Source: Thermoanaerobaculia bacterium (GTDB lineage: Bacteria > Acidobacteriota > Thermoanaerobaculia > UBA5066). From it: a stretch of DNA of 64,000 nt. This document shows, piece by piece, positions 1 through 64,000 of the stretch. The DNA is taken from the NCBI GenBank assembly GCA_963719225.1, contig CAVRAY010000001.1, positions 3,104,001-3,168,000 on the forward strand, read 5' to 3'. Position numbers and translations under genes: made by a program. Below the pieces are notes generated by a model, which saw nothing but the letters and a program-made list of their open reading frames with translations, was not told where the DNA came from and ran no database searches. Position 1 is the stretch's first letter. Each line of letters starts with the position of its first letter.

Positions 1-1
1 G

Positions 2-1705
2 CATCTCGAGGTCGGCCGTCCGCGAGCCGTCGCCGCCCTTGAGCGTCATGAAGCCGTTCTGTACGAGCCACGTGTTGTAGTTGACGGACCGCCGCCACGT
101 CGTGAATCCGTGGTCGGAAAGCACGATCAGGATGTCCTCGGGCCCCAGCTTTTTCATCGCGTCGCCCACGATCGCGTCCATCTTCTCGAGGGTCCTTTCC
201 ACGGCGGGGGCCCACACGGCTGCCTTCACGGCGTCGTACGCGGGATGCTGCGGATCGAGGAAGCGCCAGAAGCAGTGCTCGACGCGGTCCGGGAATTCGT
301 AGATCTGCACGAAGAGCCGCACGTCCTTGTCGTCGAGGAAGTCGTTCATCATCTTCCGGAACGGCTCGACCGTGTGGTCCACGTCCTCGAGAAACGTCTT
401 CTCGTCGATCGTCTCCTCGCTCATCGACCACGTGTCGATCTGCCAGCCCATCGTCTTGTAGAGGCCGTAGCGGTCCGCGAGCTTCTTCGAGAGGGAAGCC
501 GGGGCGGTGATCTTCACGGAAGGGGGAAGGTCCGACGGGTTGAAGTGAATGGGCGAGAGGTAGAGCCTGATCTCGGGCGACAGGGATGCGAGGTGGAAGC
601 GGCCGATGCCCGTCATCTTCACGATCGAATTGAACGGGAACGCGAAGACGACCCACGGCGACCACTCGCCGACCTTCAACGTCAAAGGAGGAGAGCCCTT
701 CGGCGCGACCGTCAGGCTGCCGCCGTCGGGCGCGACCGTGAGGGTCATCGGCGTCTTGATGACGGGCGGCTCCTTGAAGAGCTTGTTGTACGGCCCGAAG
801 ACCTCCGTCTCGATCGTGCCCTTGTTGGACTCCAGCCGCACGAGCTCCACCGAGAACTCGTTCTTGTTCTTCGGGGCGAAGAACGGATCGGACGTGTAAT
901 AGCTCGGCGTCCCGACGCGACCGCGTACGTCCGTCACGCCGAGCCCGGACATCAACCGACCGTGGTCGTAATCCACGGCGGGAAACGTCACCGGCACGTG
1001 CATGACGACGGAGGCGATTCCCTTCCGCCCTGCCGCCTCCCAGAACGGAGTCCCGCGCCGGTTGTTGATCGGCCAGGGGATTTCGGTCGGAAGAAGAGAA
1101 GAAATACGAATTCCTATGAAGGTGAAGAGAGCTGCGGCGACCAGCGCGGCAAGAAAGGAGGCCCCGGACGCGGAACGGGCGACGGACCTCCCGGACGCGG
1201 CGTCGGCGTCGCTCCCAGGGGACCCCTTCACGCGCCTTCCAAGCAGAATCTTCAGCAAGCCCCACACGAACAGAAACGCCAGCAGCCCGAGCGCCGCCGG
1301 CACACCAACCCGATTTCCCTTCCCGAGCAGAAAACTCTTTCTTCCCTCTTCGGCGATCGCGAACTCGGGGCGGTAGGTCTTCGGGTTCCGCTTCAGGAAG
1401 TCGAAGATCATCGTGCGGCCGGGCGAAAGCCCGGTGGAGAACGTGGACCACGACACCGGCGTCTGCGCCGGAATCGTGGGCGTCAGAGCGGAGAAGCCGC
1501 CCTTCGCCGCGAGCGCGGCGAGGTTCGGAAGACGACCCTCGGCGACTCCTTTGGCGACGAGCGCGTGGTCCGCCCCGTCGAAGCCGAGGACGATGACGCG
1601 GGAGGGCGGAGGGACTGCCGCAACCAGGGTCGACGGGGCGAGGACGAGCGCCAATGCAAGGACGAGCTCCGGACGGAACATGATCCTGAGCGACGCGAAC
1701 GGCAT
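2..1705 (-). CDS. Alkaline phosphatase superfamily / type I phosphodiesterase (nucleotide pyrophosphatase) protein; 3' end runs off the window
   Basis: Not in the ORF track; read by hand on the minus strand: signal-like N-terminus, then RVIVLGFDGAD...LPNLAALAAKG...PTIPAQTPVSWSTFSTGLSPG...IFDF. An alternative in-frame ATG is at 1681. Confidence 0.85.
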   Translation of the reverse strand, partial: MPFASLRIMFRPELVLALALVLAPSTLVAAVPPPSRVIVLGFDGADHALVAKGVAEGRLPNLAALAAKGGFSALTPTIPAQTPVSWSTFSTGLSPGRTMIFDFLKRNPKTYRPEFAIAEEGRKSFLLGKGNRVGVPAALGLLAFLFVWGLLKILLGRRVKGSPGSDADAASGRSVARSASGASFLAALVAAALFTFIGIRISSLLPTEIPWPINNRRGTPFWEAAGRKGIASVVMHVPVTFPAVDYDHGRLMSGLGVTDVRGRVGTPSYYTSDPFFAPKNKNEFSVELVRLESNKGTIETEVFGPYNKLFKEPPVIKTPMTLTVAPDGGSLTVAPKGSPPLTLKVGEWSPWVVFAFPFNSIVKMTGIGRFHLASLSPEIRLYLSPIHFNPSDLPPSVKITAPASLSKKLADRYGLYKTMGWQIDTWSMSEETIDEKTFLEDVDHTVEPFRKMMNDFLDDKDVRLFVQIYEFPDRVEHCFWRFLDPQHPAYDAVKAAVWAPAVERTLEKMDAIVGDAMKKLGPEDILIVLSDHGFTTWRRSVNYNTWLVQNGFMTLKGGDGSRTADLEM

Positions 1706-1729
1706 GTGTCATTCTATTCCGGCCTCCGC

Positions 1730-2473
1730 ATGCGCCACCGCCTGATCGCCGCCCTGGGTCTCTCTTTTCTCGCGGCAGGCTGCTCGCGCAGCTACGAGCG
1801 GCCCGTCAACGGGTGGTGCAAGATCCGCGTGCGCGAGCCGATGCGGCTCGGGGGCGGAACGGCTCAGGGCGGCCCGAACGAGCGCGATACCGTCTTCGTT
1901 CGCGACCGGCGTCCGGATCGATGGAAGGACGTGGCGAAAGGGACGGGCGGTTCCGTGGCGCGTATCGCGGACGACCATGCCGTTCTGTTCGTGCCGTCGC
2001 CCGGCGCGCCGGGGCTCCTCGTCACTCCGGACGGTGCCGTCAAGCCGCTGGCGGAAGTCTTCCCGTGCGACGGCCTCCGCACGATCTCCCCGGATGGCCG
2101 CCGCGTGGACTGCGCGCGATGCGTCGAGGGAGCCGCCGACGGCTGCCGCACCGTGAGCCTCGATCGTTTCCCGGCCGCTGGCGGGAAAAGCGTGCCCACG
2201 ACAGTCGATGCGCCGGACGCCTCCTGCCGCTTCCGCCGGCCGGGGGTGAGATGGTACGACCCGAGAGGCCGCGCCTACCTTCTCGCCGTTTGCGCAAACG
2301 GCGCGTCCACTCTCTATCGCGCAGGCGGGGCGGCGGTGGCGGAGAAATTCACGAGTCCGAACGGCAGCGAGGATCCCAAATCCTGGCACGCGGCGATCGG
2401 GCAAATCGAGCTGCTCGAACCGAAGCCGCTCCATCCGATTCGGGGCCGCCCGAACGAGGCGATCCCGCGCTAG
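1730..2473 (+). CDS. Hypothetical Cys-rich lipoprotein
   Basis: ATG at 1730 inside ORF 110..2473; MRHRLIAALGLSFLAAGC is a signal peptide with a lipobox; several further Cys residues. Confidence 0.7.
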   Translation: MRHRLIAALGLSFLAAGCSRSYERPVNGWCKIRVREPMRLGGGTAQGGPNERDTVFVRDRRPDRWKDVAKGTGGSVARIADDHAVLFVPSPGAPGLLVTPDGAVKPLAEVFPCDGLRTISPDGRRVDCARCVEGAADGCRTVSLDRFPAAGGKSVPTTVDAPDASCRFRRPGVRWYDPRGRAYLLAVCANGASTLYRAGGAAVAEKFTSPNGSEDPKSWHAAIGQIELLEPKPLHPIRGRPNEAIPR

Positions 2474-3015
2474 GAAGTCTTCTTCTCTCCGTACCGTTCC
2501 GCCATCCTCCGGATGGTGTTCACGTTGCGCAGCGTCGTCGGCTCGCCGAGCGCCTTCTCGAGCTGCCGGCCGGTGATCGCGGGGCGCGCCTGGTGATGTT
2601 TCGAGAGCCACCAGAAGTCACGGCCGCGGACGTGGAAGAGGTCCTCTTTCGTCGAGAGACGAGAAACACGCCCGACGCCTGCGGCGTCGAGATTCTTCGA
2701 AAGGAGACCGACGACATACGTGGGAAAGGCCGCGGTGTCTCTCTCCGGGAAGGGCTCATGCGCCGCCGCCGAGACGATCTCCTCGACCGTGCGAATGAAC
2801 ACGGGAACCTCGAAGCCGGCCACGCGCTCGAGCGCTGCGGCGATCCTCGCGTCGAGACTTTTCCCACCCTTCGCAGAAAATACGACGTTCCCGCTCGCGA
2901 GGAAGCTCTCGACCTCCGCGCAATCGGCGGACTCGAACGCCTTTCTCAAGGCCTCCTTCTTCACGACGCGGCCGCCCACGTTGACGGCTCTCAGGAAAGC
3001 GACGAAACGCGGCAT
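2470..3015 (-). CDS. DUF1697 family protein
   Basis: MPRFVAFLRAVNVGG...SFLASGNVVF...TLRNVNTI family motifs; AAAGGAGG SD upstream. Confidence 0.9.
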   Translation of the reverse strand: MPRFVAFLRAVNVGGRVVKKEALRKAFESADCAEVESFLASGNVVFSAKGGKSLDARIAAALERVAGFEVPVFIRTVEEIVSAAAHEPFPERDTAAFPTYVVGLLSKNLDAAGVGRVSRLSTKEDLFHVRGRDFWWLSKHHQARPAITGRQLEKALGEPTTLRNVNTIRRMAERYGEKKTS

Positions 3016-3026
3016 ATGTCCTCCTT

Positions 3027-3902
3027 TCAGTCCGGGGAAGGGAGCGGCGCCGGATCTCCGTCTCTCCATCCGAAGACCGTCCGGCCCGCGACGGCCGAGA
3101 GCACGATCGCGCCCCCGAGAAGGGCCCAGGCCGAGGGCCTCTCGCCGAGGCCGAGGAACGCCCAGAGCGGGTTGAACATCGGCTCGAGCATGCCGAGGAG
3201 CGACGCCTCCGCGGCCGGCACGACCGCGAGGCCGCGCACGAAGAGGATGTAGCTGATGCCCAGCTGAACGATGCCGAGGAAGAGGACGAGCAGGATCCCG
3301 CGCCTGTCGAGCGCGAGGTTCGAGAACGCGAACGGGAGCGCGATCGCCGCCGCGAGGAAGTTTCCGGCGATGACCGAGGGAATCGCGTCTCCCGCGGCAT
3401 CCCGCCTGAGGAAGAGGATCAGGAGGCCGAAGAAAAAACCCGCCACGACCGCCACGAGATTCCCCTCGAGGGCGCCCGGATCCAGCCTGCCGACGAAGAA
3501 GAGCGACATGCCGCCGAGCGCCACGGCCATCGCGACGGCGTCGACGCGCCGGAAACGCTCCTTGAGGAGGAACGGGGCGAACGCCAGGACGTAGAGCGGA
3601 CCCGTGTACTGCAGAAAGATCGCGTTCGCGGCCGTGGTCATCTTCGTCGCGGAGACGAAAGTCAGGATCATGAGAGCGTAGATGAGCGACGTCGTGACCG
3701 AGGCGTGGTGCCAGCGCGCGCGCGTGGGGCGGAACACGGCGACGAGGAAGACGGCCGACACGAACGAACGCCAGAAGGCGACGCCCAGCGCCGGCAGCGG
3801 AACGAGCTTGATCGCGAGGCCGCCGGTGGACCAAAGGAGCGCGGCCGCCACGATGAGGAGCCTCCCTTTGGCCGGCGAAAGGGACGAGGCGGGTCCGCTC
3901 AC
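3027..3902 (-). CDS. DMT/EamA family transporter
   Basis: About 10 hydrophobic helices; LLWSTGG, LKERF and LEPMFNPLWA motifs. Confidence 0.9.
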   Translation of the reverse strand: MSGPASSLSPAKGRLLIVAAALLWSTGGLAIKLVPLPALGVAFWRSFVSAVFLVAVFRPTRARWHHASVTTSLIYALMILTFVSATKMTTAANAIFLQYTGPLYVLAFAPFLLKERFRRVDAVAMAVALGGMSLFFVGRLDPGALEGNLVAVVAGFFFGLLILFLRRDAAGDAIPSVIAGNFLAAAIALPFAFSNLALDRRGILLVLFLGIVQLGISYILFVRGLAVVPAAEASLLGMLEPMFNPLWAFLGLGERPSAWALLGGAIVLSAVAGRTVFGWRDGDPAPLPSPD

Positions 3903-5002
3903 GCGCTCTTGCGTCTGACCGCCGCGATGGAGATGTCGTCCTCCGCGGACGTGCGCCCCATGAAGCGGTCGAGGTCCTGGACGAGGGCCGCGACCACCTC
4001 GTCGGGCCGCGCTCCCGCACGGCGGAAAAGAAGGCTTTCGATGCGCGCGTCACCGAAATCCTCGTCGGAGGCGCCGCGCGCCTCGGGAAGTCCGTCGGAA
4101 TGAAACAGCAGCGTTTCCCCGGGCGCGAGAGAGGTCGTCACGGGCCGGTAGTCGACGTTCTTCCGGATGCCGAGCGGATAGGAGCCCGTGCCGAGACGCT
4201 CGACGATACGTCCCTCCGCGTCCACCTTGAGGACGGGAGGATGGCCCGCGACGATCGCGGTCACGGCGCCGTCCGGCTCGAGGAGCGCATAGACGCCGGC
4301 GAAGAAAGAGCGGGCGTTCCCCGTTTCGGCGAGGACGCGGTTCAATGACCGGATCATGACGGCGGGTACCGGGTCGACGAGAAGCTGAGTGCGGAAAACC
4401 GCGTGCGTGACCGCCATGACGAGCCCCGCGGCCATCCCGTGGCCCGAGGCGTCGCCGAAGAGGATTGCGAGGCGCCCGCCCTCGAGCGGCTCGAACGCGT
4501 AGAGGTCGCCCCCGACGGTGTTCGCGATGCGGTTGAACGCCCCGAGCTCGAACGCGCCGATCTCCGGAAGGACGCGTGGCACGAGCTGCGCCTGGAGGTC
4601 GCGCGCCATGACGAGCTCGTCCTTGAAGTGCAGCTTGTCGACGAGCTCCATCGCGAGGAGGAAAGCGAGCGCGAGGACTGAAACGAACAAGGCCGCGAAG
4701 GGCCAGCCCTCGGCCCCGTTTCCCACCATGTTGTTGAGGAACGCGAAGATCGTCAGGAGCAGAACGAGGGCGAAGACGAGCCGGCGCGGTGGCGCCAGCC
4801 GCTTCGCGAGGCCGAAGACCACCGCGTTCGTCCTGCGGAACACCCTCTTCAGCCCGCGTCTCTCAGCGGCAATCTCGTCCTCGTGGTCGGCGAGAAAGAC
4901 CTTGGTCGCCCGCCGGAAGTCCACGTCCCACATGCCACGCACGTCGTCGGCGTCGAAGGAGTGAACCGTTTCCTTCGCCAGGCTCTTCCAGTCGGTCGGC
5001 AT
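3899..5002 (-). CDS. Membrane-anchored PP2C/SpoIIE (RsbU-like) Ser phosphatase
   Basis: Two TM helices, then VGGDLY, GDASGHG, HSDGLPE and EDDIS motifs. Confidence 0.92.
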   Translation of the reverse strand: MPTDWKSLAKETVHSFDADDVRGMWDVDFRRATKVFLADHEDEIAAERRGLKRVFRRTNAVVFGLAKRLAPPRRLVFALVLLLTIFAFLNNMVGNGAEGWPFAALFVSVLALAFLLAMELVDKLHFKDELVMARDLQAQLVPRVLPEIGAFELGAFNRIANTVGGDLYAFEPLEGGRLAILFGDASGHGMAAGLVMAVTHAVFRTQLLVDPVPAVMIRSLNRVLAETGNARSFFAGVYALLEPDGAVTAIVAGHPPVLKVDAEGRIVERLGTGSYPLGIRKNVDYRPVTTSLAPGETLLFHSDGLPEARGASDEDFGDARIESLLFRRAGARPDEVVAALVQDLDRFMGRTSAEDDISIAAVRRKSA

Positions 5003-5059
5003 GCGTCTTCCGGGCCCTCTCTCGAGTCTTCTCTTACGAAATCCCGGCGCGGCGGGTTC

Positions 5060-5524
5060 TCAGGGCTTCGAAGGCACGCCGAGCCGGGCGGCCCCTTTCT
5101 TCGAGACGGACCGCCGCAGCCATTCCGTGCGACCGAAGAGGACGCCCGGCAGCCCGAGGGCCTGCGCCGCCCAGCGGGGAAAGTCGAACGAGTCTTTCTG
5201 GCGCACGATGAGCCCGTCCTTCATCTCGATCTCCGAGACGATCACGTTCACGACGGGCTTCCTGCCCCCGAAGAGATAGCGGGCGGTCCACTCCACGACG
5301 CCCGTGCCGGCGCCTGCCTTCGCGACGGTGAACGCGACCGAAAAGTCCTTCGCGCCCTCGAGGAGCCCGACCCACATCTTTCCGATGTCGGCTCCCTCGA
5401 GCGCGAAGACGGGATCTTCGAACGTCGCGTCCAGGGCGTAGAGCGCGGCCATCGTCTCGCCGTCGCGCAGTGCAAATGCCTCGTAGAAGCGCGTCAGCGC
5501 GGCCTGCGTCTCGCCGTTCGTCAT
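5060..5524 (-). CDS. SnoaL-like / NTF2-family protein
   Basis: ATG at 5524; RFYEAF..RDGETMAALY...FEDPVF...DGLIVRQKDSFDF. Confidence 0.85.
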   Translation of the reverse strand: MTNGETQAALTRFYEAFALRDGETMAALYALDATFEDPVFALEGADIGKMWVGLLEGAKDFSVAFTVAKAGAGTGVVEWTARYLFGGRKPVVNVIVSEIEMKDGLIVRQKDSFDFPRWAAQALGLPGVLFGRTEWLRRSVSKKGAARLGVPSKP

Positions 5525-5579
5525 CCGAAGCGAGTCTATCCGCTCCGTCTTCACACCACCCCGTAGAATCAGCTCGACC

Positions 5580-6977
5580 GTGGAGAAGTTCGATCTGTTC
5601 GTCCTCGGCACGGGTCCGGCCGGGCAGCGCGCGGCCGTCCAGGCCGCGAAGCTCGGTAGGAAGGTCGGGATCTGCGAGAAGCGCGAGGTCGTGGGTGGCG
5701 TGTGCATCAACACGGGCACGATCCCCTCGAAGACGTTCCGTGAAGCGGTGCTCTACCTGTCGGGCTTTGCCCAGCGCGGGATGTACGGCGCGTCCTACTC
5801 CGTGAAGGAGAACATCACCGCGGAGGACCTCCTCTTCCGGTGCACGGCCGTCATCAAGCGCGAGATCGAGGTCATCCGCGCCCAGATGAGGAGAAACGGC
5901 GTCACGCTGGTCGCCGGAGCCGCGAAGTTCACGTCGCCCCACACGCTGACGGTGACCGGGCTCAAGGCCACGACGGAAGTCGAGGCGGACAAGATCGTGA
6001 TCGCGACGGGCACCCGGCCCGCGACACCGCCCGGCGTCGCCGTGGACGGCGAGACGATCCTGGATTCCGACGGCATCCTCGGTCTCAAGCTCCTCCCCCG
6101 AACCATGATCGTCGTCGGCGCCGGCGTCATCGGCGTCGAGTACGCGTCGATGTTCGCCGCCCTCGGGGTGGAGGTGACGCTCGTCGACAAGCGGCCGCGC
6201 CTTCTCGAGTTCGTGGACGGGGAGATCTCCGAGGCGCTCTCGTACGCGATGCGAAACATGAACTGCACGCTCCGCCTCGGCGAGGACGTCGCCGACGTGC
6301 GCGTCGAAGCCCCGCGCCGCGCCGTCGCCCTGCTCAAGAGCGGCAAGCGCATCGTCGCGGACCTCCTCCTCTACTCGATCGGCCGCATCGGGGCGACGGC
6401 CGAGCTCGATCTTCCGGCTGCCGGCCTCGCGGCCGACGAGCGCGGCCGGCTCACCGTGAATGCCAGCTACCAGACCGAGCAGCCGCACATCTACGCGGCG
6501 GGCGACATCATCGGTTTCCCCGCGCTCGCCTCCACGTCGCTCGAGCAGGGCCGGCTCGCAGCCTGCCACGCGTTCGGCTTCGCCTGCACGTCGATGCCGC
6601 ACCTGTACCCGATCGGCATCTACTCCATTCCCGAGCTCTCGATGGTGGGCAAGACCGAGGAAGAGCTCACGAAGGACGGCGTACCCTACGAGACGGGGCT
6701 CGCGCACTATCGCGAGATCGCGCGCGGCGCGATCCTCGGCGACGACACGGGTGTCCTCAAGATCCTCGTGCATCGCGAGACGCGCCAGCTCCTCGGCGTC
6801 CACATCTTCGGCACGGCCGCGACGGAGCTCGTCCACATCGGCCAGGCCTTCCTCGCGTTCAACGGGACGCTGGACGTGCTCGTCGAGACGGTTTTCAACT
6901 ACCCGACGTTCGCGGAGTGCTACAAGGTCGCGGCGCTCGACGCCTACAACAAGCTGGGGCCCAAAGCGCCGCCCTGA
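5580..6977 (+). CDS. sthA: Soluble Si-specific NAD(P)+ transhydrogenase
   Basis: GTGPAG FAD motif; GGVCINTGTIPSK has a single Cys, as in Sth; GAGVIG; C-terminal VFNYPTFAECYKVAALD. Confidence 0.92.
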   Translation: MEKFDLFVLGTGPAGQRAAVQAAKLGRKVGICEKREVVGGVCINTGTIPSKTFREAVLYLSGFAQRGMYGASYSVKENITAEDLLFRCTAVIKREIEVIRAQMRRNGVTLVAGAAKFTSPHTLTVTGLKATTEVEADKIVIATGTRPATPPGVAVDGETILDSDGILGLKLLPRTMIVVGAGVIGVEYASMFAALGVEVTLVDKRPRLLEFVDGEISEALSYAMRNMNCTLRLGEDVADVRVEAPRRAVALLKSGKRIVADLLLYSIGRIGATAELDLPAAGLAADERGRLTVNASYQTEQPHIYAAGDIIGFPALASTSLEQGRLAACHAFGFACTSMPHLYPIGIYSIPELSMVGKTEEELTKDGVPYETGLAHYREIARGAILGDDTGVLKILVHRETRQLLGVHIFGTAATELVHIGQAFLAFNGTLDVLVETVFNYPTFAECYKVAALDAYNKLGPKAPP

Positions 6978-6995
6978 CGCCTTCCGGTCAGATCT

Positions 6996-9900
6996 TCAGG
7001 CGGCGTGCCGAAGAAGCCTTGCGCCCGCGAAGGCGAGCGCGAGAACCAGGGCGAGGAGCGCCCATGTCGAGAGCGCGGGAACGCCGTTCAGAGACGCGAG
7101 GTCCGCCGTGCTCACGTTGTTCGTCCCGTCCGGATCGAACTCGTTCCCGGCCACCGTCGCGGTGTTCGTGACGGAGATGGCCGTGAGGCGGGGAAGCACC
7201 TGAACGAGAACGGTGGCGGAAGCGCCGTTCACGAGCGTCCCGATCGCGCACGTCACGGTGGACGTGCCGGAGCAGCTGCCCTGGGTCGTCGAGACGGACG
7301 AGAACGTCACGGTCGAAGGCAGCGGGTCGGTGAGAACGATGCCGGTCGCGGTCGAGGGCCCGTGGTTCGTGACGACGATCCGATACGTGAACACCTGCCC
7401 GACGACCAGGGGACCGCCTTCGATCGTCTTGGTGACCGAGACATCGGCTGCGACGGACGTGGAGACGCTGGCGGCATTGTTCGCCGGGTTCGGGTCAGGC
7501 GTGGTCGCGGAAACGGAGGCCGTGTTGGGGATCGGGCTAGGTGCCGTGTAGCCGGCCGGGATGTGGAACGTGACGGTGAGGGTGGCTGCCGCGCCCGACG
7601 CCAGGCTGCCGAGGCTGCACGGGAATCCCGTGCCGCATGCGCCGCCGCCCGGTACGAACGTCAGGTTCGTCGGCGTCGGGTCCGCGACGACGACGCCCGC
7701 GGCATCGGAGGGTCCGTTGTTCGTCACGACGAGCGTGTAGACGATGTTCGTCCCGGGCACTGCGGTCGCGGGCCCCGTCTTGACGATCGCGAGGTCGGCA
7801 GAGGAGCCGACGGGCACGACGTCGGTCGAGGAGTCGTTCGCCGGAGTGATGTCGCCGCCTCCCGCGACGGTCGCCGTATTCGAGAGGCTGGCGCCGGCCG
7901 ACTGGAGGACGTTGACGGTCACGGAGATCGAGGGCCAGGGAGGACCGATGGCGAGGGCGTCCGCTCGCGAGCACGAGACGTTTGGAGCGGCGACCGAGCA
8001 GGCCCAGCCCGTCCCGCTCGCGGCGATCGGCGTGAACCCCGCGGGAAGCGCATCCGTGACCGTCACCGCCCCGACCGTCGAGCCCGTCCCGACGTTCGAC
8101 ACCGTGAAAGAGAAGGTCCCCGTCGCGCCCCTGAGGAACGTGGCGGGCGCGTGCGTCTTGAGGATCGTGAGGTCCGCGACGACGCCGACGCCGCCCCCGG
8201 CGCTCGCGGTGTCGTTCGCCGGGTTCGGATCGAGCTCGATCTGTCCCGTCTTCGTCGCCGTGTTCGTGAAGGCGCCGGGCGAGAGCGCCGTGGCCGTGAG
8301 GGTGAGCGAGGCCGAGGCCCCGTTCGCGAGCGTGCCGACCGTCCAGACGCCCGTGGCGGAGACGTACGCCCCCTGCGACGCGACGAACGAGACGAAGCCG
8401 AGGTTCGCGGGGAGGACGTCCGTGACGACGACGCCGTTCGCGGTCGAAGGGCCGTTGTTCGTCGCCGTCACCGTGAACGTGAACGACTGGGCGACCTGCG
8501 GCGCGGGATTCGACACGGCCTTCAGGAGGCCGACGTCCGCCACCGGCACGACCGTGGTCTGGGCCGTGGCGATGTTGTCCGGGGGGTTCGGATCCGGCTC
8601 GCTCGCAGTGACGGTCGCCGTGTTCGTGACCGACGGAACTGCCGCCGCGGAGACCGCGACGACGATCGAGACCGCCGCGCTGTTGCCCGCGCCCAGCCCG
8701 CCGAGAGTGCACGTCACCGTCGCGGCGCCGCTGCAGGCGCCCTGGCTCGGCATGGCCGAGACGAACGAGACGGCAGCCGGGAGCGGGTCCGTGATCGTGA
8801 CGCCCGTCGCGTCGTTCGGCCCGCGGTTCGTCACGACCAGCGTGTACGTGAGGTTCTGGCCGGCGCGCACCGGGTCGGGCGAGTCGAGCTTGAGGAGGCC
8901 GAGATCCGCCTGCAGCAAGCCGCCGCCGCCCGCGACGACGCCCGCGACGGCGCTGTCGTTGGACGTGTTCGGGTCGAACTCGTTTTCGGCGGTCTTCGCC
9001 GCAGTATTCACGTACGAGCCCGCGGCCGTCACGTTCGCGACGAGAAGAAGCGTCACGGAGGCGCCGTTCGGAAGGCTGCCGATCGTCCAGACGCCCGCGG
9101 CGAAGCTCGTGCCCGCCGACGGCGTCGCGCTCACGAACGACAGGCCGGACGGGAGCACGTCGGTCACGGCGACGCCGGTCGCATTCGAGGGGCCCGCGTT
9201 GAGAACCGTCACGGTGAATGTGACGTTCGTGCCGACGAGGGGAGCCGCGACGTCCACGGTCTTGGCGACCTGGATGTCCGCGACGAGGGGCGGCCCGTTC
9301 ACGACGGCCGTGCCCGAGTTGTTGGACGGGTTCGGGTCGATCGCGTTCGAGGCCGTGACGGTCGCCGTGTTCGCGATCGTGCCGGCCTGCGTCACGGTCG
9401 CCGTGATCGTGAGCGTGGCCGACGCGTTGAGAACGAGGGCGCCGGCCGCCCAGATGCCCGTGGCCGAGGCGTACGCGCCCTGGGAGGCCGAGGCGGAGAC
9501 GAACGCCAGGCCCGACGGGAGGACGTCCGTCACGGCGATGCCGCTCGCGTCGCTCGGGCCGTCGTTCCGGAGCGTGACCGTGAACGTCACGTTCGTCCCG
9601 ACTGCGGGCACGGGGTTGCTCACGATCTTCGTCACTGCGAGGTCCGCGAGGCCGTCGGGCACGGAGACGTTCGCCGTGCTCGTGTTGTTCCCGGGGACCG
9701 GGTCGGGCGTCGTCGACGAGACGGTCGTGACGTTCGCGATCGGAGCCGGCTTCGGGTAGCCCGACGGGATCGCGTACGTGGACGTGATCGTGCGGACGGC
9801 GCCCGGCGAGAGCGTCCCGAGGCTGCATGGGAAAGCCGTGGCGCAGTCGCCCGCGTTCGAGACGAACGTGAGACCCGACGGCGTCGGGTCGGTCACGGCG

Positions 9901-12900
9901 ACGGCCTGCGCGTCGGATGGGCCGTTGTTCGTGACGACCGTCGTGAAGACGAGGTCCGCGCCACCCGGCACCGCCGTCGCGGGGCCGGTCTTCGTGATCA
10001 CGAGGTCCGCCGAGGGCTGGGCCGTTCCCGAGGTCGTCGACGAGTTGTTCAGCGGGTCCGGGTCGGGGGTCGTCGAGGTGACGGCCGCCGTGTTCGCGAT
10101 CGAGTCGCCCGAAAGCACCGCCGCATCCACGTGAACGACGAGGGTGAAGGCTCCGGAGGCAAGAGGCGCGAGCGTCGCGTTCGAGCAGGACACGGTGCCG
10201 GAGGCGCCGACCGCGGGCGTCGAGCACGACCAGCCGCCGGGCGAGGTGAGAGAGACGAAGGTGGTTCCCGGGGGCAGCGTGTCCGTCAGCGAGACCGCCG
10301 TCGCCGTGGACGGACCGGCATTCGTCACGGTGATCGAATACGTCGCGTCCTGGCCGGGCACGAGCGTCCCGGGCCCCGTCTTGACGACCTGCATGTCGGC
10401 CTGGGGCGTGAGCGTGTCGGTGTCCGTAGAGGTATTGTTGCCGGTGTTCGGATCGAAGGTCCCGGCCGGCGTCGTGACCGTCGCGGTGTTCACGAGCGAG
10501 CCCATCGCCGACGGGCTGATCGAGGCGACGACGGTGAACGTCGCCGAACCCCCGGCGAGGAGCGACACGGCCGTGTTGATGCTGTTCACGCCGGCCGGCG
10601 CCGCGCAGCTTGAGCCGCCCGTCGGAGCGCAGCTCCAGGTCGCCGAAGAGATCGCGGGAGACGGCAACGCGTCGACGACGGGAGCATTCACGACCGCGCT
10701 CGGGCCCGCGTTCGAGACCACGATCGTGTATGTCGTCGTCGTCCCCGGGACGACGGTCGGAACGCCGTCCGTCTTCGTGATCGAGAGGTCGGCTTCGAGG
10801 ACGTCGAGGTGGGCGCTCGTCCCGGCCGGGTTCGATCCGATCGTCGTGACGAGCGCGCCCACGGGAATCACGTTGTCGTAGCCGCCCGGGACCGCCGACG
10901 TCACGGGGACGGTGATCGTGCAGCCCGCCGCCGGAATCGAAGCGCCGCTCTTGTACGTGACGCTCGAACCACCGGCCGCCGCCACGACGTTCACCGCGGC
11001 ACAGGTCCCCCCGATGGTCGCCGGCGTGCCGAGGACGAGATTCGGCGGCAGCGTGTCGACGAAGTCGGCCGCCAGGGTCAGCGCGACCGCGTTCGTGTTC
11101 CCGAGCGTCAGGGTCAGGGTCGAGCTGGCCCCGAGCGGAATGGACGTCGGGGAGAACGACTTCAGGACGCTCGGGAGCGCGAGGACCTGGAGAGTGGCCG
11201 TGCCCGCGACCGTGTTGTTCCCGACGGTGGTCTGGACCGCGCCGATGGGGATGGTGTTCACGTAGGAGCGGACGGTCGAGGAGGTCACGTCGACCTGGAT
11301 CGAGCAGACGCCGAGCGCGGGCAGGCCTCCCCCGCTCAGGTACGTCACGGTCGTCGCGCCGGCGTTCGCCACGACGCTCGCCGCCGTGCAGCCCGCGCCG
11401 AGGAGGAGATTCGCCGGCGTCGCGATGACGAGACCGGGCCCCGGGAACGTGTCCACGAGATTGGCGGTCAGGGTCGCAGCGGTCAGGTTTCCGTTCGAGA
11501 TCGTGAGCGTGAACCTCGAGATGCCGCCTGCGCCGATGACGGCCGGCACGAAGGACTTGGCGACGCTCGGAGGCTGAAATGGGTTGACGAACAGGCGGTC
11601 GGTGGCGGTTGCCGCGTTGTTTCCGCCGCTCGTCTGCAGCGCGTTCGGCAGGATCGTGTTCGTGTAGGGGCCGCCCGGCGCCGTGGACGTCACGTCCACG
11701 ACCACGACGCAGCCGCCCGCCGGGATGCTGCCGCCCGTCAGCGTGACGCTCGCCGCTCCCGTCGACACGGCGCCGCCCGTGCACGTCGTGGAGGCGTTCG
11801 GGCTCGCGGCCACGAAGACGTTGGGGGGAAGGTTGTCCGTCAGCGGGACCGACAGGGTGAGCGCCGAGGCGTTCGCGTTGCCGAGCGTGATCGTCAGCGT
11901 CGACGTCCCGCCCGGGTTGATCGTCCCGGGACTGAAGGACTTCAGGACCGTGGGCGGCGTGAGCGCCTTCACGACGAGGCCCGCCGTCGCCGGCTGGGTC
12001 GGGCTTCCGGCGTCCGTCACGAGCGCGCCAGCGGCGATCAGGTTGGTGTACGAGCCGACCGTGGACGACGTGACGTCCACGATGATCGTGCAGACGCCGA
12101 ACGGGATCGCCGAGCCCGAGGCGTACCGCACGAGGCTCGCGGCCGCCGTGATGGTGCCGGGACATGTCCCGCGGACGTTCGGGATGGCCGCGACGGTGAC
12201 GCCGGCGGGCAGGTTGTCGTCGAGACTGCTCGTGAGCGTCAGCGCCGCGCCGTTCGGGTTCCCGAGCGTGATCGTCAGGGCGGAGATGTCGCCCGTGAAG
12301 ATCGTGGATGGCGCGAAGGTCTTGGACATCGTCGGGGGCACCGGGGACGCGACGCCGAGGCTCGCGGTGGCGGGCTGCTGGTTGAAACCGGCTGTCGTCG
12401 AGAGCTGCCCGGCCGCGATCAGGTTCGTGTAGACGCCGGGCGTCGCGGACGTGACGTCTACCTCGATCGTGCAGCCACCCGCCGGGATCGACGAGCCGTT
12501 CGCCCAGGTGATGAAGGTCGACCCCGCGGCCGCGGTGACGAGGCCGGGGCAGGTCTGGACGACATTCGGCGCCGCGGCGACGAAGACGTTCCCCGGCAGG
12601 GCATCCGTGAACAGAGCCGAGAGCGTGATGGCTGCGGCGTTCGGATTGCCGAACGTGATCGTGAGCTTCGACGTCGCACCCGCCGCGATGGTCACCGGAG
12701 TGAACGACTTGCTCACCGTGGGCGGGGAATTCACGGTGAGCGTCGCCGTCGCACCGCCCAGGTTCGTCAGCCCCTCGTTCGTGACGATGGTGCTCCCCCC
12801 GATGCTGTTGATGTAGACGCCCGGCGTGTTCGAGACGACGGTCGCGAGGAACGTGCAGTTGCCGCCCGCCGCGATCGTCGCGCCGGTCACGGAGAGTGTG

Positions 12901-15900
12901 CCGCCGCCGGCCACGGCCGTCACGACGCCGCCCCCCGCCGTCGCGCAGGTGCCGCCCGCCGCGGGCGTCGTCGCGATCGCAACGCCCGCCGGGAGCGTGT
13001 CGGTGAGGGAGACGCCCGTGATCGGAATCGTCGCGCCGTTCGTGACCGTGACGGTCAGGACGGTCGTCTGCCCCGGGTTGCGCGTCGTGTTCGTGAACGC
13101 CTTGGCGACCGTGGGACGGGCGACGACGAAGAGCGTCGCGGTCGCGGCCGACTGGTTCGGGATCCCCTCGTCCGTCGTGACGGCGTTCGCCGGGATCGTG
13201 TTGTTGTACGCGCCCAGCACGTTCGCGACGACGTCGACCGTGATCGAGCAGCTCGTCCCGGGCGTGATCGTGCCGAGCGTGATCGTCACGAGGCCGTTGG
13301 ACCCGCCGTTCGAGGTCGCGACGGCCGCGAGGCCGCCCGGTCCCGTCCCGGCGCAGTCGGTCGTCGCGTTCGGCGTGGCGGCGATGAAGAGCCCGTTGGG
13401 AAGCGTGTCCGTGAACGTGACGCCGTGAAGCGTGAGGGGCGTCGGCGCGTTCGGGTCGAACGAGCTCACGAGGCTCATCGTCAGCTTCGAGACCTGCGCG
13501 GGAATGACGTAGGCGGGCGAGAACGCCTTCAGGACGTTCAGCCCCTGCAGCGTGGAGAGCGTCGCGGAGGTTCCCGTCGGGTTCGTGTAGCCCTGGGCGC
13601 TCACGATCGCGCCGGCCGGAATCGTGTTCGTGAGGTTCAGAAACCGCGTCGACGTCGTCGTGACGGTCACGCGGCACGTCGTCGAGGCGGGGAGCGAGGC
13701 CCCCGTCAGCCGCACCATTCCGTCGCCGGGAATCGCGGTCACGATGCCGCCCGCGCACGTCGTCGACGCGCTTGGCACGGAATAGATCTCGATGCCGACG
13801 GGGAACGTGTCCGTGAAGCCGACGCCCGTCATCGTGATCAATGAGGGGTTGATGACGTCGATCTGGAGGATCGAGGGCTGGCCGCCCGTCACGACGACGG
13901 GATTGAACGACTTGTTGATGTTGATCTGCGCGGCCGCGACGGTCAGGGTCGCCGCGACGGCGGCGGTGTTCGCGGCGCCCTCGGCGCTCGTGATCCTTCC
14001 GATCGGAACGGAGTTGCTCCAGGGGCCCGCGCCGCTCGTCACGGCGTCGAAGGAGAAGTCGCACGCCCCGCCCGCGGCGAGCGTCGCGCCGAGGAGCTGG
14101 GCGCGCGTCGCCCCGGGGTTGACGACCATCGTGGGCGAGCCGGCGCAATTCGTCGCGGGGTTCGCGGGATTCGCCACGCTGAGGCCGGCGCTGAACGTGT
14201 TGTCGTCGACGGAGACGTTCGTCAGGACGCCGCTGGACGTGTTGCTGACCGTGATCCTCACGCGCGAGACGCCTCCGGACGCGACCGACGCCGGCGTGAA
14301 CGTCTTCGCCCCCGACAGGCCCGTGTTGATCGTGAGGATCGCCTGGACCGCCGCGGGAATCGAGACGCCTTCGTTGCTCGTGAATTGCGCGGGGGTGATG
14401 ATGTTGGTCTTCGCGCCGAGCGCCGTTCCCGTCACGCGCACCGAGATCGCGCAGCTCGAATCCTGCGAGGCGATCGGCCGGGCCGCCACCGTCCCCCCCG
14501 TCAGGATGACGACCGTATCGTTCGGGAAGGCCTGGAGCGAGCCGCCGCACGTATTCGTCGGGGTCGGGTTCGCCGCGAGCGTGACGCCCGCGGGCAGGTT
14601 GTCCGTGAGCGAGACGCCGGTAAGGGGGACGACCGTGCGGTTGAAGAGCGTGATCGTGAGCGTCGAGATCTGGCCCTGCGCGATCGCCGCGGGCGCGAAC
14701 GTCTTCGTGACGGCGCCGGACGCGATGGTGACGACGTTGACGCTCGAGGCGTTGACGTTCCCGACGCCGCCGGCGGGTCCCGTTCCGGTGATGCTGCCCA
14801 GCGGGATCGTGTTCGTGAACGTCACGCCGACCGTCGTCGTCGCGGGGAGCTGGGCCCAGATGTTGATGGTGCACACGCCCGGGCTTGCGCCCACGCCCGC
14901 CACTATGGTGCCGCCCGTCCAGAGGAGCCCCGCGTCCGCGGCGGTCGGCGCCACGCCCGTGCTGACTCCGGCGGCGTTCGTGCCGGTGAACGTGCCCCCG
15001 GTGCAGCCCGCGTTCGCCGTGAAGAACCCGCTCCCGGCGTCGAAGAGAGTCATCTGGAACGTCGAGGCGCTCGGGAGGACGTCCCGGAACGTGACGCTCG
15101 TGACCGGACCGCCCGAGAAGTTGCTGATCGCCACGGTGAACCGGGTCCACTGCCCGGGCGCGACGTTCGCGAGCGCGACGGACTTGGCGACAGTGAGCTG
15201 CGCGTTCGCCGTGAGCACGGCCGTGACCGGCCCGGGGCTCGCGTGATTGTTCGGATTGACGACCGCGTTCGCGGGGATCGTGTTCGTGTGTGCGCCGTCG
15301 AACGTCGACGTCAGGGAAGCCGTGATCGTGCAGTTTCCCCCGGGGCCAGCCCTGGCGCCCGTGAGGGTGATCGTCTGGTCGAGGAGGTTCGCGGGGGCCG
15401 AGAGCGTGCCGTTCACCGCGCCCGTGCCCGTGCAGACGACGACCGGGTTCGGCGCGACCGGCACGCTCGCGGAATTCATGATCTTGAGGGTCGTGCCGGT
15501 CAGGTTGTCCGCGAAGCTCGTGATGTCGAGCGCGTTCGCAGTGCTCGCGTTGCTGATCCGGAGCGTCATGACCGAGGGCTGGCCGGCCGGAATGTTCGGG
15601 GTGGCGAAGCTCTTCGTCACGCCGATCGGCGTATTGACGTTGAGGCTCCGGCTGAATCCCGGGCTCGTGAGCCCGCGCGTGTTGCCGATCGCCCCGGCGC
15701 CGAGGACGTTGTTGAAGGCCTGCGTCGTGCCCGAGATCGACGGCACGGTCACTCTCACGACGATCGTGCACGTGCCGCTCTGGCCGATCGTGCCGCCGGC
15801 GAGCGTCACGGCCGTGTCGTTCGGGGCGGGCGCCGGCGAGAGCGCGCCGTTCACGGCGCTCGTCCCGGCGCAGCTCGTGGAGGCGCCCGTGGGGTTCGCG

Positions 15901-16625
15901 ACGACCATCCCCGCCGGGAACGTGTCGGTGAAGCTCGTGAGAGGAATCGTCGCACCCGCGTTCGGGTTCGTGAGGGTGATCGTGAGGGTGACGGGATCGC
16001 CCGCGATGGCGGGCGACGGCACGAAGACCTTGTTCCCCGTCGGGTTGCTCATGGTGTTGACCGAAAGCGTCGCGCTCGCGGGCGTCGAGTTGAAGACCGG
16101 AACGCCGTTCTCCTTCGCCGTGTAGCCGCTCGTCGTCGCGTCAGGAATCGTATTCGCCGGAATCACCGCGACGTGGTTCCCGGTCGTCGTCGCCGTGACG
16201 TCGATCTGGAAGAAGCACTGCCCGTCGACGGCGCCGGTTCCCGCGGGAATCGTGCCGGCCGTCAGGAACACCGTGGACGTGCCCGGGGTCGCCCCGCTCA
16301 CCGTGAAACCGCACGAGTTGGAGATGTTCGGCGGGTTCGCGATCGTGACGGCGGCCGGGAGGACCTCCGTCACGGCCGCCTCGGTCAGGGGAACGACCGA
16401 GCTGTTCGCGATCGTGATGCGGTACTGCGAGATGTCGCCCGGGTTGATCGTGGCCGGGGTGAACTGATGGTTGATGGTCGTGGAGGCGAAGGCCGTGGCC
16501 GACGCGAGGGCGGCCGCCACGGCGAGGGCGCGGACCGCGAGGCGGCCGCACGCCCACTCGCGGCATGAGGCGCCACGGGAACGCGGCTCCGCGCTCCGTT
16601 CGTTTCCAGTGCGCAGGATTCCCAC
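6996..16625 (-). CDS. Giant surface protein/adhesin: about 14 DUF7933-like plus about 10 DUF11 Ig-like repeats and an IPTL-CTERM-like sorting tail
   Basis: Uninterrupted 3209-aa ORF; signal-like N-terminus; repeats K(S/T)F.P..I..G and ADL...K...N.GP...D.LP...DP...N; ends VPALSTWALLALVLALAFAGARLLRHAA. Confidence 0.88.
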   Translation of the reverse strand: MGILRTGNERSAEPRSRGASCREWACGRLAVRALAVAAALASATAFASTTINHQFTPATINPGDISQYRITIANSSVVPLTEAAVTEVLPAAVTIANPPNISNSCGFTVSGATPGTSTVFLTAGTIPAGTGAVDGQCFFQIDVTATTTGNHVAVIPANTIPDATTSGYTAKENGVPVFNSTPASATLSVNTMSNPTGNKVFVPSPAIAGDPVTLTITLTNPNAGATIPLTSFTDTFPAGMVVANPTGASTSCAGTSAVNGALSPAPAPNDTAVTLAGGTIGQSGTCTIVVRVTVPSISGTTQAFNNVLGAGAIGNTRGLTSPGFSRSLNVNTPIGVTKSFATPNIPAGQPSVMTLRISNASTANALDITSFADNLTGTTLKIMNSASVPVAPNPVVVCTGTGAVNGTLSAPANLLDQTITLTGARAGPGGNCTITASLTSTFDGAHTNTIPANAVVNPNNHASPGPVTAVLTANAQLTVAKSVALANVAPGQWTRFTVAISNFSGGPVTSVTFRDVLPSASTFQMTLFDAGSGFFTANAGCTGGTFTGTNAAGVSTGVAPTAADAGLLWTGGTIVAGVGASPGVCTINIWAQLPATTTVGVTFTNTIPLGSITGTGPAGGVGNVNASSVNVVTIASGAVTKTFAPAAIAQGQISTLTITLFNRTVVPLTGVSLTDNLPAGVTLAANPTPTNTCGGSLQAFPNDTVVILTGGTVAARPIASQDSSCAISVRVTGTALGAKTNIITPAQFTSNEGVSIPAAVQAILTINTGLSGAKTFTPASVASGGVSRVRITVSNTSSGVLTNVSVDDNTFSAGLSVANPANPATNCAGSPTMVVNPGATRAQLLGATLAAGGACDFSFDAVTSGAGPWSNSVPIGRITSAEGAANTAAVAATLTVAAAQININKSFNPVVVTGGQPSILQIDVINPSLITMTGVGFTDTFPVGIEIYSVPSASTTCAGGIVTAIPGDGMVRLTGASLPASTTCRVTVTTTSTRFLNLTNTIPAGAIVSAQGYTNPTGTSATLSTLQGLNVLKAFSPAYVIPAQVSKLTMSLVSSFDPNAPTPLTLHGVTFTDTLPNGLFIAATPNATTDCAGTGPGGLAAVATSNGGSNGLVTITLGTITPGTSCSITVDVVANVLGAYNNTIPANAVTTDEGIPNQSAATATLFVVARPTVAKAFTNTTRNPGQTTVLTVTVTNGATIPITGVSLTDTLPAGVAIATTPAAGGTCATAGGGVVTAVAGGGTLSVTGATIAAGGNCTFLATVVSNTPGVYINSIGGSTIVTNEGLTNLGGATATLTVNSPPTVSKSFTPVTIAAGATSKLTITFGNPNAAAITLSALFTDALPGNVFVAAAPNVVQTCPGLVTAAAGSTFITWANGSSIPAGGCTIEVDVTSATPGVYTNLIAAGQLSTTAGFNQQPATASLGVASPVPPTMSKTFAPSTIFTGDISALTITLGNPNGAALTLTSSLDDNLPAGVTVAAIPNVRGTCPGTITAAASLVRYASGSAIPFGVCTIIVDVTSSTVGSYTNLIAAGALVTDAGSPTQPATAGLVVKALTPPTVLKSFSPGTINPGGTSTLTITLGNANASALTLSVPLTDNLPPNVFVAASPNASTTCTGGAVSTGAASVTLTGGSIPAGGCVVVVDVTSTAPGGPYTNTILPNALQTSGGNNAATATDRLFVNPFQPPSVAKSFVPAVIGAGGISRFTLTISNGNLTAATLTANLVDTFPGPGLVIATPANLLLGAGCTAASVVANAGATTVTYLSGGGLPALGVCSIQVDVTSSTVRSYVNTIPIGAVQTTVGNNTVAGTATLQVLALPSVLKSFSPTSIPLGASSTLTLTLGNTNAVALTLAADFVDTLPPNLVLGTPATIGGTCAAVNVVAAAGGSSVTYKSGASIPAAGCTITVPVTSAVPGGYDNVIPVGALVTTIGSNPAGTSAHLDVLEADLSITKTDGVPTVVPGTTTTYTIVVSNAGPSAVVNAPVVDALPSPAISSATWSCAPTGGSSCAAPAGVNSINTAVSLLAGGSATFTVVASISPSAMGSLVNTATVTTPAGTFDPNTGNNTSTDTDTLTPQADMQVVKTGPGTLVPGQDATYSITVTNAGPSTATAVSLTDTLPPGTTFVSLTSPGGWSCSTPAVGASGTVSCSNATLAPLASGAFTLVVHVDAAVLSGDSIANTAAVTSTTPDPDPLNNSSTTSGTAQPSADLVITKTGPATAVPGGADLVFTTVVTNNGPSDAQAVAVTDPTPSGLTFVSNAGDCATAFPCSLGTLSPGAVRTITSTYAIPSGYPKPAPIANVTTVSSTTPDPVPGNNTSTANVSVPDGLADLAVTKIVSNPVPAVGTNVTFTVTLRNDGPSDASGIAVTDVLPSGLAFVSASASQGAYASATGIWAAGALVLNASATLTITATVTQAGTIANTATVTASNAIDPNPSNNSGTAVVNGPPLVADIQVAKTVDVAAPLVGTNVTFTVTVLNAGPSNATGVAVTDVLPSGLSFVSATPSAGTSFAAGVWTIGSLPNGASVTLLLVANVTAAGSYVNTAAKTAENEFDPNTSNDSAVAGVVAGGGGLLQADLGLLKLDSPDPVRAGQNLTYTLVVTNRGPNDATGVTITDPLPAAVSFVSAMPSQGACSGAATVTCTLGGLGAGNSAAVSIVVAVSAAAVPSVTNTATVTASEPDPNPPDNIATAQTTVVPVADVGLLKAVSNPAPQVAQSFTFTVTATNNGPSTANGVVVTDVLPANLGFVSFVASQGAYVSATGVWTVGTLANGASASLTLTATALSPGAFTNTATKTGQIELDPNPANDTASAGGGVGVVADLTILKTHAPATFLRGATGTFSFTVSNVGTGSTVGAVTVTDALPAGFTPIAASGTGWACSVAAPNVSCSRADALAIGPPWPSISVTVNVLQSAGASLSNTATVAGGGDITPANDSSTDVVPVGSSADLAIVKTGPATAVPGTNIVYTLVVTNNGPSDAAGVVVADPTPTNLTFVPGGGACGTGFPCSLGSLASGAAATLTVTFHIPAGYTAPSPIPNTASVSATTPDPNPANNAASVSTSVAADVSVTKTIEGGPLVVGQVFTYRIVVTNHGPSTATGIVLTDPLPSTVTFSSVSTTQGSCSGTSTVTCAIGTLVNGASATVLVQVLPRLTAISVTNTATVAGNEFDPDGTNNVSTADLASLNGVPALSTWALLALVLALAFAGARLLRHAA

Positions 16626-16708
16626 GAAAGGACATACAGACTACGCGCGACCCGACGCGAACTCAAGGATACGTGTGAATCAGGCGGGATGCAGGCTTGG
16701 AAAAACCT

Positions 16709-17680
16709 TCAATCGAGCGCTGCCGCGAAGATCCGCACGATTTCGCCCGCCGGCTCGACCGACGTGATCGACGCGACGCTCTTCCCCGCCTGCCAGCAGT
16801 CGGCCGACGTCGCACCCTTAACGGACGCGCCGCGGAGCCGGAACGCCGAGCGCAGCGAGTACCAGCCGCGGATCCAGTGCTTCGTCGTCCGCCCCTTGAG
16901 CATGAGGCGCCCGATCGGCCCAGCCTTCGTCCCCATGCGCTCGATGAAAGGCGTCCGGATGACCGAAAGCGGGACGCCCGTGATCCTCTCCGTCGCGACG
17001 ACGTCTTCCTCTTCCGCATCGAGGATCGCCTTCTTGTAGTCCGTGTGCGCCGAGCACTCTGCCGTGGCGATGAAGCGCGTGCCGGCCTGGACAGCCGCGT
17101 AGCCGATCTGCAGCATCGCCTTGAACTCCCGCTCGCTTCCGACGCCGCCGGCACAGACGAGCGGCACCCCGAGATCGGCGAGGGACGCGTACAACTCCTC
17201 CGGACCGAGCTTGCCGAGGTGTCCGCCGGCGCGGCGGTTCACGCAGATGAGGCCGTCCACGCCCTTTTCGAGGCCCTTCTCCGCCCAACGCCGGTCGATG
17301 ACGTCGTGGTAGACGAAGCCTCCGGCCGCGTGGACGCGCTCGACGACCCACCGCGGATCTCCGAGCGCCGTCACGAAAAACCGCACGCCTTCTTCCAGCG
17401 CCTCGTCCACCCAGCGCGACATCCGCTTGAGGTAGACGGCGGAGAGCGACTTTTCGGTCAGGACGTTCACCCCGATCGGCTTTTTCGTGAGGCTCTTGAT
17501 CTCCCGCAGCCCGGTCCGGAATTCGCGGCCGTGCACGAAGACGAGGGAAAGCGGCTGGACGACGCCGAGGCCGCCGGCTTCCGAGACCGCGGCCACGAGC
17601 TCGGGATTGCTGCACGGGTACATCGCCCCGCAGATGAGCGGCACCTCGACGCCGGCGGCTTCGGTGAACGCCGTTTTCAT
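16709..17680 (-). CDS. Nitronate monooxygenase / 2-nitropropane dioxygenase family flavoprotein
   Basis: PLICGAM...LVAAVSEAGGLG...AGGH...AGGV...GTRFIAT.E...WQAG; ATG at 17680. Confidence 0.9.
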   Translation of the reverse strand: MKTAFTEAAGVEVPLICGAMYPCSNPELVAAVSEAGGLGVVQPLSLVFVHGREFRTGLREIKSLTKKPIGVNVLTEKSLSAVYLKRMSRWVDEALEEGVRFFVTALGDPRWVVERVHAAGGFVYHDVIDRRWAEKGLEKGVDGLICVNRRAGGHLGKLGPEELYASLADLGVPLVCAGGVGSEREFKAMLQIGYAAVQAGTRFIATAECSAHTDYKKAILDAEEEDVVATERITGVPLSVIRTPFIERMGTKAGPIGRLMLKGRTTKHWIRGWYSLRSAFRLRGASVKGATSADCWQAGKSVASITSVEPAGEIVRIFAAALD

Positions 17681-17697
17681 TATCTGGCGAATTCGAG

Positions 17698-18075
17698 CTA
17701 CCAACTCTTCCGTTCGATGCCGGCCACTACGTCGAAGTGCTCATCCCGGCTCAGCAGCGGAAGCCGGTGCTGAAGGGCGAGGGCCGCGATCCAGGCGTCG
17801 TTCGCCGGTATCGGACGACCCGATCGCCTGAGAGCCAGCCGCAGCGCAGCGTAGGCGATGGCGGTCTCGTCCGTCACCGCCAGGATCTCGAAATGAGGAA
17901 GGTGGCTTTTCAGCCATGTTTCATAAGCCGCGCGATGGCGGGACTCCGCAATGCCGTATCGAAACTCACCGAGCACGATGACCGGAATGGCCGCTCGAAC
18001 CTCCCGGCGCAGAGCTTCGCCGACACCAGTATCCCCACCCACGAATGCAGACAACGCGTTGGTGTCCAGGATCAC
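17698..18075 (-). CDS. vapC: VapC PIN-domain toxin
   Basis: MILDTNALS...LGEFRYG...PIPANDAWIAALA...LLSRDEHF. Confidence 0.93.
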   Translation of the reverse strand: MILDTNALSAFVGGDTGVGEALRREVRAAIPVIVLGEFRYGIAESRHRAAYETWLKSHLPHFEILAVTDETAIAYAALRLALRRSGRPIPANDAWIAALALQHRLPLLSRDEHFDVVAGIERKSW

Positions 18076-18332
18076 GTTCGGTCCTCGGGCTCGACGACTT
18101 CGAAGACTTCATCGACCCTGGCCTGGATGCGCCTCATCTCGTTCCGGAGCCGGCGCAGCTTGCCGAAGCCCTGCATCCATTCCGGCTCAACGACACCAGC
18201 CTTGCCGGTCCCGGATGCGAGCTTCTCTTGCAATGCATCGGTCACGAGCTCCTTGAGCGTTTGACCGCGTTCGGCAGCTCTCGACTTGGCTCGGCGGAAC
18301 AGCGGGTCCGGAATCTCGACCGTCGTCTTCAT
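18072..18332 (-). CDS. vapB: VapB-like RHH antitoxin
   Basis: MKTTVEIPDPLFRRAKSRAAERGQTLKELV; 4-bp ATGA overlap with vapC. Confidence 0.85.
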   Translation of the reverse strand: MKTTVEIPDPLFRRAKSRAAERGQTLKELVTDALQEKLASGTGKAGVVEPEWMQGFGKLRRLRNEMRRIQARVDEVFEVVEPEDRT

Positions 18333-18354
18333 CGACCCATATTACCATATTTAC
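18333..18354 (-). promoter_or_regulatory. Extended -10 promoter (TGgTAATAT) 6 nt before the vapB ATG, overlapping a CCATATT(T)AC direct repeat (probable autoregulatory operator)
   Basis: Plus strand reads ccatattaccatatttac; no SD present, consistent with a leaderless transcript. Confidence 0.55.
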
Positions 18355-18417
18355 GGTTCGCAGGAGCATGAGCGACGGAGACGGTCCCGGTGGCATGCTT
18401 CGTGAGAGGACTCCCTC

Positions 18418-18666
18418 ATGCGTCGCCCGCTCCTCCGCCCCGTCGCCCAAACTCTCCTCGTCGCCCTCGTGCCGCTCGCGCTTCACGGATGCGTGTCGAT
18501 CGGCGTCTCGCGCGCCGCGCTCGAGCACCCGCCCGGATCCTCCGCGCCGCCGACGGGCACGCTCGTCGTCTCCGTGTTCGAGAAAGCCGCTCGGCGCGGA
18601 GAGGGTGGCCGGGAAGGCAGCGGCAAGGTCTCGACGAGCTTCCTCGTGCCGGTGGTCGGAGAGTAG
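18418..18666 (+). CDS. Small putative lipoprotein, possibly truncated
   Basis: GAGGA SD; MRRPLLR, hydrophobic stretch, then LHGC lipobox; 82 aa. Confidence 0.5.
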   Translation: MRRPLLRPVAQTLLVALVPLALHGCVSIGVSRAALEHPPGSSAPPTGTLVVSVFEKAARRGEGGREGSGKVSTSFLVPVVGE

Positions 18667-18672
18667 CGGTTG

Positions 18673-19206
18673 ATGCGACTCCTCTCCGTGAACGTGGGAC
18701 TTCCGAAGACCGTGACGCTCATGCGGCGCACGGTGCACACCGCGTTCTTCAAGGAGCCCGTGTCGGGCGCGGTTGCGCTCTCCCGTCTCGGCCTCGAGGG
18801 CGACGGGCAGGCGGATCCGAAGTACCACGGCGGGCCCGTCAAGGCGGTCTACCTCTACCCGTTCGAGCATTACGCGTACTGGTCGGCCGTCCTGGGCCGG
18901 ATGGATCTCTTGCCCGGAGCATTCGGCGAGAACTTCACGACGGAAGGGCTGCTCGAGACCGAGACCCGCATCGGCGACGTCCTCGCGATCGGACCGGCGA
19001 AGCTCAGGGTGACGCAGCCGCGCACTCCGTGCGCGAAGCTGGGCCTCCGGATGGGCTCGATGCCGTTCGTCAGGGTGTTCGCAGCCGCCGGGCGGCCGGG
19101 CTTTTACCTGAGCGTCGTCGAGGAGGGCTCGGTGAAATCGGGCGACGCGATCACGCGGATCGCGTCCGACCCGAAGCGCCCGACCGTGGCCGAGGTGTTC
19201 GGCTAG
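18673..19206 (+). CDS. MOSC domain protein (YiiM-like)
   Basis: GLEGDGQAD...HGG..KAV...FGENF...TQPRTPCAKL...GFY. Confidence 0.92.
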   Translation: MRLLSVNVGLPKTVTLMRRTVHTAFFKEPVSGAVALSRLGLEGDGQADPKYHGGPVKAVYLYPFEHYAYWSAVLGRMDLLPGAFGENFTTEGLLETETRIGDVLAIGPAKLRVTQPRTPCAKLGLRMGSMPFVRVFAAAGRPGFYLSVVEEGSVKSGDAITRIASDPKRPTVAEVFG

Positions 19207-19283
19207 AGCCAGGCCCGCAGCGCGCGGAAGGAGCCCTACGGCCCCAGTGCGCGCTAAACTCGGACAGGAAAACGCGTCTTTTT

Positions 19284-20438
19284 GTGAAGTGGGAGAAGAG
19301 GGAGCTCGTCCTCCGGACGAATGCCACCGGGCAGCCGATGACCGCGCCGGTCTTCTGGTGCCACGGCCGCAATCCACGGCCCCTCGCGTACATCCAGGCG
19401 AACGTCCACGGGGCCGAGCTGCAGGGAAACGCGGCCATCCTCGCGCTCTTCGATCAACTCGAAAGGGAGCCTCCGCGCGGCAGCCTCATCCTCGTTCCCC
19501 GCGTGAACCCGGTGGCGGCGAACCAGCAGATCGGCGACTACGTGTCCGGCGTCTTCGATCTCGCGAGCGGCCTCAACTTCAACCGCGGCTACATCAACCT
19601 CACGGGGCCTTCGCGCGGCAGCTCCGCGTGCTACGTGGACGTGGACGCGTTCGCCGCGGTCCATCGCGACGCGACGCTCGCCGAGATCCGCGACGGCTTT
19701 CGCGAAGCGCTCAAGGCGGCGCTCGCGGCCGTGCGCGACTCCGTCGGCCCCTGGGGCATGGAGGCCCGCCTCGAGTTCGCCCTCGCGATCCAGGAAGTCG
19801 CGATCGAGGCCGACGTCGTCCTCGACCTTCACACGGGCGACCGGGCCCCGCGCTACGTCTACGCCCCCGAGGGTGCCACCGCGGCGACACGCGCCTTCGG
19901 GATTCCCTTCGTCCTGGAGGTGCCGCCCCGCTTCGCCGGCGCTCTGGACGAGGCCTCGTTCGTGCCGTGGAACGACCTCGCCGAAGCCTTTCGACGTCTC
20001 GATCGCACGGACGTCCGGAGGTTCGTGGACGGGTTCACGGTCGAGCTCGGCTCCATGAACGCGTTCTCGATGGCCCAGGGCGTCGAGGATGCCAAGCGCA
20101 TTACCTCGGTCCTGCGCTACTACGGCGTCCTCGACGGCGAGCCCGACGAGCCCGCGTACCGCATCGTCGCGTGCAGCGTGGCCGACTACAGGTCCGTCTA
20201 CGCGCCGGCCTCGGGGCTCGTGGACGCGACGCTCTCTCCGGGCACGCCCGTGAGGAAAGGCGACCTCCTCGCGCGCATGGTCGATCCCTCCCGCTGCGGA
20301 ATCCCGCCGCGCGCGCAGGATGCCGTCGTCGAGGTCCGCGCGCCGGACGACGGCGTCGTCCTCCTCTTCCACGCGTTCTCCTCGATCCCCAAGGGCGCGC
20401 GGCTGCTCTCGATGATGACGAACACGCGCCCGCTGTAG
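19284..20438 (+). CDS. Succinylglutamate desuccinylase/aspartoacylase family (M14-like) Zn hydrolase
   Basis: QANVHGAELQG, NFNR, VLDLHTG and TVELG motifs; biotinyl-like C-terminal hairpin; GTG start at 19284 is inferred. Confidence 0.85.
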   Translation: MKWEKRELVLRTNATGQPMTAPVFWCHGRNPRPLAYIQANVHGAELQGNAAILALFDQLEREPPRGSLILVPRVNPVAANQQIGDYVSGVFDLASGLNFNRGYINLTGPSRGSSACYVDVDAFAAVHRDATLAEIRDGFREALKAALAAVRDSVGPWGMEARLEFALAIQEVAIEADVVLDLHTGDRAPRYVYAPEGATAATRAFGIPFVLEVPPRFAGALDEASFVPWNDLAEAFRRLDRTDVRRFVDGFTVELGSMNAFSMAQGVEDAKRITSVLRYYGVLDGEPDEPAYRIVACSVADYRSVYAPASGLVDATLSPGTPVRKGDLLARMVDPSRCGIPPRAQDAVVEVRAPDDGVVLLFHAFSSIPKGARLLSMMTNTRPL

Positions 20439-20478
20439 CGTTGAGAAGAAGAATATTTCTAGAAAGAGAGGAGACCGG

Positions 20479-20568
20479 GATTTCTTAGAAGGTGACAAAA
20501 CAAGAGGCCCACGAGTAACCGCTGCGCCACGCCCCCAGCAGATGCCCCACTCACCCTTCTAAGAAATC
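20479..20568. repeat. Inverted-repeat element, copy 1 (REPIN/MITE-like)
   Basis: GATTTCTTAGAAGGTGA (20479-20495) ... CACTCACCCTTCTAAGAAATC (20548-20568), lying between convergent genes. Confidence 0.75.
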
Positions 20569-20583
20569 TCTTCTTCTATTCAT

Positions 20584-22380
20584 TCATCTCAAATAACCCA
20601 AACTTCTGAGGTTCTCGACGTATTCCTTCGGGTCGATCGCGAGCTCCGCGCTCGCGCGGCGCCGCCCCCACGACGCGACCGTCTCGCCGTCCGTCGCGCC
20701 CGGCGCGAGGAGGTCGCTTCGCACTTTTCCCGCGACCTCGCGCGAGGCGGGAACGCCCAGAACCGAGAGCACCGTCGGCGCGAGATCCACGGGCGCGAAC
20801 GTCTCTTCCGCGCCCCGCCTCGCGAGCGGTCCCTCGAAGAGCACGACGCCGCCGCTTTCGTGCCGTCCCGCGTCGAGGACGAGGACGAGGAGATCAGGTG
20901 CCGGCGCGAGGCCCGGCTCGAGCAGGAAGGCGCGCAGGTTCGCCGTCTCCTCCGTCAGAGCGGCGGCGAGCGCGACGCGGTCCGCGGCCCCGCGCTCGGG
21001 ATCGAGAAGAGCGGACGAGAGGATGTCGGGACCCGGGAGGTAGAGAAGCGCGAGGCGCGGGGCGTCCCGCCGCCACGCTTCGCGAAAAGCGGCCAGCGCG
21101 AACGCATCGAGGCCGCGCGCATCCGCCACGAGACGCTCGAGGGAGCCCGGCTCGGGCGCGATACGGGGCGCGAGCCGTGCCGCCCGCTCCGCGGCCTCGG
21201 CCGGCCAGCCTTCCCCCGCGAGCGACAAGCCCGCGCGCGCGGCGAAGAAGAGGTGATTTCCGAGGATCGTCCCCCCGTCCTCCCCGGCCGGGTACGTCGT
21301 CCACCAGTTCACCGTCAGAGACGGTATGCCGCCGCGGCTCGCGACCTCCCACAGGGAAGGCACGCGCCGCGCGCCGGCCGTGACGGACTCGCGCCGCGCC
21401 AGGTGCAGAGCCGGCAAGACGTCCTTCAGGTACCAGCCGGTGCCGGCGAGAGGGCGCACGGCTGATCTCACGCCCGAAATGCGCACGAGGTCGAGCGAGC
21501 CGATGCCGTGGCGCTTCACGTTTTCGCCGGTCGCGACCGTCGTCCAGAAGGCTGCCGGGTCGCGCGCCTCCTTCGCATACCGCGCGCGCGCTCCCCCTTC
21601 CATCGGAAGGTTTTCGGTCCAGCCGTCGACGCCTACCACGACGACGCGCCGCGCATTCCCCGCGACGACGAGCGGAGCGTCCCCGACCGCCGGAACGCGA
21701 AAGAAGAGCGCCGAAATGCCGACGAGGACGAGGGTCGCCCCCGCGAGGGCCCACGCGACGAACGTGCGGCGCGGCCGCGCCGCGAAGATCCGTCCGGAGG
21801 CCGCGAGCACCGTGAAGGCGAGACCCCGCGCCACGCGCACCGCGATGAGGACCGCGAACGCGACGGCGAGAAGCACCGCCGCGGCCGCGGGGACCCCCGC
21901 GCTCTCGAGCGCGGGACGCGCCGCGAGAACGCCCGCGACTCCGGCGACGACGCCGAACGCGACCGCGATCTCCGTGGAGCCCTCCTCCGCGTCTCCGCGG
22001 GCCCGCGCCCTCACGAGCGCCAGGAGCCCGAGCCCGAGGACGACGAGCGACGCGACGGCCGCCGCGCCCGCGAAGAGCCAGAGGAAGAGCACCGCGGCAT
22101 CCCGCAGAGGCAGCGCCGAGGACACGGCGAGGAGAACCGTCTGCGCCAGCGCCACGGCGGACGCGAGGAAAACCGCCCCGGTCGCGGCGCCGAGAAGGAA
22201 GGCCCGCGTCCGAGTGCGGGCCGCGAGCACGCCCTTGAGGACCGCTCCCTCGACGCCCCGGTCGAGGTATCCCCTCTCGCGGAGGCGCTCGCGTGCGGCG
22301 TCGAGCGAAAGCTCGACGCCGGGAGAGGAAGAGGAGGGACCTTTTGCTCCCTCTCGCGGGGGATCGTCTCGCTCTTCCAT
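20584..22380 (-). CDS. Membrane protein with a C-terminal alkaline phosphatase/phosphodiesterase-like domain
   Basis: About 5 N-terminal TM helices; VVVVGVDG, WTTVATG, VNWWTTYPA, VDLAPTVL..LG and LRSLGYL motifs. Confidence 0.75.
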   Translation of the reverse strand: MEERDDPPREGAKGPSSSSPGVELSLDAARERLRERGYLDRGVEGAVLKGVLAARTRTRAFLLGAATGAVFLASAVALAQTVLLAVSSALPLRDAAVLFLWLFAGAAAVASLVVLGLGLLALVRARARGDAEEGSTEIAVAFGVVAGVAGVLAARPALESAGVPAAAAVLLAVAFAVLIAVRVARGLAFTVLAASGRIFAARPRRTFVAWALAGATLVLVGISALFFRVPAVGDAPLVVAGNARRVVVVGVDGWTENLPMEGGARARYAKEARDPAAFWTTVATGENVKRHGIGSLDLVRISGVRSAVRPLAGTGWYLKDVLPALHLARRESVTAGARRVPSLWEVASRGGIPSLTVNWWTTYPAGEDGGTILGNHLFFAARAGLSLAGEGWPAEAAERAARLAPRIAPEPGSLERLVADARGLDAFALAAFREAWRRDAPRLALLYLPGPDILSSALLDPERGAADRVALAAALTEETANLRAFLLEPGLAPAPDLLVLVLDAGRHESGGVVLFEGPLARRGAEETFAPVDLAPTVLSVLGVPASREVAGKVRSDLLAPGATDGETVASWGRRRASAELAIDPKEYVENLRSLGYLR

Positions 22381-22406
22381 GCAGCCTGCGACCTTACCGC
22401 ACCGGT

Positions 22407-22502
22407 GGATTTTGCTTAGAAGGGGTGAGTGCGGCCGCGGCAAAACCGGCCGCCGCCGCGGTGATCGAGGGCACTCCGCTCATTCACCCTTCTAAGAAAT
22501 CC
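22407..22502. repeat. Inverted-repeat element, copy 2
   Basis: GGATTTTGCTTAGAAGGGGTGAGTG (22407-22431) ... CATTCACCCTTCTAAGAAATCC (22481-22502); arms match copy 1. Confidence 0.75.
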
Positions 22503-22539
22503 GAAAACGGCGTTTCCCGTTGCGCATTCGCCGGCGGAA

Positions 22540-23466
22540 TCAGCTCGTTCGGTCCCTCAACAGGAGGGCGAACTCTCTCAGCAGAATTCCCTTCTTTCCG
22601 AACATCTCGATGGACTCGACCGCATTGGCCGTCAGCTCCGCGACGAGCGAGCGGGCGCCTTCGGCGCCCACGTGCCGGACGAACGTGGGCGCGGGCGCGC
22701 GGCGCGCGCTCTTGCCGGACTCCGAAGCCGGAACCCCCTCGAGAAGGTCGTCCACGATCTGGAACGCGAGGCCGACGTTGCGCGCGTACGAGCGGACCGC
22801 CGCGAGCTCCTTCTCCCGCGCGCCGCCGAGCACGGCGCCGAACTCGGCGGACGCGACGAAAAGCGCGCCCGTCTTCCGCGCGTGAATCGTCTCGAGGCGG
22901 TCGAACGTGGCCGAGGCGGCGTCGGTCGCAAGGTCCAGGGCCTGGCCGGACGCGAGCCCGGCGAGACCCGAAGCGTCCGCGAGGCGCGAGACGAGATCGA
23001 GGGCCGCCGAGGAGGGAAGGCCTCCCCGCCGCGGATGAAGGCCGGCCTCGGCGATGAGCCCGAACGCGCGCGAAAGCAGGGTCACGGCCGCGAGGATCGT
23101 GCTCGCCTCGCCGTGGGTGACGTGCAACGCGGGCCTTCCGCGCCGGAGGGTGGCGTCGTCCATCGACGGCAGGTCGTCGAGGACGAGGGAAGCCGCGTGC
23201 ACCATCTCGACCGCGCAGCCCGCGTCGACGAGGCGCGGCCGAGCGGCTCCGAAGAGCTCGCCGGTGAGGACCACGAGCGCCGGCCTCACGCGCTTTCCCG
23301 GCGAGAGAAGCGCCTCCCGCACGGCGGAGGGAAGAGGGTCGCCGGAATCCCGCGACGGCTCCTCCGCCTCGAGCAGGGCGGGGAGGCGCGCGTCCACGGC
23401 GGCGCGCACCTCGCCCAGAAGACGCGTCAGCGCGGGAGACGCCGGAGGCGCGGCCACGTCGCTCAA
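22540..23466 (-). CDS. Polyprenyl synthetase (FPP/GGPP synthase, IspA/CrtE-like)
   Basis: GKRVRP, HAASLVLDDLPSMDDATLRRGRP, GQALD, KTGALF and FQIVDD motifs. Confidence 0.92.
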   Translation of the reverse strand: MSDVAAPPASPALTRLLGEVRAAVDARLPALLEAEEPSRDSGDPLPSAVREALLSPGKRVRPALVVLTGELFGAARPRLVDAGCAVEMVHAASLVLDDLPSMDDATLRRGRPALHVTHGEASTILAAVTLLSRAFGLIAEAGLHPRRGGLPSSAALDLVSRLADASGLAGLASGQALDLATDAASATFDRLETIHARKTGALFVASAEFGAVLGGAREKELAAVRSYARNVGLAFQIVDDLLEGVPASESGKSARRAPAPTFVRHVGAEGARSLVAELTANAVESIEMFGKKGILLREFALLLRDRTS

Positions 23467-23503
23467 CGAGCCGGGGACGCCCGCCGCGCCTCCGAAAGAC
23501 CCA

Positions 23504-23845
23504 TCAGAAGCTCGCGAGCGCGTCCTTCTCGTTCGAGAAGACGTCGAACACGGTGATGAGCTGCGTCACGGTGAGGACGTCGCTGATCTTGGGCGGGAGG
23601 TTCACGAGCTTCAGCTTGGCGCCCTTGTTCGTGGCCGTCGTGTAGCAGCCCACGAGCTCCCCGATGCCCGAGGAATCGATCGTCGAAACGTCCTTCATGT
23701 CGACGAGAAGCTTCATCGCGCCGCCCGTGATGGCGCCGTGGATCGCTTCCCTCATCTGCAGGTCGCCCGCACCGATCGTGATCTTGCCGTGCAGCTCGAC
23801 GATCTTGACGTCTCCGACGTCGCGCATGGTCACCGTGGTCTTCAT
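23504..23845 (-). CDS. STAS anti-anti-sigma factor (RsbV/SpoIIAA-like)
   Basis: 113 aa; IDSSGIGELV carries the phosphoacceptor Ser. Confidence 0.92.
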   Translation of the reverse strand: MKTTVTMRDVGDVKIVELHGKITIGAGDLQMREAIHGAITGGAMKLLVDMKDVSTIDSSGIGELVGCYTTATNKGAKLKLVNLPPKISDVLTVTQLITVFDVFSNEKDALASF

Positions 23846-24306
23846 CTCGTTTGCGCTCCCTTCTTGTGATCGGAATCGAAGTGCTTCGTCATCGTGAGTA
23901 TGGTGCCGCCCCGCTCGCCGCGCGAGAACGTCACGTCGTCCATGAAGGTCTTCATGTAGAAGATGCCTCGCCCCGAGGTCTTCATCTGGTTCTCCGGCGC
24001 GAGCGGATCGGCGACGGAGGTCGACTCGAATCCTTCGCCTTCGTCGCCGACGACGATCTCGAGGCTGTTCTCGGCGCCGCCGAGGGAGAGCATCACGCGC
24101 CGGCTGGGATCCTGCCGGTTTCCGTGCTTGATTGCATTCGCGAGCGCCTCACGCAGCGCGACGCCGATCCAGTGCTCGGCGTCGTTCTCGATGCCCCGCT
24201 GCCGGCACACGTACTCGAGCACCGCCTGGCCGAGCTCGAGGTTCTCGTACCGGCTGGAGAGCCAGAGGACGATGGGCCCCGGCGAAGCGGGGGACGATTC
24301 GGTCAT
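23842..24306 (-). CDS. Anti-sigma factor Ser kinase (RsbW/SpoIIAB-like, HATPase_c_2)
   Basis: EALANAIKHGN, DEGEGF and SGRGIFYM motifs; overlaps the STAS gene by ATGA. Confidence 0.9.
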   Translation of the reverse strand: MTESSPASPGPIVLWLSSRYENLELGQAVLEYVCRQRGIENDAEHWIGVALREALANAIKHGNRQDPSRRVMLSLGGAENSLEIVVGDEGEGFESTSVADPLAPENQMKTSGRGIFYMKTFMDDVTFSRGERGGTILTMTKHFDSDHKKGAQTR

Positions 24307-24383
24307 CGCGGATGAACGAGACGACGCGCTGCTAAGCTGGCCGCCTCGATGTTTCCCTCCACACTCTCCAAAAACGCGGGCGC

Positions 24384-25742
24384 ATGATACGCGAGCGCGG
24401 CGCGGGCCGTCCATCGATCCGGCGCCGTGGCGCAGGAGTCGTGGCCGCGGCCTTCGCGGCTCTCTTCGCGGCGACCGCGGGGGCCGGCCCCGTCACGGCC
24501 GAGCGCCCGCTCACCGAACGCCTTTCGGAGGCCGTGGCAAGTGCCCAGAAGGTCGTGGAGAAGGTCCGGGGGGTCCCGTTTCCGGGAAAAGTGGCGTCGG
24601 CCATCCTGCACGAGAAAGACCTCAAAAGGGTGCTCGGACAGAAGCTCGTGGAGGATCTGCCCGCGCCCTTTCCCCGCTATGCGGCCTCTCTCGCGGCCGT
24701 CGGCTTCTTCGACCCCGAGCCGCTCCTCGAGCAGAAGCTCACGAACCTTTATGCCCGCCAGGTCGCCGGCTTTTACGATCCCGCCGAGAAGAAGTTCTTC
24801 ATCGTCCCCGAGCGCACGGCCGAGACGGCGGCAGGAGCCGCTCCGGAGCTGGGCGTGTCGGCGGAAACACTCCTCGAGGACACACTTCTCGCTCACGAGC
24901 TGACGCACGCCTTGCAGGATCGCCGCCTCGACCTCGTGCCGAGGCTCAAGGCGCTCCACGACTCCTCCGACGGCCTGCTCGCGCTCGAGGCCTTCCTCGA
25001 GGGCGAGGCGACCGTCGTGATGATGGACGCGCTCCTCACGCGGCTGCCCGACGAGGCGAAGGACCTCGTCGGTCCGGAGACCCTCGCGACGATGATGTCC
25101 GGTCTCGCCGCGGGTGCCACGATCGAGGGCAGCGAGGGCGTGCCCCCTTTCTTCGTCAAGGAAATGCTCTTCCCGTACGTGGGCGGCACGGCCTGGATCC
25201 AGGCGAAGAAGAAGGCCGGCGGCTGGCCCGCCGTGGACGCCGCGTACGCGCGGCTGCCGCGCACGACGTCGGAGATCCTCCATCCCGACCGGGCCTCGAC
25301 CGGACGCGTCCTCCTCGATCCGGGCGACCGTCCTTCGGCGGCGAGCGCGCCGCCCGGGATGCGGCTCCTCTATGAGGACACCTTCGGAGAATGGATGCTC
25401 GGAGCGCTCCTGGAGCGGGCCGGAGCCGCGAACGCCGCCTCGCTCGCCGCCGAGTGGCAGGACGACCGCGTCGCCTTTTTCGAGCCGAAGGAGACGCTCG
25501 GGGAAGGGCCGCTTCCGGTCGGGTTCGTCTGGCGCCTGCGCGCCACCTCGCCGGCCGCCGCCAGGCGCATCGCCGCGGCGCTGGAGCGGCTCTACCAGCG
25601 GCCAGACGGACGGAGGGCCGCGAACGTGACCGTCCAGGCCGATCGGGTGGAAGTCGTGCGCGGGCGCATGGCGCCGGCCCGGTCCCCGAACCGGACTCTC
25701 AGTCCCCCGCCAGCAGCTTCAGCGCAGCCGGAAGGAAAATGA
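24384..25742 (+). CDS. Exported putative zinc metallopeptidase (gluzincin-like)
   Basis: Signal-like N-terminus; AGFYDP; AHELTHALQD plus downstream EGEA; FPY..G. Start codon uncertain. Confidence 0.7.
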   Translation: MIRERGAGRPSIRRRGAGVVAAAFAALFAATAGAGPVTAERPLTERLSEAVASAQKVVEKVRGVPFPGKVASAILHEKDLKRVLGQKLVEDLPAPFPRYAASLAAVGFFDPEPLLEQKLTNLYARQVAGFYDPAEKKFFIVPERTAETAAGAAPELGVSAETLLEDTLLAHELTHALQDRRLDLVPRLKALHDSSDGLLALEAFLEGEATVVMMDALLTRLPDEAKDLVGPETLATMMSGLAAGATIEGSEGVPPFFVKEMLFPYVGGTAWIQAKKKAGGWPAVDAAYARLPRTTSEILHPDRASTGRVLLDPGDRPSAASAPPGMRLLYEDTFGEWMLGALLERAGAANAASLAAEWQDDRVAFFEPKETLGEGPLPVGFVWRLRATSPAAARRIAAALERLYQRPDGRRAANVTVQADRVEVVRGRMAPARSPNRTLSPPPAASAQPEGK

Positions 25743-26481
25743 AGAGCTGAATCGCGTCGAACGTGCCGTGAGCGAAGATCGAAGCCACGGCGTTGCCGGT
25801 CTTCGCGAAGGCCGCGGCGAGGACCGTCGTGATCGCGAGCAGCCCAACGAAGAAGAACGGCTCGCCGTACCCGGCATGCGCGAGGAGGAAAAAGGCGGAA
25901 GCGGGGAGGGCACCCAGGCGGCGCTGCAGGAACGACCGAAAATGGAATTCCTCGAGCGTCATCGCCAGGAGGACGAGAAGGCCCCGCTGCGCGGCCGGAC
26001 GCGAGGCCAGCCAGCTCACGAGGGGCGGCACGGCGCGGTGCGGCTCGTAGTCGAAGACGCGGAAAAGAAGGGCCGCGCTGATTCCCACGACGATCGTGAG
26101 AGTCCAGCCGATGAGCCCGAGGGCGACGCCCGCGCCCGCTTCGGCGAGCGGACGCTTCGAATCGAGCCCGAGGAAGGAGGCCGGCGACGGTCTGCCGCTG
26201 AGGAGCCACCAGGCCAGGAGGAAGAGCGCGAGGAGCGCCTGCACGGCGAACACCTGCGAGAAGCGCAGAGACGAGACGTCGGGCGCCCGCCCCCCGGCGG
26301 CGGCGGGAAGGAGCGTCGTGGCGACGAGGACGAGGGCGAGGAGGAGGAGCGCGAGGCGCTTTCTCCACGGAGAGGAAAAAAGGTCGCGCCGGAAGGCACC
26401 CCTGCGGTCGGCCACGAAGACGATGGCGAAGATGAGCGGCAGGCCCGCGCCGAAGAGGAGAGATCTGTCGAGCGAGGTCAC
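25699..26481 (-). CDS. CPBP (Abi/CAAX) family intramembrane glutamic protease
   Basis: Multi-TM; LEEFHFR, F...H and H...D motifs. Confidence 0.85.
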   Translation of the reverse strand: MTSLDRSLLFGAGLPLIFAIVFVADRRGAFRRDLFSSPWRKRLALLLLALVLVATTLLPAAAGGRAPDVSSLRFSQVFAVQALLALFLLAWWLLSGRPSPASFLGLDSKRPLAEAGAGVALGLIGWTLTIVVGISAALLFRVFDYEPHRAVPPLVSWLASRPAAQRGLLVLLAMTLEEFHFRSFLQRRLGALPASAFFLLAHAGYGEPFFFVGLLAITTVLAAAFAKTGNAVASIFAHGTFDAIQLFIFLPAALKLLAGD

Positions 26482-26509
26482 GCGTGGGAGCCCGGAGGGC
26501 GGGAAGACT

Positions 26510-27838
26510 CTAGCAGACGGGCCGCATCACGACCGGGCGGGCCGCCGGCCGCCCGAGAAGGAAACCCTGGCCCCACGGGACGCCGAGGGCACGGAGGCTT
26601 TCCAGCTCGGCCCGCCTCTCGATGCCTTCTGCGATCAGCTCGGCGTCGATGCGCTCGCCCAAAGACGCGAGCGAGCCCACGATCTCGCGCTTGATCCGAT
26701 CCTTGTCGAGGCCCGAGACGAGCGTGTGGGCCACTTTCACGTACTCCGGCCTGAGCTGCACGATGGACTCGAGGCCGGAATAGCCCGAGCCCGCGTCGTC
26801 GATCGCGAATCCGAAGCCGGCCGCGCGCAGCCGGCCGACGACTTCGCGAAACGCCGGGTAATTGAAGACGACCTCTTTCTCGGAGAGCTCGAGCACGATG
26901 TCCCCGTGCACGCGGCCCATCTCGGCGAGGTTGCGGTCGTCCAGGAAAACCGAGTGCGTCAGCAGCCGCGCCGAGGCGTTCACGAACAGCCGTTTCTTGC
27001 GGGCGGCCCTGGGAAGCGACGAGAAGACCGTCTCTACGCACAGGCTCTCGAGCTCGAGGACGAGGTCCCCCTCGCGCGCGACCGCGAACAGCTCGTCGGG
27101 CATCTCGAGCTCGTGCCCCGCCGGCCCGCGGATGAGCGCCTCGTAGCCGAGGACCTCGCCCGACGTCACGCCGACGATGGGCTGGAAGACCGCGCGCAGC
27201 TTCTTCGCGGACAGGAGGGCCTTGAGCCGCTCGACGAACGATTTCTTCTCGCCGCTTTCGCGCGCGTCGGCGAGGCGTGCCGCCTCCGCGAGCGCGCGCA
27301 TGACCTGGCGGGAGGGCCGAACGCGCGGATCGTCCGGAACCACCAGCGCGGTCGCGTGGATGTGCATGAGGTCGACCGCGGACCGCCCGAGCGCCTGCTT
27401 CAGGCGGCGCCCGACGCCCTGCCGCAGGCGCGCGGCCTCCGCCTCGAGCGTGACGCCGTGCCTTCCGGGGGCACGCCGAGCCACGTCGAAAAGGAGGAAG
27501 ACGCCGTCCGAGCCGTTGAATGACATCGCGAGGAGCCCCGGGGCGAGAGGCGAGGCCGTGATGTCCTCGCGAAGGCTCGCCGCCGTCACGCGCAGGATCC
27601 GGTCGTAGAGCTCCCATCCGTAGAGGCTTTCGACGCCCGCGAAGCGCCCGAGCTGAATGTAGACGACGCCGAGATTCGCGACGCGCTCCCCCTTGAGATC
27701 GGCGAACGGGTGCAGGGTCAGGCCCGTGACGGCGTCGTGGAGCAGCGATTCCAGGCGCAGTTTCTCGATTTCGGGCACTTCGACCGACGCTCGCTCGGCG
27801 ACGAGCTTCAGGGAATCCCGGCGCGGCACTTTCGTCAT
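26510..27838 (-). CDS. EAL c-di-GMP phosphodiesterase with a degenerate GGDEF-like N-terminal domain
   Basis: FQPIV, YEALIRG, FVN, LELSE, IDDAGSG, EGIE and QG motifs; N-terminal HDAVTGL...YG, with GSDGV in place of GGDEF. Confidence 0.88.
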   Translation of the reverse strand: MTKVPRRDSLKLVAERASVEVPEIEKLRLESLLHDAVTGLTLHPFADLKGERVANLGVVYIQLGRFAGVESLYGWELYDRILRVTAASLREDITASPLAPGLLAMSFNGSDGVFLLFDVARRAPGRHGVTLEAEAARLRQGVGRRLKQALGRSAVDLMHIHATALVVPDDPRVRPSRQVMRALAEAARLADARESGEKKSFVERLKALLSAKKLRAVFQPIVGVTSGEVLGYEALIRGPAGHELEMPDELFAVAREGDLVLELESLCVETVFSSLPRAARKKRLFVNASARLLTHSVFLDDRNLAEMGRVHGDIVLELSEKEVVFNYPAFREVVGRLRAAGFGFAIDDAGSGYSGLESIVQLRPEYVKVAHTLVSGLDKDRIKREIVGSLASLGERIDAELIAEGIERRAELESLRALGVPWGQGFLLGRPAARPVVMRPVC

Positions 27839-28224
27839 GGCTCTCCTCTCGACGGCCGGGAAGCCGTCAGGGCGCGCACGCGCGCCCGCAGCTCCTCGGC
27901 CCGAAACGGTTTCGTCAGGTGATCGGTTCCGCCCACCTGCATCGCGGTGATCCGGTCGCGCACGTCCCCGCGCCCGGTCAGAAAGAGGATGGGCAGATCG
28001 CGCGTGATGGGCTGGCGGCGCACGATCTCGCACAGCTCCCAGCCGCTGAGACCGGGCATGCTGACGTCGAGAACGAGGAGAGCCGGCGGATCGTTGAGCA
28101 CGGCCCGGAGTGCGGCGGCGCCGTCCGTCGCGCCGTCCACGTCGAAACCGTCGAGCGACAGGACCGCCGCCACCGCCTCGACCATCGCCGGGTCGTCGTC
28201 GACGACGAAGACGCGTTCGCTCAC
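27835..28224 (-). CDS. Single-domain response regulator
   Basis: VVDDD, LDVSMPG, FLTG and KPF motifs. Confidence 0.93.
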   Translation of the reverse strand: MSERVFVVDDDPAMVEAVAAVLSLDGFDVDGATDGAAALRAVLNDPPALLVLDVSMPGLSGWELCEIVRRQPITRDLPILFLTGRGDVRDRITAMQVGGTDHLTKPFRAEELRARVRALTASRPSRGEP

Positions 28225-29501
28225 GCCTCGGCCTCGCGCGAGACCGGAAACATGATGGTGACCTCGAGCCCGTGGCCGGGTTCGGAGAGGAGGGAGATCT
28301 TTCCCCCGTTCTTTTCCAGCAGATCCTTCGTGACGCCGAGGCCGATCCCCCGTCCCGGCACGCCGGCCGCGGAGGTGCTCCGCCAGGCGAAGGTGAACGC
28401 GTGCTTCTGCTCGTCCGGCGTCATCCCGGCCCCCGTGTCGCTGATCACGACGAACGCGTGCTGCGCGACGACGCTCGCCCTCACGCGCACCTGTCCGCCG
28501 GCCGGCGTGTACTTGACCGCGTTGTCGAGCACGTTTCGGAACGCGCGCTGGAGAGCGACCGGGTCAGCGGCGACGGGGATCTCCGCCCCCTCGGCGACGA
28601 ACTCGAGCCGCACCCTTTCTCCATGGGCGAGCCGGTAGGACTCGACGAGCGTCGAGAGAACGCGCACGAGATCGGAGCGGGGTGCCTTCGGAGCGGCGGG
28701 AGCGGCGGCCGGCGGTGACGCGAGCGGGGCCGGGGCGGGCGCGCGCGGCGGCATCCCGGCGAGGGACTCCATGAGCGCCAGCTCGCGCGCGAGCCCCGCG
28801 AGATGCGCCTCCGAGGGCGGCTCCCCGCGGCGTGCCGCCTCCGCCACGAGGTCGCCGTACACGCGGAGGACGGTGATCGGCGACTTCAGGTCGTGAAGGA
28901 TCTCGCTCCTCGGATCGCGGCCCGGTGCCGGGAGGCTCGGAGGTGCGCCCGCGACGCCCGGAAGGACGGGCTCCCGCCCGGTCGCCGCGCCGGCGTGCCT
29001 CGCGGGAGTCGTGAAACGCAGGACGAGCTCGACGCCGAAGACCGCCGCGGCCGGCCAGAGAAAGCGCAGGACATTCGACCGCGCGGCGGCAGCCGTGGGC
29101 GCCGGGTCGAGGACGACGAGCAGGGCCAGCCCCGCGTACGCGCCCACGAGAAGGAAGCGTCCGCCTTCACGTGAGATCGCCGCTTCGGCCGCGACGTAAA
29201 CGACGAGGAGCGGAAAGAGGTCGCTCGCGGGGCCGCCCGTCTTCACGAACGCGACGAGCATGAGGGCGAGAGGCACCAGGAGGCGGAGCGGCGCGGCGAA
29301 GGGACCGAGAAGACTCGTTCCCGGCGAGGTCGAAAGGAGCACGCCCGACACGAGCGCCGCGGCCGCGAGGATCGCGAGAGCCGGAACTTCGGGAGGCGCG
29401 ACGGCTCCGGAGCCGAGGAGGACGAGAAGGGACAGGGACAGGAGGGCCGGCCCGACGAGGCCCGCCCCCGCGGCGGCGCTCAGGTGCGGACGCCCGTCCA
29501 G
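28221..29501 (-). CDS. Membrane sensor histidine kinase
   Basis: HDLKSP, NVLDNAVKY, DTGAG and GRGIGL motifs; the open hydrophobic frame extends to a CTG at 29501 behind an AAGAGG SD (the ORF track starts at GTG 29351). Confidence 0.85.
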   Translation of the reverse strand: MDGRPHLSAAAGAGLVGPALLSLSLLVLLGSGAVAPPEVPALAILAAAALVSGVLLSTSPGTSLLGPFAAPLRLLVPLALMLVAFVKTGGPASDLFPLLVVYVAAEAAISREGGRFLLVGAYAGLALLVVLDPAPTAAAARSNVLRFLWPAAAVFGVELVLRFTTPARHAGAATGREPVLPGVAGAPPSLPAPGRDPRSEILHDLKSPITVLRVYGDLVAEAARRGEPPSEAHLAGLARELALMESLAGMPPRAPAPAPLASPPAAAPAAPKAPRSDLVRVLSTLVESYRLAHGERVRLEFVAEGAEIPVAADPVALQRAFRNVLDNAVKYTPAGGQVRVRASVVAQHAFVVISDTGAGMTPDEQKHAFTFAWRSTSAAGVPGRGIGLGVTKDLLEKNGGKISLLSEPGHGLEVTIMFPVSREAEA

Positions 29502-29513
29502 ATCGACCTCTTT

Positions 29514-30614
29514 TCAGTGGACATAAGCACAGCCGACCCGAAGGCGGCCGTCCGAAAGGGGGATCGTGTTGACCTTCCGCATCGCCACCCGATGCGGTTC
29601 GCCGCTGTATCGCTGCAGGATCTCGCCCTCGAGCCGGTCGGAAGACCTCTCGCGGGAGGTGACGAACGCGAGTCCCCCGTAAGAGATGTCGGTGACTTCC
29701 GCGAGGCCTCCGTTGCGCGCGCCCCGGCCGCCCATCTTCAGCGTCAGGCCCGGCACGGAAAAGCGCGGAAAGCGCCGCGTCCTCTCGAATGGCTTCGCGG
29801 TCTGGCGCTTCGAGGCGTAGAGACGGATGTCGCTGACCTTGAGGAGGAAGTCGAGAAGCCGGCCGTCCGTCGGGAACGTCGCGACCCCGTAGTTGAGACC
29901 CACCTTGAGGCCGACGCGAAGGGGAAGCCGGATGCCCGCCACCTTGTGCCGGATGCGTTCCGCCACGGCGAGGCTGTTCACGACGTCGCTGTTCGGAAGC
30001 ACGGTGACGAACTCGTCGCCGCCGTAGCGGCAGCCCGCGTCCACGACGCGCAGGGATTCCCGGATGACCTTCGCGGTGCGCACGAGGACCCCGTCGCCCA
30101 CGGGGTGGCCGAGACGATCGTTGATGGACTTGAAGCCGGCGAGATCCATCATGAGGACGGAGACGACGCCGCCCGCGCGCTCGGCTCGGGAGACCTCGCG
30201 GTCGAGGTGGTCGTGGAGGAAGCGGCGGTTGTAGAGGCCCGTGAGCGGATCCGTGATCGCATTCACGCGCAGGGCCGAGATCTCGTTGTCCGACAGGAGA
30301 CGCGGCTCCTTCAGCTTCCCGAGGCGGCTGTGGAACTCGTGGAGGAGAGCCGTCTGGAGGGAAACGGGCGGCCCGAGCGTCGTCTCCATCTTCTCGAAAG
30401 CGCTTTCCACGCGTGCCCACATCGGCGGCACGTCGTTCACCGGGATCGTCACGCCGATCCACTCGACGAGGAGAAGTCGAAGAAGCTCGGCGCGCGTGAT
30501 GCCCACGCTCGCGGCGCCCAGATCGCGCTCGAAGCGCTCGCGCGAAAAGCCCCGGGCGCGTCCGAGGCGTGCCAGCCGGAAGACCCGGGCGGAGAGATCT
30601 TCTTCGGGCAGCAT
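29514..30614 (-). CDS. Diguanylate cyclase (GGDEF) with a C-terminal PilZ domain
   Basis: DPLTGLYNRR; RVVD I-site; RYGGDEF; then RRFPR...DISYGG, the PilZ RxxxR and DxSxxG motifs. Confidence 0.9.
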   Translation of the reverse strand: MLPEEDLSARVFRLARLGRARGFSRERFERDLGAASVGITRAELLRLLLVEWIGVTIPVNDVPPMWARVESAFEKMETTLGPPVSLQTALLHEFHSRLGKLKEPRLLSDNEISALRVNAITDPLTGLYNRRFLHDHLDREVSRAERAGGVVSVLMMDLAGFKSINDRLGHPVGDGVLVRTAKVIRESLRVVDAGCRYGGDEFVTVLPNSDVVNSLAVAERIRHKVAGIRLPLRVGLKVGLNYGVATFPTDGRLLDFLLKVSDIRLYASKRQTAKPFERTRRFPRFSVPGLTLKMGGRGARNGGLAEVTDISYGGLAFVTSRERSSDRLEGEILQRYSGEPHRVAMRKVNTIPLSDGRLRVGCAYVH

Positions 30615-30618
30615 TCGT

Positions 30619-31107
30619 TCAGGCGCGACGGCGGGCGGCGAGGGCGCCGACGAGGCCACCCGACTCTTCGCGCGCGAGAGACTCCGCGGCGCGCGCGACG
30701 TCCTCGACGGTCTCGCCCACCGGGAAGACGAGCATGAGCTGGCCGCCGTGGAGGAGATCCACGAGCTCGCTGTCCGTCCGCGCCCACAGGACCCGTCCCT
30801 GCGCGACGAGAAGACGCGCTCCGGCGACGTCGGGCCTCGACGGGTCGAGCCGCCGGAGCGTCTCGACGACGCGACGCACCTCCTTGAGGCCGAACCCGGC
30901 GGCGCGCAGCCGGCCCGCGACGCGGAGCCGCACGACGTCGCTGAACGAATAGCGCCGCTTCGTGCCGTAGCCTCCGGCGCTCGCGAGAGACGGCGAGAAG
31001 AATCCGAGCCGGTCCCAGTGGTCGAGCTGCCGCGCGGAAAGTCCGGTCAGCCGCGCCACCTGCGCGGTCGAGAACGAAGCCTGGAGAATCCGGCGGTTGA
31101 ATTTCAC
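30619..31107 (-). CDS. MerR-family regulator resembling the Rv1830/McdR type
   Basis: RQLDHW..G...PS....G.G..R.YSF.D HTH region and a C-terminal ELVDLLHGGQ motif. Confidence 0.85.
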   Translation of the reverse strand: MKFNRRILQASFSTAQVARLTGLSARQLDHWDRLGFFSPSLASAGGYGTKRRYSFSDVVRLRVAGRLRAAGFGLKEVRRVVETLRRLDPSRPDVAGARLLVAQGRVLWARTDSELVDLLHGGQLMLVFPVGETVEDVARAAESLAREESGGLVGALAARRRA

Positions 31108-31233
31108 GGTTGTATTCTCTAATTATAGCCACGTCCCGGCCAAAAAGGGTCGTCGGGACCGGATTCCGCTCGCGGGCTGCTAAAGTTGTCCTGCGCCTCG
31201 CCTTTCGCGGCGTTCATTCGAGGTTTCGCGAGC
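31108..31233. promoter_or_regulatory. Divergent promoter region between merR and the FHA gene
   Basis: Minus-strand TATAAT (31122-31127); plus-strand extended -10 TGcTAAAGT (31178-31186); inverted repeat GTCCCG...CGGGAC (31133-31159) between them. Confidence 0.55.
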
Positions 31234-32169
31234 ATGCGTGAAGAGCTGAGCCGGATCGATCTGTCCCCCATCTCCGACCTCGTGCGGATCAAGAAAGAGG
31301 AGCAGCTCCTCGACGAGCGCCTCAAGAGCATGGAAGTCCGCGCGGAAAAGGTGTCTTCGCCCGTCTACGAGCGCGTCCGAAAGGACTACGAGACGCGGCG
31401 GGTGGCGCTCGAGCAGGAGTCGCAGCCTCTCAAGGAGAACGCGCGCCGCGAGTACCGGCGGCTTCAGGCTCTCCGGAGCGAGGTCGAGAAGGCCGTCGAG
31501 GCGGCGTCGTTCGACAAGGAGGAGGTCGAGTTCCGCCGCGAGCTCGGCGAGTTCCCGGACTCCGCTTTCAAGGAACGGCTCGCAGCCTGCGAGAAGCACC
31601 TTGCCGAGGAGCGCCAGGACCTCGAGGCCGTCCTGCAGATGAGGGCGACATTCCTCGACGCCTTCCGGGATGAGGAAGACCTCGAGACGCCGGTTTCCGG
31701 CCCCGAAATACCGGCTTCTGCGCCTTCGGCGCCTCCGCCCCCGCCCCCTCCGCCTTCCGTGCGACCTGCTCCGCCCGTCGCGCCGTCCCCACCGCCGGCC
31801 GAGAACGTCATTCAGCCGCCGCCCCCGTTCGGAAAGCCGCCCGCGCCGGCGCCCGAGCCTCCGGAGTCCACGGTCGTTCTCACGCGCGCGCGGCTCGCTC
31901 TCCTGGACGGAGATAGAATCGCGAAGGAGTTCCCGCTGAGGCCCGGGGTCTCCATCCTCGGGCGCCTCGCCCTGAGCGACATCCACCTGCCGACTCCGGA
32001 CGTTTCGCGCAAGCACGCACAGGTGATCGTCGGGCCCTCCGGCGTCTTCGTCGTCGACCTCGAATCGGAGAACGGCGTCGTCGTGAACGGGCGGCGCGTG
32101 GACAAGGTGCAGCTCGCGGACGGCGACGTGCTCACGCTCGGCAAGCAGCGGCTCGTCTTCCACGCCTGA
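31234..32169 (+). CDS. Coiled-coil / Pro-rich linker / FHA domain protein
   Basis: C-terminal LGR...VSRKHA...DLESENG..VNG with the pThr-binding residues intact. Confidence 0.88.
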   Translation: MREELSRIDLSPISDLVRIKKEEQLLDERLKSMEVRAEKVSSPVYERVRKDYETRRVALEQESQPLKENARREYRRLQALRSEVEKAVEAASFDKEEVEFRRELGEFPDSAFKERLAACEKHLAEERQDLEAVLQMRATFLDAFRDEEDLETPVSGPEIPASAPSAPPPPPPPPSVRPAPPVAPSPPPAENVIQPPPPFGKPPAPAPEPPESTVVLTRARLALLDGDRIAKEFPLRPGVSILGRLALSDIHLPTPDVSRKHAQVIVGPSGVFVVDLESENGVVVNGRRVDKVQLADGDVLTLGKQRLVFHA

Positions 32170-32234
32170 CGCGGCCACGGGCTGCGCCGGCCCCGCTTCT
32201 TGACGGAGTTACCGGGTAATCCGATCATCGATCG

Positions 32235-34361
32235 GTGCAAGAGTCCGAAGGAATCGAGACCGCGCGACTTCTGCCGCCGGCGGGGACGAATGCTCCCTTC
32301 GGCCTGCACGTCGTTCTGGACGTCCCGGGCACCGACCCGGGCCGGTCTCCTTTCGTGCGGCTTTCCGAGGCCGACGACCTGGCGCGCGTCTATCTGGCTG
32401 CCGTGAAGGGGGACGACGGCACTCTGATCGAACTTTGTGCGCTGAAGCTGGTACCGGACGCATGGCCGGAAGGCGTCGCGCCGGGAGCGCTCGATCTGAC
32501 GAACCGCGATCTCGAGGAGCGCTGGGAAAGAGAGAGATCGCGTCTCGTCGGTCTCAACGCGCAGTCGCCCCACTTCCCTCGCCTCGTCCGGCTCGACGAT
32601 CCCGCAGGAGAGACGGGCGACCGCCTCCCCCCGCTCCTCTTTTCGCGCGTCGAGCGCTCGTTCTTCGTTCCGCCCTGCCCCGCCTGCAAGAGCCCGCTCT
32701 CGCTCTGCCGCGACGAGGCATGGCTCGCGCACACGGGCCTCCCTTCCTACGCTTCGTCGCGGGAGCGCTTCGTCTGGTGCGAAAGCTGCGCCCAGGGACA
32801 CGGAGCGCCGACCGTCTACTCGACGTCGAAGATCACCACACCGGGCGCGATCGTCCGCTCGGCCGGCGACCTTCTTGACGACCTCCAGCGCGCTCTCCGC
32901 GAAGTCCTGACGGAGGAGGAGGCCGCGGCTCTGGTGGGCCCCCAGACCGCGAAAGCCGCACGGGCCGACCGGGCCAACGTGCGGGATCTCTTCACGCCGC
33001 TGACGTTTTACGGATCGCCCTTCCTCGTGACCGTGGCGGCTCCTCTCGACCTCGAGTCCCTCGCCGATGCGCTGGGCGGCAGGCCCTGGGAGGAATTCGA
33101 AGTGCGCCTCGCCCGTGCGGGCGGCGCCCTTCCGGCACGTTGGGCCTGGCTCGTCAAGGCCCCGCCACCGAATCGGCGGCTCCTTTTCGCTCAGGAGAGC
33201 AGCGGCCTCGATGCCGTCGAGATCTTCTTTCTGAAGCTCACCGCGTTCCGCCAGATCCTCGACGGTCTCGTCGACTATTACCGGGCCGCGGGACGGCCTC
33301 ACCTGGACCTCCATCCCCGTCATCTGCTCTTCGAGCTTTCGGGAGCCGGCGACGGCCTTCCGCTCCTCTGGACGTTCCAGGTCCGGATCCACGGGCTGGC
33401 CGCGGCCGCGCTGGCGCTCAAGGCCCCGGGCAATCCCTCGGTCGTCCTCCCCGGACACGGCATCGGCGTCCCCTACGCGTCCTCCGAGATCCAGGAGTTC
33501 CGCCTGGCCGGCTACCGGCCGTGCGAGCTCGTCTTCACCGACCTCGAGGAGGACAGCGCGGGATCGCGCCGCTTCCACGTACGCGGCCGCGTCTCCGATG
33601 CGTACGGGCTGTATCCCGCGCCGCAGCCGCGCGACACGATCTTCCTGTCGGTCCCCGATCCGGCTCTCGACTTCGGATTCACCGGCCTCTCCGTCCGGGC
33701 GGTGCCCGGAGAGATCCGCTCGGGCGAAGCCGTGTTCACGAGCGAGCTCGTCGCGCTCGAGGAAAACGGACTGCGCCGGCTCCGGATGGCTCTCGGCACG
33801 AAGATCCCCGGCGCGCGCTACCGCGTCTTTCCGGATTTCGGCACGCCGAGCGACCTGCACGCGCTCGGCGTCTCCCTGCTCCGCCTCCTGCTCCGGAACG
33901 ACGGACAGGACGTCGCGACCGTGGTCCGGACCGCCGAGCGGCTCTCCCGCGAAATCTCGGGACTCGCGCCCGGAGAGTCCCGCCGCGGCGTCACTCTCTC
34001 CGCGCTGCTCAAACGCGTTCCCGATGCGGCGGGAGTCTTCTCGAAGACACAGATCTTCTGGAGCCAGGACGACCGCCGCGCCGGGCGTCCGAATGCCGTT
34101 CCGGAGACGCTCTGGGAGCGTGCCCTCCTCCTCGCTCTCCGCCTCGTCACGCGCGCCGCGGGCTTCTCGGTCGCGGCGACTCCCGCCGACTTCGATCCGC
34201 TCTTCCGGGAGGAGAAGCTCGAACGGATCATCCCCGAGGTCGTGTCGCTCCTCGCCGAGCTTCAGACGCTCCTCTTCGAGCGGCAGTCCGTGCACCTCGA
34301 GATCCAGCAGGTTCTGGCGGAGATCCAGGAGAGCGAGCGCTCCTCCGAGGCGCGCCGATGA
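32235..34361 (+). CDS. Kinase-fold protein (probable pseudokinase) with a Cys/Zn-ribbon insertion
   Basis: Hanks-like motifs in the expected order: RVYLA, CALK, WERE, PHFPRL, HLDLHPRHLL, YASSE, SDLHALG; CPAC...CESC insert; no TM segment. Confidence 0.65.
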   Translation: MQESEGIETARLLPPAGTNAPFGLHVVLDVPGTDPGRSPFVRLSEADDLARVYLAAVKGDDGTLIELCALKLVPDAWPEGVAPGALDLTNRDLEERWERERSRLVGLNAQSPHFPRLVRLDDPAGETGDRLPPLLFSRVERSFFVPPCPACKSPLSLCRDEAWLAHTGLPSYASSRERFVWCESCAQGHGAPTVYSTSKITTPGAIVRSAGDLLDDLQRALREVLTEEEAAALVGPQTAKAARADRANVRDLFTPLTFYGSPFLVTVAAPLDLESLADALGGRPWEEFEVRLARAGGALPARWAWLVKAPPPNRRLLFAQESSGLDAVEIFFLKLTAFRQILDGLVDYYRAAGRPHLDLHPRHLLFELSGAGDGLPLLWTFQVRIHGLAAAALALKAPGNPSVVLPGHGIGVPYASSEIQEFRLAGYRPCELVFTDLEEDSAGSRRFHVRGRVSDAYGLYPAPQPRDTIFLSVPDPALDFGFTGLSVRAVPGEIRSGEAVFTSELVALEENGLRRLRMALGTKIPGARYRVFPDFGTPSDLHALGVSLLRLLLRNDGQDVATVVRTAERLSREISGLAPGESRRGVTLSALLKRVPDAAGVFSKTQIFWSQDDRRAGRPNAVPETLWERALLLALRLVTRAAGFSVAATPADFDPLFREEKLERIIPEVVSLLAELQTLLFERQSVHLEIQQVLAEIQESERSSEARR

Positions 34362-36328
34362 GCGCGCCTGCTTTCGTCGCCGTCGAGGTGTGGCTCGGAC
34401 CGATGGAAGGCCTTCGCTACGTCGCCCCGGCCGGGAACGCGACGGCCACGATCCACATCGGCCGTGTCTCCGTGGACAAGAAGACGAACACGAAGAACGA
34501 GTTCGTGCTCTCCTACGGCCACGGCGTGTCGTCGACGCACGCCGAGCTCCGCTTCGAGCGCGGCCGCCTCTTTCTGAAAGACGCCGGGTCGACGAACGGG
34601 ACATCGATCCAGTCCGGTCACGTCACCGGCGAGGTCGAGATCCGTTCCGGCGACGTCTTCCTCGTCTCCTCGACTCCGGTCAAGGTCCGATTCGTCGACG
34701 CGCCCCTTCCCGAGATGCCGTTCCCGCGCGTCCTCAGGGGGGAGGCGTGGCCGGACCCTGCGGTTCAGAGCATCATGCAGGGTGCCCGCGAGGCGGCCGT
34801 CCAGCGCGGCGAGCTGTTCACCGACACGCGCCACCTCTGCGACGCGATACTCCGCTCGCGCAGCCCGAGCATTCAGCGGATCCTCAGGGACGCGACCTGG
34901 TCGCGCGAGCAGGCGCTGACGGAGCTCTGGGAAGGCCGCCTCTTCGCGGGGACCTACACGTGGCTGAACGATCTTTTCCTGCAGCCCATCGGCCTCAAGA
35001 CCGGCTCCGACGAGCTGATCCTCTCGCCCAAGGTCGGGTTCCTGCTCGAGGAGGCCCAACGCAGCCAGGTCGAATCGTCGGCGGTGGAGCTGGAGACGAC
35101 GCTCCGCCACGAGCTCCTGACGTTGCTCAGGCGGGACACGGAGAGCGCCGTGGGCTCGTGGCTCGCCCGACGGCTTCCGGACCTCACCCCGAAGGAGAAG
35201 CCGAAGCCGTCGACGCCTGCCGCCTCCGGTCGTCCGTCGACACCCGCCGCGACGCCTTCGTCGCCTTCCGGCCAGATCCGGCGCCCGCCGATCACGAAGA
35301 CGAAGCCCGTGAAAGCAGCGGAGGTCTTCGTCGAACGCGTCGCGAACCTCCTCGACGAGAAGACCCCGAAAGCCAGCTCTCTTCCTCCGGTCGAAGAGGC
35401 GGCGCTCGAGCACGTGCACGCTCCCGCCGGACCGGGCGCAGCGCTCGCCGGCGCTCCGCTCACCGCGGAGGAGATCGCTCTCGACCGGAAGGCGCGTGAG
35501 CTCGGCGACGCGCTCCTGCGCGAGTCCGCCGCCTATCGCTTCTCGACGCCGGCCGACCGGCGCGAGGCTCTCCGGTCACTCGTCGTCAAGGAGCTTCACA
35601 CTCTCCAGCCCGGGCGCCGGCCGCGCGTGCTGGAGCAGCTCCGGCTCCAGTTTCCCGTCGTCGCCCCGGGCGACGTGCCGAACCTCGAGGAGCTTCGGCT
35701 CCGACGCCGGGTGGCCGAGCTGGAGAAGCGTCTCGCCGAGGCCGCCTCCCGGCCGGCCGCGGCCGCCTCCAAGACGGCCGTCGCCTCCGCTCTGCCGTGG
35801 CGGACCCTGCTGACGAAGGACGACGACAAGGCTTCGACCCTCGAGCCCAGGCTCGCCGTCGTGCGCGACGTCCTCCGGTTCGCCCAGGACGTCGAGACGT
35901 TCGTCCTCGGGCTCGTCGAAGCGATGACGATGCCGGGGGCCGAGACCGCGAGCTTCCGCCTTCCGAACTTCCGCGACCGGCTGAGCGGTTTCCTCGCGAC
36001 GGCCGCCGAAGGGAAGGACGTGAACCCGGACGACGTCCGGGACTACCTCGCCGAGCTGCGCCGCTGGCAGATCGCCATTTCGGCGGGGCATCACGAGGCT
36101 CCGAAGTTGTGGTTCACCAAGCTCTGGAAGAGAATCAGCCCGTCCGTCATCGAGGCGGGGAAACCGGGAGGAGCGGGGTGGAAGCTCCGCGGGGAGACGG
36201 CCGAATGGTGGAACCAGTATCGCGACCTCGTGAAGGACCTCAACCCCGATCTCGTTCAGGACCAGGTTCTCCAGGCCGCGGCGCACTTCTCGCAGGCGGA
36301 ATACGACAAGCTCAACAAGAGGAAGTAG
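34358..36328 (+). CDS. tagH: T6SS Fha/TagH-like protein: FHA, Clp-N-like repeat and TagH-like C-terminal helical domain
   Basis: IGR...VSSTHA...DAGSTNGT; C-terminal QIAISAG...ISPSVIE...WWNQY; directly upstream of tssJ. Confidence 0.7.
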   Translation: MSAPAFVAVEVWLGPMEGLRYVAPAGNATATIHIGRVSVDKKTNTKNEFVLSYGHGVSSTHAELRFERGRLFLKDAGSTNGTSIQSGHVTGEVEIRSGDVFLVSSTPVKVRFVDAPLPEMPFPRVLRGEAWPDPAVQSIMQGAREAAVQRGELFTDTRHLCDAILRSRSPSIQRILRDATWSREQALTELWEGRLFAGTYTWLNDLFLQPIGLKTGSDELILSPKVGFLLEEAQRSQVESSAVELETTLRHELLTLLRRDTESAVGSWLARRLPDLTPKEKPKPSTPAASGRPSTPAATPSSPSGQIRRPPITKTKPVKAAEVFVERVANLLDEKTPKASSLPPVEEAALEHVHAPAGPGAALAGAPLTAEEIALDRKARELGDALLRESAAYRFSTPADRREALRSLVVKELHTLQPGRRPRVLEQLRLQFPVVAPGDVPNLEELRLRRRVAELEKRLAEAASRPAAAASKTAVASALPWRTLLTKDDDKASTLEPRLAVVRDVLRFAQDVETFVLGLVEAMTMPGAETASFRLPNFRDRLSGFLATAAEGKDVNPDDVRDYLAELRRWQIAISAGHHEAPKLWFTKLWKRISPSVIEAGKPGGAGWKLRGETAEWWNQYRDLVKDLNPDLVQDQVLQAAAHFSQAEYDKLNKRK

Positions 36329-36333
36329 ACGCG

Positions 36334-36804
36334 ATGCCGATCTCCGAAGCGAAGCCCGACCGGTTCCTCCAACTCACCGCTCTCACCCTCGTGCTCGCAG
36401 GCGCCGCGTTTGCCGGAGCCTGCGGCTCCGCCTCGGCGACCGTGGCGTTCAAGTGCGCGCCCGAGATCAACGGCGGGACTCTCCTCACGGTCGACGTCGT
36501 TCGGGCCACCGAACCCGAGGTCGAGAGGATCCGCGCCCTCGGCGAAAAGTGGTTCTACGACCCGCTCCGCGAGTCCCTGCGGGACAGGACGCGGACGGCC
36601 ACCTTCTCGCAGAGCGAAGGCCGGTGCGAAAAGGAGGTGACCGTCCCGGCGACCAAGGATGACAAGTTCCTGGTGATCGTCGCGGACTACCGTTTCCAGA
36701 GCGCCGACCCGGGGCGCTACCTCGTCGTGCTGCGAAGGGACCAATGGAAGGGCCGGACGATCCGGGTCCAGGTCCGCGACCGGGAATTCTCGATCGTCCA
36801 GTGA
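36334..36804 (+). CDS. tssJ: T6SS outer-membrane lipoprotein, TssJ-like
   Basis: Lipobox-like AGAC; IN.G..L.VDVV and IVADY motifs; precedes tssK. Confidence 0.7.
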   Translation: MPISEAKPDRFLQLTALTLVLAGAAFAGACGSASATVAFKCAPEINGGTLLTVDVVRATEPEVERIRALGEKWFYDPLRESLRDRTRTATFSQSEGRCEKEVTVPATKDDKFLVIVADYRFQSADPGRYLVVLRRDQWKGRTIRVQVRDREFSIVQ

Positions 36805-38171
36805 AGAAAAGCAGACCTGTCCTCTGGGCCGAGGGAATGTTCCTTCGGCCGCATCACCTGCAGGCGGCGGAGCGATTCCGGGAGGAGGCGCTCCACGACG
36901 AGGTGCGGCGCATCCAGCCTTTCTTCTGGGGCGTCACGCGAATGGAGATCGCCGCGGACCAGCTCGAGAACTTCGTCTTCGAGCTGCGCGACATCGAGGC
37001 GAAGCTGAAGGACGGGTCCGTCCTCTCGGCCGGCTCGAACCTCCGGATCTTTCCGCGCCCGTTCAAGGTCGAGCTCGAGCAGGCGGGCGGCCGGATGGAC
37101 GTTTTCATCGGCGTGCCGGTCTTCCGGGAGGACGCGCCGAACACGTTCTTTCCCGGAGAGGACCGGCGGGGCCAGGACCGCCGCCTCACGGCCGAAGTCC
37201 TCGAGGTGCCGGACGAGAACACGGGCGCGAACCGCCAGCCCGTCGAGACGCGCCTCGTGAACGGGCGCCTCTTCTTCGGGAGCGAGACCCGGGACGGCTA
37301 CGAGTGCGTGCCCCTCGCGATCGTGGAGCGCTCGGGCCAGGGGAAGAACTTCCCGATCCTCTCGAAGGACTTCATCCCGCCCGTGACGGAGATCGGGGCG
37401 TCGACCGCGCTCCAGACCCTCTGCGAGTCGGTCACGAACAGGCTCGAGGCCAAACATCGGCTCGTCCTGACCGAGGTCGCCTCGGGGCGGCTGACGATCG
37501 AGTCGGAAGGGACGTCGGGCTGGCAGACGCTCATGAAGCTGAAGATCCTCGGCAGCTTCGTCTACATCCTCCAGCAGCTCACGCGGATCCCGCGCGTGCA
37601 TCCGTTCCCGGTCTACTGCGAGTTCGCGCGCCTGCTCGGAGACCTCGCCATCTTCGACGAGGGGCGAAGGCCCCTGAAGGTGCCACTTTACGACCATGAC
37701 CGCCTCGGCCCCTGCTTCTTCGACCTCTGCCACAACATCGAGCTGCTCACCGAGAAAGTCGTCGCCTCGCGCTTCATCAGGGTCGAGTTCGTCCTCAAGG
37801 ACGATCTTCTCGTCGCCGAGATGCAGCCCGAATGGTTCACGAGCGAGGCGGAGTTCTTCCTCTCCGTGGAGACGGAGCTGCCCGAGCGCGAGCTCAAGGA
37901 GCGGCTCAACACGATGAAGGTCGGCGCCGTGCACGACATCCCGCTGCTGCGGCAACGGCGCCTCTTCGGCCTCGACCTCGAGATGCTCAAGCGGATCCCG
38001 TCGGGGCTTCCGGCCGGAGACGACCACTACTACTTCACGATCGAGAAGGAAGGGATCTACTGGGCCAACGTGGTGAAGGAGCACGTGATGGCCGTCTCGG
38101 GCATGCTCGATCCGAAGCTCAGGTTCTTCCTCTATGTCGTTACCAAGCCGATGAGCGCGACCCGTGGATAG
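36801..38171 (+). CDS. tssK: T6SS baseplate subunit TssK
   Basis: VLWAEGMFLRPHHLQ, FFWGV, FIPP, HP..Y and YDHD..GPCF motifs. Confidence 0.95.
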   Translation: MKKSRPVLWAEGMFLRPHHLQAAERFREEALHDEVRRIQPFFWGVTRMEIAADQLENFVFELRDIEAKLKDGSVLSAGSNLRIFPRPFKVELEQAGGRMDVFIGVPVFREDAPNTFFPGEDRRGQDRRLTAEVLEVPDENTGANRQPVETRLVNGRLFFGSETRDGYECVPLAIVERSGQGKNFPILSKDFIPPVTEIGASTALQTLCESVTNRLEAKHRLVLTEVASGRLTIESEGTSGWQTLMKLKILGSFVYILQQLTRIPRVHPFPVYCEFARLLGDLAIFDEGRRPLKVPLYDHDRLGPCFFDLCHNIELLTEKVVASRFIRVEFVLKDDLLVAEMQPEWFTSEAEFFLSVETELPERELKERLNTMKVGAVHDIPLLRQRRLFGLDLEMLKRIPSGLPAGDDHYYFTIEKEGIYWANVVKEHVMAVSGMLDPKLRFFLYVVTKPMSATRG

Positions 38172-38862
38172 CAGCAACAGCACGACCGATCTCTTCCGGC
38201 TCTGCTCCCGCCTTTTCCTGTTCCTCAGCTCGTTCCGGCAGAAGGTCCGCCGCGGCGTGAAGCTCGAGCCCGACGCGGTCGCCGCCGACCTCGAGGAGAT
38301 CTTCGACGAGCAGGCGCGCAACGCCCGGAGCGACCCGCGCCTCGACGCGCTCTACGAGAAGGCGCGCTATCCGCTCGTCGTCCTCGCGGACGAGATCCTC
38401 CTCCATTCCGGCTGGGAACACAGCGCGGAATGGGAGCAGCGCATCTTCGAGGAGAAGTACTTCAAGACGAACATCGGCGGCGACCAGTTCTTCTCGATCG
38501 CCAAGGAGCTCCGTTCCGAGGACGTCGAGCTCGCGGCCATCGTCTTCACCGGCCTGGCGCTCGGGTTCCGCGGCAAGTACCGCGAGCGCCCCGAGAAGGC
38601 CATCGAGATCAAGAACCGCGTCTACCGCCTCCTGGCGGAATACCTCGCGGACGTCGGCGACAAGATCACGCCCGAGGCGTACCACGTCACGGCGGCCCCG
38701 GCGCGCAAGCTCTCGCCCGCGATCACCCTCGCGCGCGTGGCGATCGTCGGCGTGGGAATCCTCTTCCTCTACTACGCGATCACGTGGCTCATGTGGGCCC
38801 GCTCGGTCGACGACCTCCGGACGGTCGTGCAATCCATGGGCCTCGCGATGGGGCTGATGTAG
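38164..38862 (+). CDS. tssL: T6SS TssL/DotU, without an OmpA extension
   Basis: LADE...W...GGDQFF...LALGFRGKY; single C-terminal TM. Confidence 0.92.
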   Translation: MDSSNSTTDLFRLCSRLFLFLSSFRQKVRRGVKLEPDAVAADLEEIFDEQARNARSDPRLDALYEKARYPLVVLADEILLHSGWEHSAEWEQRIFEEKYFKTNIGGDQFFSIAKELRSEDVELAAIVFTGLALGFRGKYRERPEKAIEIKNRVYRLLAEYLADVGDKITPEAYHVTAAPARKLSPAITLARVAIVGVGILFLYYAITWLMWARSVDDLRTVVQSMGLAMGLM

Positions 38863-38866
38863 AGCC

Positions 38867-41800
38867 ATGCAGGAGTTCCTTCAGCTCCTCCAGGGGCTTC
38901 CGCGGCCGCTCAAGTACCTCGGCGCCGCCATCCTGTTCATCCCGCTGGGCTACTTCCTCATCAACCTTCTCGGGCTCCAGAAATACTGGTGGCTCTTCCT
39001 GCTCGGCCTCCTCCTCATCGTGGTGGCCATCATCGTCTTCGAGCAGATTCGCAAGGGCCGGGAAAAGCAGAAGGGCGCGGCGTTCGAGGGAGAGCTCCGG
39101 AAAGACTCGCAGTCCGGCGGCGCATCGCGGGAAGAGGTGCGCGAGGCCCTGAAGGACCTTTCGGCCAAGTGGCTGGAGGCGGTCCAGAATCTCAAGGCCG
39201 CCGGACTCGACATCTACTCGCTGCCCTGGTACCTCCTGATCGGGGAGCCGCAGTCGGGAAAGAGCACGACCCTCAAGAACTCGGGGCTGGAGTTCCCCGT
39301 GGGCGGGGACGCGCTCTCGGGAGCCGGCGGGACGCGCAACTGCGACTGGTGGTTCGCGAACGAGGCGGTCATCCTCGACACGGCCGGGCGCTTCACGTTC
39401 CAGGAGGAAGCCGCTCCCGACGCTTCGGAGTGGTCGAGCTTCCTCAAGCTCCTGAGAAAGCACAGGCCTTACTGCCCCATCAACGGCGTCCTCGTCGTCA
39501 TTCCGGCGACGTCGCTCCTCGAGGACACCCCGGAAGAGCAGGACAAGAAGGCGCAGAACGTCCGGGCGAAGCTGATCCACATCCAGCGGCTCCTCGACAT
39601 CCGGTTCCCGATCTTCTTCCTGATCACCAAGGCCGACCGCGCGCTCGGCTTCTCCGAGTTCTTCACGAAGCTCGACCCGGTCGAGCAGCGACAGCTCTTC
39701 GGCTGGTCGAATCCCGCCGGCCCCGAGAAGCCGTACGAGCCGAACGTCGTGGATGCGGCCTGGGACCAGATCGTCACGCGCGTCCACAAGCTCCGGCTGA
39801 AGTTCCTCTCGGGCGAGGAAAACGCCGCGAACGCCGACCGGTTCATCGTCTTCCCGGAGGAGCTGCGCGCCCTGAAAGAGCCGGTCCGGCGCTATCTCGA
39901 CGGCATCCTCACGCAGAGCCGTTACGACGAGCCGTTCGTCTTCCGCGGGTTCTACATCTCGAGCGGCGTCCAGCAGGGCAAGCCGATCGCGCAGGCCACG
40001 CGCGACCTTCTCAAGGGTCCGTCGGGCACCCAGGGCGACATCATCGAGAGCCTCGAGAACATCTTCAAGAAATCGCGCGCCTTCTTCATCAAGGACTTCT
40101 ACGAGAAGAAGGTCTTCCCGGAGCAGGGCCTCGTCGTGCGGACGCGCGCGGCCGCCGAGCGCGAGAAGAAGACCACGCTCGTCTTCCGGATCCTGACGTG
40201 GGCGATCCTGCCGCTGATCATCCTGACGATGATTCCGGCGTTCCTGTCGCTCCGCCGGATCCTGAACCCGATCCGGACGCACGCCGCGCAGGCGCAGGCC
40301 TGCATGAAGCAGCCCTGCTCGATCGCCCAGAAGTACGAGCTGACCCGGCTCCTCTACGAGGACCGCGTCGGCCTCGGCCGGCACCCGTTCCTGCTCGGCC
40401 TCTTCCTGAGGGGGGCGAAGTCGAACGAGATCCACACGCTCCTCGCGACCGTCCAGCAGAAGCTTTTCTTCGACGGAGTCGTCCGGCCGCTCCTCAAGGA
40501 GTCCGAGGCGCGGATGGCCGCGTTGAACTGGGAGACCTTCTCCGACTACTCCGCCTTCTTCGGCGCGCTTCAGAGCTTCCTGTCGTGGCGGGGCTTCGAC
40601 CAGTCCCTCAAGAAGGCGGACGGTACGGACGCCTTCCGCGCGGAGGACCTGCGTCTCCTCGGCCTCGTCAACTTCGCCCAGAAGACGAAGGGGATCACGG
40701 GGAGCGAGTACGCCGCCGAAATCGACGAGTGGGCCGCCCAGATCACGCCGGCCGATCCGAGGCCGGACCAGTTCGTCACGCAGCTCGCGCGCGGGCGCAC
40801 GGCGGGCGACCTGAAAGTCGCCGTCCCCGATCCGAGCCGTCCGATCGACACGTTCGAGCGGTACTGGACCGTGGCGAACCTCGCGCGCTGGGACTGGAAG
40901 CTCATGAAGGGGCTCGAGGAATGGGTCCGGCTCTACACCTCTCTCACGGGGATCGTCGATCCGCAGCAGGCGAGCTACCTGAAGCGCGCTGCCGACACGG
41001 GCAAGCAGTTCAAGGCGAACTACGAGGCCCTGAGCAAGCACCTCGAGACCCCGCGTCCGGGAGAGAGGGGATTCCCGGGGGCGAACGTCGAGCAGTGGCA
41101 GCGCTACCTGACCGAGTCCTACGCGCACCTCCTGACGTTCGGTCCGCCCGCCGCCTCCGCACCGGCCGCTCCCGCGACCGCCGCGACCGCGCCCGCGACG
41201 ACCGCCGGCAGCGTCGCGCCGCCTCCTCTCCCGGCTCTGCCTCCGCCTTCCCTCCCCGGCGGGACGATCGCGGCGACCTTCCACCCCGCTGCGCAGACGC
41301 GCGTCAACACGTCGAAGCTCCAGGAGCTGATCGGGCGCCTTCAAGTCGACTCCGCGAATCTGGGGGCGCAGAAGAGCGGCTTCGCGTTCCTTCTCGACGA
41401 GACCTCGATCCCCGGAAAGACGAAGCTCGCGAACCCGACCGTTCTCGTCAGCGGACTGCTCTCCGACGTCGCCGGCTACGCGGACCTCGAGGCTTTCCGG
41501 GCGACCGACGACGGGAAGATCCTGACCCAGGTGAACACGATCTCCTCCCTCGACGGCAAGAAGCAGAAGCTCGAGGAATGGCAGAAGCGGCAGGAGGATT
41601 CGAAGAACGCGGCCGTCGCGAAGGCGCCCGATTTCGAGAGGGCGAATCCGGACCCGCGTTTCCGCGCGGGCGAGGTCGTTCCCTTCGCGCGAAGGACCGC
41701 GGAGCTCGCGCTCCTCGCGCGCGTGCTTCCGCCGGTTCAGGAGTTCCTGACGGCGTCCATCGGCTCGAGCTGCAACCCCGCCATCTGCTTCCAGAAGCCC

Positions 41801-43252
41801 TTCACGCAGATGATGATTCCCTACGGGAACGGAGTCGTCTCGCTCGCCGAGAGGCAGACGAACGCGCTCGCCCGCGACGACGCGAAGAACGAAGTCAAGG
41901 CGCTGTCCCAGGGCGAGATCGAGTACCTTCAGCGCTTCCTCGACGCCACGGGGGCTCCGGTGAGGTCGGGAGGCGGCGGATTCTCGATCCCGTCATCCGC
42001 GCTGACCGCCCGCGCCTGGCGCAACTTCCAGATCGCCGTCGGGACGTGGAGTCCGGGCGGAGGAGGAGGCGGGGGCGGCGCGCCCGACCAGGCCGGACAG
42101 CTGACGCTCGCCGATCTGCAGGGCTTCGTCCAGACGAACGCGAACCTCAACCCCATCATCGGTTATTACAAGAGCCGCTTCGAGGCGCGCGTTTCGGCGA
42201 AGCCGGCCGTGATTCCCGACTACCTCCTCGCCGCCGCCGAGACCTTCAAGAAAACCGTCGGCGCTCTCGGCGACAAGGACGAGCTGAGGTCGTGGAAACA
42301 GCTCGCGACGGGAGGCGAAGGAGCGACCCTCAGGGGATGGCACGCGTTCACGGGCGACCTCAGGATCCGAGGAGGCCGGTACGGCCGGTCGCTGAAGAGC
42401 CTCGAGGACCGGGGCGCCAACCTGATCAAGACGGCGATCGAGCCGCAGTTCAATCCCAAGTGGGACGCCCTTTACCAGAGGCTCGCGTCCTGCTGCTCCG
42501 GACAGTTCCCCTTCATCACGGAGAGCCGCCTGAAGCAGCAGCGTGCGGAGTACGCGGCCGAGGTCGTTTCGGGCGGCCTGTCGCTCCGCCGCAACCTCCC
42601 CACGATCGGGCAGGCCGACGTCCTCGGTGTTCTCACGGAAGTCGGCATCCTCTCCGACGAATACGCCGTCGACCCGCTCCTCACCGGCGGCGAGCCGTCC
42701 TTCGACTTCATCCTCCAGAACCGGGGCTCCCTGGCGGTGGCCCGGGGCTGGCAGCGCTTCATCGCCGGCGCCAGCGCTGCCTCCTCTGCCTCCCTTGCCG
42801 GCAAGCCGGGAGGACCCGGCGGGCGCGAAATCAGCGTCCTCGCCCTCGACCGCGAACCCGGCCCGGGACGCCGTTCGTTGAAAGACCGCGTTTCGCAGAT
42901 CACGCTCTTCGACCGGGGGGTGATCCTGCGGCCATCGACGGACATCAAGTCGCAGCGGATCCCGCCGCCTTTCGTCTGGCGGCTCAGCTCCGCCGATGCC
43001 CTTCTCACGATCAGCGGCCGCAACGAGCAGACCGGCGAAGGGGGATGGACGAGCACCTACGAGGTGAGCGGCGGACCCCTGAAGCTCTTCTACTTCATCC
43101 GTCTCGCGAGCGAGAGGCGAACCGACCTGTCGGACCCCAAGGTATGGACGATTCGCGTCCAGATCCCGGATGGGAAGAACCCGCGGGAGCTTCTCGAAGG
43201 GGCTTTCGAGGTCCGCCTCGACGAGCCGATGCCTCCCATGCTCCCGAACTGA
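38867..43252 (+). CDS. tssM: T6SS membrane subunit TssM/IcmF
   Basis: Two TM; LPWYLLIGEPQSGKST; DWWF; DTAG; PINGVL; TKAD; FRGFY; third TM; late FPF motif. Confidence 0.92.
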   Translation: MQEFLQLLQGLPRPLKYLGAAILFIPLGYFLINLLGLQKYWWLFLLGLLLIVVAIIVFEQIRKGREKQKGAAFEGELRKDSQSGGASREEVREALKDLSAKWLEAVQNLKAAGLDIYSLPWYLLIGEPQSGKSTTLKNSGLEFPVGGDALSGAGGTRNCDWWFANEAVILDTAGRFTFQEEAAPDASEWSSFLKLLRKHRPYCPINGVLVVIPATSLLEDTPEEQDKKAQNVRAKLIHIQRLLDIRFPIFFLITKADRALGFSEFFTKLDPVEQRQLFGWSNPAGPEKPYEPNVVDAAWDQIVTRVHKLRLKFLSGEENAANADRFIVFPEELRALKEPVRRYLDGILTQSRYDEPFVFRGFYISSGVQQGKPIAQATRDLLKGPSGTQGDIIESLENIFKKSRAFFIKDFYEKKVFPEQGLVVRTRAAAEREKKTTLVFRILTWAILPLIILTMIPAFLSLRRILNPIRTHAAQAQACMKQPCSIAQKYELTRLLYEDRVGLGRHPFLLGLFLRGAKSNEIHTLLATVQQKLFFDGVVRPLLKESEARMAALNWETFSDYSAFFGALQSFLSWRGFDQSLKKADGTDAFRAEDLRLLGLVNFAQKTKGITGSEYAAEIDEWAAQITPADPRPDQFVTQLARGRTAGDLKVAVPDPSRPIDTFERYWTVANLARWDWKLMKGLEEWVRLYTSLTGIVDPQQASYLKRAADTGKQFKANYEALSKHLETPRPGERGFPGANVEQWQRYLTESYAHLLTFGPPAASAPAAPATAATAPATTAGSVAPPPLPALPPPSLPGGTIAATFHPAAQTRVNTSKLQELIGRLQVDSANLGAQKSGFAFLLDETSIPGKTKLANPTVLVSGLLSDVAGYADLEAFRATDDGKILTQVNTISSLDGKKQKLEEWQKRQEDSKNAAVAKAPDFERANPDPRFRAGEVVPFARRTAELALLARVLPPVQEFLTASIGSSCNPAICFQKPFTQMMIPYGNGVVSLAERQTNALARDDAKNEVKALSQGEIEYLQRFLDATGAPVRSGGGGFSIPSSALTARAWRNFQIAVGTWSPGGGGGGGGAPDQAGQLTLADLQGFVQTNANLNPIIGYYKSRFEARVSAKPAVIPDYLLAAAETFKKTVGALGDKDELRSWKQLATGGEGATLRGWHAFTGDLRIRGGRYGRSLKSLEDRGANLIKTAIEPQFNPKWDALYQRLASCCSGQFPFITESRLKQQRAEYAAEVVSGGLSLRRNLPTIGQADVLGVLTEVGILSDEYAVDPLLTGGEPSFDFILQNRGSLAVARGWQRFIAGASAASSASLAGKPGGPGGREISVLALDREPGPGRRSLKDRVSQITLFDRGVILRPSTDIKSQRIPPPFVWRLSSADALLTISGRNEQTGEGGWTSTYEVSGGPLKLFYFIRLASERRTDLSDPKVWTIRVQIPDGKNPRELLEGAFEVRLDEPMPPMLPN

Positions 43253-43271
43253 AGGTTCCCGAGAGCGTCCC

Positions 43272-44693
43272 GTGGGCTTCCTGTCCCGATTTCGCAAACC
43301 CTCGGCGGACGATCCCCCCGCGATGGAGTCCTGGCCTCTCTTCGCGTTCGGAAAGCTTCCCGTCTACAAGGACTTCATCTCGGCGGGACTCACCGACGAC
43401 GTCTCGCGCGAATTCCGCGACTGGCTGTCCAACGGATTCAGCCGCCACTGGTCGTCCCGCGACGACTGCCGTTCCGAGCAGATTCCCCTTCACGCCTTCC
43501 TGCTCCGCCTGCCTCAGAGCCGCAAGCTGGCCGTCGGCGCGCTCTGGGGAAGCACGGATCAGGGAGGTCTCAGGAAGTTTCCGTTCGCCCTCTTCACGAT
43601 CCTGCCAGCCGGGAAGCCCGCGGCGTCCGTGCTGGCGGCCCTCGACTATCTGCCCGTCTTCGAAAACCGCGCCCGGGAGATCCGTCGGAAGTACGACGCG
43701 GGAGGCTCGCTCGCGGCGGTCTATCAGGAGCTGCGCGGAGCCTCGATCCAGATTCCCGTCCGGAAAGACGAGCAGATCCGCGCGCGCCTCGCGGAGGCGC
43801 TCGGGCGCGCACGCGTCGGAGATCTCGCGACGGCCCTCTTCGGTGAAGACGCGGAAGCACGGTGGGCCGCCCTGCTTAACGGTCTCGATGCGGCGGCGCG
43901 AAGTCCGACGGCCGGGGCCGCGGCATTCCGCTTCCCGCTTGCCGACGAAACCGCCCCCCTCCATCAACTGCAGCTCTGGACGGTCAGGCTGATGAAGGGC
44001 TCGCCCGCCGGAGCAGCTCCGACCGGCGTGCTCTATCGGATCGGAGGCGACGTGCCGAGCGGCGTGATCTTCTTCCGCGACGCGAGAGCGGAGGACATCC
44101 TCCTCTTTCACCCGGCCGCGATTCCGACCGATTTCGTCGAGGAGATCCCGAAATCCACCGCGCCACTCACGGTGATTCCGCCGGCGGTCGAGGAGATTCT
44201 CCGGCTCGGAGCGGCCGCCGGGACCGAAACCGCCGACGCCCGGCCGGCTCCCGTTCCCGCAGCGGCCACGCGGGATGCCATTCCCGAGGCGCCGGCCGTT
44301 CTGGAAAATGCAGCCGCGCCGGAGGCGCCCGCAGTCCAGGCGACTCCGGTCGCTCCCGAGCCGCCCGCCGCTCCGGAACCTCCTGCGACCCCGGAACCGT
44401 CCGCCGCTCCCGAACCATCTTCGACTCCGGAACCGTCTGCGGCTCCGCAACCGCCCACGCCTCCTGAACCCGCACCCTTTCCGGAGCCATCCGTCGCTCC
44501 CGAGCCGCCCGCCGCTCCCGAACCGGCGCCCGCTCCCGAACCGCCGGCCGCTCCGATCGCCGCCGATTCCACCGCCGAAGCGCTTCCGCCCTCGCCATCG
44601 ACGCCCCCCGCCGAACCACCGCCGATCGCCATCACTCGGCCCGCGACCGCGGGCTGGGATTCGCCGCTCGCCACGCTACTCGAGAGCGGCTGA
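43272..44693 (+). CDS. tagF: TagF/ImpM-like protein with a long Pro/Glu/Ala repeat tail
   Basis: FGKLP...DF and S.D..G.R.FPF motifs; immediately follows tssM. Confidence 0.75.
   Translation: MGFLSRFRKPSADDPPAMESWPLFAFGKLPVYKDFISAGLTDDVSREFRDWLSNGFSRHWSSRDDCRSEQIPLHAFLLRLPQSRKLAVGALWGSTDQGGLRKFPFALFTILPAGKPAASVLAALDYLPVFENRAREIRRKYDAGGSLAAVYQELRGASIQIPVRKDEQIRARLAEALGRARVGDLATALFGEDAEARWAALLNGLDAAARSPTAGAAAFRFPLADETAPLHQLQLWTVRLMKGSPAGAAPTGVLYRIGGDVPSGVIFFRDARAEDILLFHPAAIPTDFVEEIPKSTAPLTVIPPAVEEILRLGAAAGTETADARPAPVPAAATRDAIPEAPAVLENAAAPEAPAVQATPVAPEPPAAPEPPATPEPSAAPEPSSTPEPSAAPQPPTPPEPAPFPEPSVAPEPPAAPEPAPAPEPPAAPIAADSTAEALPPSPSTPPAEPPPIAITRPATAGWDSPLATLLESG
44352..44549 (+). repeat. Coding 18-bp tandem repeat, about 11 degenerate APEPPA units
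   Basis: gctcccgagccgcccgcc-like units inside tagF. Confidence 0.8.
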
Positions 44694-44801
44694 ACCCGCT
44701 CCTCGTCCACCCGGGGGCGGGGAAATCCACCGCAACTTCCGTCCTCTTGACCCACGGCATATGATTCGCACTCTCGACGAAAGGGGTGAAAGGAAAAAGC
44801 C

Positions 44802-45287
44802 ATGGCACTCGTCGACATGTTCCTGAAGCTGGACGGCGTGGACGGCGAGAGCCCGGATCCCGAGCACAAGAGCGAAATCCAGATCGCCGGCTTTCGCCTG
44901 AGCGCGTTGAGCCCTCGCGACGCCTTCACGAACCAGGCCACCGGCAAGGTCCGGATGTCGCACTTGACGATCAAAGCGAAGATCGACAAGTCGACTCCGA
45001 AGCTCTTCACGAAGATCAAGGCAAACGAAAAGATCCCGACCGCGACCTTGTCGTGCCGCAAGGCGGGCAAGGAGCAGTTCGAGTACTTCAAGATCACGCT
45101 CACGGAGGTCCTCGTCGTGAAGGTCGAGGCGGGCGACCTCGGCGAGGGCGGCGGCGACGACGTGATTCCGACGTGCGAGTTCGACCTCGCATACGGACAG
45201 ATCGAGATGAAGGCGATGGAGCAGACGTCGCGTGGTCCGACGTCGGGGCCCGTGGTGTTCAACTTCAACCTGATGTCGAACGCGTGA
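44802..45287 (+). CDS. hcp: Hcp tube protein, divergent copy
   Basis: MFLKLDGVDGES.D..HK.EI...DKSTPKL...RKAG..Q.EY. Confidence 0.92.
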   Translation: MALVDMFLKLDGVDGESPDPEHKSEIQIAGFRLSALSPRDAFTNQATGKVRMSHLTIKAKIDKSTPKLFTKIKANEKIPTATLSCRKAGKEQFEYFKITLTEVLVVKVEAGDLGEGGGDDVIPTCEFDLAYGQIEMKAMEQTSRGPTSGPVVFNFNLMSNA

Positions 45288-45490
45288 GAGATTCTGTGAC
45301 GTGCCTCCACGCGCAGCACGATCGTTGCGAATCCTTGATGATAGACGTCACGCGTCTGTCGGAGCGAGGTTGAATTTCGCCATGCGCGACCTATGTTTGC
45401 TACCGAGAACGAGCCGCGATCGGGACGTTGTCAACGGGATCACGAAAAAGAGCACGACATCCACCGCACCCGGATGAAAGGAGCAGCCAA

Positions 45491-45979
45491 ATGGCATTAG
45501 TCGACTATTTTCTGAAACTCAACGGAATCGACGGCGAGAGCAAGGACGAAAAACACAAGAACGAGATCGAGCTCGAATCCTGGTCGTGGGGCGAGGCCAA
45601 CACGAGCACCGGCCACTCGGGAGGCGGACACGGGGCCGGGAAGGTCAACGGCCAGGACTTTCACTTCGTGATGAAGGTCAACAAAGCCTCGCCGAAGCTG
45701 ATGCTCGCGTGCGCCGACGGGCACCACATCCCCGACGCCACTTTGGTGGCCCGCAAGGCGGGAAAGGGCCAGCACGACTTCCTGAAATACAAGTTCACCG
45801 ACGTCTTCGTCTCCAGCTTCCAGACGGGAGGCTCGGGACACGGCGACATCCTCCCGGTCGACCAGATCTCGATGGGCTACGCCAAGATGGAGGTGGAGTA
45901 CAAGGAGCAGAATCAGGACGGTTCTCTCGGCGGCTCGACCAAGGCGGGCTACAACTTCCAGACGAACAAGGCGCTCTGA
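45491..45979 (+). CDS. hcp: Hcp tube protein, canonical copy
   Basis: YFLKLNGIDGESKD..HK.EI..SWSWG...GGG.GAGKV...KASPKL; AAAGGAG SD. Confidence 0.95.
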   Translation: MALVDYFLKLNGIDGESKDEKHKNEIELESWSWGEANTSTGHSGGGHGAGKVNGQDFHFVMKVNKASPKLMLACADGHHIPDATLVARKAGKGQHDFLKYKFTDVFVSSFQTGGSGHGDILPVDQISMGYAKMEVEYKEQNQDGSLGGSTKAGYNFQTNKAL

Positions 45980-46010
45980 GCTTCCTCGAACCGCTCTCGC
46001 CCACATCCGC

Positions 46011-46047
46011 GAAGACCCTCGCCGTCCGGCGAGGGTCTTCTTCTTTT
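46011..46047 (+). terminator. Rho-independent terminator after the second hcp
   Basis: 13-bp perfect stem GAAGACCCTCGCC-GTCC-GGCGAGGGTCTTC followed by TTCTTTT. Confidence 0.85.
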
Positions 46048-46051
46048 GCGC

Positions 46052-46864
46052 TCAGCTGACGGCGGCGGGGGGCGACGGGAGGAACTCGACCTGCCGGGCC
46101 TCGAACAGCGCCACGTCGTCTTCGTCCGTCTGGAACGTCTTGAGCCCAGCGCCACGGGACAGGTCGTCCGACAGCGCGATCCAGGAGGTCATCCTCCCGA
46201 GCCGAAGCTGGTCGTCCGCATTCCGGCACGTCCCTTCGTAGAGGGCCGGCAGGTAAACGTCGCCGACCGTGCCGTCCAGGGCTTCCACCTTCGCGCGCGC
46301 CCAGACGAGGTCCCGGAGCTTCGACGGCGGGGTGACCTCCATGCGGCGGATCTGCTCGAACGGGAGCCACGCGTACTTGTCCTTGACGATGAGCTCCAGG
46401 ACGGGCCCGATCACGTCGTCCGAGTCGCGAAAATCGCCGAAAGGCCTGCCGTTCAGAGTGCCGGACAGCGCCGGGCGCTCCTCTTCGGCCCGGTCGAGGA
46501 GCTCCCGGGCCTCGGCGAAGCTCCCTTCGCGGATCCGGTTGATCGCCTCCAGGTGCCGGTCGACGTAGGGCGGCGGCTCGTTCAGGAAGTGGGGATGGAG
46601 GCCCTCCGAGAAGAGGCGCTGCCGCAGCCGCTCGGCCTGGATGTTCGACTGGTAGACGAGGACGGCGAGCGCCTCGTTCGGGCCCGCCTGCCCGAGGACC
46701 TCGATCTGCTTCTGCGCCCGATCCCATTCGCCGGCGAACGAGAGGAGCTCGAACAGGAAAATGCGCGCCGGGGCGTCCGCCGGGTTCGCGCGGACCTCGG
46801 CGGTGAGGGCCTGGATCGCCGCCTGGAGTTGACCGGCCTGATAGAGTTCGCGTGGTGTCGGCAT
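46052..46864 (-). CDS. tagJ: ImpE/SciE/TagJ family T6SS accessory protein
   Basis: VRANPAD...LFELL...GEWDRA..Q...DSD...GPVLE...Y.WLPF...LRDLVW...LRLGR.T.W. Confidence 0.92.
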   Translation of the reverse strand: MPTPRELYQAGQLQAAIQALTAEVRANPADAPARIFLFELLSFAGEWDRAQKQIEVLGQAGPNEALAVLVYQSNIQAERLRQRLFSEGLHPHFLNEPPPYVDRHLEAINRIREGSFAEARELLDRAEEERPALSGTLNGRPFGDFRDSDDVIGPVLELIVKDKYAWLPFEQIRRMEVTPPSKLRDLVWARAKVEALDGTVGDVYLPALYEGTCRNADDQLRLGRMTSWIALSDDLSRGAGLKTFQTDEDDVALFEARQVEFLPSPPAAVS

Positions 46865-46986
46865 GGTCTCTCCTCGCTTCTCGACGAGCTCTTGACCGCG
46901 GTCCGCGCCGTCAGTATTCTCCCCGCATTCTAACTGTTGGCCGCCGAATGGCATAAGCGTCTTTCTAACCGGAGGAAATCGTCGCG

Positions 46987-48098
46987 ATGCCGTCAGCTCC
47001 CGTTTTCAACCTGGACGCCCTGCTCGCGCCGATCCCGGGAGAAAACCCGAGCGGCGAGAACCTCCAGTACTCGGGGCTCCACGACGAGATTCGCGAAGCG
47101 CGCCGCGCCGACGACGACGTCCCGCAGGGCGACTGGGTTCACGAGCTGAAAGTCGCCGACTGGGAAAAAGTCGCCGAGCTCGCCGGCGAGAGTCTCGCCG
47201 GGAAGACGAAGGACCTCCAGATCGTGGCCTGGCTTTCGGAAGCCGCCGTGAGCATGAACGGATTCCCGGGCCTGAGAGATTCGCTGAAGCTCGCAAACGG
47301 GTTCCTCGTGAACTTCTGGGACACGCTGTATCCCGAGATCGACGAAGGGAACGACCTCGAAGCGCGCGCGAACGCCCTCGCGTGGATGGACCGCCAGGCC
47401 GCGGACGCGGCCCGGAAGATCGTGCTCACGAAGCGCTCCGGCACGAACTACAGCTTCTTCCAGTGGGAGGATGCGCTGCAGTACGACTTTCCGGCCGACA
47501 CCTCGAAGCTCTCGGGCGAGGCGCTCCAGCAGCTCGAGGAGAAGCGCGCACGCGCCCAGATGGAAGGAAAGGTCACCGGCGAGGAGATCCGGAAAGCCAA
47601 GAGCGAGACGCGACGCGCCTTCTACGAAGAGCTCTACGCGGACGTGGCCGACAGCACGGCGGCCCTGAAAGCGCTCGACAAGGAGATGGACGCCCGCTTT
47701 GCGCGCCAGACTCCGGGGCTCGGCAGCCTCGCGAAGGCTCTCGAGGCGATCCGGACCCTGCTCGAAAAGGTCGTCAAGGAAAAGAGGATCGAGGAGCCGG
47801 ACCCGTCCGACGCGGCCGAGGGAGCCGAGGGCGAAGCGTCGGGAGCCGCCGCCGGCGGGCCCGGCGGGGCCATTCGGGCCCGGGACCAGGCCCTCGCCCA
47901 GCTCGCGCAGGTCGCGGACTACTTCCGGAGGACCGAGCCGCACAGCCCGGTCTCGTATCTCGTCCAGCGCGCCATCACGTGGGGGCAGATGCCGCTGGAC
48001 GCCTGGCTTGGAGATGTGATCAAGGACGCAACGTTCTCGACGGTCTGCGCGAAACTCTCGGCCTCAAGGGCGGCGAGTCCGGCAGCACGGGAGCCTGA
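46987..48098 (+). CDS. tssA: TssA (ImpA-N, short type); frameshift near 48030
   Basis: LLAPIPGENPSG, DW, TKDL, FWDTLYP and FRRTEPHSPVSYL..RA..W motifs; the probable true end LRETLGL...GA* lies in another frame. Confidence 0.9.
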
Positions 48099-48109
48099 GG
48101 GAGGGGACC

Positions 48110-48650
48110 ATGCCGAAGAAAGAGAGTATCCAGCAGAAACTCAAGAGGGTCCGGCCTCCCCGCGTTCAGATCACGTATGACGTGGAGATCGGCGGGGCCA
48201 TCGAGATGAAGGAGCTGCCGTTCGTCGTCGGAGTCCTCGGCGACTTCTCCGGCCAGCCCGCCGAGCAGCTCCCGAGGCTGAAGGACCGGAAGCTGGTCGA
48301 GATCGACCGCGACAACTTCGACCAGGTGCTCGCGGCGCAGGCGCCGCGCCTGGCCCTTCGCGTCGACAACAAGCTGTCCGACGACGGCAGCAAGATGAAC
48401 GTCGAGCTGAGGTTCAACAACATCGACGGATTTCGAGCCCGAGCAGGTAGTCCAGCAGGTCGAGCCGCTCCGCAAGCTCGTCGAGGCGCGCCAGAGGCTC
48501 CGTGACATCCTCTCCAAGACCGACGGCAACGACAAGCTGGAAGCCATGCTGCACGGATCGTCCTCAAGAACCCGAACGCGCAGAAGCAGCTCGGCAAGCA
48601 GCTCGGCGTCGTGACGGACGAGGAAGGCAAGAAGGAAGAGGACCCCATGA
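48110..48650 (+). CDS. tssB: Sheath small subunit TssB (frameshifted in this sequence; end approximate)
   Basis: [14 protein letters not shown]...[14 protein letters not shown]; continues [16 protein letters not shown] in a shifted frame. Confidence 0.9.
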
Positions 48651-50153
48651 GTAAGAACCCCGAGAAAAAGGCCGAGTCGATCGTCCGAGAAGAGCAGGAG
48701 GCGGGACCTTCTCGACCAGATCCTCGAGAGGGGCGGCTGGCCCGCGACGAGGACCAGGTCGACCACGCCAAGGACATGATCGGCGAGTTCGTCCAGCAGG
48801 TCATGCAGGGACGAGGTCGTCGTGTCTCGAAGGACCCCGAGGCGATGATCAACGCGCGCATCGCGGCAGATCGACCGGCTGCTCTCGGCGCAGCTCAACG
48901 AGATCATGCACCACGCCGGACTTCCAGAAGCTCGAAGGCTCCTGGCGGGGCCTGCACTACCTCGTGCACGCAGACCGAGACCGGCACGATGCTCAAGATC
49001 CGGGTGCTGAACGTCTCCAAGAAGGACCTGCTCAAGGACCTCGAGCGGGCCGCCGAGTTCGACCAGACCGCGCTCTTCAAGAAGGTCTACGAGGAGGAGT
49101 ACGGCACGTTCGGCGGCGCGCCCGTTCGGCGCGCTGGTCGGCGACTACGAGTTCGGCAACCACCCGCAGGACATGGCGCTGCTCGAGAAGATCTCCAACG
49201 TCGCGGCCGCGGCGCACGCGCCGTTCATCTCCGCGGCCTCGCCCGAGCTGTTCGGCTGGGACAGCTTCACCGAGCTGGCCGAGGCCGCGCGACCTGGCCA
49301 AGATCTTCGAGACCGGACCGAGTACGCCAAGTGGCGGTCGTTCCGCGAGTCGGAGGACTCGCGCTACGTCGGCCTCATGCCTGCCGCACATCCTGATGCG
49401 GCTCCCTACGGCAAGGACACCGTCCCGGTCGAGGCGTTCAACTTCGAGGAGGACGTGGACGGCAAGCGACCACAAGAAGTACCTCTGGGGCAACGCCGCG
49501 TACGCCTTCGGGACGCGGCTGACCGAGGCGTTCGCGCAAGTACCACTGGTGCGCCGCGATCCGCGGCGTCGAGGGGGGCGGGCTGGTCCAGGGCCTGCCG
49601 GCGCACACGTTCCAGACCGACGAGGGCGACGTCGCGCTGAAGTGCCCGACCGAGATCGCGATCACCGACCGCCGCGAGAAGGAGCTCTCCGACCTCGGGT
49701 TCATCCCGCTGGTCCACTGCAAGAACACCGACTACGCGGCGTTCTTCGGCGCCCAGTCGGCGCCAGAAGGCGAAGATGTACGACACCGACTCCGCCAACG
49801 CCAACGCGCGGCTGTCGACGCAGCTCCCGTACATCTTCGCCGTCTCGCGGTTCGCCCACTACCTCAAGGCGATGATGCGCGACAAGATCGGCAGCTTCAT
49901 GTCGCCGCGCCGACTGCGAGCGGTTCCTGAACACGTGGATCTCGAACTACGTGACCCCGGACGACACCGCCTCGCCCGCAGGTCAAGGCGCAGTACCCGC
50001 TTCGCGAGGCGCGGATCGAGGTCGTGGAGTCGCCGGCAAGCCCGGCGTGCTACAGGGCGGTGGCGTTCCTGCGGCCGCACTTCCAGCTCGACGAGCTCCG
50101 GTCTCGCTGCGGCTGGTGGCCGAGCTGCCCAAGCCTCCGACGGAGGGGCGTAG
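48647..50153 (+). CDS. tssC: Sheath large subunit TssC (multiple frameshifts)
   Basis: Fragments across frames: [84 protein letters not shown]. Confidence 0.92.
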
Positions 50154-50262
50154 AGGGAAGCGCGGGAGGCGAAGGGTCGAGAGGACGCCCTCTGCGCTAA
50201 TCAGTCGGAGCCGGCCTGCGGCGACCCGGCCGCCCGGCCGCGCGAAGCGGCATGCCGAGCGC

Positions 50263-50747
50263 ATGTCCGATCGACAAGGAGATCCGGATCAACCTGTCGG
50301 TCCTCGACCGGCTGCTCGACTATCGGCCGGAGGTGAAGCCCGAGCCTCCCGCTTCGCGCGCAGAAGAGCCCTTCGCCAGGTGAAGCAGGCCGTCAAGCGG
50401 GACCTCGAATGGCTCCTCAACACGCGGCGGGTGCTCGAGGTGCCCGAACGAGCTGCCGCTCCTCGGCGACTCCATCGCTCGCGTACGGCCTTCCGGATTT
50501 CTCCAACGTCAGCGTGAAGAGCGCGGGGGACCAGGACGAGCTCTCGATGGCGCTCGAGACCGCGCTCAAGCGGTTCGAGCCGCGCCTCGAGGACGTCATG
50601 GTCACCGTCGCCAACGCGTCGGTGCTCGAACGCGCCTACCGGTTCAGGATCGAGGCGCGGCTGCGAGTCGATCCGGTTCCGGAGCCGATCTCCTTCGACA
50701 CGACCCTTCAGCTCGGGAGCGGCAACTTCGCGGTCAAGGGCGACTGA
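50263..50747 (+). CDS. tssE: Baseplate TssE (frameshifted)
   Basis: SVLDRLLD, VKRDLEWLLNTR, YGLPD and FEPRL motifs. Confidence 0.88.
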
Positions 50748-52607
50748 TGCGCAGCGACCTCCTGGAGTATTACGAGCGCGAGCTCGAGCTTCCTCCGCCA
50801 GATGGGAGCCGAGTTCGCCGACAAGTACCCGAAAATCGCCTCGCGCCTGCAGCTCGAGCCGGACAAGTGCGAGGACCCGCACGTCGAGCGGCTCCTCGAG
50901 GCGTTCGCGTTCCTCGCGGCGCGCGTGCGCCTCAAGATCGACGACGAGTTCCCCGAGATCACGGAATCGCTCCTCGGAATCCTGTATCCGACGTTCCTCG
51001 CTCCCGTGCCCTCGATGTCCGTCGCCCAGTTCGTCCTCGATTCCGAGCAGGTGAGCTTGCAGACCGGACAGGTCATTCCGAAAGGCGCGACGCTCGCGTC
51101 CGCTCCCGTCGACGGGCATCCCATGCCGGTTCCGGACCGCGTATCCGGTCACCATCTGGCCGGTCGAAGTGCGCGCCGCTCGGTTCGAGCAGGCGCCCGC
51201 GGTCACGATCGAAGGTCGCGACGCGCGGACGATGCTTCGCCTCGACCTGCACATCCTGGGAGCGGCCGCGCTGTCCGAGCTCAAGCGAGAAGTCGGTCCA
51301 GGGCGTCGAGCACCCGCTTTCGAAGCTCCGCTTCTACCTCCAGGGCGAAGGGAAGGTCGTCCACTCGCTCTACGAGCGCTCTTCAACGACGCGCTGTCCG
51401 TCGAGCTCCGCCCCAATTCGTCGGCTGGAGACGCCGCGGCGATCAAGCTGGGGCCCGGAGGCGCTCCGGCCGGTCGGTTTCGGCGAGGACGAGACGCTCC
51501 TGCCGACGCCGGACCGCCTTTTCCGGGGTTACCGCGTCCTCCAGGAATACTTCTCCTTCCCGGAGAAGTTCCTTTTCGTGGACCTCGAGGGGCTCGAGCG
51601 GCGTCCAGGGAAGCGCGTTCCGGACACGCTCGACGTCAGGATCCTCCTGGGACGTCCGTTCGCCGCCGAGCGGAGCGTCTCGGCGCAGACCTTCCGCCTC
51701 CACGCGACGCCGATCGTCAATCTCTTCTCGCAGATGGCGGAGCCCATTCGGGTGAGCACCTGACGCACGAGTACCGCGTCATTCCGAACCTGGGCCGACC
51801 GGGCGCGCACGAGGTCTGGTCCGTCGACAGCGTGACGTCGACGGGCGAAGACGTCGAGACCGTGCGGACCTTCCATCCGTTCTTCGCCTTCCGCCATGAC
51901 GCCGAACGCTCCGGACAGCAGGCCTTCTGGCATGCGAGCCGGCGCCCGTCGGAGCGCAAGGACGACGAGGGGACCGAGGTCTTCCTCACGCTCGTCGACA
52001 TGAACTTCGATCCGACCGTGCCGGATACGGACACGCTCACCGTGCACGTGACCAGCTCGAACCGCGACCTCCCGGCGCGCCTCCCGTTCGGGAATCCCGA
52101 GGGGGACTTCCAGCTCGAGGGACCTGGCGTTTTCACCGCGATCCGAAGCCTCGTGAAGCCGACCCCGAGCCTCCGGCCGCCGCTCCGGCGCGGGGCGCAC
52201 TGGAGGCTCATCTCGCATCTCGCCCTGAACGTTCTGTCGATCGTCGAGCGGGAGGGCGAGAAGGGTCCCGAAGCGCTCCGGGAGATCCTGCAGGCTCTAC
52301 GACATCTCCGATTCGTCCGTCACGAGGCAGCAGATCGACGGGATCTCGAAGCTCTCGGCGCGCCGGGTCGTCCGTCCGCTCCGCGACATCCACCCGGGAT
52401 TCGTGCGGGGACTCGAGGTCTCGATCGACTTCGACGAGCAGAAGTTCGTCGGGTTCGGGCGTCTACCTGTTCGCGTCCGTGCTCGAGCGGTTCCTGTCGC
52501 TCTATGCCTCCGTGAACTCCTTCAGCCAGCTCGTGGCGTCGACGAAGCAGCGCGAGGGCGTCCTCAAGCGCTGGCCGCCCCGCACCGGCGACCAGATCAT
52601 CCTTTGA
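50747..52607 (+). CDS. tssF: Baseplate TssF (multiple frameshifts)
   Basis: YYEREL, DPHVERLLEAFAFL, LQEYFSFPEKF, PIVNLF, WRLISHLALN, YASVNSFSQL and WPPRTG motifs. Confidence 0.92.
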
Positions 52608-53596
52608 ACGAGCGGCTGCGCACCCGACCCGAGCGATTCGGGTTCTTCCAGGCCGTCCGGCTGCTGGCGCGGCTGTCGCCGTCGCGCGTCCCGGTCGGTT
52701 ACGACGGGCCGCCGGGGAACGAGACCGCGCGCTTCAGGACCCGTGCGACCCTGGAATTCCCTCCCAGCGAGATTCACGACCTGCGAGTCGATCCGGACGA
52801 TCCGGACCGCCCGCCCGAGGTCACGGTGGCGATCGGAGGGACGACGGGCCCGCTCGGCGTACTCCCCATCCCCTATACCGAGCTCCTCATCGAGCGGGTC
52901 CGCTACAAGGACTACGCGCTCTGGGAGTTCTTCGATCTCTTCAACCACCGCTTCCTGTCTCTCTTCCACCGAGCCTGGCGGAAATACCGCTTCCCGCTCG
53001 TTTACGAGAGCGGCGGCGACGATCCCTTCATCCAGGGCCTCTTCGCGCTGATCGGCCTCGGAACGGGGAGCCTGCAGGGGCGCCAGAGCGTCTCCGACGA
53101 CGCTCTCCTCCTGTACGCCGGCCTCATCGCCCAGCGCCCGCACTCGGCGAGCGCGATCGAGGGAATGCTCCGCGATTATTTCGGTGTCCCGGCCCGGACG
53201 CGGCAGTTCGTCGGACAATGGCTGGACCTCGAGCCGGAAGACGCGTCGAGGCTCGGCGCCAGGAACAGCCGTCTCGGCGTCGACCTCGTTTGCGGCGACC
53301 ACGTCTGGAACAACCAGTCCCGCTTCCGGATCCGTCTCGGCCCGCTCGGATTCGCGTCGTTCCGGGCCTTTTTGCCGCGCGGAGACGCCTGGAGGCCGCT
53401 GAACGACCTCGTCCGGTTCCTCGTCGGCGTCGAGTACGACTTCGACCTGCAGCTCGTCCTGAAGAAGGAGGAGATTCCCGAATGTCACCTCGAGTCCGAC
53501 GCCCCGGCCCCGCCGATGCTCGGCTGGACGACCTGGCTCAAGAGCGCCCCCGCGCCCGAGGATGCCTCGGACCTGATTCTCGAGTCCATGAATTAG
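52571..53596 (+). CDS. tssG: Baseplate TssG (start CTG 52571 or TTG 52604)
   Basis: FGFFQAVRLL, G.LP..YTE, FFDLFNHR, WRKYR, QFVGQW and LGWTTWL motifs. Confidence 0.92.
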   Translation: MAAPHRRPDHPLNERLRTRPERFGFFQAVRLLARLSPSRVPVGYDGPPGNETARFRTRATLEFPPSEIHDLRVDPDDPDRPPEVTVAIGGTTGPLGVLPIPYTELLIERVRYKDYALWEFFDLFNHRFLSLFHRAWRKYRFPLVYESGGDDPFIQGLFALIGLGTGSLQGRQSVSDDALLLYAGLIAQRPHSASAIEGMLRDYFGVPARTRQFVGQWLDLEPEDASRLGARNSRLGVDLVCGDHVWNNQSRFRIRLGPLGFASFRAFLPRGDAWRPLNDLVRFLVGVEYDFDLQLVLKKEEIPECHLESDAPAPPMLGWTTWLKSAPAPEDASDLILESMN

Positions 53597-53638
53597 GATA
53601 AGAACCCGTCTCAAAGCGAGAAGAGGAAGGAAGCGACC

Positions 53639-56375
53639 ATGGGCGCGAATCTGAAATCCCTCATCGGCCGACTCAACGACACCTGCCGCAACGCACTGGA
53701 AGGCGCCGCCGGGCTTTGCCTGTCGCGGACGAACTACGACGTCGACGTGGAGCATCTGCTCGTCAAGCTGGGCGAAACGCCGGATACGGACTTCCACCGG
53801 ATCCTGCGCCGGTTCGAGATCGACGAGTCGCGGCTCGCGAAGGACCTCGTGCGGTCGCTCGACCGGCTCAAGACCGGGAACACGCGCACCCCGGCTCTCT
53901 CTCCGCGCCTCCCGAAGCTCATCGAGGAAGCCTGGCTCGTCGGTTCGATCGACTTCGGCGCCTCGAAGGTCCGGTCCGCGCACGTCCTCCTCGCGTTCCT
54001 CGAGAAGGACGAGTTCGCCCGCCTCGCGCGGGAGATCTCCAAGGAGTTCGCGGCGATCTCGGTCGAGGCGCTTCGCAAGGAGTTCGACAAGATCGTCTCG
54101 GGCTCGGTCGAGGATCGTGATGCGGCCTCGCTGAGCGAGGCGCCGTCCGGCGACGCGGCCGGCGGAGCGACGGGAGTCCCTGGCCGGACGAAGGCCCTGG
54201 ACCAGTACACCGTGGATCTCACGGCCCGCGCGAGGGCCGGTCACATCGATCCGATCCTCGGGAGGGACTCCGAGATCCGCCAGGTCATCGACATCCTCAC
54301 GCGCCGCCGCCAGAACAATCCCATCCTCACGGGAGAGGCCGGCGTCGGAAAGACGGCGGTCGTCGAGGGATTTGCCCTCCGGATCGCCGCAGGGGGACGT
54401 TCCCGGCCCGCTGAAGAACGTCGCCGTGAGGACCCTCGACCTCGGCCTCCTGCAGGCGGGAGCGGGAATCAAGGGAGAGTTCGAGAACCGCCTCAAGTCC
54501 GTGATCGAGGAGGTCAAGGCGTCGCCGCAGCCCATCGTCGTCTTCATCGACGAGGCGCACACGATGATCGGCGCGGGCGGACAGGCGGGACAGAACGACG
54601 CCGCGAACCTCCTGAAGCCCGCCCTCGCCCGCGGCGAGCTCAGGACGATCGCCGCGACGACCTGGGCCGAGTACAAGAAGTATTTCGAGAAGGACGCCGC
54701 TCTCGCCCGGCGCTTCCAGGTCGTCAAGGTGGAGGAGCCGACGGAGGAGTCCGCGATCATCATGATGCGGGGCCTCACGGAGCCCCTCGAGAACCATCAC
54801 AAGGTGCGCATCCTCGACGAGGCGGTCGAAGACGCGGTCCGCCTCTCGCACCGCTACATCTCGGGCCGGCAGCTCCCGGACAAGTCCGTCTCCGTGCTGG
54901 ATACGGCCTGCGCGCGTGTCGCGATCGGGCAGGCCGCGACACCTCCCGCGGTGGAGGACTCGCAGCGGCGGATCGACCACTGCGCGGCGGAGATCGGCGT
55001 CCTCGAGCGCGAGGCCGTCACGGGCGCCTCGCACGACAAGCGCCTCGCGGAGCTGAAGGAGCGGAAGGCCGCCGAAGAGGCGTCCCTCGCGAAGCTTCGG
55101 GCGCAGTGGGACGCCGAACGTGCCCTCGTCGAAAGGATCCGCGATCTCCGCGGCCAGCTCGAGGAGATCGCCTCGCCTTCGAAGAAGGGGAAGACCGCGG
55201 CGCCGCCCGCCGGCGCGAAAGCGCCGGCATCCGGAGCTCCGGCCGAGCCGGCGGCTCCCGCGGCACCCGTCCCTCCGCCCGATCCCGCCGCCCTTCGCGC
55301 CGAGCTCGAGAAGCTGAACGCGGAGCTCGACGCCATCCAGGGCGAGACGCCGCTCATGCAGGCGTGCGTGACGTCGCAGACGATCGCCGAGGTCATCTCG
55401 GGATGGACCGGGATCCCGGTCGGCAAGATGCTGACCGACGAGATCCACACGGTTCTCATGTTGAAATCGAAGCTCGAGCAGCGGGTCATCGGCCAGGCGC
55501 ACGGGCTCGAAGCGATCGCGAGCCGCATCCGGACCGCGCGCGCGAACCTGACCGACCCGCGCCGGCCGATCGGAGTCTTCCTCCTCGTCGGACCCAGCGG
55601 CGTGGGCAAGACGGAGACGGCGCTGACCCTGGCCGAGACGCTCTACGGCGGCGAGCGGAACCTGATCACGATCAACATGAGCGAGTACCAGGAAGCGCAC
55701 ACGGTCTCGTCGCTCAAGGGGTCGCCTCCGGGATACGTGGGATACGGCGAGGGAGGCGTCCTGACGGAGGCCGTGCGACGCCGTCCCTATTCGGTCGTCC
55801 TTCTCGACGAAGTCGAAAAGGCGCATCCCGACGTCATGGAGCTCTTCTATCAGGTCTTCGACAAGGGAATGCTCGAGGACGGGGAGGGCCGGGAGATCGA
55901 CTTCAAGAACACCGTCATCCTCCTGACGTCCAATGCCGCGACCGACACCATGATGAAGCTCTGCGCCGACCCCGAGACCGCGCCCGAGCCCGAGAAGCTC
56001 GTGGAGGCGATCAAGCCGGAGCTGAACAAGATCTTCAAGCCGGCCCTCCTCGGGCGCATGGTCATCGTGCCCTACTACCCGATCGGCGATGCGGTCATGC
56101 GCGAGATCATCAAGCTGCAGCTCGGGAGAATCGGGGCACGCCTTCTCGAGAACCACGGCGCGGCTTTCACCTACGACGACGCCGTCATCAAGGAGGTCTC
56201 GTCGCGCTGCAAGGAGGTCGAGAGCGGCGCCCGCAACGTGGACCACATCCTGACGCGGACGGTCCTCCCGGAAATGTCCGGCGAGTTCCTTTCGCGAATG
56301 GCGGAGGGGCGGATGATCTCGAAGGTGCACGTGACGGTCGGCGACGGGGGCGCCTTCCGCTACGAGTTCAGCTGA
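53639..56375 (+). CDS. tssH: ClpV/TssH AAA+ ATPase (one frameshift in the G run near 54392)
   Basis: [52 protein letters not shown] and ESGARN motifs. Confidence 0.95.
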
Positions 56376-56527
56376 TGCGAGTCGCGGACGGGCCTCGGTC
56401 GGACGCTCCCCTGCGGTATTCTTCGGCGTCGTCCGGAAGGAAACCACGGACGTGACTCGCGTTACAGCGCGAGGGGAACCCCAGCCCTACCTTTGTGACG
56501 CGTGCCGGGCGCGCAGAAGGGGACGCG

Positions 56528-57232
56528 ATGCACCATGACATCCTGAGAATGACCACCTCGACCGTCCTCGGATGGCCGCTCGGCGGACACGAGAGGATGT
56601 CGGCGGATGCCGCCGCCACGGCTCTCCTGCGGGCGGAGACCGGCGGCGTGCTCGGAGACGCGTCTCCCGAGCGTCGCGATCGGCTGCGCGAGGTGGTCCG
56701 GGCGATGTCCGGGTTCGTGCAGGTGCCCGACATGGACGGCGCCCTGACGGGAGGGCACTGGCGTGCCTGGGGACAGATGCAGCACTTCATGCGCGTCCCC
56801 GGAAGGACCGTGGCCGAGTCCTTCCGCCTCGCGAAGGATTCGCTGTGGGGCGCGGCCGACGCGGCGGTCTTCCAGTTCCGCAGGGACGATCTCGCGCGCG
56901 CCAAGTCGAGCCTGGGCCAGGCGCTTCATGCTCTCCAGGATTCGTTCTCGCCGGCCCACGTCAAGCGCGAGCCGGACGAACAGGGTCGGCTAGTCGTCAA
57001 GGATCTCTACGAGTACACCGCGCAGGATTCCAAGCAGCACGCAAAAGGCGACGAGACCTACAGGACCGGCGAAGGCGAACAGGGCCCCTATTCCGCCCTT
57101 GGAAAGGCCACCGTCCTCGCCTCGACGCTTCTTCTCGCCTACTTCATCCAGCGATGCGTGGGACGCGAATCCGACGCCGCCGGCCTCCGGCAGTCGCTGG
57201 ACGACACCTACCTGCGCGAGCAGGCCTCATGA
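56528..57232 (+). CDS. Putative effector with a Zn-dependent phospholipase C / P1-nuclease-like motif set
   Basis: W...GH near the N-terminus, QHFM, GQALHALQDSFSPAH and H...D; located between clpV and vgrG. Confidence 0.55.
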   Translation: MHHDILRMTTSTVLGWPLGGHERMSADAAATALLRAETGGVLGDASPERRDRLREVVRAMSGFVQVPDMDGALTGGHWRAWGQMQHFMRVPGRTVAESFRLAKDSLWGAADAAVFQFRRDDLARAKSSLGQALHALQDSFSPAHVKREPDEQGRLVVKDLYEYTAQDSKQHAKGDETYRTGEGEQGPYSALGKATVLASTLLLAYFIQRCVGRESDAAGLRQSLDDTYLREQAS

Positions 57233-57267
57233 GGATCGGCCGGTCATCGGCCTTCGAGGAGTGCTGA

Positions 57268-59512
57268 GTGGCCTACACGCAGGACAATCGCCGCCTCAAG
57301 ATCAAGACACCGCTGGGCCCCAACGATCTTCTCCTCAACGGCTTCGCGGGGCGCGAAGCGATCTCGCAGCTGTTTCACTACCAGCTGCGATGCGTGGGCG
57401 AGATCGCGACGAAGATCCCCTTCGAAAGCGTTCTCGGCGAACCGGTCACCGTGGAGGTCGCCCTCCCGGGAAACAAGAAGCGCTTCTTCAACGGCATCTG
57501 CGCGAGGATTTCGCAGGGAGCGCGGGATGCGACGTTCACGGGGTATCACCTCGAGATCGTCCCGAAGGCATGGCTCCTGACCCGGAAGACCCAGAGCCGG
57601 ATCTTTCAGCACCTCTCGATTCCGGACATCCTGAAGAAAGTGCTCACGGGTTTGCCCGTCACCTATGAGATCCAGGGGACGTTCGAGCCGCGCGACTACT
57701 GCGCCCAGTACCGCGAGTCGGACTTCGCGTTCGCGAGCCGCTTGATGGAAGAGGAAGGGATCTACTACTTCTTCAAGCACAGCGACGGTAGTCACCAGAT
57801 GGTGGTCGCGAACACGCCCGGAAGCCACTCCGACCTTCCTGTCAAGAGCTCCCTCATTTTCGAGTCCGTCGGCGGAGGGGCCCGAACCGAGGACCGCGTG
57901 AGCGCCTGGGAAAAGGTGCAGGAGCTGCGCGCCTCGAAGACAACGCTCTGGGACCACTGTTTCGAGCTCCCGCACAAGCACCTCGAGGCCGACAAGCCGA
58001 TCCAGGCATCCGTTGCCGCCGGCAAGTCCTCGCACAAGCTCGCCCTCTCGGCGAACTCGAAGCTCGAGCTCTACGACTGGCCCGGGGCCTACGCGCAACG
58101 CTTCGACGGCATCAACAAGGGAGGCGGCGAGCAGCCGGCGGAGCTCCAGAAGATCTTCACGGACAACAAACGAACCGTCGACTTGAGGATGCAGGCGGAG
58201 GCGGCCGCCAGCGTCCTCGTCAACGCGGCCAGCAACTGTCGCCAGGTCGTCTCGGGCCACAAGTTCACGCTCGAACGCCATTTCGAGGGGGACGGCCCCT
58301 GGGTCGTCTACCAGGTCGAACACGTGGCCTCCGAGTCCGCTGACCTGCGCTCCGGGGGAGGCGGGTTCAACTACCAGAACAGCTTCACGTGCTTCCCGGT
58401 CGCTCTGCCCTTCCGCCCGCCCCGCGTCACGCCGACCCCCGTCGTGAGGGGAACGCAGAGCGCGGTCGTCGTCGGGCCCAAGGGCGAGGAGATCTTCACG
58501 GACAAGTACGGACGGGTGAAGGTCCAGTTCCACTGGGACCGGGAAGGCAAGAACGACACCGACAGCTCGTGCTGGGTGCGCGTCGCGCAGCCGGTCGCGG
58601 GACGCCGGTGGGGATCCTCCTTCTGGCCGCGGATCGGCCAGGAGGTGATCGTCGACTTCCTCGAGGGAGACCCGGACCAGCCGATCATCCTCGGGAGCGT
58701 CTACAACGCCGACCAGATGCCGCCTTACCTCGGCGACGGCCTGGATAGCAAGCACAAGAACGACAACAAGTTGAGTGGGTTCAAGTCGAACACGACGATG
58801 GGCGGCGCCGGGTACAACGAGATGCGCATGGACGACACGAAGGGCAAGGAGCAGCTCTTCCTCCATGGCGAACGCAACATGGACGTCCGGGTGAAGAACG
58901 AGTCCATGGAGAGCGTCGGCAGCAACAAGCACCTGACAGTGGGCGGAGAGAAGGACGGGCAGACGTTTGGAAACTACAAGGTGCTCGTCCACAGGCACAT
59001 GGGCCTTCGCGTCAGGAAAACGTTGGAGCAGATCGTCGGCAGCACCATGTGGCTCACGGTCGGCACGGAGGGTGGGGATTCAGGCTCGAACATGGTTCTG
59101 GTCGTGAAGGGCAACCGCTACAAGCTCGTCGAGAATGAAGAACACGTTCACATCAAGACGGACCGGAAGGAAAAGGTCGACGGGGGACAGAGTCTGACGG
59201 TGGGCGGGGACCAGAACGAGAAAGTCCAGAACCATGCGCTCGAGGCCGTGCAGGAGATCCACCTGAAGGCCGGCACGAAAGTCGTGATCGAGGCGGGAGC
59301 GCAGCTCAGCCTCAAGGGCCCCGGAGGGTTCATCGACATCGGACCCGGCGGTGTCACGATCAACGGCACGATCGTCAAGATCAATTCCGGCGGCTCCGCC
59401 GGCTCTGGGGCTGGCGCGACACCCGGCGTCGCCCGACGACGCCGACGAGGCCAGGAAGCACGACCCGACTCCGGCAGACGATTCGAAGTCGGGCATGAAG
59501 TCATGTCCGTAA
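57268..59512 (+). CDS. vgrG: VgrG spike protein (frameshift near 59423)
   Basis: EAISQLF, QYRESDFAFASRLMEEEGIYYFF, DKYGRVKVQFHWDR, SCWVRV and PRIGQEV motifs; a shifted frame ends PADDSKSGMKSCP* at 59512. Confidence 0.95.
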
Positions 59513-59558
59513 GGAGACACGACCATGGCGGCCGAGAGAAGAAAAGGGCGGATAGGAG

Positions 59559-60765
59559 ATGACGCCCGCTGCAAAGGTCACCAGCTTGACGGGTCACGGC
59601 ACACCCCTGAGTCCCGGCCCCGGCTGCCCCACCGTCCTGATCGGTTTCATGCCCGCCTGGCGTGCCCTGCCGGCGGCAATGGCGAGCGCAGTCCAGTCCG
59701 CCTGGAACGTGATGAACTCGTTCATGGTGAGGCCGCGGATGACGCCGGCCGAACGGGACGGCCAGCCTCGTCGGGATCTCCCAGTCGCTCTGTTCAGCAA
59801 GGGGCCAAGGCCGCCGGAGCCGGCGCGCCCGCTGCCGCGGGGACCGCGGGCAGCGCGGTGGCCGCGCTGAATACGGCGAACGTGGCGCTGACGGCGGTCT
59901 GGACGGCGGCCTCAGTCGTCCCGGGTGGCTCAGCCAGCCGCGAACATCGCCTACACCGAGGGGGTCAAGGCGGCGGCCGCGGCGGCAGCCAGCGCCGTCA
60001 TGGCGTCTATGGCGAGCCTCTCCGACATGCACATCTGCCCCATTCCCGTGCCGATCCCGCCGCACGGCCCGGGCTTCGTCACGAAGGGAAGCTCGACGGT
60101 CGTGATCGAGAACTGCCGCGGCACGCGCAGGGAGACCAGATCATCGAAGCCATGCGGCGGACCGGAACAAAATCGCGATGGGGGATCCGACGGTCATTAT
60201 CGGGGACTCCGGTAGCGGGGGCGAAGGGGGCGGCGGAGGCGGCGCAGGCGGAGGGGCGGCGCCGGCGCAGCTGGTGCCGGGGCCGGCACCGGCGCCGGTG
60301 CCGGCGCGGGTGCGGGCACGAAGCTGAACAAAGGACCATTCAAGACTGCGGACGAGGCGGCCAAAGCGGCGCTCAATGCCGCGAACCCTCAATCGATCAA
60401 GGACAACCTCGAGTATTCGGGTCTGATCTATCAGGGAAAGGACGGAGGGTTCTACTTCACGGGCCCGGCCAAGGGCTCCGATCAGGGCGCGAATCCGCAC
60501 AAGGATGCGCCTGCCCCGCCCGGTACGCACTGTGGTGGGCGACTACCACACTCACGGCGGACTACTCGACGCTGGACCCGAAAACGGGAGCAGCCGTACG
60601 AACGAATGACCCCTCGAAGGATCAGTTCAACAGCGACAACTTCTCGACGCAGGACAAGGCGGGACGCCGCGACGAAGCAGGGTTACCCGGAGCGGCTATC
60701 TCGGGACGCCGAGCGGAACGTTCCGAAAATTCGACCCTGCGACCGGAAGCGACACGGTGCTGTGA
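59559..60765 (+). CDS. PAAR domain with an Ala-rich helical insert, fused to a DUF4329 (JAB-like) toxin domain; several frameshifts
   Basis: Reassembled by hand: PAAKV...HG...GPG.PTVLIG.MPAWRA...DMHICP...HGPG.V..GS.TV...AARAGD...PTVIIG; Gly linker; FKTADEAA...EYSGLIY...DYHTHG...NFS..D...YLGTPSG..RKFDP...VL*. The start may instead be 59525. Confidence 0.75.
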
Positions 60766-60818
60766 GCCTGCTTTCGGCGGCCTCGGCCGCCCGATGGATG
60801 ATGGGAGGATTGGCAATC

Positions 60819-61326
60819 ATGGCGACGACCGGCCAGATCAAGGTGCTGGAGAGCATTCAGGGGAGCAGCTTCCTGGCAAGCGAGTCCGCCATGGGAGTCT
60901 TCCAGAGCCACAAGCCGGATTTCGAGCACGGCACCTTCGAAGTCCTCCGGGAGGGGGATTCGGAATTCGTGGTCTTCACCGACGGACAGGGGCAGCTCGG
61001 CGTCCGGGTCGGAACGGCGGCGGAGCTGAACGCGCAGGATCTCAAGGTGTTCGCGTCGAACCGGGCCCGCATGAAAGTCGTCGACACGATCCAGGGAAGC
61101 AACTTCCTGTCCATGCGCGTCGCCGTGGAAGTCTTCCGCCGACACAACCCGGACCTTGCCGAGTATCGGATCGAGGTCGTGCGGGACGGGGACTCCCACG
61201 TGGTCCTCTTCTCCGACAAGGACCGGAGCCACGGGACCCGAGGCAGCGCCGGTCGACCCGGATTCGAAGTCGCGATCGACCCGCGCAACCGAAGGGTCAC
61301 GCGATCGAATTTCGTCCGATATGTGA
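60819..61326 (+). CDS. Probable immunity protein with an internal duplication (end approximate)
   Basis: Directly after the toxin gene; GGAGG SD; two similar ~50-aa halves; stop probably lost to an indel after ...SNFVR. Confidence 0.55.
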
Positions 61327-61397
61327 GGGTCGTACTCCTTGGAGTGACGGGAACGCGAGTCCCGGCGCCCGGAACCCCGGAACGAGAACGCCGCCGG

Positions 61398-61910
61398 TCA
61401 CTCCGCGAGGTCGATGATGTCGGAGCGTTGCGCGATCACGCTCGGACCCGGGCAGCCCAGGTGACCCCGCTGGAACATCGAGTGGTAGCCCAGTCCGAGA
61501 CCGTTGCGCGTGCTGGCGAGCTGCAGCGGCATTCCCCAGTTGGAATTGAACCAGGCGAGCAGGCGGGCGTTGCTCCTGACCTGCTCCTTCGTCAGCTCCT
61601 GGCCGGGCAGGGCGATGTTCTCGACGCTCACCCAGTGCGCGTCGTCGTTCCTCGTCTCGTCGCCCCCGACGCCCCACGCGATGTCACTCAGGTCCACGAA
61701 CTGTGCGATGTCGCCGTTCTTCGCGACGCAGAAGTGCGCCGATGCGCCGGCGCCCGGCACGTTGAACGTCGCAAAAATCCCGCCGAGGTCCGGCAGGTTC
61801 CCCTTCACTCCGTCCGTGATGTGCACCGCGATTCCCCGGGGGATCAGCGCCATGCCCCCCTTGGTGAAGTTGTGCTGAATGGGCCACCACCTCGCGAACG
61901 GAAGACGCAT
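61398..61910 (-). CDS. N-acetylmuramoyl-L-alanine amidase (Amidase_2)
   Basis: IAVHIT, ASAHF, IAQFV...AW, SVE and YH....CPG motifs. Confidence 0.85.
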   Translation of the reverse strand: MRLPFARWWPIQHNFTKGGMALIPRGIAVHITDGVKGNLPDLGGIFATFNVPGAGASAHFCVAKNGDIAQFVDLSDIAWGVGGDETRNDDAHWVSVENIALPGQELTKEQVRSNARLLAWFNSNWGMPLQLASTRNGLGLGYHSMFQRGHLGCPGPSVIAQRSDIIDLAE

Positions 61911-61912
61911 CG

Positions 61913-63418
61913 TTACCCCCTGCCTCTTTCCCAGCGGCCGGCGAGGGCGCGCATGGGTTTCGCGATCGACTGGAGGCGCGCGACGCGCACGCTCTCGCTG
62001 CCCTTGAGCGACAGGACCGGGACGAGACCGGCCTCGAGCAGCTTCTCCGCGGCGCGCACCGTGAGGACGACCTCGGACGGCGGAACGACGCGCGTCTCGA
62101 GGCCGTCCTTGAAGACATGCGTGGGGAGACCCTGGATTTCCGCCGCCGTCTCGGGACGGAGGTCCCACCCGCCTTCCTCGAACGCGCCCAGGAGGACGAG
62201 CGCGCCGGCAACCGCGCCATTCCCCCAGACGAAGGCTTCGTGCTCGGGAGAGCCCGGAATTTCCTCGAACGGGAAGGAGTCGATGGGCTCGGTCTTCGCG
62301 CCGTACGGGCGCCGCAACATGAGGCGCGGCAGCGCGAGCGCGACCCAGGCCGCCTCGTCGAGACCGCGAAGCTCCTCCCAGATCATGGCGCCTTCCTCTT
62401 CCGGTTTCCGCCAGTCGGCGGGATCGGGCGTCGCGGCCAGGGACGCGCACCCGACGAAGTCCGGGCGCGCGCCCGCGAGGAACGGAGCTCCCGCGGCACG
62501 GGCGACCTTCGCGACGCGCGCGAGGAAAGCCGCATCGGCGAGCGTCGGGCCGAACTCGTAGAGGCCGAGGACTGCTCCCCAGGGCTCGGCGCCCGGCGTC
62601 TCGACGGTCTCGGTCACGAGTCGCCGGTAGAGTCCGGTTCCCGACAGGTTCTCGTGGCTCGTGAGGTCTTCGAGCAGGGCCTCACGCGCGACGTCGAGGA
62701 AGAAAATGCGAACGCTCTCGCCCCCGGCACGGCGCACGAGCAGGTCGAGCGAGCGCCACGCCGCCTCGACCTTCCGGAATCGCGGATCGCGGAGGATCGT
62801 GCGGAGCAGCCCGGAGCGCACCTCGTCCACGGCGTCCTTGAGCCGCGGGAGATCGGCGTCCTCCTCGGGAGCGAGATGGGGCCGGACGATCGCCTTGAGC
62901 TCGGCCTCGAACGCCGAATCGGCGGGCTTCTGCCGCCGCGAAGCGCCCGCGAGAAGCTCGTTCACGATGTCCTCTTCCCCGCCGGCTCTTTTCGGAGCGT
63001 CTGCCCCGCGCCGCTCGGGAGGAGGGCCAGCGAAGGCGCGCACCTCGTTCGCCGCCTCGGCGAACGACCGGGGATTCTCGAGCCGCTCGCGCACGTCGCG
63101 CCACCTCGCGAGCGCCTCGACGCGCTCGAGCAGGCGGTCGGGATGGAGATCGTCGAAGTCGCGCAGAGAGATCCTCGCGGCCGGCCCTTCTCCGAGGCGC
63201 ACGTCCATCGTCGCGTCGAGGCCGCCGAGCACGTCCTCGAGGTCGTCCCGGTCCACGGCGTGAGTCTTTCGAGTCGCGAGGGGACCGGAGCCGCTTCCGC
63301 CGAAATCGCCGAGGACGAGAAGCCGAAAGGGCGTTTCGGGATCGAGCGGCTCGGCCGACGTCTGGGTTTCGCTCCCCAGCCTCACGTCGACGTTGCCGGA
63401 CGGCGGGCGCTTGGACAT
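61913..63418 (-). CDS. TssB-TssC fusion sheath-like protein lacking the TssC C-terminal domain
   Basis: PFRLLVLGDFGG...VDRD...DDLHPD (TssB-like), then ILRDPRFRKVEAAWRSL...APFLAG...PR.MLR.PYG...WGNGA...AGLVP (TssC-like); GGAGG SD. Confidence 0.8.
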   Translation of the reverse strand: MSKRPPSGNVDVRLGSETQTSAEPLDPETPFRLLVLGDFGGSGSGPLATRKTHAVDRDDLEDVLGGLDATMDVRLGEGPAARISLRDFDDLHPDRLLERVEALARWRDVRERLENPRSFAEAANEVRAFAGPPPERRGADAPKRAGGEEDIVNELLAGASRRQKPADSAFEAELKAIVRPHLAPEEDADLPRLKDAVDEVRSGLLRTILRDPRFRKVEAAWRSLDLLVRRAGGESVRIFFLDVAREALLEDLTSHENLSGTGLYRRLVTETVETPGAEPWGAVLGLYEFGPTLADAAFLARVAKVARAAGAPFLAGARPDFVGCASLAATPDPADWRKPEEEGAMIWEELRGLDEAAWVALALPRLMLRRPYGAKTEPIDSFPFEEIPGSPEHEAFVWGNGAVAGALVLLGAFEEGGWDLRPETAAEIQGLPTHVFKDGLETRVVPPSEVVLTVRAAEKLLEAGLVPVLSLKGSESVRVARLQSIAKPMRALAGRWERGRG

Positions 63419-63497
63419 CGCGGCCTCCTGAGATGCCGGCCAAGTCTAGCGCGGGAAAGAGCCCTCGAAGGCCGCCGTTCTATGATCGCGCCTCCTG

Positions 63498-64000
63498 ATG
63501 TCGACGTCGCGACGAGAGCCGACCGAGTACGACGCCGTCTCGTATCCCGGGTCGCCGTTTTCCCAGACCCATCCGGATCGCCTCGCGACGACCGCCGCTC
63601 TGTACGGGCTCGCGGCGGCTCCCCCCGAGCGCTGCCGGGTGCTGGAGCTCGGCTGCGGAGACGGCGGCAACCTGATCCCGATGGCCTACGTCCTTCCGGA
63701 AAGCACGTTCCTCGGCCTCGACGCGGCGGGGTCGGCGATCGCCCAGGGCATGGAGCAGGTCGCCGCTCTCGGTCTGACGAACGCGACTCTCCTTCATGCC
63801 GACCTTCTCGAGGCTTCGAATCTCGGCACGTTCGACTACGTCATCGCCCACGGCCTCTACTCGTGGGTGCCGCCTCCCGTGCAGGAGCGGATCTTCGCGA
63901 TCGCCTCCGAGGCGCTCGCCCCGAACGGCGTCGCGTACGTGAGCTACAACGCCCTTCCCGGATGCCACGTGAGGAACGCGATGCGCGAGATGATGCTGTG
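63498..64000 (+). CDS. Class I SAM-dependent methyltransferase (regulatory-domain-associated type); runs off the window
   Basis: Not in the ORF track: YDAVSYP...THPDRL...RVLELGCGDGGNL...FDYVIAHGLYSWV...GVAYVSYNALPG. Confidence 0.88.
   Translation, partial: MSTSRREPTEYDAVSYPGSPFSQTHPDRLATTAALYGLAAAPPERCRVLELGCGDGGNLIPMAYVLPESTFLGLDAAGSAIAQGMEQVAALGLTNATLLHADLLEASNLGTFDYVIAHGLYSWVPPPVQERIFAIASEALAPNGVAYVSYNALPGCHVRNAMREMML

What the first reader, a model, noticed from the sequence alone, without database searches (positions are those of the whole stretch)
61913..63418. Separate TssB-TssC fusion missing the polymerisation end
Seen: the TssB core is joined to TssC sequence that stops at the equivalent of [10 protein letters not shown]...GAQS. 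It therefore lacks the NARL...LRPHFQL...LRLV C-terminal domain that the main TssC retains. Established: that region forms the inner handshake layer of the sheath. Inference: a sheath cap, first-ring adaptor, dominant-negative inhibitor or ClpV/TagJ decoy. The frame is intact, so it is not an assembly artefact.
Basis: partly seen in the sequence, partly recalled or inferred. Interest (0 to 1): 0.7.

Follow-up and report, generated by a model that had tools for sequence, protein, structure and literature searches.

The report
Short TssCL-like T6SS sheath mimic
This gene encodes a real, widely conserved one-chain copy of the outer part of the type VI secretion sheath building block that lacks the domain needed to extend the sheath, so it likely acts as a removable brake on sheath assembly; longer relatives were noted in marine bacteria in 2022, and I found no functional test of any member in the papers searched.

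Summary
Observation confirmed. The 501-aa ORF has TssB (VipA 20-118) and TssC N-terminal (VipB 196-484) domains and no VipB_2; the main TssC has VipB_2. The truncation is a family trait: none of 80 genome loci carries the C-terminal domain. 46 of 50 carrier genomes checked hold a canonical TssC.

It is not unreported. It groups with the core of roseobacter TssCL (Suria 2022, in silico only): 33% identity over 476 aa, one branch with SH-aLRT 100. It lacks TssCL's extra TssB domain and acidic repeats, and the family spans at least eight phyla.

Kept: a fixed-length N-terminal beta-strand arm (88 of 119, shuffle maximum 21) and the LLDEII-type helix read by ClpV. Lost: the acceptor domain and several TssC-invariant motifs.

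Best guess (0.35): a ClpV-removable stopper that plugs a free linker-acceptor site. A soluble ClpV decoy is close (0.30). The scan found this family before on other DNA (seven notes).

The parts
61913..63418 (-). Short TssCL-like gene: one-chain TssB core + TssC domains 3 and 2, no domain 1 (501 aa)
   Evidence: model pLDDT 88.5, pTM 0.85; best folds VipB/TssC, Z 28-34; dN/dS 0.225 across 7 same-genus copies including the window's
63371..63400 (-). N-terminal arm strand (residues 7-16, V-x-V-x-L), positional counterpart of the TssB linker strand RVQITYDVE; unplaced in the monomer model
   Evidence: 88 of 119 arms with h-x-h-x-h, shuffle mean 10.7, max 21; pLDDT under 50 for residues 1-16
63065..63361 (-). 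TssB/VipA core (residues 20-118)
   Evidence: PF05591
62945..62974 (-). Helix equivalent to the TssC N-terminal ClpV-recognition helix (residues 149-158; family LLDxIL, here IVNELL)
   Evidence: (H151-159); motif role from PMC4239648 passages
61967..62833 (-). TssC/VipB N-terminal (middle-layer) domain, residues 196-484
   Evidence: PF05943
61928..61966 (-). Family-specific C-terminal tail (L492 91%, G494 89%, W496 90% of 142 rows) in place of domain 1
48110..50153 (+). Canonical tssB-tssC of the same cluster, with VipB_2; frame-broken in this assembly, likely by consensus errors
   Evidence: related contigs differ by single-base indels at these places (table 4)
46052..46954 (-). tagJ/impE of the cluster
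   Evidence: PF07024
46987..48180 (+). short-type tssA
   Evidence: TIGR03363 2-343 of 353
53639..56375 (+). clpV (frame-broken in this assembly), the inferred partner

Best explanation
The gene encodes a folded one-chain mimic of the outer two layers of a T6SS sheath subunit that cannot extend the sheath, and it likely works as a ClpV-removable stopper. Shown here: the domain content, the conserved end, the kept arm and helix, the lost TssC motifs, and dependence on a canonical T6SS. Step 1 (inferred): its N-terminal beta-strand slots into a free linker-acceptor site, either TssE on an idle baseplate or domain 1 of the last sheath ring. Step 2 (follows from sheath geometry if step 1 holds): it offers no acceptor and no C-terminal linker, so no further subunit can be added at that position. 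Step 3 (inferred): ClpV grips the LLDEII-type helix and pulls it off, which would let assembly go on. The net effect would be a tunable brake on sheath initiation or length.
For: No domain 1 in any of 80 loci, and none of the 150 best cluster representatives (369-634 aa) has room for it. Each sheath subunit hands two linkers to the ring nearer the baseplate, and TssE was proposed to accept those of ring 1 (PMC5813253 passages). The arm has a sharp length mode (36 residues in 45 of 135) and an alternating hydrophobic strand at offsets 23/25/27, against 19-25 in TssB; 88 of 119 versus shuffle maximum 21. The arm is unplaced in the monomer model. The helix is conserved inside an otherwise variable linker (L69 L81 D51 x x L77 percent); a strict LLD-type motif is in 33 of 42 carriers whose single TssC is LLD-type. 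It was never found without TssC in the samples drawn without regard to the gene: 0 of 267 VipB-negative phylum genomes and 0 of 12 TssC-negative same-genus genomes. Roseobacter forms carry a near-canonical TssB at the N-terminus, which would tether this core to the sheath. Altered subunits that still co-assemble are dominant negative in Vibrio (PMC5797969 passages).
Against: No binding was tested. Docking would rest on one linker instead of two, and the arm sequence has drifted from the invariant TssB strand. 61 columns that are at least 90% invariant in TssC are kept in under 30% of fusions, against 46 kept (about seven of the 61 lie at the truncation boundary). These include the VipB K223 equivalent (K in 42 of 47 TssC; A, S or L in most fusions; I here), whose mutation abolished sheath assembly in Vibrio. 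That argues for weak or no lattice contact. The gene is dispensable: 12 verified (up to 15) of 33 T6SS-bearing phylum genomes have it. The window's own helix (IVNELL) departs from LLDxIL. 16 of 135 arms are under 28 residues, though some may be start-call errors. 4 of 50 carrier genomes gave no VipB_2 match (incomplete assemblies).
Confidence: 0.35

Rival explanations
1. Soluble ClpV decoy or tuner. The protein never joins the lattice; it displays the ClpV helix on a monomer and so titrates, stores or primes the ATPase.
For: Helix kept while many TssC-invariant residues are lost. The helix differs where TssC is of the H1 type: 7 of 7 read ERLL or FxxLI/V and 0 of 7 have the LLD motif. The gene directly follows clpV in L008 and L035 and lies within 3 kb of it in L009, L023, L027 and L028.
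Against: It does not explain the conserved arm or the family-specific invariants (W280, PCA at 446-448, LAGRW). The helix covariation has only 1 independent pair on starred branches (3 on all branches), sign test p 1, and the alternative motif was defined after seeing the data. ClpV binding was not tested.
Confidence: 0.3
2. Co-factor of the TagJ/short-TssA module, for example a template that loads or parks TssA or TagJ.
For: TagJ is in 41 of 46 carrier genomes. In the phylum sample it is in 14 of 15 probable carriers against 7 of 18 non-carriers. TssA N-terminal domains were modelled onto the distal sheath end (PMC11106082 passages).
Against: The HsiB1 8-30 segment that binds TagJ (PMC4239648) has no counterpart in the short form. 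Kin are not independent, so the association may only mark a T6SS subtype. 5 of 46 carriers gave no TagJ match.
Confidence: 0.13
3. Structural 'ring zero'. The protein wraps TssE, which supplies the missing gp25-like domain, to form a composite first ring.
For: TssE is homologous to domain 1 (Pfam calls VipB_2 gp25-like), so the two are complementary in domain content.
Against: More than half of the T6SS genomes sampled lack the gene. It is not placed beside tssE in the loci. The LAGRW tail may cover the surface freed by domain 1 (inference).
Confidence: 0.1
4. A role away from sheath dynamics (a scaffold for the neighbouring methyltransferase or the 255-aa protein), or a relic.
For: 39 of 80 loci show no T6SS core gene in the DNA held (22 of 56 loci of 15 kb or more). 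The methyltransferase is a neighbour in 7 of 80 loci.
Against: Most such genomes still have TssC elsewhere. The 255-aa family is in only 11 of 46 carrier genomes. Purifying selection (dN/dS 0.225) argues against a decaying relic.
Confidence: 0.12

Closest known systems
TssCL of roseobacter T6SS1 clusters (Suria et al. 2022, PMC9515649; section 12, passages and a supplement search seen)
   Same: Divergent VipA + VipB core without VipB_2, beside separate tssB and tssC. 33% identity over 476 aa, E 5e-61, to a Leisingera caerulea protein with TssCL architecture; same side of a 100-support branch against 23 TssC; equivalent end motif (GPW versus GRW).
   Different: TssCL is about 1,550-1,680 aa with a second, near-canonical N-terminal TssB domain, about 800 aa of acidic repeats and an acidic tail. 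This protein is the bare 501-aa core. The paper reported TssCL only in Alphaproteobacteria and proposed a recent origin; relatives here span at least eight phyla.
Canonical TssB/TssC (VipA/VipB, HsiB1/HsiC1) protomer; PDB 3J9G, 5N8N, 5URW, 5MXN
   Same: Fold of domains 2 and 3 (Z 28-34, rmsd 2.1-3.8), N-terminal arm position, ClpV-type helix.
   Different: One chain; no domain 1 or C-terminal linker; about 30% identity to TssC; less conserved (mean identity 50% versus 69% in the same 47 genomes); EFDQS, RGVEGGG and DRRE motifs lost.
DUF770+DUF877 fusion noted in gammaproteobacterium HdN1 (Lossi et al. 2013, PMC3597794, discussion passage)
   Same: Same two Pfam domains in one chain.
   Different: 622 aa; not fetched here, so whether it has domain 1 or an acidic tail is untested.
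Sheath-regulating accessories TagA/TsmA, TagB/TsmB, TagJ (review PMC13584744, passages)
   Same: Non-essential factors that tune sheath length, stability or recycling.
   Different: No homology shown; none is described there as a sheath-subunit paralogue. The review has 0 occurrences of TssCL.

Membership tests
TssCL (Suria 2022) | One VipB domain of about 30% identity to the cluster's TssC, preceded by a divergent VipA domain | tested here: met
   30-31% to TssC of same-genus genomes
TssCL (Suria 2022) | Second, near-canonical VipA domain and long (about 1,680 aa) chain | tested here: not met
   501 aa, one VipA match; upstream DNA holds a divergently transcribed methyltransferase gene
TssCL (Suria 2022) | Genome keeps separate tssB and tssC | tested here: met
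TssCL (Suria 2022) | Restricted to Alphaproteobacteria | tested here: not met
   nearest named relatives (77-82%) are Acidobacteriota/Thermoanaerobaculia records
TssCL (Suria 2022) | Common descent of the VipB core, apart from TssC | tested here: met
   21 fusion/TssCL rows versus 23 TssC rows on one branch, SH-aLRT 100, quick tree, midpoint root. The type protein of ANG-M7 was not fetched; Leisingera caerulea and Ruegeria conchae stand in.
Canonical TssC (TIGR03355) | C-terminal VipB_2/gp25-like domain and C-terminal linker | tested here: not met
Canonical TssC (TIGR03355) | Polymerises with TssB into a contractile sheath | not testable with these tools
   inferred impossible on its own from sheath geometry
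Canonical TssB (TIGR03358) | Full-length VipA match with the invariant N-terminal linker strand | tested here: not met
   35.4 bits against cut-off 97.25; strand pattern kept, sequence not
ClpV substrate (LLDEII class) | LLDEII-type N-terminal TssC helix | tested here: inconclusive
   kept in the family (33 of 42); the window's own helix is IVNELL and fails the strict pattern; helical in the model
ClpV substrate (LLDEII class) | Binds the ClpV N-domain groove | not tested
   no complex model could be run

The most novel reading that the evidence does not exclude
A sheath-subunit paralogue spread over at least eight phyla acts as a natural chain terminator of the T6SS: it plugs TssE or the last ring through one beta-strand and is released by ClpV. 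That would give ClpV a licensing role before firing, not only a recycling role after it, and make TssCL a tethered version of the same brake.
Probability: 0.25. Interest if true: 0.8.

Novelty: new variant of a known kind. Interest (0 to 1): 0.45.

Why it matters
How T6SSs with short TssA start, stop and recycle their sheaths is only partly known. A conserved, donor-only sheath subunit with a ClpV handle would be a new kind of built-in control part. It would also recast TssCL from a roseobacter oddity into one form of an old, multi-phylum family that RefSeq labels as a plain large sheath subunit, which can inflate tssC counts. Cultured carriers exist (Leisingera, Ruegeria, Phaeobacter, Eleftheria), so it is testable now.

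Tried and rejected
Complex prediction of the arm with TssC domain 1 was not available, so there is no structural test of binding.

Assembly artefact: rejected by the conserved end and an independent contig.

Replacement of tssB/tssC: rejected.

Recent local truncation of the genome's own tssC: rejected; all 50 fusions lie apart from all 55 TssC (5 genomes dropped for a failed motif match, 9 TssC rows cut short).

The 255-aa protein as obligate partner: rejected, 11 of 46.

Helix co-evolution with TssC class: the pattern is seen but not established, 1-3 independent pairs (2 rows without an extracted linker, mixed or unclassified genomes left out of the tree).

'D333 lost': only partly; D in 47 of 47 TssC, E in 33 of 47 fusions, V here.

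Promoter scan found nothing. No RNA holder was listed, so expression is unknown.

Literature: searches. 'TssCL' + 'T6SS' gave only PMC9515649. The library lacks most subscription papers, so an unseen study is possible. Kudryashev 2015 was not held. Only two rows of the Suria supplement table were seen.

Full report
Observation. The ORF at 61913-63418 on the minus strand is open for 501 codons. Pfam finds VipA at 20-118 and VipB at 196-484, and no VipB_2. Against solved sheaths it aligns only as far as the FFSANS-QKP motif. In the whole genome VipB_2 occurs only at the main tssC. An AlphaFold2 model from 64 sequences is confident (pLDDT 88.5) and matches VipB/TssC best.

Context. The gene sits at the edge of a T6SS cluster with tssK, L, M, tagF, two hcp, tagJ, short tssA, tssB, C, F, G, clpV and vgrG, on the opposite strand. 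An amidase gene follows it and a methyltransferase gene diverges from it. tssB, tssC, tssF and clpV are frame-broken in this assembly. Contigs of close relatives differ by one- or two-base indels at those places, so consensus errors are likely. An intact frame alone therefore proves little here.

A conserved family. The first search gave 464 proteins; the 120 listed are mostly 480-526 aa with both domains. The genome scan kept the best 80 of 388 confirmed stretches. None has the C-terminal domain: 79 end within 12 residues of the same point and one breaks earlier. The 150 best cluster representatives have no room for it. These sets were selected with a profile of the fusion, but a full-length fusion of about 620 aa was within the lengths searched. 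Record titles span Acidobacteriota, Thermodesulfobacteriota, Nitrospirota, Planctomycetota, Gemmatimonadota, Verrucomicrobiota, Binatota and Pseudomonadota. Seven same-genus copies, the window's included, give dN/dS 0.225.

It depends on a normal T6SS. I gave fifty of the 80 loci, mostly those without tssC nearby; 46 genomes have VipB_2. In 301 genomes drawn from the phylum, 34 have any VipB match and the 33 other than G000 all have a canonical TssC. 12 of these 33 have a verified fusion, and three more are probable. In the genus, 10 of 12 TssC-bearing genomes have it and 0 of 12 without TssC do. TagJ is in 41 of 46 carriers. So it is an optional accessory, not a substitute.

What is kept. First, an N-terminal arm whose length peaks at 36 residues before the core motif, with an alternating hydrophobic strand in 88 of 119 arms against a shuffle maximum of 21. 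It lies two to four residues further out than the TssB linker strand and is unplaced in the monomer model. Second, a helix equivalent to the TssC LLDEII motif that ClpV binds in Vibrio (PMC4239648, passages). It stands out in a variable linker and matches a strict pattern in 33 of 42 carriers with LLD-type TssC. The window's own copy reads IVNELL and fails that pattern. All 7 carriers with H1-type TssC have a different motif, but this rests on 1-3 independent pairs and a motif defined after the fact, so co-evolution is not shown.

What is lost. Domain 1 and the C-terminal linker. Also 61 TssC-invariant columns, against 46 kept, among them the EFDQS, RGVEGGG and DRRE motifs. I mapped VipB K223 and D333 to I346 and V454 from the alignment; the numbering offset is my inference, checked by their 110-residue spacing. 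K223A blocked assembly and D333A blocked contraction in Vibrio (PMC5797969, passages). The lysine is lost in the family; the aspartate is mostly glutamate, and valine here. The TagJ-binding N-terminal segment of TssB is absent.

Mechanism. Each subunit passes two linkers to the ring nearer the baseplate, and TssE was proposed to accept those of the first ring (PMC5813253, passages). A subunit with an arm but no acceptor can therefore only end a chain. I commit to a ClpV-removable stopper (0.35): dock by the arm, block addition, be pulled off by the helix. Docking and ClpV binding are inferred, not shown. The loss of lattice residues favours the rival, a soluble ClpV decoy (0.30). A TagJ/TssA co-factor (0.13), a composite first ring with TssE (0.10) and a role away from the sheath (0.12) are less likely.

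What is known. Suria et al. 2022 (PMC9515649, section 12 read) named TssCL in roseobacters: two VipA domains and one VipB domain, 1,684 aa, reported only in Alphaproteobacteria, no function tested. A Leisingera caerulea gene has this layout: canonical TssB, acidic repeats, core, acidic tail. Its core is 33% identical to the window protein over 476 aa and falls with the fusions on a branch of SH-aLRT 100 (quick tree, midpoint root, long branches present). Lossi et al. 2013 mention a DUF770+DUF877 fusion in passing. A 2026 review of accessory factors has no occurrence of TssCL. Because the window protein lacks the second VipA domain and the long chain, I file it as a short variant of the TssCL kind and not as TssCL itself.

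Verdict. Real, conserved and, in the papers I could search, functionally unstudied, but already noticed in print and found repeatedly by this scan. What this work adds is the breadth of the short form, the strict link to canonical TssC, and the conserved donor arm that points to a terminator. Interest 0.45.

Noticed in passing
window 48027-56375: tssB, tssC, tssF and clpV carry many frame breaks; contigs of close relatives show one- or two-base indels at several of these places, so they are likely assembly errors.
   Followed up: partly
window 63498-64000 (continues to G000 C1:3169045): SAM methyltransferase divergent from the fusion. A relative (L066) has MethyTransf_Reg and PKMT_2nd domains and three tandem copies; it neighbours the fusion in 7 of 80 loci, in either orientation.
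   Followed up: partly
G000 C1:3174290-3176213, 6-8 kb beyond the window: Tandem pair of an unnamed 255-aa family with no Pfam match over cut-off; found in 15 of 79 T6SS genomes tested, several times near T6SS genes.
   Followed up: partly
window 61398-61910 (-): Amidase_2 gene starting just after the fusion's stop codon; not present at this place in the close relative L066.
   Followed up: no
window 59559-61322: Frame-broken PAAR-like gene with a DUF4329 region after vgrG, followed by a small duplicated-domain gene; looks like an antibacterial effector-immunity pair.
   Followed up: no
L151:15127-19767; L153:13333-16743; L152:14932-16710: Long forms carry many acidic LDxLLxDL-like repeats and end in an acidic helix (ELAALL); the repeats resemble the LLDEII helix by eye. 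RefSeq annotates only the last 593 aa of the 1,546-aa frame in L151.
   Followed up: no
window 46052-50153 and loci L003-L069: These Acidobacteriota systems combine TagJ with an LLD-type TssC helix, which Forster 2014 saw only in Solibacter; it looks common in this phylum.
   Followed up: partly
   Followed up: no
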